Source: Amoebophrya sp. A120 (Eukaryota > Protista > Dinoflagellata). Taken from it: a DNA stretch of 64,000 nt. The notes beneath the pieces were generated by a model. The model worked only from the letters and a program-made list of their open reading frames with translations, ran no database searches and was not told the DNA's origin. Location: contig CAJINV010000001.1 in assembly GCA_905178155.1 (NCBI GenBank), forward strand, positions 7,013,794 through 7,077,793. The letters run 5' to 3'. Every line of letters starts with the position of its first letter. Within the stretch, counting starts at the first letter, position 1. The position numbers and the translations under genes were made by a program. This document shows, one piece after another, positions 1 to 64,000 of the stretch.

Positions 1-3000
1 CATTGAATTGCGCCTTGATTTTCAGCAACACCGACTTCGCCGGTGCCTCCATCTTTCCCACCGGATTCGTGTAGCTGGTGTCGGTCGCGCCGGGCGCGAG
101 CAAGTTCTGCATCACGCCCTGCGCGAAAGAGCCGGGCACGGCCAAAACGCTGGCCTCCTGCTGCATAGTCAACGAGTCCTGCGCGGTCAAGTTACTATTC
201 GTGAACAGGGTCTGGAAGCTGGCCATCGCGCGGATCAGCATGGTCGTGATCGCGTTGAAGATCCGCCTTTCCCAGTACACATAGTACTCCGCCATGGCCG
301 GGCTCGACCCGGTTTTCGTGCCCGCGGTGGTTTCCTCGATTTTGATCAAAAAGGGTGAAATTGACTCGTACTTCTTCACCAGGTCAGCCACCTGCTGCTC
401 GCGGAACTTCTCAAAGTACTCGTAGAACTCCTGGTGGTCCATCACTTCCTGGTCCTCCTGCTCCCAGTTGAACGGTTTCACGAGGATGGCCTTTTCGATC
501 GCGTCCACGACGTTTTCGATCCGTTCCTGGGATTTCTCGACCTGATCCCGGACGGAGCGGAGCGTGGAGACCCCGCGGTTCCCCTCTTCGATGAAGTCCA
601 GGATCCCCAGGGAGTTCCAGTTGAGCACCCCCAACCCGGGTTCCATGCAGGCGTCGAGCTCGCGGAGCTGACCTTTGAGGAGATTTCGCTGCACCGTGGA
701 CATGTCGCCGACCACCTCGTCGTACGCATTCGCGAGAAGCTGGAGCTGCTCGACAAATTGCTTGTATTTCTCCTCCTGTAGCCCGACGTTGAGCACTAAT
801 TGCGGCAACTCAAACCCGCCAAGCTGGTCCAGCATCTTCGCTTCCCGGGTGAGCAAATCTAGTTGCACGTTGAAATTGACCGCGAAGCCACCACCCTCTT
901 TTTTGCACAAAATGTTGTTCCCGAGCGCCTCCTGCACGGTGGATACGGCTTGCTCCTCCCAATCTGCGAACAGATTCTGCTCGAACGCGAGAATGTCCTT
1001 CCCCAGATCCACGTAGTCGCGGCAAGCAACCTGCCCCTCGGGGGTTTGTAACAGCTGCGGCATCGTCTTGAAGCTGAGAACCGGCCGCTTGATGCGGGCA
1101 AAAATACTCCGCGCCCACGCGATGCTGCCCGCTAGTGGTGGCACGTCTTTCGGCGGCTTGTAGTTCACGCTCTCTTTCTCGAAGAGCTCGCGCATGCGCT
1201 TGACCTGTTGATCAATGTTTTAGCAGGAGGTCGGTTTATTTTCATCATTTACATCATTCTCAAGATCGAAAAAATAAACCGTCGTCGTGTCAAAACGCTA
1301 GTACCCTCCTTATGACCACATAAGTAAAATCCCATCAATTAATCTAGATCATAGTACCTCGCTTCCGTACTGCTTTAATATGTCCGCGAACTTCTCGCTC
1401 ATCTTCGCGTTGATCGTCTCCCGCGATTCGATGTTCTTGAAGTTCTGCAGCAGTTGAAACGCGCCTTCCGCGGACCGCAAATTCTGAAACGAAGTGTATC
1501 AAGTGTAAAAGTGTCTGGGTCTGGATACTTGTAATGCTAAAAGTGAATGATAGACGCGCCGCAATGTGCAGCTATGCATGACAAATTTTGTGGCTGCCAT
1601 GTCTTACGTATTCCGCATGGCAAACTGCCTTTTCGAACGACAGTTAAGGGGGCTCTTTCGTGCCTATGCAACACAGATTCTCGAGTCATGCCAGACAAGC
1701 ATGACAAACTTGCACTCTTCCAGACCCAGACGTTTTTGCATTTGATAAAGTGTCCAGAAAGACAATCGCCCTTCGCTCGATCACCTCCACGCGTTCGCGG
1801 AACCGCCCCATCATAGGTTCCCACACGGTCGAGTAGTTCCGCTCGTCGAAAGCGCGTCGAGCAGAGACTTTCTGAAGTTCTGCTCTCGTCAAGTCTGCCA
1901 CTTCTTTCAAGAGCTCGTCGATGTCCGCGCTGTCGCCCGTCACTTCTTTCAACTCCGGACCGAGAAATTTGTAGAACTGGTCCAGCACTTGCGTGACCTC
2001 GAACAGATCGCCGCAGATTTTGCTCATGAACTTCGTCTTTTTGAACAATTTCAGCCGATCGAACTCCCACCGGTGGTCCGTCCCGCTCTCCTCGATCTTT
2101 TCCCTGGTCTGCAGGTACACCACCTCCCACTTGTCCAGCGCGTCGCGGCAGTCCGCGATCAGTTTCATCGCCTGGTGGACCGACATTTGAAAGATGGCGG
2201 GGATCTGGATCGCTTCCTCCACCTTGTCCGCGATCTGCTCCGCGACGCGCTTCATCAGCGGCTCCATGTACTCGTCGATGTTGAAATACCGGGAAATAAT
2301 CCAGACCATGCGGATAGAATTGAGGAGAGACGGGAGGATCTCCACGATTTGCGTCACCGGGCCCGTTTGCAGGTTTTTAAAATGTCGCTCCAGTGTGGTC
2401 AAAAACTTCACGTTGTCCTTCGCTTCCGCGTGCATCTTCGCGAGTTCCCCAAACTGGTCCTCAAACGTGGTCGCTAAGATCCCGGTGGACTGCTGCGGGT
2501 GCCGGTGGAGCAGACGGAGGAGGTGCGTCACGCCCGGCATCGAGAGTTGCTCGTAGAGCGTGGAGATGTTGGAAGAGCGTTCGCGCCACAGTTCGATTTC
2601 CGCCATGGGGTACTTGTTTGCTCGCCCGCGGCTGGTTTCCCGCTTCACCGTGGCCTCCATGATCTTGGTCCACTCCTCCACCGCTCCTTCCAAAACAGCC
2701 AGGTCCTCCTTCTTCATGGTGTCGACGGTCTCGTCGCTGTACTGGGAAGCGACCTCAGGCACCCGGATGTTCACGCTGCCGTAAACCTGTTTTGTTTCTC
2801 TATTTTTCAACCTGGTGTCCTCTCAAACAAGCGGACAAGTAGTACCTACTGCAGCGCCACCTACCTAGTAAGCGAAGTTAGAGAATAATTCAAAAAAAGA
2901 ACCATCAACTTGATTTTCTTGTTCATGATCCCACGCCTGTTGTACCTGCGAGGCGGCTTGGCCGACTTGGTTCGAAAACTTGTTCGTCAGCGATTGTATT

Positions 3001-4215
3001 TCCTCGTAGATGTGTGTGGGTAGGAATTCAATCGCCCCCGGGAGCTCTTCCACCACCGGGGCGGCAGCCGCGACGACATCGTCCCCCACGCCGGAGGCCG
3101 TGTCGTCTTGGCTTACCGTCTTCTGCCGGTCCACCGCATCCTGCTCCTCGCCGTCTATGTCCGCTAAAGCCGAGTGCTTCACCCTGCTGGACTTGTAGAA
3201 AAGCGGCACGTAGATGTTCTGCATCATGAGTTTCAAATCGAGCAGAAAGTGCGACTCGGTCATGCCGGAAAGCAGACTTCTTCGCATGCCCTCCTGCAGC
3301 ACCACGCCCGCCACGTCCACCTTCCCGGACTGGATCTTGTGGAAGTAGACCACGCTGCCGCTCTCCACCTCCGCCGAGTTCTATGAAATGCAAAAATGTC
3401 TGGGTCTGGAAACTTGTGATGCAAGTCAGTCAATAACAAATGCACTGTAATGCGCCGCCAAGCATGACGCGTTGCTTCGTGCTTCTGTGCTGCGTATTCC
3501 GCTTGAGAAACTGCGTTTTTGCATGACAGGCGAGAGGGGCTGTTTGTGGCCACGTTCGTTCGTTCGTGTGGATCGGCTCTGCCGACCGGGTAACCCATCG
3601 CCTCGCATACAAATGACCGACATAGGCGAACCCCGTTGCGGGACAGATTTAAGGGCCACACAATACAGATTTAAGGGCCATGCCAGATCAGCATGACAAG
3701 GCTCGCAATCTTCCAGACCCAGACATTTTTGCATTTGATAAGTTCGGGAGGCAGTTTATGGAGAGCCACCCCGACCTCCTTTTCGTCGGGTCGATCCGCC
3801 CAGCGAGCCGCTTGCTGAAAAGTGTTTTGTGCACGCTGCCCCGCAACTTGGTCGTCGCGGCAGACCGGGTTTTGGAGCCCGCCGCACTTCCGCCCTCTGC
3901 TGCCAGCATGTCGTCATCTTCTATTGCCTCGACCGCTGCGGCGCCACCGCTCGCAACACTCGACTTGCTAGCAGTGGCGGCCTCGGCCTGCTCTTTTGTT
4001 GTCGGGTCGATGACATAGAAGAACGCCGTGGTTCCGGCGTCTGCCTCGTCGAGAAATTCCCGCAGCGCATTGCTGTGCCGCTCTCCTTCGCGGTTCATCA
4101 AATCTCGGTACAGATCGCCATCGAAACCGGGCATGAACTCGGTCACGCGTGCGGCCATCCATTGCGCCCGCGCATCCGTCAGGATGGCGGACTGTGGCGC
4201 CTGGTTTTTCGCCAT
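1..4215 (-). CDS. DNAH10: Axonemal dynein heavy chain (DNAH10 / inner arm I1-alpha-like), N-terminal part; runs off the window start
   Basis: Exons (minus): 4215-3741, 3376-2946, 2786-1748, 1491-1358, 1204-<1; introner junctions can slide within the 5-bp repeats. Motifs EIELWRER, EAKDNVKFLTTLERHFKNL, LPSLLNSIRMVWIISRYFN, RWEFDR, SFQNLRSAEGAF, PPLAGSIAWARS match the dynein heavy chain N-terminal region, closest to DNAH10 as I recall it. GT-AG introns at 2787-2945 and 1205-1357; two non-canonical TIR introns. Confidence 0.9.
1497..1747. mobile_element. TIR introner family A copy 1 (non-canonical intron in dynein)
   Basis: TATCAAGTGTAAAAGTGTCTGGGTCTGGA...TCCAGACCCAGACGTTTTTGCATTTGATA, flanked by AAGTG at 1492-1496 and 1748-1752. 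Removing the element plus one repeat restores ...VFLDT-SFQNLRS. Confidence 0.93.
3382..3740. mobile_element. TIR introner family A copy 2 (non-canonical intron in dynein)
   Basis: TATGAAATGCAAAAATGTCTGGGTCTGGA...TCCAGACCCAGACATTTTTGCATTTGATA, flanked by AGTTC at 3377-3381 and 3741-3745. Removal gives ...NCLPN-SAEVESG. Internal duplication of ACAGATTTAAGGGCCA. Confidence 0.93.
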
Positions 4216-5192
4216 CCTCGGACGTGCTGGCGCCTCTGAAACTACTTTTTTTTATTCACAGCGCCGGCTTCTTTCATAAGTAGTTCCTGTTGCGGTTGCC
4301 GATGCACCGGCCCATTCTCATTTTCTCATTCTCGTGTTCCTATCTCCGGCGACTACCTCACCACCGGCCGCATCTGGAACTAGGATTCGGAAAGTGATTA
4401 CTCAGACGTTTCTCGCGCATGAAAAATCTAGATCGCAGACCCACAAACGTCGACCAAGTACGATGACAAAAAACGAAAGCGAAATCGCACTCTACAACTC
4501 TCCTTGCTCTGCTGCTGGTATTCACACTCTTCTCCCACTTGCTGCAGCCTCACTTGTCACCTCAATAGTACTCGCGGTCCTCTCGCACTCAGTGCAATTC
4601 GATCCTGTTCACTCAGAGTGCTCTTCATTTCGAGGCCAGGTGGAACAGAAAGCGGCATATCACAACTTCTGAACAGGAAGTAAACCGAAGCCGGCATGTA
4701 CAAATTTTTTATGTTTCTCTAGCAGCACAAGAAATAGCGAAGTACTCAAGGAAATGATGTCGAGATTACTCAGTTGCACTAACGCTATGCAGCAGAAATA
4801 AAATTCCGAAAGCCCTATGTGAATATGTAGAGCAAAGTCCTCTTTCCTCAATTGATTCTACAAGTAGAGAAACGTTGGGTAAACGCTTTTTTAGAAGAAA
4901 ATCATGACACAACTACATCGAGAAGTTTGAATGCATGGAGAGCCAACACACAATACGTATAGAAGCCGGTGGGTGACCGATAGAAAAGTACGGATATATA
5001 GCAGTGTGCAAAAAAGCTCGAACAAATGATAGATACAAAATGATAAAACAAACTAAAAAGAAAAACATCAAAGCTGCAAGAAATAAGACATAAAATTCTT
5101 GCAACAAACACACACGTTCAAGCATCGAGACTAATTCATAGTACAACTCGAAGCGATGATCAAAAAACTCCTGCTTCTCCCCAATTCTGATT

Positions 5193-7010
5193 TTACCGAC
5201 CGTCCGAGGAAAACCCGTCGGACGACGAGGAGTCCCGTCGGAACCGGCTGCCCGCTCGGCGCGAACTCGAGCTTGCCTCGGTGGTCCGCCCGGTTTCCCG
5301 CCGGCCCTTCGGCAGCCCCGCCGGAAACAAGGTTTTCTCCTGGGCCCCGATCACAGCGTTCGCCGAATGTTCGCGCGACACCTGGCGCGACGCCTGCCGC
5401 GACTGCACCTCAACGACCTGGCGCTGCAGCTCTTCGGTCACTTGCCGGTCAATGGTGCTGATTTCACCGAGGGGGAAGCCTGCCATGTGCGATTCCACGT
5501 CGCGCAGCGCGACTTTCGCACTGACCCTCTTTGTCACTTGGTCCTCGTCGATTTCCTCCCGCAGGTGGCGCGGCATCTGGTCCAGTCGCTCCCCCGCGCG
5601 CACGCTGGTCGCGTTCCCGAGCAGGAAGCGGATCAGCACCCCGACCGCCATCACGCCAATCCCCACGCCCTGCCACCACGCGAACGACTCGCGCAGCATC
5701 AGCACCGCCCCGACGGCGGTCACGGACCGGTTGACGTTGCCGAAGATGGCCGCGGCAAAGGCACCGCACCGCTCCGTGAGGCGAAACTCGGACAGCACCC
5801 ACATGGTGGCCAGTAACCCTTCACCGAAGATCACCGCCATCGACAACTCGAACAGGCGCAGTGCCCCGCCCGTCGCGAAAATTTCGCCCACGCGGACGGC
5901 CGGCGTCCAAGACCGGTCGCCGTTCCAGTTGCGCTCCACGGACAGGGACATGACCAGGTACGCCACCGCGGACACCGGACCCATGATGCGCAGGATGTTC
6001 ACGACGTTCGGCATAGGCTGCGCGCCCGCCTCTCGTTCGCCCTCGCGCGCTGGCACCACCAGCGGGCGGTTCTCCTCTTGTTCTTGGTCAACCTCTAGGT
6101 CCGCCAAGCGTCCGAACGCGGGAACCGGCAGCTGCTGCTCATTTTGCGCCCCGCCTCGCTGCGCGTTGAGAACGGCCGCGCGCTCGTCTTCGGTTTCTTC
6201 CTGCGGGTTGGGCAGGTGCTCGATCCTCGGCGCGAGCTCGTTCTGCTCCTCTTCGATCATGCGCTCCTCGAACTGCCCGGACACCATGTCCACCACGATC
6301 ACGCGGACCACACGGAAAATCGTGGCTGTGATCGCCCAGAACAAGCCCAGGCCGAAGTTTTCGCGGCCTCCGGTGGACTGCACGTCCTCGCGGAAATTGG
6401 CCGGGAGCGCGGACAAAATCCCGCCCGCGACGATCGGAATGATGGAGAAGTAGGCCCAGTTGTTGTAGCGGATCGAGGGCTGCAGCACGCGCGTGAAGAT
6501 CACGGACAGCGCGGGCGCCGTCATCAGGATCGATTCCATGATACTCGCCGGCAGGTACATCAAAGCGTACAATTCTGCGAACGCATTGATCACGTTGAAG
6601 AAGACAAAGAGCCCCATCAGCCCGATCGGCACCCCGAAGTACCGCCACTGCGTGGTGACCAGCTGCTTTTCGTACGGCTTCGTCGGGCTCACGCAGAGGA
6701 AGAGGGACACCACGCAAAAACTGGTACTCGCGATGAATACGGAGAGAAACAGGGGCGCGTCAAAATGGAACCGCAGGCCCTTGAGCCACTCCGTGCCTTC
6801 CTTCGCATCCTCGGGGCGAGACACGATTAGCTTGAAAATAATCACCTGGAAAACGTACGCCGTTGCTTGCGTGACCACCTCGAGCACGTCGATCAGCATC
6901 CGCGTGGTACGCGCGGGCGCTGCTGCATTGGAGGTCGCGTCGGGTTGGCGACCGGATCCGGGGGACGCGTCGATGTTCCGGGACGAAGATGTAGCGGCAG
7001 ATGTCACCAT
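5193..7010 (-). CDS. DMT superfamily (TPT/EamA-like, SLC35-type) transporter
   Basis: Intronless ORF with about 10 hydrophobic segments in two halves; ALMYLPASIMESIL..APALSV, GAFAAAIFGNVNRSVTAVGAVLMLRESFAWWQGVG typical of TPT/EamA repeats. Confidence 0.75.
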   Translation of the reverse strand: MVTSAATSSSRNIDASPGSGRQPDATSNAAAPARTTRMLIDVLEVVTQATAYVFQVIIFKLIVSRPEDAKEGTEWLKGLRFHFDAPLFLSVFIASTSFCVVSLFLCVSPTKPYEKQLVTTQWRYFGVPIGLMGLFVFFNVINAFAELYALMYLPASIMESILMTAPALSVIFTRVLQPSIRYNNWAYFSIIPIVAGGILSALPANFREDVQSTGGRENFGLGLFWAITATIFRVVRVIVVDMVSGQFEERMIEEEQNELAPRIEHLPNPQEETEDERAAVLNAQRGGAQNEQQLPVPAFGRLADLEVDQEQEENRPLVVPAREGEREAGAQPMPNVVNILRIMGPVSAVAYLVMSLSVERNWNGDRSWTPAVRVGEIFATGGALRLFELSMAVIFGEGLLATMWVLSEFRLTERCGAFAAAIFGNVNRSVTAVGAVLMLRESFAWWQGVGIGVMAVGVLIRFLLGNATSVRAGERLDQMPRHLREEIDEDQVTKRVSAKVALRDVESHMAGFPLGEISTIDRQVTEELQRQVVEVQSRQASRQVSREHSANAVIGAQEKTLFPAGLPKGRRETGRTTEASSSSRRAGSRFRRDSSSSDGFSSDGR

Positions 7011-8043
7011 AGTGGGCGTCTCCAAGAATTCAGTGGAAATTGAGGTAAGAATTTGTGTTCTATTGTGGCAAAAAAGTTAAAAACGTACAGATGTTGCATA
7101 GAATTATCCGATTAATGAAGTGCGACAGGATATGTCCGAAATTGCCCCACTGGAAACTGGTGGGGCACCAGTCCCCGTGTGGCACAGACAAAACTGATGA
7201 GGATTAGGTGCAAGACCACACCCCTGGAAAACATTTCAAGAACGATTGGAAGTGGTATACAGTCTTTGTGCAGTATGTGCTTGTCAAAAGCTAAATTAAC
7301 GACCGGACGAAAACAAAACGCTTTCCGCACGACGACGCGTCATATTTCTGGCGCACGAAAACCGAGCCTTTCCTTGTCTAAGCAAAACCGACAGTCCTTT
7401 CTGTATTTATTTTGAACGTGGGGGAGGACGAAAAACCGACTTCCCTCATACATCTACTGGAGCATCAGCACGGAGTACCGACAGAGGAATTTTTGGTAGT
7501 GCACCGAGACAACTTCGCAAGCAATATCGAAAGTTTGGTACTAGTAGTGCACCGAGACATGGCCACATCAGTTTTTTTCCAACATCAGCCATAATTTCTC
7601 GCAATCAGGTACTATTGCATTCCTTTCTTATTCTTTGTGCCTACAAGGCATAGCAAGACTGTCTTGAAGCTGTAGCTTTCTTACTCATCAATCTTCTACC
7701 GTGCGTCGGACTCATGTCAACCGATCGCAGGCAGCTATTAATGTGAAATCAAGACGAAGGTCCCTCCTGCACAAAAGGACGCTGCCCTGACAGATGAAGT
7801 GACTACGTAATAGAAAAGCGCACCACAACGCGCGCTTCAAACAGGAAGAGGAATACAAAGTGGAATTTGTACAAAAGTGAAACGGGGTGATCTTGATCTT
7901 GCCTAGTACGTACATTTCATACAATTTTATCCAGGTATGGTGGCACGGGGAAATAAACGTGCCCAAACCGTAATACAAGTACAACACAGAGGAGATCATG
8001 ATACAAGTTTGAAATTTTCATTTTAAGCCATTCATATTCAACA

Positions 8044-9645
8044 TTACGGGGACGCTTCCTTCTGCGCCTCACCGCTCGTCGAGGTTTCTATGACGTCGCC
8101 TGCCTGCGACGGCCCTCGAGCCTTCCTCGTTTTCGCCGTCGTACTGCTTTTACTGATTTCGCGGGAGATGTTCCGGTTCAGCTCGAAGGTGGGCGTGACC
8201 ATCCGGGGGATCTGCAGGTCGTTAAATGCCAGGTTGGACCGCACTTTTTGGCTGATTTGCGTCTCGTCCACCTCTGCGCGCTCGTCCGCGGACAGCGCGT
8301 CGAGTTCCTTCTGCACGTCGACGAAGTACGCCTCCCCGAGCGTGAACTTGAGAAACACGCCCGCGGCCACCACGACGACCCCGCACACCTGCGACGCCGT
8401 CATGTTTTCGCCCAGGACCAGCACGGCCGCCACAATCGCGCCGGTGCGGTTCAGGTTCGCCAGAATGGCCACCGTGTAGGACCCGCTGTGCTCCACGAGC
8501 CGGAACTCGGTCAGCAGCCACAGGAAGCCGGTGGTACCCACGATGAGCAGGAGAACCGCGAGCAGCGTGCCCTTCGTGCCCCCGGCAACAAAACTGTTCG
8601 CCGGTGCCGGTTCGGCCATCAGCAACTTCATCTTCTGCCACGGCGCCCACTCGTCGTTCAGGCCGCGCTCGATCAGCAGCGAGGCAAGCAGGTAGATGAC
8701 GGTGTTGATCGGCATCATCACTTGTAAAACTTTCAGCGCGGGCGGAAGGGTGCGCGGCGAGGCTGGTGCTGATGGCGTTGTGCTGCGCAGTACAACGTCG
8801 TCTTGCGGATTGGGCGCGCGATCGGGTAGGGAAGAGGTGGTCGTCGCACCTCCTCCGACAGCACTCTTCGTGGGCTGCTGCTTCTCGGAGGTGTCATCGC
8901 CCCCGCCTAGTATTAGTCGCTCCCGCTCTGTGTCCTCGGAAAGTTCGTCCTGCAGAGTGCCCTTAACTCGGTCCTCGTACCGCCCTACCACCAGGTCCAC
9001 CACGATGATTCTCAAGCAGCGGGAGAGCAGCGCGATCATGCTCCAAAACAGGCCGAGCAGGTACTTTGTTTTCGGATCCGCGTTTTGGGCCCCCCCGTCG
9101 GTCCGGAGGCACGCGAGGACTCCCCCGCCCACGATGGGAACCACGGAAACCCAGGCCCACCGGTTGTAGCGGATGTGCGGCTGGAGAATCGAGGTGATCA
9201 GAATGGACATCGCCGGCCCGGTCTGCATGATGGCCTCCGCAATCGACGCCGGGAGGAAGATCAGGGCCTGGAGAAACGAAATGCCACTGAATACGTTCAG
9301 AATCACGTTGGCACACAGAAAATCCAGCGGAATCCCGAACACGGTCGCGACCCGGTGTGATGTCGGCCCGCGCCAGAACAACGGAGTAACTGTGGCCTCC
9401 TTGCCCGCGGCTACGCCGCTGCCGAAAGCCGCCAGCCAGACACTTACGAGGACAAAGGTGTGGAACGCCAGGTTGAGACTGATCAACAAGGGCACGTCGA
9501 ACCCTAACTGGTAGTCGTGGAACTTCGAACGCGCGGACATCTCGCTGCCCGGCTCGCTGCTCAAAGTCTTGAAAGAGATCACATACGCAACGTACGCCGT
9601 CGTGTGCACCACGGCCTCGGCCCCCTCCGCAACGGAACCGATCAT
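8044..9645 (-). CDS. DMT superfamily (TPT/EamA-like) transporter, tandem paralog of 5193-7010
   Basis: Shares ALIFLPASIAEAIM, LQPHIRYNRWAW.S..PIVGGG, EFRL.E..G...AI..N.NR and EE(I/V)DE.Q...K motifs with the neighbour. Start taken at the first ATG; the open frame extends to 9786. Confidence 0.75.
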   Translation of the reverse strand: MIGSVAEGAEAVVHTTAYVAYVISFKTLSSEPGSEMSARSKFHDYQLGFDVPLLISLNLAFHTFVLVSVWLAAFGSGVAAGKEATVTPLFWRGPTSHRVATVFGIPLDFLCANVILNVFSGISFLQALIFLPASIAEAIMQTGPAMSILITSILQPHIRYNRWAWVSVVPIVGGGVLACLRTDGGAQNADPKTKYLLGLFWSMIALLSRCLRIIVVDLVVGRYEDRVKGTLQDELSEDTERERLILGGGDDTSEKQQPTKSAVGGGATTTSSLPDRAPNPQDDVVLRSTTPSAPASPRTLPPALKVLQVMMPINTVIYLLASLLIERGLNDEWAPWQKMKLLMAEPAPANSFVAGGTKGTLLAVLLLIVGTTGFLWLLTEFRLVEHSGSYTVAILANLNRTGAIVAAVLVLGENMTASQVCGVVVVAAGVFLKFTLGEAYFVDVQKELDALSADERAEVDETQISQKVRSNLAFNDLQIPRMVTPTFELNRNISREISKSSTTAKTRKARGPSQAGDVIETSTSGEAQKEASP

Positions 9646-10349
9646 TGTGTATTGCGTGACTTTATTTTCCAGCAACCGGCTGTGTCGTCGCTTGCCGTTA
9701 GTACTGTGTATCAGAAATAAACTGCAGGATAAACACACTGAGACTGCCGAGGTGGAAACGAAAAGTAGTAGAAGCCACTTGGGCACTAGTTAGTAGGATG
9801 ATATTCTCCCTTTGGTCGAACGCTATTGACCTACAACTACAAGCGAAAGCGAACGCACCAACACGAGAAAATTCTGCAGAATTACGAAATTTAGCGGAAT
9901 ACGCAATGGCTAGACTAGGACGACCCATGGCAAAGTTTTTGCGACAAAACGATTTCAAGTGCTACTGCCCGTGGCCTAGCGCGACGATTGTGAAAATATT
10001 ACCAACGATTCCGATCAGACATCCCAACTTTTTCTTGGTGTTGCAAGATCGACGCTGAAAGGAACAACCGAACACTTACAAAATTACGAAGACTTCCGCG
10101 CATGTGATTGCGCCGAGCTGCGAAACTTAACGACTTTGAAAAATCGGTCCAGGCGCTGCAAAAAGTCAACAAAAGGAAACGGTGCGTGATGTTGAGAACC
10201 CGTGCTTGTATCAGCTGATATTGTCAATTCTCGTCTCGAAACTCACAAGATTTTCTCTATCGATTGCGAAGTTCTAGTTGTCATACTCTGGATCATGACT
10301 CAATTCTTTGTTCACCGCGAGCAATAGCCTAATAAATCAGTTTCAACAT

Positions 10350-11441
10350 CTATTGAGATTTCTGCGCCCCATCATCGCTGTCCCTGACCGCTTTGATGTG
10401 CGAGGGTAGCACTCGGCAGCAACCACCGACACACTGCGCGCCCGCGGCAAACCAGCGATGGGCATAGTCTACATAAGTCGTAGCGACGTCTTCGGTGCAG
10501 TACTCTGGCATGTGCCACGTCTTCGTGGTCGCATCATACTCCTCTCCGCTGTTGGGGTAGACCAGAATTCTTGGCCGGACAAACGTTTTCTCGCTACCCA
10601 AAACCGGCGCCATTCTTTGCTCCTGCTTGTCCAGTGCTCTGCCGATTTCTTGAATCAAGCTCTCCACGAACTCCACTTTGGTGCAGTTCACGCCAATGCC
10701 GAGCAGGTAGTCGCTGAAGTGCAGACGCGCAACGGCGTCCGCGATGGTTTCTCCGGACGCCAGCTCGTGCCCGGACTTGCACTGAAACGACACATACCCC
10801 GGCGTTCTCAGCTTTGCGAACAGGTTTGTGAGCGCGATGGCTTCCGCAATCTTGGGGCAGGTCTCCCCGGCGAACAAATCCACGCACGGCGCGAGCAGTT
10901 TTGCGCGCGGCAGGTGCCAATTTTCCAGAAACGCTGTTTCGGTTTTCGCATCCAACTCGTATATACCAGTGTACTCCTGGCCGCCGGCCAACGCCGCTCC
11001 GTAGGGTCCCAGCGACCCCGCGACGAGCACGCCGCGGAACGCACCACCCGCATCCGCCGCTTCTTGCGCAACGCGAACGGCAGTTGCGAGGCTGCGCTCG
11101 AAGCGCTGCTCGTCGTGGGCAAAGCCCTGCAACGAAGTTTGGTAGGTGCAGGTGATGAGCAGGTCCGCGCCGGCGTTTACAAAGTCGCGGTGCGCTTGGA
11201 AAATCAGATTCGGTTCGTTTTCCAAAATGCGCGTGGACCACAGGCTGTTGTTCAGGTCGCACTTGTACCCTCCTTCCAGTTGTGTCGCCAGACCCCCGTC
11301 GAGAACGCGGAGCGCGTCGAATCTCTTGCGTGTCTTGGCCAGCTTCAGGGCGGCGCTCTGCGATTGTGCCGCGTCATCTAATCCACCCGTACCGGCGGCG
11401 TCGGCGGCCGCGCCGTCTCCCGCCGAATTGGAACCACCCAT
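10350..11441 (-). CDS. HMT: Homocysteine S-methyltransferase
   Basis: VLDGGLATQLE, AGADLLITCTYQ, GSLGPYGA, GVNC, YPNSGE, VGGCCR (Zn-binding cysteines) motifs of the MmuM/HMT family. Confidence 0.93.
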   Translation of the reverse strand: MGGSNSAGDGAAADAAGTGGLDDAAQSQSAALKLAKTRKRFDALRVLDGGLATQLEGGYKCDLNNSLWSTRILENEPNLIFQAHRDFVNAGADLLITCTYQTSLQGFAHDEQRFERSLATAVRVAQEAADAGGAFRGVLVAGSLGPYGAALAGGQEYTGIYELDAKTETAFLENWHLPRAKLLAPCVDLFAGETCPKIAEAIALTNLFAKLRTPGYVSFQCKSGHELASGETIADAVARLHFSDYLLGIGVNCTKVEFVESLIQEIGRALDKQEQRMAPVLGSEKTFVRPRILVYPNSGEEYDATTKTWHMPEYCTEDVATTYVDYAHRWFAAGAQCVGGCCRVLPSHIKAVRDSDDGAQKSQ

Positions 11442-11950
11442 TTTACTCTTCGTTGTCGTGAAGGAGTGAAAGAAGAGAAGCAAGGGAATGAAAGCAATGC
11501 TTGCTTCGACGCAAAAATAGAGTTGTACTGGCAAAAAGAAGCACGGCTCGCTTGTTCTCGTGATTTCTGAAGAAAAAAAATTTCTAGACTACTCCAGTAC
11601 AGCAGCATACAATTCGAAAGCGGCAGAACGGAAATCGAGCTTAAGGGATGCTCGGTATGACGGGGGAGACACAGTAGGGTTTAGGTGGAACGCTGCCAAG
11701 ATCTTGATTCAAATACACGTCGTTTTTCTACACGCTCTGGTATTCCGCAGGTTTGGATCTCGCGCGCCATTTTCCGCAGTGGTACGAATACGCATCATGC
11801 TTTCATTTCTAGCAGTTTATTACATACAGGTCCGAGAATTTTTTGTCGCACACAAGAACGGAAATCGTGTTCTCACAGGAGAAGTACAGACAGTGATAGA
11901 ACTCGCCTCCACAAAAAATATATCGCAATACGGTGTTTCATCTTCGCACG

Positions 11951-13361
11951 TTAGCAAAGCGCAGCTTCTTTTCGGTTTTGCGACACTGCAACCAATCTCT
12001 TGAGAAAAGGCGCATCCGCACGAAGCCGCGTACGCAACCGATGCAGGAGGGCATCGGGCCCTTCGCAATCCACCTGATACATCCGGGTAAGTGTTTCGCA
12101 GAGAAGAAATTCATGCTCAGTAAGCGAATTCAACGTGAGCTGCGGACTCTTCGGGCGGTGCTCCTCGCGATCTATTTTCCGGTCCAGAACCCCGGGAGCG
12201 ATGGTCAACTGCCGGTAGGGTTCGGCCGTGGGGGAATACTTCTGCGAATTTTCCTCCAGCTCCTCGCTCTCCAGTAGAATTCTGCGGGTGCGGAACGTGC
12301 GCTGGTAATAGTCGTCTAGAAACTGTTCAAACGGAATCTTTCTCTGCACGCGCTCCCGAAACCATCGCGGCGCGTGGTGGTCCAGCACGTAATTCCAAAA
12401 ACGTTCGCAGCTTTCTGCAAGGGCGGTTTTCTGCTTCGCGCAGCCCGGAGTGATCGGGCGCTGCGGTGATGGAGGACAATCTCTTTTCTGCAGTGCTGGC
12501 ACCACGGATCCGGACAGGGCAGTTCTATCATCGTTCTCGGAAAAACTGCCGGGAGCGGCGTGAGGATTGTCATTTTCTTCCGCAGAAAGATCGCTCCTCT
12601 CCTCGGAGTACTGCGCATTGGCTCTCGCCGCTAAAACGCCCATTGAGGCGGCGTTGATAGTTGCACGCTGCGCGACGACGTCGTGGTGGTCTCCTGCAAG
12701 TGTAAAAGCAGCCCGGGAATATCGGCGTGGCAAGCTGGTGCCGTACTGCAACGGCCGGTCTGCGTCGGAAAAATCGATTACCAAGTTAACCACGGCAATC
12801 TCTCGTCCAATCAGGAACGGCAGCACGACCGTCCTAGTCGTGGTCGAGCCCTTCCTGACCGCAGGCTGCCTTCCGCTAAGCAAACAATCGACGTCATCGA
12901 GAGTACACGACGGCAGCGCAATCTTGCACCCCCGGCGAGCGAAGGACTGGCGCAGGTCCTGCAGGTAGTGGAGAAGCAAAGGAGATGAACATTTTGCACA
13001 GCGCACGCTGACGCAACAGCAGATGGCATCCGCGCACAGGTTAATATGTGCGCGGCACTAGCAAAAGCACCCGAGCAAGAACCATTCGCAAACAGACAGG
13101 CAGAGGTACCTGGCATAAATCCTTTGCTCGGTTCCGGCCCGCGACCAGCTCACCTTCGAAGTCTGCCCGGAGCGCAACAGCAAATTCCTTTTGCGGGGCT
13201 GCCAGGCCAGCGCTCCGACAGGAACCGGCGACGGACGCAGTATCTGCTTCGACGGTACGGCGGGGAGGGTTGGCGTTTACAACGCACGCAGCGACCCCTA
13301 GCCCGAGGCCGGCCGCCGCTACCGGCCGGAAGTCGGCCGCTCGAAGTCTACACAATCGCAT
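11951..13361 (-). CDS. Hypothetical protein (~419 aa, 2 exons)
   Basis: Exons 13361-13110 and 12958-11951 are joined in frame by a GT-AG intron at 12959-13109. Basic/hydrophobic N-terminus; no recognised domain. Confidence 0.6.
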
Positions 13362-14448
13362 GCGAATGATAGGCCTATTGCTATCGGGTTCTTTAGCCTG
13401 AATTTTGGTTCTCGGAGGAAGCGCCTCTGTTACGTACGACCGCGAGATTAAATTTCCGCTCTAAATGCATCATGTGGGAGTCCTCCGCTCGTACATTCCG
13501 TTATAACAGCCTCGCGCCTACTTTCGCAACGCACGCGGCTCGTCCTAAAGGAACCGCGACGGGTGGTCCCGGCATCCCAGGTCGATGCGGGGCCCCGCTG
13601 CAAAATGGCACTGAGGCAGGAAGGCGCTGCGATGGTTCACAATGGCGGTCGGGTGAATTCGCTGGAGCGGCGCGCGCCGTCTTTGCATCGGCACGAGCCT
13701 CCTGGTTCTGCTGGTGCCGCAAAGGAATTACGGGCCGCGGCCCCCGATATCGCGTCGCCTCGCGGCCCGCGATTTGGGGCCACGGTAGCCAGGCCCCCGC
13801 GACTCCATAACAGTAATAGCAGGCCCCTGCTCAGGCGCTTGGCTGGGCAGCTAGGGACCCGGGGGGGCGGGGGGTAGAGGGGACGGAGTCCCGCCCCGGA
13901 GTGCGGGCCTCATAGGATAATATGGAAACTGCGCCTGCGGAGTCGATCGAGTTTTGTTGGTATAAACAAACTGCATAACCATGAACATAAAGCCTGGCAA
14001 AATACGACTGCCACTGGATTCTGGAGGTTGGGCAGCATATTAATGGACCGTGTAAATATTTTCCAACTTTTGCAGATTGCACAATGTGGAAAAACAGCGC
14101 TTAACTGCAAGGATTTCATAAAAAGAATGCTCATAACTATAATTATGGGGCTTTTTTGTCCGGCAATATAGCACATCTCTGAGGTTTAGCACGACAGTCA
14201 ACATTTTCGCAAGTTTTCAGAATTTTTCAAAACATGTCGGAAGTGGCGGAGTCCCATAATATGAGCACTTTTATACAATCAGCCATTAACTTAACAGGAT
14301 ATAAATGCACTTCTATTGTTTTGCTTCTAGGATTTTTATACTGTTTCGCACAGCTGTAATTTTTCAGAATTTTTAAAAATTTTATGCCAAAATCCTCCCA
14401 GATTTCACCAGTAAACCAGCAATAACTGCGAAACTGGCCAAAACTTTT

Positions 14449-14913
14449 TTGGCAACAACTTCTACGGGAACAGTAAAGCTCTGCCAAGGCGGAGCAGGAA
14501 TACGGGAAATTTTGGATTTGGTGGATATCTTGCGGCTAAGACGTCCGCTGTGGCTGTACTCGGGTGACCGTGCGGCGTGGCTGTATATACACCACACCGC
14601 ACCAGGGAAGCAGTTACTCGGGGCACTCACTCAGAAAGGTGCGCCAGGTTTAGCATCTCTTACGGGAGAACGCCATACCTGGTATGCAGACGGTACAAGC
14701 ATCCGCTGCTACACGGACAACATCAAAAATGGTCCAGATACTGCGGGAAAGTTTTTCCCCGTTGCCACCGAATTTCCCGCGCGAAGATTCTGGAAAGGTG
14801 AAAGCAAGTTGGAAATTGTGGAAGAACGAGGAAACCTGCAGCGGTTTGCGCGACAGCTGCTGGAAAAGGATCCAGCGTCGGGGGTATCGGGAAGCCAGGA
14901 AGAGTCACAGTAA
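14449..14913 (+). CDS. Hypothetical ORF inside the inserted element (non-ATG start in the ORF track)
   Basis: 154-codon open frame with protein-like composition within AT-rich sequence; no homology recognised. Confidence 0.3.
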   Translation: MATTSTGTVKLCQGGAGIREILDLVDILRLRRPLWLYSGDRAAWLYIHHTAPGKQLLGALTQKGAPGLASLTGERHTWYADGTSIRCYTDNIKNGPDTAGKFFPVATEFPARRFWKGESKLEIVEERGNLQRFARQLLEKDPASGVSGSQEESQ

Positions 14914-15523
14914 GTCTTTTACTGATGTTTATAAAAAGTCTCTACTCTTTTCAGGGAACAGCTTCAGGCTTAACAATTAGAAGAGAAAGAGGATAGGTGA
15001 TCAATTCTTTTTGAAAAGATCCACATGCGAAGATCATCTTCGTGCTTATTTTTTGTGGCAAAAAGATGAATTCTTCAGCAAGTTACTCAGAAAAGGAAAA
15101 GAAGACGTCTTTATCATCTGTGGAAGCGTCTTCTCATAAAAAGATCTACACTCTCCGCGTGCGAACATTGGACAGATCTTAGCTGCTGTTTCGTTGGTTG
15201 GTGGTTTTGGTGGTCGTGCTTGTTTTTGAAATTATCATTAAAAATTTCTTTTCAGGGAAAATCATTTTCAAACGGCTGTATCTTTCTTTAGGCGACAAAA
15301 AGATTTAAGATTGAAGCAAAAGCAAAAAAGTGAATCAACGCTACTTATTTGAAACAAGCGACGCATCTCTATTGCAATCATTCTCTACACCCTTTTAAAT
15401 ACAGCGACTATTTACAACGACAACTTTAAAGCGACTCTTTAAGCGACATTTTGAAAAAACTTCCTTTGCTGTATCTCGAAAAGAAACTCTAAAGATTAGC
15501 TTAATCTGACTCCTTCCTGCACG

Positions 15524-18076
15524 ATGCCGCCGAAGGCAAAGGCCAAGCCCAAGGCAAAGCCGCAGGCGAAGAGGCAGCCACGCAGCCAAGGACTGCCTCT
15601 AGGACAACAGGCGCTGCCGAATCAGCAGGAACAACAGCCGCAACAGCAAGGAAATAACGCTGTTGGTCAGTTCCAGATTCCTGCGGGTTTTATCCCTATA
15701 TTGGATCCGAGTGGTAATCTGGTAGGGATTCAGCAGCTGGCTCCGGCTGCTCCTGTGATCGCCAACCCCGGGGCTAAACCGAAGGCGGCCAGGGGAAGAC
15801 CGCGTTCGTCTAGTGGACATAAAAGACAGCTAAAGGCAAAACGGCAGGCGAGGTGGAAGGAAAAGAAACTCGGGAAGAAGCAGCCAAAGAAGAAAGGAAA
15901 AGGGAGAAGGCAAAGCGTGCTGTCTGATAGCTCGGAGTCGGAGGAAGAAAACAACAACTTTTTAGCAATTGAAGACGCACAAGGAGAAGGACTTCTTGCT
16001 ATCGAGGATATTCCCCGTAACCTTCCGGCTATCCAAGATGAAGCCAACGAATACGGCAGCCGGTCTCCTGCTTTTGTCCCGGATCAAGGGCAAGAAAACG
16101 CAGGAGGAGAAGCGCCAAGAAATGCGGGAAATATTAATGCGTCTATCACTCCGAACACAGGACCGGTTCCGTCCCCGCCTCCACCTCCGGCGTTGATTTT
16201 AGGAGCAAGCTCTTCTTCCGGGAGCCAGAATGTCGCACAAGGACAAGCATCGTCGTCATCTTCCGGTGTACCGCGACCATTTCCGCTGCCGCAACTTCGT
16301 CCACGTATTCAGCCGAAGGCGAAAAGTGGACAGTTGAGCATGTCCAGGATTAACCGTCTGTGTGCCGGTAAGCCTCCGAGCTCCGGGTCTGATTCTTCAA
16401 ACAGCTCGGGATCTGACACGTGCACGGAGTCAGATGAGGACGAAGAGGAGCGCGCAATGCGAAAACAACAAGAATATTTAAACAAGGAAAACAGCAAAAA
16501 GCGGAAGCGCGGCTGCAGCTTTGACCGGGAAGAAGAAAGAGCTGTGCGTCGCGCGGAAACGGAAGGACGTTTTTGGCCTACCTATGGCGAGGATGATGAC
16601 GAGGAGGAAGAAGAGGAAGAAGAAGGACAAGTGGATCTTCGTGGTGCAAAGTGCGGACCAATTCTGGACATCGGAGATGATTTAAACGACTTTATTGTAG
16701 ATGATCCTCTTGAAGCAGGAGTGGAAGAAGGAGGGGTGTTGGAAGACGGAGTTTACGTGTCGACTGTGTACGAAGATGCGCAACTGCGGATCACCATTTT
16801 GCGTCGACCGGGAGAGCGGTGGCCAAAGGGTCTGCGGGTTTTCTGGAAGACGTCTAAACCTACGTTGACGTTGGAAGGATACAATCCGGAAAAATTCGGC
16901 CGGTTTCTGTACCAAACAAAGGACACCGGCTTTGTTGACAAAACAGAACTCACGGAGTGGGCCCAAGTGATTGTCAACACAATTGACGGGCAGAATCGAG
17001 CCTGGGATTATTTAACCGACTCTATGTGGGAAAGCGACAATGTGCTTGATTTTATCAAGTACATGCGGGGCCTTCAAGCAGCAGCTGCCTCCGCTCCTGT
17101 GCCCACAGCCTTGGACGAGTTAGATGACCTGTTCGCAGATGACAACCCAGTCGCTCCGGCTGCAGTGCAACCGTCTCCAACTGCCACTTCAGTTCAGACT
17201 TCTACCACGACAACGACTCATGCTCAACCCTCCACAAACATCAGTTCTGCTCAGCCTTCGACAAACGTATCAAATACAACTGCGTCTTCATCAGTGGGTA
17301 CGACGAAGAAAAAGGAGAAAAAGGAAACATTGCTGCCAACCGAGTCAGATGAAGAGGGTGGAGACGAAAATGGGAATAAACCATCTCCAGAACAAGAACC
17401 CCCTGCCTCGGTGAGTCCTGAAAAATTAATTGAAGAAATTATTTCCCCGACGGAAGCTCAACAAAACTTGACTCGCTTCCTGGGAAATAGCAGTGTCATT
17501 GTGGGAGGACGCACATCAGCGAGCGGCAGCAGTGCCAGTAGCGCTGCCGATGACGACCATCACTGCCCTCCTTTTCAGCCCAGAGAAGACATAGACTGGG
17601 ATCCCTCCATGCCGTTGCCTGCCACGTTTCCGACCATCAACTCTCCGGCTCACAGTCCAGATGTACAGCCGGAGTCGGCCACGCGGAACGTTCTGCCTTT
17701 ATCTGATTTAGCCCATGCTCTTCCCGATCTGGACATTGCTACCCTGGACCACCTGATCAATGTAACCGCGGAATTGGCGGGGCAAGAAAATGAAGACGTT
17801 CAAGCCGGTTCGTCGCAGTCGCAACAACAGGCGTCTCAGGTTGAGCCGCTGGATCAGTCGATTTATGAACAAGTGGTGGCTGACCAACAGCTTGCGCTGG
17901 CATTGATGCAAGAGGAGCAAGCACTGGGACCGCTGGACATTGGCACTACCTTAACTGGGGAGCGGTATAATGCAGATGCGCATCTGCAAATCGCACCGAG
18001 CCCAGCGATGGCGTGCTGCATCATCATCGTCTTCCGCGGCGCAGAACCACAACGACTTCCATCGCCACAACATTGA
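15524..18076 (+). CDS. Element cargo ORF1: Lys/Arg-rich N-terminus, acidic low-complexity tracts, one globular-looking segment
   Basis: 850-aa intronless ATG ORF (MPPKAKAKPKAK...). Third codon positions are visibly more A/T-rich than in neighbouring host genes. Confidence 0.7.
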   Translation: MPPKAKAKPKAKPQAKRQPRSQGLPLGQQALPNQQEQQPQQQGNNAVGQFQIPAGFIPILDPSGNLVGIQQLAPAAPVIANPGAKPKAARGRPRSSSGHKRQLKAKRQARWKEKKLGKKQPKKKGKGRRQSVLSDSSESEEENNNFLAIEDAQGEGLLAIEDIPRNLPAIQDEANEYGSRSPAFVPDQGQENAGGEAPRNAGNINASITPNTGPVPSPPPPPALILGASSSSGSQNVAQGQASSSSSGVPRPFPLPQLRPRIQPKAKSGQLSMSRINRLCAGKPPSSGSDSSNSSGSDTCTESDEDEEERAMRKQQEYLNKENSKKRKRGCSFDREEERAVRRAETEGRFWPTYGEDDDEEEEEEEEGQVDLRGAKCGPILDIGDDLNDFIVDDPLEAGVEEGGVLEDGVYVSTVYEDAQLRITILRRPGERWPKGLRVFWKTSKPTLTLEGYNPEKFGRFLYQTKDTGFVDKTELTEWAQVIVNTIDGQNRAWDYLTDSMWESDNVLDFIKYMRGLQAAAASAPVPTALDELDDLFADDNPVAPAAVQPSPTATSVQTSTTTTTHAQPSTNISSAQPSTNVSNTTASSSVGTTKKKEKKETLLPTESDEEGGDENGNKPSPEQEPPASVSPEKLIEEIISPTEAQQNLTRFLGNSSVIVGGRTSASGSSASSAADDDHHCPPFQPREDIDWDPSMPLPATFPTINSPAHSPDVQPESATRNVLPLSDLAHALPDLDIATLDHLINVTAELAGQENEDVQAGSSQSQQQASQVEPLDQSIYEQVVADQQLALALMQEEQALGPLDIGTTLTGERYNADAHLQIAPSPAMACCIIIVFRGAEPQRLPSPQH

Positions 18077-19961
18077 TCAACATCGGTCGGGAAGGAGACG
18101 CTCTAGATCAAGAAGGAGGCGATCTGTTTCTCGTGGAAGACGCAATAGTGGGCTGCTAGCACGACGTACTCCGAGCAAGAAGTGGAGCAAGAGACATGAT
18201 CCCTCCCACGCGCGGCGTAGGGAGTGCAAATACTTCTGTCAACTGCATGGTTGGAATACCACGCACGCCAGCGACGACTGTTATCGTCTAAACGACATTA
18301 CGGAGTATGTGCAGGTAGAATGGAATCTGTGGGTTCCCTGGCACATCTATTGGAGGGATTACGCACATCTTTATTGGAACAACGCCGACGAGGAATGGAG
18401 AGATGAAGCAGTCGCAGCAGAAAACTCGTACTCTCGAGCTCATCCAGAAGAACAAGAACCGGAGGCGGAAGCACCGCCACCCGTTACTCCTGTCGCTGCT
18501 CCTCAAGAAGACGCTGTAATGGAAGACGTGGAAATGGAAAATGCAAACAACAATGATCCCGTCCCGGTGGAGCCAGTGACTCAGGAGCAGCCTTCCGCAG
18601 GTGCGCGACGCGGTTCTCCAATCCCCGAATCCAGCCCGTTGGATGAAGATCGTGCCCGTCGTACGTCTTCGGGCATGGAGATCGATCCCTCTTCGGAAGG
18701 AAGTGGTGAGATCTTTGGGGATGGGCAGGAAAACGAAGAGGAGACGGAAATTGCATCTCCGCCTCCTTCTGCGTCTCCACCTGAAACACAGCTGGCGATC
18801 TTTGACCCGGAAGTTAGAAAGGAGAAGCTGCGGGTTTGGGGATTGAACGTCAACGCTGTCCGATCTACGACGGAACAAATTCGGAACTTGCCGGAGTTCA
18901 AGAAAATTCTGGAAAAATACGGAACAAATAAGTTCTTGCAGTTGGTCCGCTACGGTTTTAACAAGAACATGGCTTCTTCGCCGGTGATTGGGTTAGTGGA
19001 TGGGGCCATCGAGCATCAACGGGAATTGGAGAGCGATGAGCAAATTCCCGCTTCTCCGTCTCCTGGGGATGTCGCTGCACCTCCACCAGAACAAGAAAAC
19101 GCAGATCAAGAATTAGCGTCTCCTGACTTGTCACAACAAGGAATTCCCGTGAACAGCGTCGCCGCGATCTTGGATGACGCCGTTGGTGCGACGGCTGAAG
19201 AGGAAGAAAGCTTTGCAATGATGGATGAAATTCCCACGGAAGAACAAGAACAGGCAGAAGACCTTACGAGGATGTATGAAGTTCACGCGGGAGATTATCT
19301 GCCGACTTTGTCCGGATCTCCTGTGTCTCCAGAGCAGCCTGTTGTTCCATTGTGGTCTGATTTTGTGGAACAGGGAGGAAATGAACAAGAATTGGAAGCT
19401 CCGCGTTCTCCAGAAAAAGACATCCAAGAAGAATACGAACAATTGGTTGAAGATGTGATGGAAGCAACTGGAACTGTTGCTGCAGACGTCGAACGATCAC
19501 GGTTCAGACTTCCGGTTCTGCAGAATTCGTCTCTGCGTCCGGAAGTGCGGGATGAGCAAGGTGGTGATGACAATAGTGAGAACGTCGGAAATGCTGACCA
19601 GGAGAATCAGCAGGCCAATGATCAGGATCTCGGTGGAAACAACAACATCGTCGTTCAAAACAACAGCGTCGTCGTGCAGGACAATAATCAACAAGTGATT
19701 GCAAACATGTCTCCCGTTGTTGATCAAGGAAATACGGCAAGCGTAGCCGTGCAAACGACGGGCGATGATCAACAGGCGCAAGTAGATGGAGAAATTGATC
19801 TTGATGCGCAACCAGGAATTTACAACCTCGCTCCTGGAACTTACAGCGTAAACTTCAGGATCTCGGAAGAGCGGTCCTGCAATATCCAGCAAAAGAACAA
19901 TTCGTTACCAGCAAGGCAGAATAGAATCATCCGGAATAACATCAGAAGATTCCAGCAGTAG
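17970..19961 (+). CDS. Element cargo ORF2 with RS-rich tract and C-x2-H-x5-H-x4-C zinc-knuckle-like motif; probably the frameshifted continuation of ORF1
   Basis: 663-aa ORF overlapping ORF1 by 107 nt in the +1 frame. FCQLHGWNTTHASDDC followed by a Trp-rich segment. Confidence 0.7.
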   Translation: MQMRICKSHRAQRWRAASSSSSAAQNHNDFHRHNIDQHRSGRRRSRSRRRRSVSRGRRNSGLLARRTPSKKWSKRHDPSHARRRECKYFCQLHGWNTTHASDDCYRLNDITEYVQVEWNLWVPWHIYWRDYAHLYWNNADEEWRDEAVAAENSYSRAHPEEQEPEAEAPPPVTPVAAPQEDAVMEDVEMENANNNDPVPVEPVTQEQPSAGARRGSPIPESSPLDEDRARRTSSGMEIDPSSEGSGEIFGDGQENEEETEIASPPPSASPPETQLAIFDPEVRKEKLRVWGLNVNAVRSTTEQIRNLPEFKKILEKYGTNKFLQLVRYGFNKNMASSPVIGLVDGAIEHQRELESDEQIPASPSPGDVAAPPPEQENADQELASPDLSQQGIPVNSVAAILDDAVGATAEEEESFAMMDEIPTEEQEQAEDLTRMYEVHAGDYLPTLSGSPVSPEQPVVPLWSDFVEQGGNEQELEAPRSPEKDIQEEYEQLVEDVMEATGTVAADVERSRFRLPVLQNSSLRPEVRDEQGGDDNSENVGNADQENQQANDQDLGGNNNIVVQNNSVVVQDNNQQVIANMSPVVDQGNTASVAVQTTGDDQQAQVDGEIDLDAQPGIYNLAPGTYSVNFRISEERSCNIQQKNNSLPARQNRIIRNNIRRFQQ

Positions 19962-21469
19962 TCGCGAAAAGACGGGATTGAAGAGATGTGAAAAGGAGAT
20001 GATTATCCGAAGAAAGACATTTGAATTATCTTCAGACTAGAGCGTGAGTATAGCTATCACATCTTTTTATATCAAATGGGTAGTGCTTCTCATTCAATAG
20101 ATGAAAATCGCTGTTTCAGAAAAGACGTTTTTTCCAGAACCACAGCAATACACGCTTGCATCTACTGAGACGTAGGGTGCTAAGTGATCCATCAATTTCA
20201 AATTCCTCGGTAAAGTTTTTTGCTGGAGAAAAACTTATTGGAAAAAACAAAGAAATAAAGCTGTCAAATATTCATCGGTGAAGACTGGATTGCCAATACT
20301 TGTTTTTTGACAATAAGAAGAACACTGGGACACACAAGCAACAAGACCTATAAAAGACAGCTTAATAAAAAACTCACTCAGCTTTTTGCTTCGCACGATC
20401 ATCGGGCACAATCTTGAATTTTTATATCTCTCTTTTTTTGCTGTCGCCCCACAGCCAATTTTTTGTTGGAAGTTTTCGAGGAAGGCAACACGACATTCAT
20501 GCGAACAGAAAAAATCTCTCACTTCAATCAAAAACAGTAGAAGAGATTTTCGCGAAGACGACAGCGGCCTTGTTTGTCTGTCTTAACTCGACTTCTAAAA
20601 CTAATTTTTAAATAAAAAACTGAAAAAAGTAAAAAACACTTAAAAACCAAAAAACACAAAAAACAACCTTGCTTCGCGCTCTCGATCGACTCTCTGTTGA
20701 TCTCCTTCTGAGTAAGGACGAGCGGGGATTTCTCTCCAGTTCTTGTTTTCCACTACATCACGGCTTTTAAGAAGATTCGGTTTAATCTGGTCAGACGAGT
20801 CGGCTTTATCGTAAGAAGACGTTTTAGTCGTACATTATTCGTTGCCAATCGTATGTCGTTGCAGACGCAAAAATAAGCCATCTACTTTCGGCGAGCTCGT
20901 CCGTCGTTGAGGAAGCGTTCAGTTGCGGATTTCTCGGAATTGTTCGACGACCAGTTTTAACCCGTTTCTGACATTTTAGGGATGTATCAATTTATGCAAT
21001 TTGTGAACCACGCTATAACGAATATTGACAAAAATTAAGAAAATGCATCCATATTAGGTGTAGCGAGATTGTTCTCCTGTTTTGTACATTTTTTACCGCC
21101 CAGAAAATTTTGTGTTTTTTTTAATTTTTTAGGGTGTGAAAAGGTAAGACATTTATGATTATCTGCGTTAATATATAATGTGTAAACCATCATACTTATT
21201 GCAGGAGTCTTCATCTTTGAGGTTTTTATATGTATTCTTTGAGATGTACACTATCAAAAATTCTGCAGGAAAATTCTGCAGGATTTTTTGTAATTTTGAA
21301 AAACTGCATTTTTATGAGATTCATCATACTAATTTGCTGTAGTGGGTGAAAAAAAAACGCAAAACATTAATTGCCTAATGCGATTCCTAATAGTGCGCTA
21401 CTGCGTGGTGAATTGTTCTGGCATCCTGCTTTTGGGCCTATTTTACCCCCCCCCCCCCGCCCCCGGAAG

Positions 21470-22250
21470 GCTCAAATGATGGCCCACCGGAAACCAGGGG
21501 GTCGATCTTTGGACTGAGTCTGCATAAGGAGAGGACCAGTGTTGGGGGGGGGGGATGGTTAAACTTGGATGACCAAGGGAAATGAATCCCCTAGTGCCGC
21601 GGGTGGCAACGGGCCTCGTCGGGGCGCAGGGTTCGTATGCCCCGGCGAACGGGCGCGTAAGGCTTCCGCGGCCGGCCGCCCCGTGGTCCGGCAGGAGCGC
21701 TCCGGATTCTCCGGCGGGGCTGGGCTAAAAATGCATCGCAGAGGCCGCGGATTGCTCCCGTCGGCGCAGCGTCAGAACGCGCACCGCGAAATGCGTTGGC
21801 GCGCTCTTGAGACGGTTTAAATACATTACCAAACTCGGCCCCCTTCCAGTCTCCGTTGCCTCGCGGATTGGCATTTGCGAACACCGGCCAGGTGCGGAAG
21901 TCACCGTCTTCCGGCGCCGGCGTTGCGAACTTGGATCCTGATCGCGGCAGCCTTTTTGATCAAGCTCATCCGCGGAAGTCGCCACACGGCTGGTCCGAGG
22001 ACGGATATAGGGCCCGGTAAGCGCTCCGGCCCGCGCGCAAAAGCCCGCGACCGGGGAAAGCGGGCCGGCCTGGCCCAACCCGGCCCCGTTTGGTATTTTT
22101 CGGCGATCCCGAACCTTGATCAACCTGTTCGTAGACATAGTGTCTACGGACGTATTTTCGCGCCTTAACTTTGCGAAACATGAAACAACAGGACTGGTCG
22201 TGAAGTTAGCGCGCGGATTCACGGGAATGATCCAACGGCCTAGATGCACC
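21470..22250 (-). pseudogene. Degenerate GC-rich Ty3/Gypsy-like pol fragment (RT thumb region)
   Basis: Minus-strand translation MPIRE...GRGPSLVMYLNRL resembles the RT thumb consensus P.....R.FLG.VNYL.RF and parallels the relic at 57.7 kb. Confidence 0.35.
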
Positions 22251-22713
22251 GCACTGCCTGCTCTCGTATTTGCACTTCCTGCTTCTTTGTCGTAACAGGA
22301 GGGCCTCTTCTATTTCGTGTGATCATAGCTGTCTCTTCGCCACTGGTGTCGTGGACGTCGTGCACCGTTTCCTTCTTGCTTACTTGCATCATATCTATTC
22401 GAGATACGAGTGATCATGTTCTGCAATCGCTTCGACTAGGGCATTTCGTTTGAATCGTTACCCGGACAAAATTCGCGAGTACGTATAAAATCGGCATTCG
22501 TTTTCCCCATCGTCGTATTCTCGTTTACCACCGTTGCATTTTTTGTTCCTGCGCAGCGAACCTTCGCAACAGAAAATAAGCTGCATCGATCGCAACAACT
22601 ATTAGCAAATTTTTTTTTGGGTTTGGGTCTTGTCTATCACGACGAGGCTCTGTTCTGCGCCCTTTCGTGCACAAATCATCGTCATCAGCGCCGGGTGATC
22701 GTTCCACGTGCGG

Positions 22714-25700
22714 ATGATGAAGGGTGCCTTGCGGGCCTTGTGTCTGTCGGGGCATGCGCTACTCCCCCGGGCTCGTGCAGCATTCCGGTCCGTCTCGGAG
22801 CCCGACGTTTCGCTGAGATACTCTGCAGGCAGGTCAAGTACAAAAAACCGCGCTGGCGTGCTGATGTGTAGGGCTTGTGGGGATCTTTGCATTGAAACTG
22901 AAGTTGCTGATTGAGGCTTGAAAGTATTAGACATGACATTTCCCCAGAGAAGCGGGTCCCAATTTGCCTTGAGCCTACACATCACGCGACGGCGCAATTC
23001 GTGCTGCAAATCTTGACTTGCAAATTTATTTTTTCTGTGATACACACCACCAAATCTTCCGGGGCGGAGTACTCGGATGAGCCTTCTCTCGGGGACGAGG
23101 AGTCGCAGATCTTCCTGCAAGAACCGATCGCCGCGCTTGTCGGAGCCAACGGGGATGTGCAAGGAGGTATAATGTTGTTTTCTTTTTGAAAAGTACGCGC
23201 CTTCTACAAATGGGAGACAAAAAGCACACTCTGATTGAATGATAATGAAGTGGGGGGGATCACCGTGTCGGCTGTCCGGGTCCGAGAATGCAGAGCTTTT
23301 GTTCTTAACCACGGAATAAAACATCAACAGAACTCCCCGATTGGGGTGCGTCGTCGTTTGCGGAACAAGTACAATATGTGCCCCGCCCCTCGGGACCGCA
23401 CGACATCCACTCGGAACCGCACCAACCGCAGGAACAGGAGGACTGCCACCACGCGGAGGTGCCGGTCCTCAAGTTGCGGTTCGCCTACTTTTCTCCGTTC
23501 GCGGGCACCGAGTACATCAAGTTGGAGGACGAAACGAACACGACCCTCGCTTCCCTGTCTGAGACGGTGCACAAGGAGCTGACCGGATTCGACCACACGA
23601 AGCAGAAGGTGCACTCGCTGATCCGCGTCACGATTGCGCTGCAGGCCTTCGACCGCGCCGAGGAGACGTTTCTGCAGAGCCCGCCCCCGGTCGTGGCGCA
23701 ACTGCGGCGGAAGTCCTTGGGTACGCACTTGGCGCCGGTGGGCGCGGATGACCCGGACGAGCAGCTGCTGGAGGAGGAGATGAAGCAGTGGCTGAGCGGG
23801 CTGTGCCGGTACGCCAAGCACTTCCACCGGGCCAAGCTGGTGATGTCGCACCACTACGCGACCGTGCGCACCCACCCCGCCTCGGTGGCGCAGCTTTCGC
23901 CCGAGGAGTACACGGGCTGGCAAATGTTCCTGGATCGCCTCGAGAAGGTCGGTCTGTACCCAGCCTGGTTCAACCAACTGCACCTGTTGCCGCCGAACTT
24001 TCCGCCCTCCACGGGGGCGCTGGCCCTGCCCACCACGGCCGAAGACGCCTCGGGCTTCCCCGTCGTCTACTTCGACCCGCACAAGAAGTTGGGCGGCCGC
24101 CGAGCCTTCGACGGGCTCTGCCAGGAACCCTTCATGGACCGGACAACCCGGACGTGGCAGTGCAAGCGGCACATGATCAAGATGCGGGACGCGGTGGGCC
24201 GGTGCTGCCAGTTCACGCAGATGTACCCCACGGAAGACGGCATCATGATCCGGGAGCCGCGCTACAAGCTCAACATCAAGTTTGATTACCAGCTCGACAA
24301 CTGGGCGCAGACGAAGATGCACCTCGTGGACGTGAGTTACAATCCCTGGAGCGACACCGAAAGCGTGAATGAGTACAAGGACGTGACGCAGCTGGAGAAG
24401 CACATCCTTCGTGCGATGAAAACCCACGAGAACCCAAAGAACTACCCGGAGGTACAGCAGCTGCTCGAGCTGCAAACCTGGCACACTGCGCATTACGGAC
24501 TATATCAAAGTGAAAAGCGCAATTCAGCTCGCTCCGGCGTGCCACCGGAGTTCTTGTAGAGAAACGCAAACAGTACACAAGTCGCAGCATAAGTGACTCA
24601 ATTGCAGAAGAATGCATGATGAACAATAGATGCTTAGTAGTTTTGCCGTATCAGACGTGAAAAATATCAGATCTGAGCGAACCCCAGTTACCGGCGGAAG
24701 TGGCGCAGGAGCTATTTTCACTTTGATTTGCGTGCCGACGCGGTGGTGGACCCTACGACCGAGATCGATTTCGCGGGGGAGCCGCAGCCGGACGAAGCTT
24801 CTCTGGCGGACCTGATCGTGCGCATCGAGTGCTACAACGACATCGTGTATGGCATGGAGGACTCGGACGGGGCCTTTGGGAACAACATCTACGACCGCCA
24901 CAACAAGAAGGGCCAGGAGGAGCGCCGCATGTACGGCGTGCACCACTCGAACTGCGTGGCAAAGAAGCACGGGAGCGACACACTGTACATGATCGACAGC
25001 AACTTCGTCCCCCCCATGCAAGCGGCGTCGCCCAGCGACGGGCTCCCGCGGTCCATGGCCGCCGGCACCACGAAATATTCGTGGGCGGAGCGGCGCAACA
25101 GCTTCGTTACCCGGCGCAACCAGGACATGGGCGTGGCGGGTGGCTACGAGATTTCGAAGTTGCTCTTCGTGTGGCAGGCGGTGGGTGGCAAGGAGCGAAA
25201 GGCGATGAAGGACGAGTGCTCCTGGGTCTTCGGCCGGATCTACGACAAGGGGGAGGCGAGGCGGTGGACGCACGAGAACCCGGCGGAGGCGCCGGAGGTT
25301 GGCGACATCGAGTACGCGTTCGACACGTTCCCACTCGACGAGATGTACAAATCGCGCGCCGAGGGGGGCCGCGGCGTCTCGCCCGGGGATTTGACGGGGG
25401 CCACCCCGAATCAGGTGGCCTTCGCCGCCAACTTTGCCGGGACCTCACGCGGGAACTACCTGTCGCTGATGGGCGACTTCATTTCCTGCAACAGCACCAG
25501 CCGGGGCGTCTCGGAGAAAAAAGCGAAGGACGTGTGGATTCGCATGCTGCAGCTCACGCCGATCGACGAGGAGCACCTGGCGGAACCGTCCATGACCACG
25601 CAGCAGGTGCTCGACAGCTACGCCCTGCTCAAGAAGGAGGAGCTGGAGGACGGTTTTTACAACCAGAACCGGCACCGGTCCCAGGTGGAAAACGTCGCTT

Positions 25701-26992
25701 TGTTCAACCCCGTCTCCTACAATCCCAAGTGGACCTGCACGAGTTTCGTGGTCGGGTACATGGCGGGTTTCTTGGCCCTCGCGGAGGAGGAGAAGAATCA
25801 CGGCGTGATGCCCTCCGTCATGGACCCCACCATGCTCCAGCTGGTGTACCGCGAACTGTGGTCGTACGAAGCCAACTGGATCGGCGACGACGGCACGCTC
25901 CTGATCGGGAGCCAGGACGGGCTGTTCCGCAAGTCGAACCTGCTGGAGCCGGATCCCAGCCTGATCGGGATTGGGCTGGAGCGCCCGGGAAACCCGCTGG
26001 TGGTGGCCGGGCTCACCGTGGGCAACCACGAAAATGAGTTGCGCACTTCGCCGACCGAGCTCTCCAAGGTCTTGCGCCACTCCCGCCACCTGGTCGTGCC
26101 CATCCGCCCGCCACCCCCGCTCCCGGAGCCGGAGCCGGAAGACATCTACTCGTCGTATCCGTACCACTACTACCATTACGAATCGGAGGAAGATCACACG
26201 ACTGACGACCACGGTGCGGGCGAAACGCACACAACCCACGATCACCACGAGGACGTCGGCACACACTCCATGCCGATCTACAATCCGGCCGACGCCGAAC
26301 ACCACGCCAACTCGTACACGCCGGCTTATCATTACCCGCCGTTGCCTGAGTACGCCGAGTCTCATCCCGTTTCCCCGCCGGCTGCTCCTCTGCCGCCGGC
26401 GCACCACGGCCATTCTACGCCGCACAGCCACGGCCACCACCCGGCACACGGCCACCACCACTACGGCCACCACGGCCACGGCTATTCTACGCCGTACAGC
26501 TACGGCCACGACCCGGCACACGGCCACCACCACCACCACCACGGTCACCACCAGCACGGCTATTCTACGTCGCACGAAACCCCCGCGCCGCACTACTCGC
26601 ACTCCGCGCCGGCGCAGTACCCGGCGTCGACGCCCCCGTACACCGAGTCGTATTCGCCTCCGGTGCACCACGGCCCTTCTGCGCCGCACAGCTACGGCTA
26701 CCACCCGGAACACGTCGAGGTCCACGCGCCGCCGCACAATTCGTACCCTGAGCACATCGAACCGCTCCCCGTCTCCCCTGCTGCTCCCGTGACGTCGGCG
26801 CACCCCGCGGAGGCAACCGCCGCGCCGCCGAGCCAGGACGGTTCCACGCTGAGCACAGCGGCGCCCGACCAGACCACGACCTCTCACCCGTCTGCGACGG
26901 ATGGCCACGGTGCGGCGGACCACAATCCGTTGGCCCCGTTTGTCCCGATGATGCAGCAGAGTCTGCGCGGGATTGGTCAAATATCACTCTGA
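22714..26992 (+). CDS. Large hypothetical protein with His/Pro/Tyr-rich C-terminal repeats; ORFs 23378-24559 and 24728-26992 are probably one gene
   Basis: GT-AG intron 23167-23330 joins ...DVQG-ELPDW in frame. The TIR element at 24503-24728 separates two same-frame, strongly GC3-biased ORFs. The first exon (22714-22832, signal-peptide-like) is uncertain. Confidence 0.6.
24503..24728. mobile_element. Degenerate TIR introner (TATCAAAGTGAAAA...TTTTCACTTTGAT)
   Basis: 13-bp perfect inverted repeat ATCAAAGTGAAAA/TTTTCACTTTGAT. Element + 5 nt = 231 nt keeps the frame; the flanking 5-mers do not match. Confidence 0.7.
26400..26580 (+). repeat. Coding tandem repeat (HGxSTPxSxGHxPAHGHHH)
   Basis: CACGGCYATTCTACG occurs three times; CACAGC/TACAGC..GGCCAC.ACCCGGCACACGGCCACCACCAC occurs twice. 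Confidence 0.85.
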
Positions 26993-27279
26993 AAAGACCC
27001 AGCGAAGCGTAAATTCGTCCCCTCGATTTTTATATGTATGTTTCGAGGCACCACCTAATTTTTCTATTATCATACAGTGTGGCAGCGTCTTCAGGCAAGA
27101 GGAGGTCAAAGTGTGTAGCATGTACTATTCGGAAACGCATTGGTAGCGCTAGCTGCACCTGCACCTGCGTCACGAAAATCATTCGTACACTAGGCAACAC
27201 CTCGAAGATCATGAAAATGATACAGAAACAAGGTGCTCTATTAGAGCCGCGCTGTGTTTTTTTGGCCTGGCCATACGCA

Positions 27280-29155
27280 ATGTTCCAGCGGGCGGGCGGA
27301 CAACAGGGTCCGCATTCGAGTTCGTTTCTCGAGGGCGATTTCTTCGCCGGCTTCCGGAACGCGATTCAGGAGCACGTGGGGCCTATCACACAGGAAAATG
27401 CTAGCATATCACGCGAAGATACAAAAAAAATTTTACTATGATATACTTACACGACAAATCTAGCAAGAACCAAAAATGTTCGGGCTGGACGACCCCGGGC
27501 CCGCAGTAAGGTATTGCAGAAATAAGTAATGCAAGACAGAATTTGATTGCATTGCAAATGCGGTAATATGCTAGGTGGCTTTTTTCTGTGGGATAAAACC
27601 CGAGGTGGATTGGGAGGAGGCCGCGGAGTATCAAATGTAAAAATGTCCGGGTCTGGAAGATTCTGACACTTGTCATGCACGTTTTGCATGAGCCCTGATG
27701 TCTGTGATGCATGCCCTAGCATCACAGATTTTGTGGGAGCTTCTTGATGCCTATTCCGCATGACAAATGCCCTCTCCGCGTAGCAAAAAATACATTCCTT
27801 TTGGTACTCATGCAATACAGATTTTTCTGGAATCCAAATGCAGCATCACAAGTTCCAACCTTCCAGACCCAGACATTTTACTTGTGATACGGAGAAATTG
27901 CCCGCGATGTTGCCCGGGTTGCAGCGTCGGACCATATGCAAGAAAAAAAGTGCGTAAGTGTAAATTTGTGTTGCAGAACATGCAACAGAGTTACACCTGT
28001 CATGCCAGACAGCCACGAAGCTCTCTTTTCAGGTGTGTTTTGCCTTACAAGCCACGCGTGACAGGTTTTCTCTGTCATGTAGAGCAAATGATGCTGTTCC
28101 TCAAAGAAAGTTACACTTACACACTTTTTTTCCTGGATAGACCACGACGGCGATGCAGTACTGGAACGAGCGAACGCAGGACTACGTCGGGGGCGAGGCT
28201 GATGTCGTGGAGCACCGTTTCGAACTGTACTGGGGGGCGGCGGGTGACGAGTGGCGGCGGTCGGTCGGCTTCCTCCAGGATGTGGCACACTTGGACCTGA
28301 ACCAGGATGCCGGGTACGTGCCGAAAGAATTTCATCCGGGCGTGGGGGAGGACCAGGCCAAGCTGCGCAGTGGCGTGAACAAGCACACTATCCTTGGTCA
28401 ACTGGTGTGGAAGAGTTCCCCTCCCGCTCTTTTTGTAGACACCACGGAAGATGACATGAGGAAAATGCATTGCAGGTAAAGAAGAACATGACAGAGAGTA
28501 GAGAAAATAGCGTGATCTTCGTTGCACGACACGCACCTCTTGGCGAAGGTAGATCTGCAGCGTATGCATAAAAAAACTGGCAGTAAGTGTTTCATTGCAC
28601 TTTCGATGTGAAGACAAGGCTCCAGCTGAGAACAGCATCCTTCGGAACAGATCGCGCAGTTTTCTTCCGCGCTAGCGGCCCTTTTGTTTCTGGTGTAGGG
28701 CGGGGAAAAATCTTCCTACCGGATAAGCACCAAGAAGCGAGTGATGGAGTGGCGGAACTTTCCCGAAGAGGTGGTGGATTTGGTCATCGAGGCGCACGAG
28801 AAAACCGCCGAACAGCAAGCCATCTATCCTGCGGGAAAGTTTGCGTCAAATCAACACGCGTGCGGTGCTTCTTGTCATGCTGTTACCGTAGATTTTTGTG
28901 CTTCTTGCTTTTCCCGCCTCTCTTTAGCCGTGAGAGGGCCGGGCCCTCCATGATGCTACTTGCGTCATGATGGCATCGCGGTACTGTTCTTGCGGTTAAA
29001 AAGTAGATTGCACATCACGCTGTGTGAAGATGTTGAGGCAGCTGTTTCATGGGATACGCAGATCCGGAATGCCGGGGGCCGCTGAGACCACCGCGAAACT
29101 GTTGGACAGATCCCTCGGGAAAGGATGTTTCAAACGCAGAAAAGAATCAATTTGA
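27280..29155 (+). CDS. Hypothetical multi-exon protein interrupted by three TIR introners
   Basis: Spliced frame MFQRAGG...EHVGP-EVDWEEAAE-KLPAMLPGLQRRT-TTAMQYWNERT...KMHC; exons 27280-27383, 27601-27628, 27895-27934, 28145-~28475. The 3' exons (28.7-29.15 kb) are uncertain. Confidence 0.6.
27384..27595. mobile_element. TIR introner family C
   Basis: TATCACACAGGAAAATGCTAGCATATC...TAATATGCTAGGTGGCTTTTTTCTGTGGGATA. Flanks GGGCC/AAACC match only partly, but removing element + 5 nt restores the frame. Confidence 0.8.
27629..27889. mobile_element. TIR introner family A copy 3
   Basis: TATCAAATGTAAAAATGTCCGGGTCTGGAAG...CTTCCAGACCCAGACATTTTACTTGTGATA; CGGAG direct repeat at 27624-27628 and 27890-27894. 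Confidence 0.92.
27935..28139. mobile_element. TIR introner family B copy 1
   Basis: TATGCAAGAAAAAAAGTGCGTAAGTGTAA...TTACACTTACACACTTTTTTTCCTGGATA; GACCA direct repeat at 27930-27934 and 28140-28144. Confidence 0.9.
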
Positions 29156-30364
29156 GATAGTTCCAAATATCAATGAATGTTTCACAGGAAAGATATAGAT
29201 GGAATTTCCGTCTTCGCAGAATTTGTTCTACGAGAAAAGCATGTGAATGGCTATTAACTAGTTGGAAATCTATCAGTTTCGAGACCGAGTTGTCTCGGTG
29301 ATGTATGAATCGTCAGAAAGAAAAATATAGCATTGCCTGCACTATTCTACTATCCGGTATGATTTATTGTTGTTATTGTTTTGATATTTGCACAGTTTCA
29401 GCTCGCAGTTTCACCTTCAAAAATATTGTATCAAAATTAAAAGCGAAAATCGTCTTACCAGCGCAGATCTTGGCGCACGACAAACGTTGTCGGTGCAGGA
29501 GGCATGTGCAATTTCTTTCTGAAAAGGGCACTGTTTCCTTCAGGGGGTCTATCGCTTGTCAGACACGAACGCTACCGTTCAGAAATTATGTAGATCTAGT
29601 TTGTTTATGTGCTGCATGAATCAGTAAAAATTTTTAATTATGTATCATTCAAAATCCGACCACAGGGATGTTAGATAACACTGAAAAGGCGTTATGCGAG
29701 GCATCGACTGCATTGCGGTTCTGCCTCGCTTTCTGCTTATCAGTGGTATCTGTCCCGCCAAGAAGCACTAAGTTGTGTCCGCAATAAGGCACAGCAGCCG
29801 CAAGAGGTTTTGTTGCGTGCACTATCGCAAGAGAAAAAACAGCAGAATGTGATTGTTGAAATTTTAGTTGGGTTTGCACAGGTTTAGGTACTGAAAACTC
29901 GTTCGCTCTTTTCTTCAAGGAGCGGATGTGTGTAAAGGCAGCGCTTACACCGTGTGTTCACTTGTTTGGCGATGAAGTACCTTTGTGACTGCGTATCAGA
30001 ATGAGCGGTGCGCCATGCCGAGTGATGAGAGGAAAGAGTGCCACCCTTGCAGTTCTGATGCCATCAGGACCCAAAATCAACAACGCACGTCCTAAGAGGA
30101 GTGCATACGTATCCCTTTTACGTAAGGATTTGTGCCACGCTTCATAGTTGTAATCCCAATTAATCTCGACATGATCAGGTTTCAGGTCGCAAATTAAAAT
30201 TTCCGTATTTTTCAAGAAACGTAATGCCTTCGACACGAGTACACCGCTGCTCTTGTACTTTTTCAAGGCCTTGCTACGCGCTTCGGGACTGTATCTCCGC
30301 TAGTAGCAGACGGTAAACTTCCCACCTATTCGTCGATCCACCACGGCGAACACCACGTGCTAAG

Positions 30365-31602
30365 ATGTTGATGCTGGTTGATTGCGGCCCGCCTATCAAA
30401 TGCAAAAATGTCTGGGTCTGGAAGATTTTGAGATTTGTCATGCTTGTCTGGCATGACCAAAAAGTTTGTGATGCGTGTCCAAGAAGAGACCCTTTTGCCT
30501 GTCATGCAAAAACGCAGTTTCTCATGCGAAAAACGCAACACAAAGAAGCGCAGATATTTCTCATGCTTGCCTGTGCATTACAGGGCATTCGCATTCACTA
30601 TTCCCAACGCAGCATTACAAGTTTCCAGACCCAGACATTTTTGCTGTTGATACCGCCCAGCCGCAAGCAACTGTACTACGCCAATGCGGGATTTTATCAC
30701 AGGAAAAAAGTGTTACAGTTACACATTTGTTGGAGTTTCTGCATCACGAAGTTGCTCGACATGGCTAAGAAAACCTGTGATGCGCAGACTGTAAGGGAAA
30801 ACACCAATGAAATGAGGCTGGCAAGCATTTCCTGCATGACAGAGGTTGTCTGTCTTGCTTGTTTCCCATCAGAGTGTGTAACTGTAACACTTTTTTCTCA
30901 CGATAGATTTTTCATCGGCCTTATGTTCACCGTGATAGGTATGCGGATTTCGCGGTTCCTTGCCTGGGTGGGGTTTCTGATGGCAATCGCCTGCGGAATC
31001 CAGGTTGTCTTGTTCGGGTGTTTGTACCTTAAATACGGCTGGCGAGAAGAACGACCCAGAATAACCATCACGGAAAGACCGCCATCCATGTAAGTGCAAC
31101 AGTAAGTTGTTTAAGCGATGATCTACTTCTAGGGATGTTTTCGATGGACCCTAGTAGACATAAGCAGAAAATGTTGCATCGAGGGTAACGGAAACGCATT
31201 GTCTTCATTTTGTGTCACTACTGGTTTTCCATGAAAAAGGACGCCCACGGCTCGAGCTTGTTCTTGTTAAAGGTGATTTATTATGTTTCCACATATTTTC
31301 ACAGGATGGACCCACGGCTGCAGCAGCCGACGGTGATTTACATGCAGGATACTGGCAGTGGGCCGGTGGTGGTCGCGCAGGTGCAGAGCGGGCAAATTCC
31401 ACCCAACGCGGGTTTTGGTGGTAGCACGACGGTGGGGCAGCCAATGTATAACTACAACCAGCAACCTTTTCCGCCGGGCGGTATGATGCAGCAGCCAGGT
31501 TACGCTGGTAACTATCCGAACAACATGCAGCCTCTACCGACGCAAGGTGTAGTACCCGGGGGAGCGCAGCGACCCGCGCAAGGGCATCCGGCATACACGG
31601 AA
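30365..31602 (+). CDS. Small membrane protein with Q/P/G-rich tail; two introners and GT-AG introns
   Basis: Exons 30365-30393, 30658-30694, 30911-31089, 31305-31602 give MLMLVDCGPP-SRKQLYYANAGF-FIGLMF...RPPSM-MDPRLQQP...AYTE. GTAAGT donors at 31090 and 31603; the final exon is not resolved. Confidence 0.55.
30394..30652. mobile_element. TIR introner family A copy 4
   Basis: TATCAAATGCAAAAATGTCTGGGTCTGGAA...TTCCAGACCCAGACATTTTTGCTGTTGATA; CCGCC direct repeat at 30389-30393 and 30653-30657. Confidence 0.93.
30695..30905. mobile_element. TIR introner family B copy 2
   Basis: TATCACAGGAAAAAAGTGTTACAGTTACACA...TGTGTAACTGTAACACTTTTTTCTCACGATA; GATTT direct repeat at 30690-30694 and 30906-30910. 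Confidence 0.92.
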
Positions 31603-32420
31603 GTAAGTTGAGCGTCGTGGATCAAGTTCGCCTGCTTGCAACTGCTCGCATTACGCAAGAGCGCGGTGATGTCTACAGAGAAGCTCATGCCGGCACCAGA
31701 TCTCGGAGAAAGACACTTTTCACCAGGAACGGCGAAACCGTAGACGAACTTTATTTGGGAAGAGATGAACCGGAGGGGGAGTTGAACCTAGCGTTGGATC
31801 TGGAACCCGGGTGTTCTCGACCTGCCATGTCGAAGTACAGGGGAATATGGTCGCTGTGGCGACTGTGACGAGGAAGGTAGCAACTTCGTAGGCTTGCCGA
31901 TGCAAGAACGGGTGCACTACAATAGCATCGCTGGAGATGATGTTGAAGTAAGTGTGCGCGCTGCTGCAATTTTTTTTTTGCGGTCGGTCCCCGCAGGACA
32001 CCACGAACCAACGTTGGCAACAGGCACTAGAACAGCTAAGCTGCTGCAAGAAAAAAAACAAATTGTACGATCGCAGGGAAAAAGCGCAAATAATGTCGTA
32101 GAAATTTATATATGATGTATCTGTTGTTTTCATACTTGAGAACTTTCCCCGAGCGTTTCTGCTTTGAAGGGGCGCGCCGCAGGGACATTTTTAATGTTCT
32201 ACCCTTAAGGGTTTTTCGGTCGTGCTTTCTGTCGGTCCTCGTGGTGCGAAGATCTCACTTTTCTCAATGCCTGGATCGTTGTTTGCCGGAGATCTCTTGG
32301 ATATGTCGTGATTCTCTTTTGCACAAGTGGTGATTGAGTTTGCTCTACATCTACTCACGCATTGGTGCTGCCGTCGACGGCACTTCCAGCCGCCTACCGA
32401 CTCCGAGCTGCGCTATCAGT

Positions 32421-34184
32421 ATGACGAAAAAGCCGAGCTTCCTGAAGCGACAGGGATCCACGGCAGCGGAGGAGGCGATTTTGTGTGCCCACGATGCGCT
32501 TGCGCAGGAAGAGGCGAAGCGGCGGCGGAGCTCCGTGTACTCTGATTTCTCCGGTCCCGGCCGCAGAGGTGACGCAGGCCCGGTCCCGGAGGGAGAGGGG
32601 CGATCTCCGGGGCGAGACACGAACGTGAGCGTCGCGGACTTTGGAAACGAAGATGACGACCAGGACCACGACGAGAGCATGTCCCGCTTGCTTTCCTCCG
32701 CGATTCCGCTTTTTTTCAGCGGGATCCAGTTTGTTTTCATCAAGATGACGGACACGGCGCTCGCGGGGCACGTGGACGCCAAATTTCTGACCGTGACCGC
32801 GTTCTCCGACTTTTACACGCAGCTCTACAGCGTCGTCACCTCCTCCCGGGTGCTGGGGAGTCTGGCCGCCCCGGCGGTGGGCGCCAAGGACTACCAGCTG
32901 GTGGGTGCCTACCTGCAGACCGCGATCGTGGTTTTGTTCGCGCTCGCCGTGCCCGTGGTTTTTCTCAATTGCTGTGCGGGCCTGGTCCTGCACTACGGAT
33001 TGAAGGTGCCCTGGGACCTGGCGGCCCCCGCGGGGTACTACGCGGCGGTGTTGTCTCTCTGCCTCCCGGCGAGAATCCTCATGGCGCAGCTGAGCCAGTT
33101 CCTCGTGGCGCAGGAGTGCGCCGACATCCCCTCCAGCGTCAGCTTTGTGCCCCCGGTGCTGAACTTTTTGTTCGGCATGCAGTTCGTGTTGGGAATACCG
33201 CTCACCGCCTACGGGTTCGGGTTTTTCGCCTGCCCTTGGGTGACGGTTTTCGTGGAGTACGTTGGATTACTAGCGGTATTCGCCGCGATGTACGTGCGCA
33301 GCGACCCGACCACGCGCGACTTGTGGAAGTGCTGGCCGAAGGAGTCGGTGTTGCCGAAGTTTTTACAGTGCGGTGGGGGTGAAGTACTAGACGGTAAAAA
33401 TCTTCAAAACCAAGCGCCAACCATGGCAAGTGCGACGGCAGACACGAACGACAAGAGCCGCGACGAGAGTACTAAAGATAATAAATCGAGTTCTTACGTC
33501 GCGACTGCGATTGTGCCGAAAATCCGGCCCTTTCTCGATCTGCACCTTCCGCAAGTCGCGGCGTTGTCGAGCGACTTTTGGCGGTTCTCGGCGATTGGAT
33601 GGATGTCCTCGTGGCCCTCGATCAACGGCGCCGGCGTGTTTAACGCGGGTTACCGCATCGCGTGGCTCAACATGACGCTGACCTCGTCCCTCGCGACCGC
33701 CGGCAGCATGGTGATCGGGGCCAAGTTGGGGAGGGGCGACGGCGCGGGCGCGGAGCGCATGTTTTGGAAGTGCCTGCAGCTGATCCTCGCGATTTTGGTC
33801 GTATCCAGCATAATTTGGGTCGTCTTTGCCAAGCAAGTCGCGGTGATTTTCGCGAAGGACCAGTCCTTCGTGGACGCGTTTGCGTCGGTCAGCGTCAGCT
33901 TCTCCTGCTTCGTCTTCACCATGAACCTCTCCGTCGCGCTGGAGTCTTTTTTGATCACGCTGAAGAAGAACGCGCTGGTGCTGAAAGCGACGCTGATCGG
34001 CTCCTGGCTCGGGCAGGTGCCGGCAGTTTTTGTGCTGCTCGTGGGGTTCGGGGAGTCGCTCAGTCACGTGTACTGGGGCGTGAGCATCGGGTATTTCATT
34101 CTCTGCGCCCTGTACTGGAACGCGCTGCGGAGCGTACTGTGGCACCAGGAGGCGGAGCTGGCACAGGAATTCATGAGGGTGTAG
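32421..34184 (+). CDS. MATE family efflux transporter
   Basis: About 12 hydrophobic segments; TDTALAGHV, AVGAKDY, VIGAKLGRGD motifs of the two MATE repeats. Confidence 0.85.
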   Translation: MTKKPSFLKRQGSTAAEEAILCAHDALAQEEAKRRRSSVYSDFSGPGRRGDAGPVPEGEGRSPGRDTNVSVADFGNEDDDQDHDESMSRLLSSAIPLFFSGIQFVFIKMTDTALAGHVDAKFLTVTAFSDFYTQLYSVVTSSRVLGSLAAPAVGAKDYQLVGAYLQTAIVVLFALAVPVVFLNCCAGLVLHYGLKVPWDLAAPAGYYAAVLSLCLPARILMAQLSQFLVAQECADIPSSVSFVPPVLNFLFGMQFVLGIPLTAYGFGFFACPWVTVFVEYVGLLAVFAAMYVRSDPTTRDLWKCWPKESVLPKFLQCGGGEVLDGKNLQNQAPTMASATADTNDKSRDESTKDNKSSSYVATAIVPKIRPFLDLHLPQVAALSSDFWRFSAIGWMSSWPSINGAGVFNAGYRIAWLNMTLTSSLATAGSMVIGAKLGRGDGAGAERMFWKCLQLILAILVVSSIIWVVFAKQVAVIFAKDQSFVDAFASVSVSFSCFVFTMNLSVALESFLITLKKNALVLKATLIGSWLGQVPAVFVLLVGFGESLSHVYWGVSIGYFILCALYWNALRSVLWHQEAELAQEFMRV

Positions 34185-34649
34185 CTGACCGCATGTCATT
34201 GATTCGTTGAACGACAAAACGCCTCTTGGATCTCTTTACCAATGTACCCACGATGTAGTATGATCAGATACTATCTATCCCCATGCTCGTAGGAATATCC
34301 GCAAGGTAGTATCAATTTTAATTGTTTCGTTTTCTCCTTTCCGAAGAGAAGCCAAGTTCGTTGTTCCTCTGCTCGCGCTTTTTGAAAATTGCCTAAAGTA
34401 AGATGAAGGGATCCGTCGCGAGAACTCACAATTCGATCATTTCCGTCACTGTTCTCTTCGCAGTGTATGTTGCAACATGTGGTGCTTGCTTTGGCGTTTA
34501 TTTCCGTTGCAAGTGCAGAAGCAGATGATACCCAGCCGTCACCTCACTGTTTCGCACGGGAAAAACAATAGAATAGACGTCGGTCAAAGCGTGATTGCAA
34601 ACTGACTACACGTGATAGCAACAGTAAGTGAAGGAAGAAACAAAATAAA

Positions 34650-35315
34650 ATGTCGATGTCCAATTCCAAAAAGGCGGGTTTCCTGAAAAACCTCCTTATC
34701 GTCCACGGTGACAGCATCAAACGCCTCACACTTGACGCCATTGAGCCGTCCGTACTCCACGACCAGCTCCGCGTTTGCGTTTCAGAAGAAAGAGATCTCT
34801 CCTTTCTCACTGCGGACTACATTCATGACCTGCCCATTCTTGGCTGTTGCGTTCTCGTTAGCCGTCTTGAAGAACCGGTTCGCGTCAACATGACGGAATT
34901 CGTGTCCGGTCTGGCCTGGTTTTTCACCGCCGGTCAGGTCAATAACGTGCGCGACTGGATTTCGCACTTCGCGGTTCGCGTCTGGACCAAAGCAGTAGAT
35001 CCACTGGACGGCCGGGAGGTGTGGCTGGATTTTCGCATCGAAAGGACGACGGACGAAGTCATCGTAGCCAAGGTGGGGAGCTTCCACAAGCATAATGACG
35101 AAGAGGTCGGTCGGTGGTGGCACTGCGGGCACGGTGACTTCCCGCAGGGAAAAACCATCGGGCAGATGGTAGACTACGCGAGGGACCAGTCACGCTTGCC
35201 GTACAGCTTCGTTGCAAAGAACTGCAAGCACTTCGTCTACGATTTTTTTCGCGACGTATTGGGGGAGCGCCGCGACTTTGAGGGATTCTGCCAGGAAATC
35301 GAGCGCGCGTTGTAA
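34650..35315 (+). CDS. Permuted papain-like (PPPDE/LRAT-type NlpC/P60) peptidase, possible deubiquitinase/desumoylase
   Basis: His precedes Cys: SHFAVRV ... YSFVAKNCKHFV matches the Y.....NC.HF signature. Confidence 0.65.
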   Translation: MSMSNSKKAGFLKNLLIVHGDSIKRLTLDAIEPSVLHDQLRVCVSEERDLSFLTADYIHDLPILGCCVLVSRLEEPVRVNMTEFVSGLAWFFTAGQVNNVRDWISHFAVRVWTKAVDPLDGREVWLDFRIERTTDEVIVAKVGSFHKHNDEEVGRWWHCGHGDFPQGKTIGQMVDYARDQSRLPYSFVAKNCKHFVYDFFRDVLGERRDFEGFCQEIERAL

Positions 35316-36063
35316 AATTTTATGTTCTTTGCTAGTATTTCGCATATAGTTATAGGCTCAGCTACGGGTACCAGAAAATCAACCGCTCGCATACATCGTG
35401 GTCTGGCATCTGCTGTTGAGCCACAAATGACCGAGCCTCATTCGAATCACATTCCCAGCACTCATCATTCATTTTTATCGATCAATGCTAATCTGGGTCT
35501 GGTTGGTACTCAGCTTGTTTTTGTCCGTGAAAGTCGCCGCTGCTGTGTACGATGAGTTTGATCTCCCCGCGGCTGGGACAAGCTGTCTTCCGGGCGAATT
35601 TTCTGCACCAGGATGATGAAAGTCAACTTTTTCCGATCAATGCAATGAATCAAGTACTATCTGTCGCATGCCTAAGATGACCGACGTGGTGCAACAAGAA
35701 ACAGCACGTGATAGCAAATAAAAGAGACTTTTGTGAGGTTCTATCAGTTTTGATTTTGTTTTTATGTTTTTTTCGCTCCCTTCTAAAGATTGATCACGGC
35801 AATTTGAGGGACAAAGATGCAAGTTAGTATAGCTGATGAAATCTTTCTAGCTTTTGGTGGTGATCATGAACGTCGCCGTCTTTTGAATCCTTTTCATGAA
35901 GAAAAATATGCCACAAGATGCAGGCCGAGTGACACCGCAATTTTTTTTTTTCAGAAATATGTCTTTTTTTTGGTCTAACAAAACTTTTTTACGTTTTTAC
36001 GTTCTTTTCTAGGAAGAAAGTCATCAAGCCGCTATAGCTTGTTCTTCAACTCGAAAAGCAAGA

Positions 36064-39000
36064 ATGCAGGACCTAACGAAAGCCCGCGGGCGCTTGCAGA
36101 AAGAGCGGGCTGCGCTGCTGGAGCTGACTCTCGAGGAGCACGGGCTGTGTACCACCCTGGAAGACTGTCCGATCGATGGCACGTTTCCGGCCAAGTGGCG
36201 CGCGTACGTGCAGGGCCCACTGAGTACGTGCTGGGAAGCAGGCGTGTTTGCCGTCGAAATGGAAATCTGCGCGGAGTTTCCGACCAAGCCGTCCAAGGTG
36301 CGGTTCACCGACCCGGTTTTCCACCCGAATGTGGGCCCCGGCGGCGAAATTTGCGACAAGCTGTTCCAGGAGATGTGGTCCCCCGTGATCCGGTTGGAAA
36401 AAGTTCTGCTCACGGTCCGCAGCTTGCTCGTGGACGAGGTGAGGCAGAGTCCGGGTCTGGAGGCCACCGACGAGGCCACGCGGGCTTCCGGTACGATGAT
36501 CAAGACGAAAATATTAACGGGCACTAGTAGCTCCTCCTCTGCGCTAGCTTCTTCGTCCGGCAGCGGTCAGCATAACAAGGTCTACAGTGCACCGCGCACG
36601 GCATACCAGCTGCAGAACCACGAGAGCTTTGTTGCTGCCGACGGCAGAACCCTACCGCGCAAGCTGTATCACTACACCAGTGGGAAGAATCGGGACCGGA
36701 TTCAGCAGTCCGGAGTTTTGATGGGCAGTTCCAAGGGCGGCTATGGTCCGGGCGTTTACGCGACAGCAATCCACCCCATGCGAACCACGGAAAAGACCGA
36801 TATCCTGGCGAACAATTACGGTATATAGGAGTAGCTATGTAGCTCTAGCTGGGTTTGACGAGTTCCGTAACTGCTTCGAAAGGAATGGTAGGTCTCCACC
36901 ACTGCAGCTCCATTTTGCGAGGCAGTGCAGCTCTTGAGCATTTTTATCTATCATCAACTGCGAAGAACAATTTGTTGGGTTGATTTGAAGAGCATTAGGA
37001 ATGGTGCCGGAAGGTTATGACTGCTCACAAACAACTCCTGTCAGGTTTCATCTGTTCCGGTGACGGACGCGCAGACTTCGTGATTGAATTGGACGTGCAG
37101 TGTTTACTGGCTGACAAGTATAATGTGCAGCACCACCAAAAGGGCACACGCGACATTTACTTGCTGACGCTGCCGCACAAGAGCCAGCACGACATCACTT
37201 TGACCCCCCAGAACCACCATCTGGTGCCTTTCCACGCCCTGGCGAGCTGCGAAGTGAACCACCCGGCCAGTGAATTGATCCGAAGCGACAACGCTCTGTA
37301 TCGGGCCTGCGTCCAGTGGAGTATCGTGAACCACGGCACCTACCTAGAGGACTTGCCACGGCAGGGTGGCGTACCACTTCCCAAACCGTCGGTGATGCGG
37401 AAATACTTTGAGAAGCCGTTGCCGAGTACGAATAAAAGCGGAGTGGAAGTAGAAAATACTCCAACTCCAGCGCGCGCGCAACCATCGCGCGAGCAACTGA
37501 AGGCCGTCGGAGAAGCGATGTTTTCCGCGCGGAGCCTGGTGCCGTCCTTTTTTGACCTGTATTCCTTTCCGCAGTTCCGAAAGAAGCTGGGCGAGAGAGA
37601 GGGTCAGGTCGCGGAGGCGATACTGCGGAAACACTTGGGCAAAGCGCGTCGACTAGATACGCTGGAGTTTTCCGTCGAAAATTTTGTGACGAAAAAACGC
37701 AGCAAGCTGCGTTTCAGGAATCTGGACGAACTGGAGAACCACGGCGCAAAATATTTCGTGGAAGACGAAGCGAATTATGCCAGTTCCGGCGCGCAAGACG
37801 AACTGCAGTGGAGGACTTTGAAGGTCGAACTCAACGAGAAGCTGGAGAAACTCATAGTCGACAAGCTATCGGTGGGCGTAGGCATTGGACCGGAGGAGAT
37901 CGCGCGTACGGCTACCGCGGTGTCGGTCCGAGCGGGTGTGCAACCCGAGGGGGCACTGTCCTGGAATACGGCTCTGTGTTCGTGCACGGGGTATGAAAAT
38001 TTCAACACGCTGCAAGTCGAATTTAGCTTCAACGCAGGGCAAGATGCGGACGGGCGCGCGTACGCCCGGCGGGAAGAAACGTGCTATCTGCCGCGGAACC
38101 CGATGGGGCTGTGTCTGTTGCACCTTTTCCAGGTGGCGTTCAAGAAAGGCGTCATGTCCAAGCTCGGCCATCGCGAATCGAACAAGCAGTACTCGCCTTG
38201 TTTCCATGTTCGCATCAAAACGTGGAACCAACCAGGTGCCTACGGGTGGCCAGACCCGAGCTACTGGACGACCACGATCAAAAAGCTGGCGGGCGAGGGA
38301 ATCACGTTTGCGGACGTGGATTTTTCAGTGCAGCAGAAGGCGTTTGTTGAGTTCTTCAAGGCCATCCCGCCGGGGCCCGGCGAATCAGCCTGCTGGGCGC
38401 TACTGCAGGACCAGAACCACAGGACGGGTAATCACGTGACCGCGTCGGGTGCACGTCGCTCGTCCCATGGGCCGACGTATGCTTCCTCTTATGTCTTTCC
38501 CCATGTCCGTGGGTTCTCGGCCTATCAACCTCCGTTCCAGGCGCCGTCGAATCGCAGTCACCAAAATAGTTCTGATCCGCTGGCGCCATCGGCGGCCGGA
38601 GTTGTTGCCGGGACGGGGAATTGGACGTTAGGAGCGCGGGCGCTTGCGGCAACGGGGCTTGCTAATTTAGCGGTGGCACCATCCGCCGGAGCAGCTGCGC
38701 CTTCTTCGTCTTCCCTGGCGGCGACAGCCAGCAGCAGTGCAGCGGTGGCATCATTCGCCGGAGCAAAAGCGCCTTCTTCGTCTTTCCTGGCGGCGACACC
38801 AGCCAGCAGCAGTGCAGCTGTACTTGTACTTCCCACCACAGTCGCCGCGATGTGGTGGGAAGGCCACTACCGCCGCGATGATTGCTTCCCGGGCGTCGAA
38901 ATCCACCAGAACTTTGAGAAGCATGGGTATATCCCCGCAAGCGATTTGCTGCAGCGAGACAGTACGGGTCACGTGGACGTCCAGCTTCTTGGGCACGAAG

Positions 39001-39647
39001 TTCCGAATCCGCTCCCCAATGCGTGTTCAGTGTGCCTGGACGAGGAAGACCCCGATCCGACGGCACGAAGCGGGGTGTGCCTGAGCAACTACTGCTCGCA
39101 CACGTTTCACAAGTCTTGCCTCTCGGGCTGGTTCAAAAACGGCAAAAAGGAATGTCCGCAGTGCCGCGCGCAGCTGTGTACGCTGAATATCGGGAAGATG
39201 CCTGACGGAAATATGTCGTGGTCTTCCATCCTTGGTACGCTGGCCGGGACCGAACCCACCACACACATGCTGCAAGTCACTTTCGACTTCCCGGCTGGGT
39301 TCTCAGTGGAGGAGCAGAAGGCGTACCATGGGCGAAGCGAGAACGCCTTTCTGCCTATTAACAAGGAGGGCACCACCTTGCTGGAACTTTTCAAAATTGC
39401 GTTCAAACGCCGACTGATGTTTGGACTGGGCGACCGGCTCACGGGGGGGCGGTTTGGACCCACCTTCAACATTCATTTGAAAACGACCGTGAAGCAGGTC
39501 GGAGCGCACGGCCACGGCTACCCGGATCCGGGGTACTTCCAGCGCACGATCGAGGAGCTCAAGACCAACGGCATCGAAATTAAGGATATCCAGGTACAGA
39601 ACCATTCCGGTGCGTCCCCGAAGTTGAAGAAGCAAAAAACAACCTGA
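36064..39647 (+). CDS. Multidomain UBC(E2) - HYD-type ADP-ribosyltransferase - Deltex-C - RING-H2 - Deltex-C protein (~1119 aa)
   Basis: Exons 36064-36820 and 37045-39647 are joined in frame by a phase-1 GT-AG intron. UBC: FPTKPSKVRF..VFHPNV...GEIC...WSP. ART: LYHYTS, GYGPGVY, NNYG, VIELD, RDIY. DTC1: QPEG..YLP..AF..KT..GWPDPSY..GI. RING: CSVC...CSHTFHKSC..W...CPQC. DTC2: MPDG.M..AFLP..AF.RRLMF..IHLKT..GYPDPGY..EEL..GI. Confidence 0.85.
38697..38820 (+). repeat. Coding direct duplication in the Ala/Ser linker
   Basis: GCGCCTTCTTCGTCTTYCCTGGCGGCGACA..GCCAGCAGCAGTGCAGC occurs twice (APSSSxLAATxASSSAAV). Confidence 0.8.
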
Positions 39648-40635
39648 AGATGAATGAAGTGGGCATCACTGTTGATAACTGCTCGGCTGGGTGCGTTTAC
39701 CCGGCCAACGAAGGGAAGTTTGGCACCTCGAAGAAGACGACCGGGTGCAGTTCGACGTGGACAATGAAGGTTTTTGTGAGAACACAGGGCGAGAAATGAA
39801 ATATGCCCGCGGGATCGCTTTCTACAAATGCCAGGAAAATACCTGGCAAGCGGAGTGACTGTCGGGTCATTCCGGATAAAGCAGTACTGGGTGCCCGTCC
39901 ACTCATAAGTTAAATGAGACGACGAAGAAACAAAGGACACGCACAAGCATGATGATGATGTATGATGATGATGGCGATCAATTATATTCCACATTGCAAC
40001 AGACTGAGTTGAAAACTCTTTATTATACCGACGCAAGTAAGCTATTGGAGCTTTTTTTTTTGGCAGAGACATATGCAGCGGTAAAGAAGCCGCGCAAACG
40101 CAATCCCATTCGCTCGAAAGAAAATTGCAACAAGAGAGGTATTAGTCGCTCCACAAGCAGGAAACAGTACGTCCAACTAAGGCACAATCCTTGATCATGT
40201 GTTCGTTCGGTTCGGCGTAGTGAGTGAGAGAGATTTGCTCAATCGGCGCAAAGAAAAGCCCTGAGTTAGTTTTAGTGTCGTGCCAGGTGTTTGCTTCTTC
40301 GTGTGGTTGTTTTCTTTTTGATACCACAGGATTTTTCGCTGTCGATCTTCATTTGAAAATCTTTTCGTGACCTCGCAAAGCAGATAACGAAACGGCTTTG
40401 TTGTCGATGTACAGCTGGATGATTTTCTTGATCTGTTACTGTGGTTGTGGCCTTGCTTATTATACAGTGTCCGGTAAATAAAACTGAAATCTGAAAAAGA
40501 ACTAGCACAAACGAAACTCTGTGCCGCGCACGTGGTGTAGAACAAAGGGAGACGTACGGAACTCCAGAAAATGTTCCATGGAAGCGTGGCTAATATGCGT
40601 AGCTGAAAGTAGGCCAAAGCGCAGAAAGAAACAAG

Positions 40636-43600
40636 ATGGCGCAGCTGTTATCAAGGCGGGAACAGCTTCGTCTGTGGCAGGAGCAGAAGCGAACTGGGAA
40701 AGCCTCGCCGACTGCGCAGTAACATCATGTTGTTGGGCCGACTTGCTTTTTTTTCTGTGAAGATGTGTGCGATTGCATAAAAGAAGTTTCTTGATGAAGA
40801 CAGAACTGTGTTAGTGTTCGAAATCGAACTTAGGATGGTGCCCAATAAGAGCTAACACTGAACGCTTTTAGGTTACCGACGGGCGCAACCACCAGCTCGC
40901 ACCAAAATATCAAAAGCAACAGCAAGCACACCAGTGGATTCGGCACGGCTCGCGCACCTGACACGCATAAGCCTCCTGGGGCCAGCAGTAGCTCCTCCGG
41001 CCATGCGCGGTCGGGGTCGTCTGCCGGTCCCGCGACCTTCAGCTCGAGTCCGCGACGGCACGCTCAGCACAACAAGGAGAACGAGCCTGGGCGACCTTCG
41101 TTGTGCGGCGCGAGGCGACGGCCGCCCCAGCCGAATGCCGCCACCCTGGCTGCTGGTGCACAGGTTTACAAGCCGGGCTTTACGCGGGAGGCGTTGCGCG
41201 AGCATGGTTACGTCAGTTCGGTACCGAACTCGCTGCACAATTCCGCGGTGGACGTTGTCGTGGATGAAGAAATGCCCGACGCTCACGACCCGCAGCCAAG
41301 TGTTAGCCTGCCCGCGCACCCGAGCAGTTCGTCCAAGCTGCTATTTGGCAGCGCAGGCACGGGTCTTCAGAGTGGTGGAACGGTACCTGCAACCTCCTCG
41401 TCCTCCTCTGCCCCTCCCAAATATAATGATGGCAATAAGCACGTGCACCTGCACGCAGACGCACCAGCAGGACCTCAGAATCTGTGGGGCTCTGCGGCTC
41501 GCAGACTGCCGCCGAAGAACAAACCTGCCGGCACGCAGAGTCATGGGGCGCTTCCGCAGAGCGGCGGGGAGCATAGAAAGATGAACTCGAAACCGACCTA
41601 CGCGAGCGCCGGGACGACTCCGCAGTCGCACAAAGACCCGCCGGCGTTCTTCAACTCCGGGAGTAGTCTTTACGGCCAGAGCAGCAGTGGCCATCACCAC
41701 CTTCCTACCGGGCCAGCATCCACTGCCTCGCGCAGTCGAGCTGGCGCCGCCATGTCGGTTTCTTCCAGGCCAGTTTCCGGCAAAGTGGCTGTGCTCGCCC
41801 CGTCCAACTTGCTGTCGACTTCGATGTCCAGCGACCGGGGCGGGTCCAGCGTCCCGCGCGCCCGCACACCCAGCCGAAGCAATTCGGTCACTGCCCGGGG
41901 CGGGTTCCAGGCCGGGACCAAAGCAAGCGAGAGCCGACGGACCATACCGCCCGCGTCCTCGAGAACGTTAACCCGTAAGCAGTCTCTGCACGAAAGCATG
42001 AGCGTGGAAAGCGGGCAGGTGCGAAAATCTTCCTCCGCCGGAAGGATCGGGGGAGGTGCAACAAGGAACCCGCCGTCCTCCTCGCGGCAGACACGACATC
42101 CGTCGCCCAACGCGGGAGCGAACCAGATACGGTCGAAATCGCTGCAGACCGTGGAATCAGCAGCACGGGCCGCAGGGGCTGCAACGTCGAGTACAACGAG
42201 CCGGGTAGAGCCGCAGCCGATGGAGATCGTCCTGCAGCCGGCGAAGAACAGAAACCCATCCGAGGAGAGATTGCTTCCAGAAGATGAAGTGGCCCCTGCT
42301 CCTCCGGCTGCGGCACCGCCGGTCGCGGCACCAGCGGCGAACAACAATGTCGGGGATCAAGAGCAGAGTAGACCACAAGAAGCAAGTGCGCAAGACCACG
42401 ATCTCGCACCACCTGCTGCCACAAGCAGCTTAAAGCTGACGAAGAGCTCGCTGCGGCAACTATCATCGCCGCGGAAGCCACCGCCCAGCCCAGGAGAGAA
42501 GGACGAGGATCGCCTGCCCTGCTTCGGCGTGCCAAGCCCAGGAATCGGCTTGCCGCTGCACACGAGTCCTGCGCACCCCGACAGTAGCTCGCCGCCCGAG
42601 CCGAATCTCTACGGGACATACAGCGACCCGCGCCGCGCCCGGGACTCGGTGGCAAGCGTCGCAACCTTTGGCGGTGGTAGCTCGAACAAGAAAAACGTAG
42701 TCGCAGGAGTCGTGGCCGCACCAGAGGGCAATCATGCTGCACTACCGCGTGCGAGAGAGGCACGAGGCGAGAATGTCAGTCCTGGCGCCGCAGTAGCCGT
42801 CCAGCCCGACTCCGGAGACAACAATATCGAAAGCAGCGGGGAGCGGATTCTAAAAGAGGTGGACGTGCTGGAAAAAGAACACCAAGAACAGCAGGCCGAG
42901 TTCGACGCGAGTCGCGGTTTGTTGCCAGACAACGGCACCAGCACGGGGATTGTCACGGATCACCACGCCGAGCCGGGCGAGAGCTCTTTCAGTATCCGCA
43001 TGGACAGCAACATTCTCTTTGGCGAGGAGAACGCCTTAGCGAAGAAGCAACATGAGCCGAAAAGCTCCGAGTCGTCGCCGGAGATTATTGCGCCGGGACC
43101 GTCGTTGCGGAAAGATTTTTCGTCCGAACAGGAACAGCTGGGGATCGCAGGAGAAGCTGAAAATAACCAGCTGCATGATAATAATTCTCTAGAGCTGCGC
43201 GATTTCAATCCAGAACTTGTATCCGATGCGGAGTCCGAGCCCGTTGCCGTCGACGAAAGCAGTTCAGACGGCTGTGTCTTTCGTATTCCACAGGACTGCG
43301 TGTGTTCGCGGAGCGCCTTTGCGCAGACGACCGCGGAGCTGCGTTGTGCCGCGCCGCGGGGCACGCCAGTGCCGGAATTTCGACGAAAGTTGCGAAAACC
43401 AAACTGGACGGAGACATTGCTGTACACGGTCGCGGAAGAGCTGCAAAAGTATTTATTTTTTTTGATTTCTTATTTGCATAGCAGATGGCACAGATGGCAC
43501 AGAGCGGAGTGGATTTCGACGTGAATGCGTAATGTAGTAAATAAAAAACCCACACCAGCCTTCCACCAGCAAGTGCGCGAGCGAGCCTTGTGGAGTTGGG

Positions 43601-46600
43601 CGGTCCGAGTCCGCCACCAGAGCTTGGTTTACCGGATGTCTCCTCTGCACGCAGCGCCGGACGCCACAGCGCGAAAAAGGATTTTGGAACGTCTGGTGGT
43701 GGGTCGAGCAGTTCTAGTGCTCCTCCAGTACGAGGGCCACAGCACGCGAGTCCAGCCGCCGGGAAAACGCCACTGCAACGGAAGTATTCATCACACGTAT
43801 CATCTGCAGAGAGGCAAAAGCAGGCTACGGTGGAATTAAAGAACCCACCAAGCTCCGAACCACCTCAGAAGCCGACCAAAACCCACGTGAGCACGCCGTG
43901 GCAGAAACCGGACGTCGCCGGAATCAGTCCGGCAACCGAGGACTCGTCGGTCTCTCAGTTGCAGAAGAATCAGACACCCACGAGCGATCAGAGGAAGAAT
44001 TACCCCAAATGGTTCAAACGCACGCCGTCTGGACAAACGCCGCGGTCCACTACGCCGGTGTCCGCGCGTGGACGCGGCGGGCGACCGTCCGACGAGAGCG
44101 GCGTGGGCGCTTTCGGCAGTGAGAAACAAGAAAAAAATAATTCCGCGTCTTTCTCTGCTGAAAGAGAAATGAAGGAAGACGATCCAATGACCGGCGTGAT
44201 GACTGCTCAACAAAATCATGCAAGCAGGAGCGTGGACCAGAGCAAAGCAGCACTTTTCGTCGTCCAGGGTGGTGGTGCGAGTTCGTCTTCTAGCGCGTTG
44301 TTCTCAACATCAGCGACATCTTCTTCTTCAAATGCGGGACCGCAGGCGCAGCTAGAACAAGCTGCGGCGGCGGCCGGTTGCAGCTCGTCCTTTCGCCAGA
44401 GCAAAACGCCACCGAAGCGGACCGCCGCGGAGGACGAAAAAGAGATGATGCTGATGGAGAATCTGCAGCAACGGGTGGCGGACCGCAGCAGGCGAATGCA
44501 GGAAAAAAAAGCGGAAAGTTCTTCGCAGCAACAGGAGAAAGACCGCGACTCCCGAGTAGCAGCTGAGCAGCAACCCAGTGGCGCGGCTGCTCGGGCGCGG
44601 TCGCGGTCCGCCAGTTTCGAAGCGGCCCGGCGACGGTTCGAAAACGCAAAGGAGGAGGGAGAGCAAGTCGACCGCATCGGGCGGCGCGGGGAATTACGAG
44701 CGCCAAGTGGAGGGTTGGTGGACCGCACGGGCAAGATCAACGACCCCGACGTCAGTATGATCTCGCTGCAAAACAAATCACCACCGGAAAAACCACCTGC
44801 GGACGCGACTGCGCCAGCAGCCGTCGCGGAGCAAAACGCCGAGTCGCGCGTGAGCCGGGCGTTCGCAGCCAAGGAGCGCGCCCGCGCGCTGTTCGAGCGA
44901 ACCAGAAGCAATGCGAGTAAAGGAACAGCCCTGGTTTCCACCGCGTCGTCGAAGCTCAGCTCCGTCGCTGGCGGGAGTGAGCAAACAGGAACTACGTTGC
45001 AGGAGAACGCAAGAACCGTTATTTCCGGCACAGGATCCTCGTCCGCTTCGTCTTCTCAGACGAACCGCGGGCCAGCGTCAACGTCGATCTTCGGTGCAAA
45101 CCGAAGCTCGAGCGACACGACGAATAACAAAAAAGACCGAGCGACGTCAGGCTCGGGTTTGTTTGGCCAGACTGCAGATAAAAATTTGCAGCAAGGAGGC
45201 AGCAGCAGTTCCGCTTCCAGTAGCTCATCTTCCTCTGCACACGGTGCGCGTTCGAAGAGTGACCACAGTACCTGGAATTCTAAAATTCAGGACACGCGTT
45301 CGCTGGTTGCTCAGGCAAAAATGCGGCTTTCTTCGACAACAGCGGCAGATGCGAATCGAGGTCGGGAGGATCAAAATAATGCTCCTGCTTTTTTGCACAG
45401 CCACAGCAGCGCCGAAGAGTCGAGCAAAAAAGACAACGGCAGTTCGATTTCCCAGCAAGATTTCTCCAAACGAGAAGTGACCCCGGCAAGGAAGGCAAAG
45501 CACGAAGAAAAAACGGACCCGCTTGCGCTAAGTCAGGACACCAAAGCGATTCTGCGCGACATGAAACACCGGCCGAAGATTTTAGACACCGTGTTCACGC
45601 CGGAGTTCGAAGACCACTTCTCTCCGGAGCTTCCGGAAGACGAACCCCCGCCCGACGGGCAACTGCTGCTCCACGCCGCAACCACGCGGCTGGGCAGCAC
45701 GGATTTCCGCACAGACGACGCTTTCGCAAGTGCTGGCCCGTCGCCCCTGGACGCCGGCGCGGATGACAGTGGCATCGGCCCCGTGCAGAGCGCCGCCATG
45801 AAGTCACCGTCACCGTTGAAAATCGACGTACAGAACGATTTGACCGGGCTGCTTTTCCGCAAAACGCCAACCGAACTCAACGGACCGCAGGTGCTAGAGC
45901 AGATGAACAGTGGAGGATCATCCCAACCGCAGGAAGCAGAGGAGCCGCGGTGGAATCAAAAAACTACCGTCTTCGACGACTTGAACCGCGTGCATTTCGG
46001 GGAGGAGAAGGAGGAAGAGGATGGTGCGATGGATGTGTCTGGATCGGAGAAGAAAGAAATAGAGACTAGTACACAACAGAATCAGCAGCACCAAAAATCT
46101 TATCAAGATCTTCCCGGCGCCACGCTGTTTGAGCAGGAAAATAACAATTCTGTAAACATTAGTGGTGATTATCGTCAAAATCTTTCGCAGCAAGGCCGGT
46201 ACAACAAAAACAAAACTCCGCGCGCGGACCGGAGCGGACTGATGTACAAAACGCCCCACAGCGAAGAGCAGTCCCACCATATTGAGAGGAAAAGTCCCCC
46301 CTCCCCATATTGAAAAGGTATGTTTCCGAAAATCTGTGTTGCTGATTTGTGACCACAAATCAGGTTTGTCTTGCAAAAAGAAAAGCGCAGAGGCATCCGC
46401 CCAATCGTGAAGCGATTTTGCATGCTGTTGGTCCTAGAGGGTGGCCATTTGCAATGCTGAACAACTAGACCTGAGCGCTCCCAGCTAGGCTGCGGATCTG
46501 GCCGGAGTGCGTTACTGCAAGACAAATCGGATTTGTGTACGCAAATCAGCATCAGAAATTTCCATTTTGATAGGGGGAGGGGGGATTTTTGCTTTTGATA

Positions 46601-48202
46601 CACCACACGCCGCGGAGGGATCATCTCCAAGCGGGGCCGTTACTGGATGAGGACGAGGACGTGTTCGGGGACCAGAATCGACGGGAGCTGCACCAGATCA
46701 CGGGAGACGAGGATGCGCGTGGGGCGATGATGGCGCCGATGTCGGGGAGTAGCAGCATGAGCATGAGCAGCGTGCACAAAAGCAGTCCGAAAAACAAAAA
46801 CTCCTCCTCGCAGGGGTCCGGCGGGGACCAGCCCCAGGTGGGGTCGTTTCTGCCGCCAAAGCAACCGACGAGTGGCATGAGCAGGCTGCCGCTTGCGCCT
46901 GGGGCGGTGACGAGTGCTGCTCCTTTTTTATCCCACGCAGCAGCATCTTCATCACGATTGGGGATCGGTATTGATGAAGCTTCTCCATTTAGGTGTTAAT
47001 CCATCTTTATTGTTGTGAGCTGCCTTTCAGTTTCAACTACACATACATTTTTTGTTCAACGGCGTTTTTATTGAAACTACAGGCATAGCTGCTATATCGC
47101 CGCACCGAGGATCTCTGGAAGGCAGCGAGCTGTACAGCGCTCGCAGTCCGAGAGGTAAGGTTCCTGGGAAATTTATATCGCCGTTCGGGAACCGTGACGG
47201 TCGACTCTCAGCTGGAGCGATGGGCCAAAACTTCAAGTACATTTATTCTTCTTACTAGGAAATAAATCGGAAATCGAAGTATCAGATTTGCTTCCCACCT
47301 CCAGCAGAATGAAGATGCGAAAGGGCGAGCATCAAGAAGGAATAATTGTGAGCAGAGACAGTGTTTGTCGGATCTCACTTGTTTTTAGAAAATTTTCCAG
47401 CCCGGCACCGCGGACGCCCGTCGGCTTTTCGAGCAAAAGTCCTTTCGTCAAGGCCGAAGATGTGATGCCGCAAGCGCGCCGAAGCGGTAGTCCCTGCGGG
47501 CGCTACGATTTTCTGTCGGAGGAGAAGTCTCCGGCCCGCAGCGGTCGCGGGCGCGCGCGGGGGAATCCGAGTCCGTTGCAGGCCATGGGAAACCGCCGCT
47601 CTAACAACACGAGCATTTCCCCGATCCGCATGAAGCCGATTTCTCCCAGCGCGAACATCAGCCCGAGGCGTATTGTTCGAATAGTTGGATTTTAATTTTC
47701 TTTTGCTGCGTTAGCATCCATTTCTTTCTTGTTCCAACGAACTTGGACTTATCACGACCTGCTAATCGTTTTATCCTTTCGTGAAAGTCCGTTACTCGAC
47801 GTTTTGAAAACGCAACTAATTATGATCCCATCAGAACCCGCGTCCTCCTCCGGAAACCAGCTCCTGTCCGGTGGCAAGCCGTGGCTTCAGCAGCAGGAGT
47901 CCAAGGCCTCTGCCGGCTTGTCCCCCCTGAGCAACTGGTCCGGGTCGCCGGACCTCAAGCATGACACGTTTGTTGAGGAGTTTCGGCAAGAGGTAATGGA
48001 CCACCCGGGTCACCCGATTGACGACGCCTGGATTTTGCAAGAAAAAACGGTGGATGCCGAGCAGATTCTTTGTCAGTGCGCAGACATCGAACACTTCTAC
48101 TTCTTCGACCGCCGCGATATCATCAGCAAACTGATCGACTTTGTCCCGTGCCACCTGGAAACCATTCCCGAGGAGGACGAAGACGAGGAGATGATGTATT
48201 GA
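40636..48202 (+). CDS. Very large S/P/Q-rich, mostly disordered hypothetical protein (multi-exon)
   Basis: Probable start MAQLLSRREQLRLWQEQK. In-frame GT-AG introns at ~40719-40871 and 43449-43558, and an introner at 46280-46600, link ORFs 41101, 43590 and 46589. Further short exons lead to the acidic C-terminus ending at 48202 (3' junctions not fully resolved). Contains NKEN and many SP/TP sites. Confidence 0.6.
46280..46600. mobile_element. TIR introner family D with ~95-bp imperfect inverted repeats
   Basis: TATTGAGAGGAAAAGTCCCCCCTCCCC...TGCTGATTTGTGACCACAAATCAGGTTTGTCTTGCA pairs with TGCAAGACAAATCGGATTTGTGTACGCAAATCAGCA...GGGGAGGGGGGATTTTTGCTTTTGATA. CACCA direct repeat at 46275-46279 and 46601-46605; removal gives QSHH-TPRRD in frame. 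Confidence 0.9.
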
Positions 48203-49369
48203 GAGCGGTGGATTATTTATTTCCACGTCGAATTATGTTGAGCTTGAGGTTGAGATTTTTTTCAACACAAAGCCTATCGAACTAGCAACTACTTCGCCAA
48301 GAACGAATATATAGGAACGGTGCTCGTCCTCGACCGCGAGCGAGATACAACAGAACTACTCGTCGGAAAGTCATTTAGCATTTTTGCAACAAACTTTCTC
48401 TTTCCGCATTGATTTTGCACGAGTCTAGAAACAAGAGTTGGTGATTTTGCATTTATTAGGTCTCACGATGAACAAAAAAAAAGGTCAACATTACAACAAT
48501 GATACTTTGCTCTGCGATGATGAGAGCCGTAGAAATATTCGATGAATAAAAAGCACGACGAGGAACTTTTGTCAATTTCCAGTGGTTCAGCTACTAGCAG
48601 AACTTTCTTTGTACTTCAATGGCTTTTTGGATACAATAGCTCTAGCTAAGCGCCTTTCGAGTCAGTGTAAATGTTGAAATTGAAAAACTATCGACGATGA
48701 AGTGTATCTGTATGAAACAATAAGAAACGACTGTGACTGAAAGTCAGAATAAGCGAAACTGCGAGCGTCTCGAGAAAGTGCCTGACATGTAGAGGTACTG
48801 CCATTTTGTATTAAATTACTACGTGGAAAGCCTGTTCGTAGTTTTCTCACACGTTATCAATGCAAGGCTAAATAGCTACTCCACTGCGCCTGTGCTTTAT
48901 TATCCCGTGGGGGGTCGTACTCGTACAGAAGATCCTTTTCGATGGCAGCCAAAAAACGCGATCTCGACGTACAGCAAAATTCCTTCCATGTGAAAGTTTC
49001 CTTGTTTTGCTCGTGCTGGGACAAGATGCATTTTCCTAAAGATGATCCTGAATAAGAATATGCAAGAGGCAATCAAAATCACTGTATCAAAGGTGACGTT
49101 GCAAAATGGGTCAAAATGTAGTGTGAATCTATAGATACGCAGCTCAAGAAGTTCACTTTTCTTTCCATCATTTTTTCTTCCGCAGCAGCTAGATCTCTTC
49201 CTAGAAGAACCGCTATTGATTTTTATACTTTCGAGTATATTAGGACAACGATAACTTCTTGTAAGGTTTTTAGGGTTTTTCCTTAGGACTGTTTTGTTGC
49301 AGACAACAAGCCAATCACACGGCAATCGATTTAACCTTCGGTTTAATCACCCCCAAAAACTCCTTCAAA

Positions 49370-50031
49370 ATGGGCATGGCACGATCAAAGAGCGGAAAGA
49401 AGGGCAGCAAGGGTAAGAAGATTTTGTGGTTGATAGATTTTTATGTTTCTCCATGACAGCACCGAACTGCCATCCAGCAGCCTGTGCGCATTGCTGACTG
49501 CATGCCGCGGACGAGTGGCGAGTTCTTTTTTTAAAACCAGCACCAAATATCTTCGATGCAGCTTTCGTAATGAACAATCCAGGCGTCGTCAGGAAAGACC
49601 AGAAGAAGGGTGCTGGCAAGGGCGGAAAGAAGACGACCAAGGGAGCTGGCAAGGGCGGCAAGTCCGCAATGAAGAAAGGTATTTTCGCTTGCTGTTCTGG
49701 TTTCATCTTAATCTACTAACTCGAGACATTTAGTCAACAACTTGCAGCGCGCTGTGCGACGTCTGCGATTCGATTGTATAGCGAAAATAAGTACTACACG
49801 TTCGCAACTTCTACGGTTATGTAGCCACTGTACCACGAATTCAACACGACCTTTTTCAAAACCACCGCTACAGGTAAGGGAAAGGGCAAGAAGGGCAAGG
49901 GTAAGGGCAAGAACGGGAAGCCGGCCACCGGCGAGGACTTGGACAAGCAGTTGGCCGAGTACATGGGCGAAGACGTGCTCAAGGAGCGCATGGACGATGA
50001 ACTCGACAACTACATGAAGCCCGAGGCGTAA
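49370..50031 (+). CDS. Small K/G-rich CHTOP/FoP-like protein (C-terminal FoP duplication, UAP56-binding-like motif)
   Basis: Exons 49370-49412, 49583-49678, 49874-50031 with GT-AG introns; ends EDLDKQLAEYMG..KERMDDELDNYM. Confidence 0.75.
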
Positions 50032-52684
50032 GCGAAGCGGACATAATTAACGACGAAGAAGAAAAAACCGATAACACGACGAAGTACACGATAATCTTCG
50101 ATAGTGAACTAGTCTTTGATCATCGAATGTAGTCCAGCGTCAACCTTCACCGCACATGCCCTTGTTCCTTCGTTTTCACCACTTTCTCCTCTTGTACAAC
50201 ACGACGCGACCACTTGCACCAGCACAGACCGCATGCAGCAGCAATTTTTTGACATTTCACCTGTAAGCAACAAACCAGCAGCTTTTAACAGTTTTATCCA
50301 ACAGTTTGACTCAACATCCAACAGCAGTTTTTAAGCGTAAAGAAGTAATCCAAAAACCAAGATCGGAGAACGATTCTACTGCAACGCAATCACGAGCACT
50401 GCTTGTTTTCGAAGAAGGAACCTTCCCTCGTCCCCCTCGAAGTGGAAGGTCGAAGGATGTTGGACCAGCAGCAACCAGCGATCTTTGCGAACAAGAACCG
50501 CCTTCGACTCACTGTTGTGCTGTCGTTTAGTACAACGAGGAAAGCTGGACATGCCGTCGTAAAATGAACCAGAACATCTTCACTTCTCCATCCTCTGCCT
50601 CCGGAAAAATTTTCGAACAACAACCTGCGGAGTTGTCCAGATTGACTTTAATGCGCCACCGGACAGCACTTCTGTGACCACATGTGGATGTGAACAAAGC
50701 AGCGCCTGCTCCTCTGTAGTTCTGTGTTGAGTTTTGTACTCAAGAACGAGCTACCACTGCTAGAACGACACAGAGATTTACCTCTCGGTTGAAGAAGAGG
50801 AAGTGAAGAAAGAGCACGGTCGTGTCCTGCAGCTTCGCTTCGCGGGGATTACCGAAGGCCCGACTTCTTCGCATTTTCCACAATGCGAAACCAAATTTGT
50901 ACGAGATCGAGAATATAAAACCACCCCCAGATGAAGATGAAAGTGAACCCGCGCAGTTCCACTGGCTGCGTGCAGCTTTCTCGTGCACTCCTTTGCGATG
51001 CGGAGCGCAAATGGGGAATAAGTGCAAACAGCAGTTTGCTGCACTACTACTAGGTTCTTCTTGTTCGACCTACTGCCACCCCGCAATTCGTCAGGACGAC
51101 GCACCTCTCTACTGCGGAAGCAACTTTATTCTCATGCATAGTGGCGCCCAAGGATCGATCTGTCGCCGCGCACTGCAAAAGAGGCCTTGAAAGCCGGCGT
51201 TCGCGAGTGCGTAGTGGAGGCTGCAGCCGTACGCGGGCTCGCAAGGATCATGCGGCGCAGTTGCTACTGGTTTCTCGTCCCTCTCGCGCCGGGTTACGAT
51301 TTCTACGTGCTGCCTCGCTGTTAGGTCTCCGCTGTCATGTGATGAACAGGCCGACGGATTCTACACACGCGATAAGGTGGCTCCAGAAATGGTATGGCGC
51401 CGGATTTATTTCAGGGCGCAGCGCATAGCGCTGAAAATAATTATTTCCGTACTTATGTATAGAATGAGAATCGTAGGAAGAAAAAAAAGCAGTTCAACAA
51501 AAGGCAAGGCATAAGCTGATCGCTACTTTTTCAAAATCGTTTACCTTCAGATAGAGAAGTTACTTTAGTTGGCATGCTTAGAGGGGAGAAAGAGATAAGA
51601 AGTATCTTCTGATTTTTAAAAACAGCGTTTCTTCGTTCTTGTGTGTTTCGTGATGTTAGTATGACCTCCGGTTATTTTGTACTTCGATTTGTTTCAGTTT
51701 CAAATTCATTCAGACAGTAATAGCGCAATCGGTTCTTTTTTCAACAACATGAGTTTCACTTTGAGCGAGCGTAATCACAAAGGAGTGTACTACAGTTTTT
51801 TTGCGTACTAGAAAGGTCACTGTACGAAGGATCTATTATCATCCTAGTTTCACCCGGCACGTATGAGTTCTTAGGCTTTTCGGGCGGCGAAGGAAGTGCG
51901 GACGTGTTTCCTGAATCGGGCAAGAGCAACCTGTCCTTGACGCGTCGAATTTTTCTCGTCGCAATGAAGACAAAAGAAGCGGAGCAGCTGCAGAAAATCA
52001 TATGGAGATTCAAGAGCGGGTCGTCGGCGAAAGCGGGTGACGCAGACCAGTTTGTTGGGACCGAGTGCGGATGGAAGATTTTTGCAGGGGAGCAGCGGCA
52101 CGCCAAACACGAAATTCGGAGTAGAACATTGGACGCGAAGACGAATCGGAGAAGAAGAAAACTAATTTTGATAGGTTGATGAAAAAGAAAATGAAACGCG
52201 AGTTGTCGATAATCAGGAACAAACAAATTTCGAATTACGCTTGTCCCTTATTCTGTTTCGCCACGTACAAGAAAACGTCGCAACAAAAAGTCGAACATAT
52301 GAATTTCCGAAATAATCACGGCTGTACGCACGGCTGGTTTTTTTGTTCCGCGTCCGATGTTAACGACACGAAAGGGGACAAGTTTCTTCTTCTCTGAGCG
52401 AGTGAACAAAAATAAAACGGGAGAGAGAAAAGGACAGAGGTAAGCCCTTTCGAAACTGCACGAGAGGAGATCAAGTGAAAGTGGCAGTCTTTCTACGTGA
52501 TCTAGTATTGACGAAAATTATCTCGACGCTATGCCTAGGCAACTTCCATGATTTTAGTTCGCCACAAACATACTTCTTCACTTGGAAAGTTGAAGGTTTA
52601 TTTGCTTGTCTAGGGCTTCTGACACAACGAAATCAGAATTATTCCGCATTAGTAGAAACTTCGAAGTTAATATCCCCGCACACT

Positions 52685-55267
52685 ATGGAGCCGATATTCC
52701 TGTTGGTGCTTTTCGCCTGCTACCAGGGTGCCAACGTGTTGCTGCGTCGCTACTGTCTAGTGGACCCTGAAGAGAACAAGTTCCGCGTGTCGCATCTCAT
52801 CCTCGTCGCTGAAATTCTCCGTTGTGTCGCATGCGTGATTGCTATTTGGTTTTTCGAAAAACAGCCGCGGATAGAGCTATTCCTTGCCGCGACCGGTGCT
52901 AGGCCGGAAGAAAGCGAGCCGTCGTGTTTTCTACCACGAGGAAGTAAACTTGCGGGCAATTATGGCACTGGGGAGGAAGTAAACTTTTCTCGTGTTATCG
53001 ACATTGTCAGTTCAAGAGCGGAACAGGTTCGCAGACACGTTCGCGACTACTGGCGGAAGTTTTGGTTTCCGTCAAGAGGAGCTGCTGGTGCGAGTGCCGG
53101 TGACGAAAGAGCGGTATCATCATTCGGAAAAGGTGCGACTACAGATGAAGCAGCAAACATGCAGATATCCGTACCCCCCGGAACCACGGAGAACCCGTTT
53201 CTCCGTAATGTCCTGCCCCTCGCGATCCCGGCCACGCTCTACGCAGGACAGAATCAGCTGCAAATTTTCGCGGTCGGCTGCCTGGACGCTTCCACTTATA
53301 CGGTGCTGATGCAAACCCGAATCTTCTTCGCCTGCGCATTCAGCACGTTTTTCCTCTCGCGCATCTGCAACAGTTACCAGTTACTCGGGCTGTCCACGTC
53401 TGCGGCCGCACTCTTTCTCCTCGTTTCGTCCTTCCCCGTTGACGTGGACACAACGGCTTGTCGACTTTTGCCCCAGTCCGCGCTGACGTCCGTCCAGGTT
53501 GCCGAGATCGCGACGGTGTATTGTGGGTTCGTTTCTGGATTGTCCGGAGTTCTCCTCGAGACGTTCTTCAAGACGCCCGGCTGGTCGTTTTTTGTCCGCA
53601 ACCTGCAACTATCCGCGTTTTCCATCCTCGTACTCGCGATCTACCTTGCGACCGCGAACAACAATCAGCAGGGCCTGCTCATTCGCCCTCGCCCTCGGGA
53701 GCGACAGAGGATGCGCCACAACGTGCACGATGATCTCATGTCTCCTGTGTCTCTACTGAACGAGGACAAACGAAGCTTGTTCGAGCAAAACAGCAGTGCG
53801 GGAATTCTCGACCTGCTGAATCTTCTCACCAACAATTTTTTCCACCGCTGGACTGTAAAAACCTGGCTGATGGCGGTGTTAGAGGCGGGGAACACGATTC
53901 TGCATTCCTTCGTGATCAAGCAACTGGACATTGTGCAGTGCGACCTGGCGCAGGTGGTGGCGTTGTTGATGGTGCTGATCGGAAGTATCGTCCTGTTCCA
54001 CCAGCCTTTTCCTGGCGGTATTCTCCTCCTAGTCTGGTGCACGCTCTTGCTCTGCACGGGCCTGTTTCTCTACAACCGGGGCGAGCTTTTTGAGAAGCTT
54101 CTGTCGAAGTACAGGTTGACTCCGGAAGATTTGCTGGTTCTGTCAACGGCGAGCGATACTAGCTCCACGACGCGTTGTTCGCCAGAAACAGAGGAAATCG
54201 TAAGCGCTGGTGTATTCACGGAAGTAGAAACAAACTCGCAAGACCAAACTGAAATTTCAGATGACGACGAACCACCGCTGATCGCAACACCTGCGAAAAA
54301 TGCGGACGACGTTGATCTTTTCGCACTTCCGCCTATTTTGGAACAGCGAATCTATCTGGGCTCGAATTTCGGACAGCCAGAAGAGACTCAGTCCGCTTTG
54401 TCCAACGAAGGCTTTGAAGACGTGATCTTGTCAACGGAAGAAGAGGAAGAGATTGAACAGGAGCTCGTCGTGAAGAAAATGCCTACAACTTCAAATCTTG
54501 CTCGCATTGGTGGAGGCGGACACGCAAGAACTTCCGCGAAATCACAATATTCAACAGCTCGAACCGCCAGCACGGCTGTCGGATCGGTTTCGTCTTCTAG
54601 CAGCGCGTCCTCAAAATCCGACGATATCTTCAGCGCTCCAGAATCGGTGGAGACTGCGGCCAGCTCGTTCTCGGATAGTATCCCACAGCTGCAAGAAGTT
54701 CATCAACTCCCCCGAAAGATGACAAGCAAAGGCGATCTGATCGTTCTGCCTGCGAAGAAGAGCAAGGAGACTTCGTTGCGGGCAAAATTTTCTCTTCTCC
54801 AGCACGCACCTCCTGCTCTTACCGGCGTCGACAGAGAGTTTCTCCTTTTCTACCGTACCACATACAGTTTCGGCTTGATGGCCTCGGCGCTGGTGTTCAT
54901 GTACCTTTTGTACGTTCTGGTTTTCTCCCTGGAGGCGAAAACGCCCCTCCGCGGGAAGCATAAGGTGCTCAAACCTCTCATCGTCGAAGGACAGCAGCAG
55001 GACAACGCCCTGAAGTCTATTGTGGACGACACCGAAAAGGTCTCGGACTCCACCGCAGCGGCCGCCACGGCCAAAGTGAACAGTGCGGCAAGAAATGGGA
55101 CCACCAAAGAATGGGACGTGCACTTCAATTTTGATCCCAGAAATGTGAAAAGCGATTTTGTTGACACTTCCAAGAAGTCCTCCTTCACGAAGGATTGGCG
55201 GGGAACGATGAAAAAGCAAACTCCTCCTGGCGCTTTATCATTACGGAAAAGATTGAAACCGCGCTAG
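52685..55267 (+). CDS. Nucleotide-sugar transporter (SLC35A-like) with long C-terminal extension
   Basis: AIPATLYAGQNQL, LDASTYTVLMQTRI, SGLSGVLLE.FFK, SFFVRNLQLS motifs. Confidence 0.82.
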   Translation: MEPIFLLVLFACYQGANVLLRRYCLVDPEENKFRVSHLILVAEILRCVACVIAIWFFEKQPRIELFLAATGARPEESEPSCFLPRGSKLAGNYGTGEEVNFSRVIDIVSSRAEQVRRHVRDYWRKFWFPSRGAAGASAGDERAVSSFGKGATTDEAANMQISVPPGTTENPFLRNVLPLAIPATLYAGQNQLQIFAVGCLDASTYTVLMQTRIFFACAFSTFFLSRICNSYQLLGLSTSAAALFLLVSSFPVDVDTTACRLLPQSALTSVQVAEIATVYCGFVSGLSGVLLETFFKTPGWSFFVRNLQLSAFSILVLAIYLATANNNQQGLLIRPRPRERQRMRHNVHDDLMSPVSLLNEDKRSLFEQNSSAGILDLLNLLTNNFFHRWTVKTWLMAVLEAGNTILHSFVIKQLDIVQCDLAQVVALLMVLIGSIVLFHQPFPGGILLLVWCTLLLCTGLFLYNRGELFEKLLSKYRLTPEDLLVLSTASDTSSTTRCSPETEEIVSAGVFTEVETNSQDQTEISDDDEPPLIATPAKNADDVDLFALPPILEQRIYLGSNFGQPEETQSALSNEGFEDVILSTEEEEEIEQELVVKKMPTTSNLARIGGGGHARTSAKSQYSTARTASTAVGSVSSSSSASSKSDDIFSAPESVETAASSFSDSIPQLQEVHQLPRKMTSKGDLIVLPAKKSKETSLRAKFSLLQHAPPALTGVDREFLLFYRTTYSFGLMASALVFMYLLYVLVFSLEAKTPLRGKHKVLKPLIVEGQQQDNALKSIVDDTEKVSDSTAAAATAKVNSAARNGTTKEWDVHFNFDPRNVKSDFVDTSKKSSFTKDWRGTMKKQTPPGALSLRKRLKPR

Positions 55268-55785
55268 TCAAAGAAAGTAGTAGATATCTCACTTGTAGAA
55301 TTTTGCGATACCGAACTGGATTACAATATGTCACACAGCAGATGATCACCCGCGTCACTGCACAGACCTGTTTCAGTTTCTAATGTCATCAAGGGACAAA
55401 GTGTCGTCTCTAGAATGCTCTTTCGCCCAAAAAGATGTAAACATAAATGCACACCATGGTTTTTTTTTCAGCACGGCGCGCGGCGGTGGACGACGCGGCC
55501 TGGTGCTATCCGACTGGTGGCCATTAGCTGGGTGTTCTGGGAAAAGAACTGAAGTAGATCCAGTTGATCAGTCAGTTTTGACACTGCTGTGGTGCGCAGG
55601 AGATCTGCTTCCATTTTTTTTTTGTCTCGATTTTGTCTTTCGGAAGGTCGGAAACGAAAGTTAGTTCATAGATCAGTTTTCCCCAGGTGCTTTGCAAACT
55701 GCTAATCGTGGTTTTCGGCTCGGATCTGATATAGAGCCTGCACCGTCAGCACGAGTTCAGATTGCTATTTCAACCAAGAAACGCA

Positions 55786-56544
55786 ATGGCCCGCGACGTG
55801 GTGGATGGCGAAGCTGCTTCTTTAAATGTGAAGAATGATGAAGATCATGCCGCGCAACAACCCGGAGCTAGCTGCAGAGTTAGGTTTTCTTTCGAAACCT
55901 TCGGACGTCCTACTGGCGAGTTTACGATTGAGTGTTTCCGGGATTGGGCGCCGCACAGCTACGACCGATTTTTGCAGTTGGCGAAAGAAGATTTTTTCCA
56001 AGGCCAACACTTTGTGCGAGCCATCGAAAACTTTGTGTTGGATTTCGGCTACGGCCCGGCCTGCGGCACGCGCTGCAAAGAGGATGAAACTGCGGCGCTG
56101 TATGAGCAACTACCTTGGTTCTTCCCGAATGAGTGCGAGAAGAAGGCGGGCGCGCAACAGCAGCCGAACCGGTTAGGAACGATTTGCTTTGGGCAGGAAG
56201 AAAACGGGTCCACGAAGACGGAAGTTTTTATCAATCTCGCACACAACCAGGACAAGCTTGATTGTCGGGGGTTTTGGCCGTTTGGGCGAGTTGTGTCGTA
56301 TCGACGGACTGGCGCCGATTCTCAGGCTGTGTCGGAGTTGACGAAAAGGCATGAAATCGTGAAGGCGTGGCAAAGCGGTGACATTATGTTTGACCACGGC
56401 GACATTTTTTTCGCTGGCGGGGCATCGACAGAGAAAGCGATGGTGAGGCAGCAGGTTTTGATTGCAGGAGGTGCGGACTACATAAAGAAGCAGCATCCCT
56501 CGCTGTCGTTGATTTCTGACGTGGCAGTGACAGAAGTTTCATGA
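55786..56544 (+). CDS. Cyclophilin-type peptidyl-prolyl isomerase (divergent)
   Basis: WAP...RFLQL, FF....FVRAIENFVLDFG, NRLGTICF, VFINL..N..LD..GF.PFGRVV. Confidence 0.85.
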   Translation: MARDVVDGEAASLNVKNDEDHAAQQPGASCRVRFSFETFGRPTGEFTIECFRDWAPHSYDRFLQLAKEDFFQGQHFVRAIENFVLDFGYGPACGTRCKEDETAALYEQLPWFFPNECEKKAGAQQQPNRLGTICFGQEENGSTKTEVFINLAHNQDKLDCRGFWPFGRVVSYRRTGADSQAVSELTKRHEIVKAWQSGDIMFDHGDIFFAGGASTEKAMVRQQVLIAGGADYIKKQHPSLSLISDVAVTEVS

Positions 56545-56699
56545 GCAACCTTCGAATACGTACCATATGGCGGGTGTCTGCTGTGTGTTCAATTAGCCTT
56601 TTGCTTTGGCTGTGTGTGTGCGTACCGGGAGCAGTGTTGTTCTTTTCCGTTTTTCTTTTTCCGAATGCACATCGACAGCAATTACGCGGGGCGCTGCAC

Positions 56700-58780
56700 G
56701 CTGTGGACGCGGAACGCTGCGCGTTGTGACTCGGCTCCGCGTCCTGTTTTGTGTGGGCGCGGGCCCGGGACATCTGTAGCCGCCAGCGCGCTGAGATCAA
56801 GGCGCAGCGCCTGCCGATTGCCCGCCTGGCCTCTGAGAAGCTAGACGCCGAAGAGGCAGCGGGGAAGGCGCCGGAGAAAGCGGCGGAGGCGGAGGCGGCG
56901 CCCAACCGTGCGCGCCGGGGGCAAGAGAAAGCCGGAGCCCGCCCGGCTGCGCGAAGCCGCTTCCCCGGGCTGCTTCCCCTCGATTTGTGCCGGGCCCTCA
57001 GCAGGCTGCAGGACGACGCCCAGACGCATGACGCCCACCACGGGCCCCGCGGTTTTCTTTGGCCGCAAGCTGGCGGGCATAAGGTTCTGCGGAGAAAGTT
57101 TCTGCGCCCGCCATGGAGCGCGCCCCCGTTCTTGCAGAGGCAGCGTCGCGTCGGGGCGGCGGGCCCCCTCGAGCATTACGGGCGGCCGGAAAAATGGCCG
57201 GCAGGGGTCGGGGCGGGTATACGGTCCACGGCAGGGCTTCCTGCGGCCGGTGCGCGCGCAAATCTTACGGGAAGCCGGCACCTTGCCCGACTTGCCGAAT
57301 GCACTACCAGCGATTTTCGGCGGCCCTTCGAAGTTCCCGGGCCTCTGGCGCTCGCAGTGGGGGACTCGGGCGATCCGCCAGCGTTGCGGCGCCTGGCAGA
57401 TGCGCAGCCGGGGCCGGGCCAAGTCGTTCATGCGGAAGACAGTGGCGCGCAGCCGGGGCCACGGAAGTGAAGGCGCACAGCCGGGGCGCGCCCTGCCGCT
57501 ACCCCTTGCCGGGTACTGTCAGGGCCCCGGCGAATTCCGCAGGGCCCCGGCAAAGACTGGCCAGAGGCCGCCCGGCATTTGAAGACCGAAGGCGACCTGG
57601 AACCCGACCCACTACTATTATTCTGGAGCCGGAGCGGTTGCGGGCCAGGTGCTTGAAGCGCCTCGGCGTTTCATCTATCAGCGCCGTGCGAATTTAGAAG
57701 GCGGGGCTTCTTTGTCGATGGGCTTCCCGATTCGCGGCATTCAGGTACGGCGCGGCTTTCGATCTTATTTGTATTTAAGACAGAGCGCCAGCATAGACGC
57801 GCGGACCTTTCTCAGCGAGCTCGCCCGGTGCTGCGCGGACGCCGGGAAGCATCGGCCCGCGCCATACGCCGCGCAGCCCGGGGGCGGTGACCGCGGGCGG
57901 GGCCCCACCGACGCCACGGGTGTTCGGAGTAAGATCCTGCCTCCACTTGTTCTGCCTAAGCGGGCCCACCCCTTTGGCGCCGCGAGGAGAAAGGCGAACC
58001 AGGCCGAATCAGCAAAGCGGGCGGCGAGAATGGCTCGCGGCGGTTGCGGGCGAAGACGCTGGGGGTATGGCGCGCGCCCAGGCTTTTCCCCGCCGCCGCC
58101 CGCGCGGCCGAATGCATGGCCGCAGCCAGGCGCGCGCCCTTCGCCGGCTTGTGTGGAGCGGCCGCGGGGGGACGAAACCGGGGGGCGACTCCGGGCCCCC
58201 CGCTTTGCGCCGGGAAACATATGAAGCCACAGGACTTCGCTAGCATCGGCGCGGGTCGCTTTTCACTTCTGTGCAGGATTTAGCACTTTGCAGGCGCTAC
58301 GCCATGTTTTTGAGGCCTTATTGCACTCGTCTAGATGAGTCGGGCCAGGAGCGGCCGGCGGGTACCGATGTGGCGGCGCGGCTGATATCGGCCCCGCTGG
58401 TGGGGAGAAGGAGCATGATGGGCACTACGAAGAGGCGGCAAGCAGCTGCGTCCGCGACGGCTTCGCCTCAGCCAGGCGCTCGCGCGCCCATTCCCGGCCG
58501 CGGGCGCCATCTGCGCGCCCCCGCCCGCGCGCTGGCCCGCGCCCGCCAAGCTCCGCCGCGCCCCCTGCCTTGCCGGCCTGCCGTTTTCGCGCCCTGTTGC
58601 CTTCGTGCTTGCCTGCCGTTCCCAGCGCGGCCCCCCTGACGCGCCGGCTCATGCCGGCGTATCCTTGTCGTGGCAGGCGCCCCCGCAGCGGGCGGCCAGT
58701 TCGGTGACTTGGCCAGCGGGGCCGCTGCCCGCGCGCCCAGATGGCAGCCACTGGCGCAGTTCTTGACAGACCTGATTTTG
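56700..58780 (+). pseudogene. Highly degenerate, GC-enriched Ty3/Gypsy pol relic (RT + RNase H)
   Basis: Collinear motif ghosts in one frame: RKNG...RVYGPR, LPDL..AL, GAWQM, RKTV, LPLAGYCQGPGEFRRA. In a second frame: QVRRGFRSYLYLRQ, PTDATG, HPFGAARRKANQAE. No intact YxDD. Confidence 0.6.
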
Positions 58781-59036
58781 GCAGAGTGCCTCTGTTGCCT
58801 TGCAGGCTGCACTGTGTTAAGACGGTCGCCGTGTTCGAATTCGCGCAGGGGAGGGTGTGCGGCTTCGTTCTCACGTCTCATATGATGTATGAATCGCTCC
58901 GCGTGTCCCGGTTTCGCAGTTGAGTCGCTGCACTTCAAGCCGTTGCGTGCTACTTATTTTTTTTGTGAAGAAAAAGTAGGCGACGTGAAATATTTGGAAG
59001 GGTGTGATCCGCAGGGAAAACTCTGAGTCTGCCAGA

Positions 59037-60214
59037 ATGTCGACGCGACGTTTGTTTTACTCCTGTCAGCTTGCACTGCTTCACAGTGCTCTCACCGTCC
59101 GCGCAATGGTGGATCTGGAGTCTCTGATGTCTTCCATCAACGCCTACAAGGAGGGCCAAGACACCTGCGCGTCCTGCGTCGCGGCCGGGAAGGAGTGGTG
59201 CCTCGTTTGGGACGCGTGCGACGTGGACGAATGCGAAGAAGAGGACGTGATCATCCAGGACTGCGCTTCCGTCGACATTCTCCCCAAGCGACCAGAACTA
59301 GCCCCTGGGGTTTTAGTTGAGGTGTTGCCGCCGCGGGAGGAATTCTTTCTTGAAGGAGAAACAGAGAAGTTTGTGCAACAGATGCGCGAAATGGACGACT
59401 TTTTGTTACCGGAAAATGCAACTCTAAAACCTCCGGTTGGGGATCAGGAAGCTAGTGGAAGCACGATCCACCAGCAAAACGCTACGACTCCCGCTCATCT
59501 ATCCACCTTCGAGAGGTTTGGATTCGACGAAGCAGCAGTGTCATCTGCGAACAAAACAAACGCAGCCCCAATTATAGGAGTAGTGGTGCGTGCCTACCAC
59601 ACGCTCGATGAGTTTACTGTGCGTGACGACGCTGGATTTGAAATCAAGCACAGACTGCGTCACGGGCCGGTGACGAATCCGCAGAAATTTAACGACCAGC
59701 CGTATGGTGGGGTACAGGAAAAAGAGCCGGTGTACTTCCGCTCGAGGTACGTGCCTGCTAGCTTTGAGTTCTATTGATCATGATTCTACTACATACGTTG
59801 TTTCTTTTGCTGCGCAGTGATGAATTCTTTACCACACTGACACTAAAAAACAGCGAGCTCCGAGTGCTGTCTTCCGTCCGCAAAGGCGACCGGGTCCGTG
59901 GGCGGTTTTGGACGCGGAAAAGTAGACCAAGTGTGCGCGTAGAGGAGGCGGAAGTATTGAACAGCACGGACGTTCACCAAGTTCGGCTCAGATATCTTGA
60001 AGACGATACCGACGCGTACGTGCCGAGGACGTTCGTTCTGGGTCTGTCGGCGACAGATAGCAACGGGTCCTTGTTGAGTAGCACCGCGGACAGTAGGGAC
60101 GCACTGCCTGACGTTGACAGCAATGCATCGTGTCCTGTTGACCCATCGGGGCTGGACACTTTGGGGCAGCGGGGGAACAGTAAATGCGTTGCGGCTTTAC
60201 CTGTGATCGAATGA
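59037..60214 (+). CDS. Putative secreted protein with small Cys-rich (PSI-like) N-terminal module
   Basis: Signal-peptide-like start; CASCVAAGKEWC....C....C; GT-AG intron 59747-59853 joins the two ORFs in frame. Confidence 0.6.
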
Positions 60215-60945
60215 TTCATAAGTTTCTTGAGATGCAACATCTAGTGACACGCAGTTGATTGGTTTCAACTTTGCGACACATCTAAAGATTCAAAGTCAAA
60301 AACGAAATCTAAGGAAATTTGATCGATTTCAACTCGTTCGTCGAACAACAATTTATTACACACAGGAATACAACCTGCAGTGATAGTGAATCATCTGCAT
60401 GTGGAAGTTCGTAGCGTAAACAGAAGCTTTCTTCGCCCAGCCGCACGTCATTGTCAATGCATGGTCAGTAGATTGATCGGTTTTTTCAGCAGCAATTCGT
60501 GACGCTGCTCCTCTATCTGTGAAAGTTCTTGCGTGTAGGTAGCATCTCGGTTTGAACTAGTACCTGCCTTCGATTTCGTACTGGGTGTCGTGGCCCTTTT
60601 TTGGACATGTTGGCGCAGTGGCCGTCATTAGTCGTATCTGCCATGATTCGTAAGGAAGATCTCAATGGTGATCTAGATATCTCGTGGCGTCGTAATAAAT
60701 CTCTCGTGGTCGTCTTGCTCTTGCAGCAGTTCCAGTTGCTGATCTGAAGTCGTTGTTTTTTTTAATGGTGTGTGCGCATTTTCTTATCTTCCTGCACAGC
60801 TCTTTTTTTTTGTTCCAGGGGACGGGATTGTACTAGAAGCTAGAGTTTTCGTTTAGTCGCGGGCGTTTGGAGCCTGTCGTGCTCGGCCCTTGATAAGTTA
60901 CAGGTTTTTTTTATTTGAAAGTTGCTTTCGCAGCACAATAAGATC

Positions 60946-63900
60946 ATGAGGGGCATGTCCGTTACGACGGAGGGGTTTTTCAACACCACCAAGCCCAAGC
61001 CGTCCTACAGCAAGTCGCCGACGAGACAACCACAGCCACAGCGCGACACCGGGGTGAGTCTGCCCCGATTACCGCCACCAGAAAGCCACGCGAAGGCAAA
61101 AGGTACTAGGAGCGAGTTCTTAATCGCCTGTAGTCTAACTGCCAGTGCGCTGCTCGTCGGCTTGTCGTTGCCGTTCAAGAATATAGTATTCCCTTTTCAA
61201 ATCTTCCACGACACAGGTAGCCGCAGCGGCTGGAGATCGGGTGCGTTTGAAAAACTTCCAAATGCCGGTGGCGGTTGGCACCCCTTGCCCTATCCAAAAC
61301 GGGAGCTCGAGCCGCCACACGAGAATGGCAACATGTCCGAGGAAGACCCTATTGCGGGCGGAAACAGCACGCACCTTTCCATGCCGCCAGAAAAGCCCAT
61401 CCCAGAACCAGCTCGAGAGAAGAAGCGGTACGCGGAGCGAGAGGCCGCGAGCAAAAATTTTGCCACCACTTTTTCCGGCGGCTTCAACTTGCCGACCCCG
61501 ACAAACGGAAATAGCAAGTCAACAAGGACGAGCTTCAGCGGGGAATCGGGGTTCGAATCCGTGCAACAGCAGGACGGGGCTGCGAAAAGTTCGTCCTCCA
61601 CGTCCGTGCCGAGTGAGATCGAGGAGGAGTTGCGACAAGACAACGAACGGCTTAGAAGGGAGTTGGAGACATTGCAGGTAGGGTTGCTGCAGAGCTTAAA
61701 GCGACAAGACCGGTTTATCAGCGGCGGGCAATTCAAGGGACCACCAGCAAAGCATCAGAATGGTAAAAAGCGGTTTTTTTTTTGCGCAAACTTTCCTTCG
61801 CTGCTCTGTTAGTTTAGGAGGTCCCAGTTGGTCGGCCATGAAAGAAAATGAGAAAGAAAAAAAGCAACAAAAATTCAGATAAGAACAAGATGGCCAGCAC
61901 GCACCAAGGCTCTTTCCTCGGGGACAAATCGGAAGAGAAAGCGCGGAGCGGAAACAAAGCCTCGGCGTTCCACATCGCAGAGCTCAAACGGTAAATGTTC
62001 TATCTGTTTCCGCGGTGGCTTTCGCTTGTCAATCTATGTGCTTGCACAACATAAGGTAAAACGAACGAGCTCTTGCACCTATTACCAACTCAGGTACAAA
62101 GCCCGCGTGCAGGAACTGACCCGCGAGCTCCAGGACGTCAGGAAAGAGCAGCTGGAATTGAGCGACATGAAATCTCTCTACCGCACTCTAGAGGAGGAGA
62201 ACAGGATTCTGAAGGAGCAGATCCGGCTCTTGAAGGACGAGCAGATAGAGATCGCGCAACAGCACGAAGCTGAGATTGCGAGATTAAAAGAGCAGGTGCG
62301 GGAGGATTTTCAAGATCTGTCACCAGTCTACGCGGAAATGGCACAAGTGATCGCTGCGAGGGACGGGTTAGCGAGTGAAATCGAAACATACCGGCGCGAG
62401 CTGTACTTGCTGCGGGAGAATGTGAAGGTGGAAGCGGAGCAGCATGCGAGCAAGTTGCGACAGCTAGAGGAGAATCTGGCACAAGCAGTCAAGGAAAAGA
62501 CGGAGCTGGAGCACAGCCTGGAAAGATGGAAAAGTAGTTTGATTTTTTTTGGCGATAACTTTTTGTTTCTAGCTCTGCTTTTGCATGTGTCATCCTCAAG
62601 CTTTCACCGCTAAATCAATGCGCTTAGTAGAGTCATCATGCACAACTGCTCCGTATTCGTTACACAGGAAAACTCAATGACGCCACACGTAAGTTTCGGG
62701 AGCTGGAGCAAGAAAGCGAGCGCAACGCCGAGGAACGGGATCGCTTGCACGGGAAAGCCTTGGGCCAAATGCAGCAAGACCACGAGGTGGCGGTCCGGGC
62801 CCTGCAAAGCGAAATTTCCACCCTGAAAAATCAGATTGCCAGTCTGAAAGACCACCTTTCGAAGGCGCAGGCTGCGGAAGACGAGAAAGCTTCTCTGGTA
62901 AAGGGAGCAAAGGAGGAGTGGGAAGCGGAGAGGATAGGTATCTTTTCGACTTTGATGAGAGCCATAGATGATGAAGTTCAACAAGGTCAAGGCTGCAATG
63001 TTTTCGTTAGCAGTGGTTTCGAGAAGTACTAGAAGAAAAACCCCAACTGAACTTTTCAGCAATGGAGCACCGACACAAACTTGAGTTGCAGCACACGGAG
63101 GGGTTTTATGTTGACAAGCTGGATGGGAAAACGAAGGAATATGAAGCCTCTCTGGAGCAGCGGGACGTAGACACTGCGAAGATGCGCAAGGGCTTGGAGC
63201 AGAGGTGTCAGACCTTGGAAACCGAGCACAAAGAGCAGAGCAAGAAGCTCTACGGTACAGATTTTTTTGTGTGGAACTTTGTACGATGTGGTCTTGGTGG
63301 TCGTGTGCATGAAAATGTTCGGGACGAGCCCGTTCTTTTTGTGTTTTGCTTCTTTCGGTGAAAATAAAACGTCGCTGCACAACGAACACGCAGAAATGGC
63401 GTTGATGCACTTCCTTGCGTCCGCCCAGCAGAAGAACAAGGGCCCGGAGCAGAAGGTCGTTTTTTCCCTCTGGAAGGCCGTTGCGAGGGATCAAGCGGGG
63501 ACAAGGAGGGAATCGGAGCTGGCCAAGGATCGGGATGAGCAGATCAACGCGTTGAGAAAGCAAGCTGAGCGGGAACAAAACCAACTCAGGGTCGCCGTGG
63601 AGGAGGACAAGAAGAACCGCGAAACGCTGGATAGACTCAAGGAGGAAGAGGTAGGAATAACTTTACAAATACCTTTGCAATACATACTTGTGCTTCTCCT
63701 TTCTTATGTTGAAAAAATGCCAGGTAGTGGTAGTGCACTAACCTAAGCACAGAAACCGAAAAAATCACAACAGCGCAAGAAGAACCTTGTCGAGAAACTT
63801 TCCGAAACCGCGAGAGTCGAACGCGCGAAGTGCCAAAAGGAGCACGAGAAGCATGAGCAGGAGTCCAAGCGGGTCACTACTGCGTTGAAAGAACGGAACA

Positions 63901-64000
63901 GCGAATTAGAGGCCATCATTCGGGAATTAGAGGGCAAGATGGAGGAGCTGGAGAAAAACGTGCTGCAAAGAAAATTGCAACAGTCCATGAAACTGCAAGT
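60946..64000 (+). CDS. Multi-exon coiled-coil protein; runs off the window end
   Basis: Successive E/K/R/Q-rich heptad exons (61620-61680, 62095-62530, 62668-62936, 63060-63255, 63358-63650, 63750-64000) separated by short AT-rich introns. Confidence 0.65.

Follow-up and report, generated by a model that had tools for sequence, protein, structure and literature searches.

A two-exon gene and its transcript

The window, the whole stretch of 64,000 nucleotides that we analysed, carries at positions 36064-39647 (+) a single gene of Amoebophrya sp. A120 with two coding exons. A deposited protein of 1119 residues from this organism (P0001, 'unnamed protein product') is the exact translation of both exons, with whole-codon identity of codons 1-252 to 36064-36819 and of codons 254-1119 to 37047-39644, and with the codon of Gly253 split by the intron (G/GT). 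The open reading frames involved, 36064-36828 and 37017-39647, differ in frame; whole-protein analyses used the deposited protein, to which each exon was compared separately. The features of the gene and of its product, all on the forward strand, are:

36035-40061 (+), transcribed span, from contigs of run X1; 5' UTR of ~29 nt and 3' UTR of ~414 nt
36064-36820 (+), coding exon 1; residues 1-252 and the first base of Gly253, its translation being P0001 1-252
36064-36456 (+), UBC (E2) core; residues 1-131: helix 1, beta-sheet, HPN (87-89), Cys97 (36352-36354), WSP and helix 2
36457-36621 (+), Ser-rich disordered linker; residues 132-186, where canonical E2s have the 'PNPDDP' loop; pLDDT 28-34
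36622-36820 (+), ART, N-terminal part; residues 187-253: LYHYT with His203 (36670-36672), GPGVY with Tyr232 (36757-36759), NNYG
36821-37044 (+), intron of 224 nt, GT..AG; absent from the X1 contig and containing an in-frame stop at 36826-36828
37045-39647 (+), coding exon 2; completes the codon of Gly253 with two bases, then residues 254-1119 and the stop TGA (39645-39647)
37045-37238 (+), ART, C-terminal part; residues 253-317: FVIELD with Glu267 and Asp269 (37092-37094)
37239-37337 (+), post-ART helices; residues 318-350, starting SCEVN; proposed E2 helices 3 and 4
37338-37934 (+), middle region; residues 351-549, modelled with low-confidence helices and one beta-hairpin; pLDDT mostly <50
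37935-38303 (+), DTC1, RING-less; residues 550-672, DTX3L-like; 58.4 bits in a genome profile scan
38355-38810 (+), Ala/Ser-rich low-complexity region; residues 690-841; pLDDT 25-31
39021-39167 (+), RING-H2; residues 912-960, Cys913 as first ligand and Arg after the last Cys (linchpin position)
39192-39575 (+), DTC2; residues 969-1096: His1063 (39474-39476), GHGYPDP (His1076), Glu1090 (39555-39557); 84.6 bits in a genome profile scan

Transcript evidence comes from run X1, which is likely to be RNA, a nature that we guess. Its 3476-nt contig joins 36362-36819 to 37044-40061, with 224 nt bounded by GT..AG missing, a second contig corresponds to 36035-36383, and contig depth is zero outside 36035-40061. 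Of three raw RNA-seq runs that bear the label of this species, none had reads on the stretch, and they thus offer no test. The first-pass annotation had proposed, from the sequence alone, that removal of a GT-AG intron at 36821-37044 yields one continuous frame, and had asked whether transcripts might instead end at the 36826-36828 stop; the exons match the deposited protein, and the X1 contig is spliced exactly at the proposed intron, past that stop. That two separate genes were wrongly merged here, a Deltex gene and, before it, an E2-ART gene whose frame stops at 36826, is a reading for which the in-frame stop 6 nt into the proposed intron and the ATG at 37017 that starts the second reading frame could be cited, but which we reject as having next to no chance, as it is contradicted by the spliced X1 contig spanning both parts, by the ART domain and conserved VIELD and SCxxN motifs that run in frame across the junction, and by the same continuous sequence in relatives without this intron.

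An E2, an ART and two Deltex modules in one chain

Every domain named in the first-pass annotation is present: an E2 (UBC) domain, a HYD1-like ADP-ribosyltransferase (ART), a first Deltex C-terminal domain (DTC1), a RING-H2 and a second such domain (DTC2). The positions given there are accurate to within a few codons, with the probable exception of the end of the UBC domain. Pfam finds DTC twice (E 8e-39, whole protein) and no domain beyond UQ_con, Tox-ART-HYD1, DTC and zf-RING_2; within the middle region, 37347-37940 has no Pfam match and belongs to no recognisable family.

In the E2, UQ_con (PF00179) matches residues 42-130 (E 2.6e-23, 82.6 bits against a cut-off of 27), over profile positions 27-116 of 140 only. 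The HPN motif (His87-Pro-Asn) and Cys97 align at canonical spacing with their equivalents in Ubc4/UbcH5, and the core is 30-33% identical to UbcH5/Ubc4-type E2s. Modelled by AlphaFold with pLDDT >90, this core matches E2 structures at Z ~14. UBC9 is among the best matches to the E2, which might carry ubiquitin or another ubiquitin-like protein.

For the ART, Tox-ART-HYD1 (PF15633) matches residues 201-283 with 23.4 bits and E 9e-5, below the curated cut-off of 25 bits, so we name the domain HYD1-like and not a member of that family. It is the sole ART family matched, and it is matched in eight of the nine UBC-ART relatives scanned (17.6-24 bits, from profile position 1), and no family member's ART reaches the curated cut-off. 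Conserved residues of Tox-ART-HYD1 come in the order His, [Arg/Lys], [Phe/Tyr], [Asp/Glu] (PMC3482391), an order that is kept here as His203, Arg209/Arg211, Tyr232 and Glu267/Asp269. In the HYD1 toxin Tre23, mutation of the corresponding His and Tyr abolishes toxicity, and the target of this only characterised HYD1 enzyme is rRNA (PMC8661411).

Structure prediction agrees with this assignment. AlphaFold models residues 187-322 with pLDDT ~90, and a model range of 189..319, within residues 189-321, matches mouse tRNA 2'-phosphotransferase (Tpt1) at Z 9.2 over 107 residues and Agrobacterium protein 6b at Z 9.0; the model of a homologue, P0009, matches ART folds at Z 9.2, 8.0 and 7.5. The ART was hidden in a Foldseek search with the whole 1119-residue model, which returned Deltex and E2 structures only, and was revealed by VIA-align. 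Protein-language-model neighbours of residues 165-345 are HYD1 (0.92, twice), the PARP catalytic domain and exotoxin A. PARP is only a distant language-model neighbour, with no match of the PARP catalytic domain (PF00644) to the protein at E up to 10, and NCBIfam has no match for the ART. As for a polymorphic-toxin context, Pfam finds no secretion or Rhs module, and the gene is eukaryotic and intron-bearing. The earlier suggestion of an H-Y-D type ART split by the intron is thus upheld, with His203, Tyr232 and Asp269 in place, a Tox-ART-HYD1 match just under the cut-off and an ART fold modelled at Z ~9 for the region of the HYT motif.

The three Deltex-related domains fall where they had been predicted, DTC1 at 37935-38303 (58 bits; predicted ~37940-38305), the RING-H2 at residues 912-960 (zf-RING_2, E 2e-8; predicted ~39024-39167) and DTC2 at 39192-39575 (85 bits; predicted ~39198-39575). 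The RING followed by DTC2 (969-1096) matches the RING-DTC of DTX2 in structure (Z 17.3) and in sequence (E 5e-21), and DTC2 alone matches the DTX3L DTC structure at Z 18.2 and rmsd 1.6. In DTX2, His582 and Glu608 form the catalytic pair for ADP-ribose ubiquitylation, with His707 and Glu733 as the catalytic residues of DTX3L (PMC7615817, PMC10810221). DTC2 has both catalytic residues, as its His1063, His1076 (in GHGYPDP) and Glu1090 align with DTX2 His582, His594 and Glu608. DTC1, aligned residue by residue with DTX3L (E 3.8e-13), keeps His640 and has Tyr652 in AYGWPDP, but Lys666 replaces the catalytic Glu.

Placement of the ART and relatives of the gene

The domains are probably not strung one after another like beads, since the ART seems to be nested in the E2 fold. 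The C-terminal helices of the E2 are missing directly after helix 2, and the helices that follow the ART are probably the last two helices of the E2, as judged from a homologue model and sequence comparison. The evidence comes from the model of P0009, a homologue of 33% identity, together with a modest sequence signal. In that model the post-ART helices supply the C-terminal helices of the E2, and entire E2 chains can be superposed on its residues 24..328 (rmsd 1.9 and Z 19.4 over 150 of 159 residues). The E2-HMM match extends to positions 140-147, with a gain for P0001 of +6.0 bits that one shuffle in 200 also reached. The model of P0001 itself gives the helices behind the ART low confidence, and there they do not pack onto the E2. 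A PDB profile search with alignment A4 was uninformative on nesting, MAFFT having put the canonical E2 C-terminal helices against the linker before the ART. This nesting is a new point beyond the first-pass annotation, which had ended the UBC domain at 36430: the HPN motif and catalytic cysteine that it placed within 36064-36430 are there, but the fold probably resumes past the ART, at ~37239-37337.

Asp117 of E2s is required for lysine ubiquitylation and dispensable for ADP-ribose ubiquitylation; P0001 has Ser and most relatives have Ala at the equivalent position, which lies where the ART appears to be inserted. As a sequence feature, this replacement would fit the side-chain needs of ADP-ribose rather than lysine ubiquitylation.

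The gene has uncharacterised UBC-ART relatives in protists, with which it forms a small family. The family was revealed by exhaustive HMMER searches, a word-index protein search with the 876-residue reading frame having returned only its own protein; a region-restricted search with the P0009 ART added only two members, and metagenome contigs scanned twice for ART-only sequence gave only plain E2 genes without an ART. UBC, ART, RING and DTC also occur together in a relative from Amoebophrya A25 and in a Lacrimia protein, and at a second A120 locus, a paralogue on chromosome 11, a UBC-ART gene is immediately followed by a RING-DTC gene, in the same layout; the two proteins annotated there, P0006 and P0029, may come from one gene. 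Several relatives consist of UBC-ART only, without RING-DTC, two of them with ubiquitin-interaction motifs, so that the core reaction shared by the family may do without a DTC.

We found no paper describing a UBC, ART and Deltex architecture. The view that it is undescribed holds to this extent, and the architecture is rare, but chains with an ART and an E2 have a precedent in the fungal clade 6A PARPs (PMC2964712). The further idea of a parasite effector gained no support, and we reject a classically secreted effector: the protein has no signal peptide, its N-terminus being helix 1 of the E2, and a homologue is present in the transcriptome of the diplonemid Lacrimia lanifica.

A proposed ADP-ribose-ubiquitin writer

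We give about an even chance to the reading that this spliced, transcribed gene encodes an enzyme of 1119 residues coupling ADP-ribosylation and ubiquitylation in one chain; that it would be a self-contained writer of ADP-ribose-ubiquitin, needing only E1, is plausible. Residues for each step are present, namely Cys97 and HPN in the E2, His203, Tyr232 and Asp269 in the ART, and His1063 and Glu1090 in DTC2. The steps, their order and the target that we infer are as follows. Ubiquitin would be loaded by E1 onto Cys97 of the built-in E2. The HYD1-like ART, in the E2 loop adjoining Cys97, would transfer one ADP-ribose from NAD+ to a target, perhaps a protein, perhaps a nucleic acid. DTC2 would bind the ADP-ribose of the target, and His1063 and Glu1090 would activate the 3' hydroxyl of the adenine-proximal ribose, while the neighbouring RING would hold the E2~ubiquitin thioester, so that ubiquitin would be esterified to ADP-ribose to give target-ADP-ribose-ubiquitin. 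DTC1 may be a non-catalytic binder of ADP-ribose, because it lacks the Glu and has no RING.

A bolder version, which we think somewhat unlikely, makes the UBC-ART core a new catalytic unit in which the ART, grafted into the active-site loop of the E2, has its NAD+ site facing the ubiquitin thioester and acts in one concerted step. Ubiquitin would then either be transferred from the cysteine to ART-held ADP-ribose or NAD+, or the ART would modify thioester-bound ubiquitin. Given the kinship with HYD1 and Tpt1, RNA or DNA ends are conceivable as natural targets; the core would then serve an ancient protist system that marks nucleic acids with ADP-ribose-ubiquitin, for instance to counter viruses or mobile elements.

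Other readings of the same features deserve weighing. The ART may modify ubiquitin itself or the adjacent E2~ubiquitin thioester, in which case UBC-ART would make ADP-ribosyl-ubiquitin and the DTCs would bind the product. The proposed position of the ART in the loop adjoining the E2 cysteine fits this, as do the minimal members made of UBC-ART only, including the two with ubiquitin-interaction motifs, and ubiquitin-modifying ARTs are known in SidE and CteC. We nevertheless consider it quite unlikely: the one characterised HYD1 enzyme acts on rRNA, and the closest solved folds are nucleic-acid-directed or plant-effector ARTs. The known ubiquitin-directed ARTs, moreover, are of the R-S-E type, a different ART clade.

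The domain could also be a catalytically dead ART that does no more than bind NAD+ or ADP-ribose, a role that has been ascribed to PARP9, leaving an E2-E3 hybrid that ubiquitylates lysines or the ADP-ribose marks left by other enzymes. Such hybrids exist in UBE2O and BIRC6, both among the structural matches, and the Pfam score lies under the cut-off in all members. This reading seems distinctly improbable to us in view of the His and Tyr, invariant in the family, and the acidic VIELD motif, kept in sequences from Amoebophrya, a diplonemid and the environment, a pattern that would be expected from selection on catalysis.

In the last of these readings the E2 is a non-catalytic, UEV-like scaffold that binds ubiquitin, and a separate E2, recruited by the RING, delivers it. 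In the Lacrimia homologue the catalytic position is occupied by Ser and HPN is followed by an insertion, so that in one lineage or more the E2 might act as a scaffold, and the canonical Phe62 position for RING contact reads as Thr in P0001 itself. HPN is invariant, however, and the catalytic Cys is kept in at least 90% of the 13 family members, including all Amoebophrya copies, so that we hold a scaffold to be highly doubtful.

The preferred reading, a coupled ADP-ribosylating and ubiquitylating enzyme, has a close counterpart in the human pathway of DTX3L-PARP9 or PARP14 (or DTX2 with PARP10) and UbcH5, in which an ADP-ribosyltransferase supplies ADP-ribose, a UbcH5-like E2 supplies ubiquitin, and a RING-DTC carries the catalytic His and Glu found in DTC2 together with its GHGYPDP pocket motif (PMC7615817, PMC10810221). 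DTC1, for its part, shares the DTX3L-type pocket Tyr. In P0001, however, writer, E2 and E3 lie in one chain, whereas animals have three separate proteins; its ART resembles HYD1 and is no PARP, macrodomain, WWE and KH domains are absent, and an additional RING-less DTC lacks the Glu. The nearest precedent are the fungal clade 6A PARPs (fPARP2), with an ART-superfamily domain and an E2 with catalytic Cys in one polypeptide (PMC2964712, PMC13720257); these have a PARP-type ART followed by a separate C-terminal UBCc, and no RING-DTC, whereas the ART of P0001 appears to lie inside the E2 fold. With Tox-ART-HYD1 toxins such as Photorhabdus Tre23, P0001 shares a small ART and the order His-Tyr ... 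Tyr ... acidic (PMC8661411; PMC3482391), but it scores under the cut-off, is eukaryotic and intracellular, has no Rhs or secretion module and no immunity gene, and seems to have its ART embedded in an E2.

UBE2O and BIRC6 resemble P0001 in carrying a UBC within a large multidomain ligase, and they need only E1, as we propose for P0001; their UBC fold is uninterrupted, and they are without ART, RING or DTC. The Legionella SidE family links NAD+/ADP-ribose chemistry to ubiquitin attachment in a single chain, as P0001 is proposed to do. SidE bypasses E1 and E2, using a different ART type and a phosphodiesterase, unlike P0001, whose E2 and RING-DTC point to ubiquitin transfer through the canonical thioester.

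The hybrid ADP-ribose-ubiquitin mark was defined only recently, and most of what supports it is in-vitro work with animal Deltex ligases given a separate E2 and a separate PARP; what it does physiologically is a matter of debate. The protein described here would offer a compact system for biochemistry and structure, of one protein plus E1, and hints at which kind of E2 is specialised for ADP-ribose ubiquitylation; an ART nested at an E2 active site is a new and directly testable idea. Furthermore, the natural fusion of the three activities in several protist lineages, together with their occurrence as adjacent genes, argues by the logic of gene fusion that these activities cooperate in cells and that their coupling is old.

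One spliced gene, one multidomain chain

Amoebophrya sp. A120 is a syndinian that parasitizes dinoflagellates. Its gene at 36064-39647 comprises two ORFs in different frames (36064-36828 and 37017-39647), and an 876-aa ORF of the window matches, with 100% identity, a protein of 1119 aa deposited as 'unnamed protein product' on a 16.5-Mb contig, here P0001. Each exon was compared with P0001 separately, and all whole-protein analyses were run on the deposited sequence. Codons 1-252 (36064-36819) and 254-1119 (37047-39644) translate exactly to P0001, Gly253 arises from a codon split as G and GT across the intron, and the stop codon is TGA.

36821-37044, +, intron, GT..AG ends read in the sequence

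In run X1, which consists of assembled contigs and is only guessed to be RNA, one contig of 3476 nt covers 36362-36819 and then 37044-40061, leaving out 224 nt bounded by GT..AG; a second spans 36035-36383, and cover is zero on either side of 36035-40061. This is the footprint of spliced mRNA rather than of genomic DNA, and a reading as two genes is therefore rejected, one contig being spliced across both ORFs. Exon identity and the skipped 224 nt thus bear out the first-pass annotation of a single gene with a GT-AG intron. The three raw RNA runs that carry this species name yielded zero reads at the locus and are no test of transcription.

Pfam places a UQ_con match at residues 42-130 of P0001 (E 2.6e-23), a RING-H2 at 912-960 and two Deltex C-terminal (DTC) domains, so that the proposed series of UBC, ART, DTC, RING-H2 and second DTC does stand in one chain, the ART being sub-threshold. 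The E2 core shares 30-33% identity with E2s of the UbcH5/Ubc4 type and retains HPN, Cys97 and WSP. The RING-DTC2 portion matches DTX2 (E 5e-21), and His1063, GHGYPDP and Glu1090 line up with DTX2 His582, His594 and Glu608, of which His582 and Glu608 activate the ADP-ribose 3' hydroxyl for attack on E2~ubiquitin (PMC7615817, PMC10810221).

Residues 550-672 of P0001, DTC1, closest to DTX3L (E 3.8e-13)

DTC1 retains the His (His640) and the DTX3L-type Tyr within AYGWPDP; Lys666 replaces Glu733 of DTX3L, and no RING precedes the domain, features that suggest ADP-ribose binding, not catalysis. From the E2-ART unit to DTC1, some 200 residues (37338-37934) are without a family match and are poorly modelled. 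Between DTC1 and the RING lies an Ala/Ser-rich tract of 150 residues (38355-38810), and about 50 residues N-terminal to the RING (862-910) are common to P0001 and its paralogue P0029.

Directly upstream lies a 221-aa ORF (34650-35315, +) with an NCKHF-type motif. It scores 13.9 bits against Pfam LRAT and has no sequence match in the PDB, and its closest named Atlas cluster is Peptidase_C97 (PPPDE/DeSI; features 0.91, structure TM 0.57), a weak lead towards a papain-like isopeptidase adjoining the E2-ART-Deltex gene. X1 contig cover is absent across 35000-35315.

A HYD1-like ART and its probable position in the E2 fold

Four lines of evidence (Pfam, language-model neighbours, predicted fold and motifs) agree on the identity of the ART. 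Tox-ART-HYD1 is the sole ART family that Pfam matches; of nine UBC-ART relatives scanned, eight share this match with P0001, in every case from profile position 1 and with 17.6-24 bits. That in P0001 (201-283; 23.4 bits, E 9e-5) falls just under the curated cut-off of 25 bits, and the domain is therefore best termed HYD1-like on sequence grounds, not a HYD1 member. By protein-language-model comparison, residues 165-345 lie nearest to two HYD1 clusters (0.92), with the PARP catalytic domain and exotoxin A next. The AlphaFold2 model has a pLDDT of about 90 over residues 187-322. In an all-against-all structural search, the best 50 matches contain just two structures that are neither E2-type (UBC/UEV-like) nor Deltex, and both are ART folds aligning with residues 189..319: mouse tRNA 2'-phosphotransferase (Z 9.2 over 107 residues, rmsd 3.5) and protein 6b of Agrobacterium (Z 9.0). 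The earlier assignment of the HYT region to an ART fold is upheld by this confidence and these matches. PxKLYHYT, GxGVYxT, NNYG and FVIELD are kept throughout the UBC-ART family, with His and Tyr invariant; the corresponding His and Tyr of the HYD1 toxin Tre23, which targets 23S rRNA, are needed for toxicity (PMC8661411).

The E2 match in P0001 ends after helix 2 (about UbcH5 residue 118) and gives way to a disordered Ser-rich linker. In the model of P0009, a compact homologue of 336 aa with UBC and ART only (pLDDT 83.7, pTM 0.68), whole E2 chains align over 24 to 328 (150/159 residues, rmsd 1.9, Z 19.4), so the post-ART helices are predicted to fill the positions of E2 helices 3 and 4. As a sequence test, each member's post-ART segment was appended to its own E2 core and scored with an HMM from ten ordinary E2s, which moved the end of the match from about position 118 to 140-147. 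Over 11 members the gains add up to +64 bits, whereas shuffled segments gave 20.5 ± 4.6 (maximum 33) and the pre-ART linker +22; the members are related, so that this sum overstates their independence, and the E2 HMM is small. P0001 alone gained +6.0 bits, equalled by 1/200 shuffles. The family pattern SCxxNxxAxxL......YxxxV also fits the E2 pattern NxxAAxx(Y/F)......YxxxV. Together, the P0009 model, the HMM gain and the SCxxN pattern make it most likely that the ART is inserted into the E2 loop beside the catalytic cysteine, a loop whose usual sequence is PNPDDP. In P0001's own model the post-ART helices are undocked and of low confidence, and the alignment behind it is poor in that stretch.

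A small family with recurrent RING-DTC partners

An exhaustive HMMER search over 1.84 billion representatives, together with Pfam and source look-ups, shows that UBC-ART proteins form a small family.

P0003, Amoebophrya A25: UBC, ART, RING and DTC, with a weak UBA-like match
Amoebophrya AT5.2: family member, fragment
P0002 / P0151, diplonemid Lacrimia lanifica (transcriptome): UBC-ART-RING-DTC, in the same order as P0001
Environmental sequences: UBC-ART only, or UBC-ART with ubiquitin-interaction motifs
L014 (G000:C11:197000-206900), minus, second A120 locus: UBC-ART gene P0006, then RING-DTC gene P0029

The family appears rare in current databases, since a region-restricted search yielded just two further members. 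The Lacrimia protein carries Ser at the E2 catalytic Cys position and an insert of roughly 20 residues after HPN. At the second A120 locus, on contig 11, P0006 is a many-exon gene of 405 aa, and P0029 (881 aa) follows about 350 nt downstream on the same strand. A run of N marking an assembly gap, at about L014 5190-5470, directly follows the P0006 exon ending in SCEVNEEASALL, at the place expected to encode the E2 helices; this casts doubt on the annotated end of P0006, and P0006 and P0029 may belong to a single gene. As read from these sequences, the recurrent fusion or adjacency of UBC-ART and RING-DTC is independent evidence for a probable joint function.

Three more HYD1-like ART genes occur in A120, L001 (G000:C14:1238399-1241620), L003 (C9) and L004 (C5), with motifs KILYHYT, GPGVY and VALD, 16-19 bits and no UBC domain. 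The N-terminal regions of L003 and L004 are Pro-rich and probably membrane-anchored; L001 also marginally matches the RNA 2'-phosphotransferase model (E 0.04).

A proposed ADP-ribose–ubiquitin writer

In the mechanism we propose, E1 would charge Cys97 and the ART would mono-ADP-ribosylate a target using NAD+. DTC2 would then bind the ADP-ribose and activate its 3' hydroxyl through the His/Glu pair, while the RING would present E2~ubiquitin, either from its own chain or from another copy of the protein; ubiquitin would be esterified to the ADP-ribose, with DTC1 helping to retain ADP-ribosylated material. The E2 Asp117 position, required for lysine ubiquitylation and dispensable for ADP-ribose ubiquitylation, is occupied by Ser in P0001 and in most relatives by Ala; it sits at the ART insertion site, and this substitution pattern fits ADP-ribose ubiquitylation. 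Nucleic acid is a live possibility as the target, by analogy: RNA is the substrate both of the sole HYD1 enzyme characterized and of Tpt1, the nearest solved fold, and ADP-ribosylated nucleic acids can be ubiquitylated by Deltex ligases (PMC10810221).

Alternatively, ubiquitin or E2~ubiquitin may itself be the ART substrate, which would suit the relatives with only UBC-ART or with ubiquitin-interaction motifs. The E2 may instead be a scaffold, as the Ser at the Cys position in Lacrimia hints. A further reading, in which the ART has lost catalysis and only binds NAD+/ADP-ribose, is at odds with its conserved triad. The suggestion of a parasite effector finds no support in its classically secreted form, because the P0001 N-terminus is E2 helix 1.

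Functionally, the writer proposed here is nearest to animal DTX3L/DTX2 with PARP9, PARP14 or PARP10 and UbcH5, but P0001 puts all parts in one chain and uses another ART family. In architecture, the closest precedent comes from fungi: clade 6A PARPs that carry an E2 domain at the C terminus (PMC2964712, PMC13720257), which are uncharacterized and have neither RING-DTC nor nesting. Full-text searches on ART-HYD1, on Deltex-ART fusions and on Amoebophrya and ubiquitin turned up no account of the UBC-ART-Deltex architecture, which is of high interest for the ADP-ribose/ubiquitin field.
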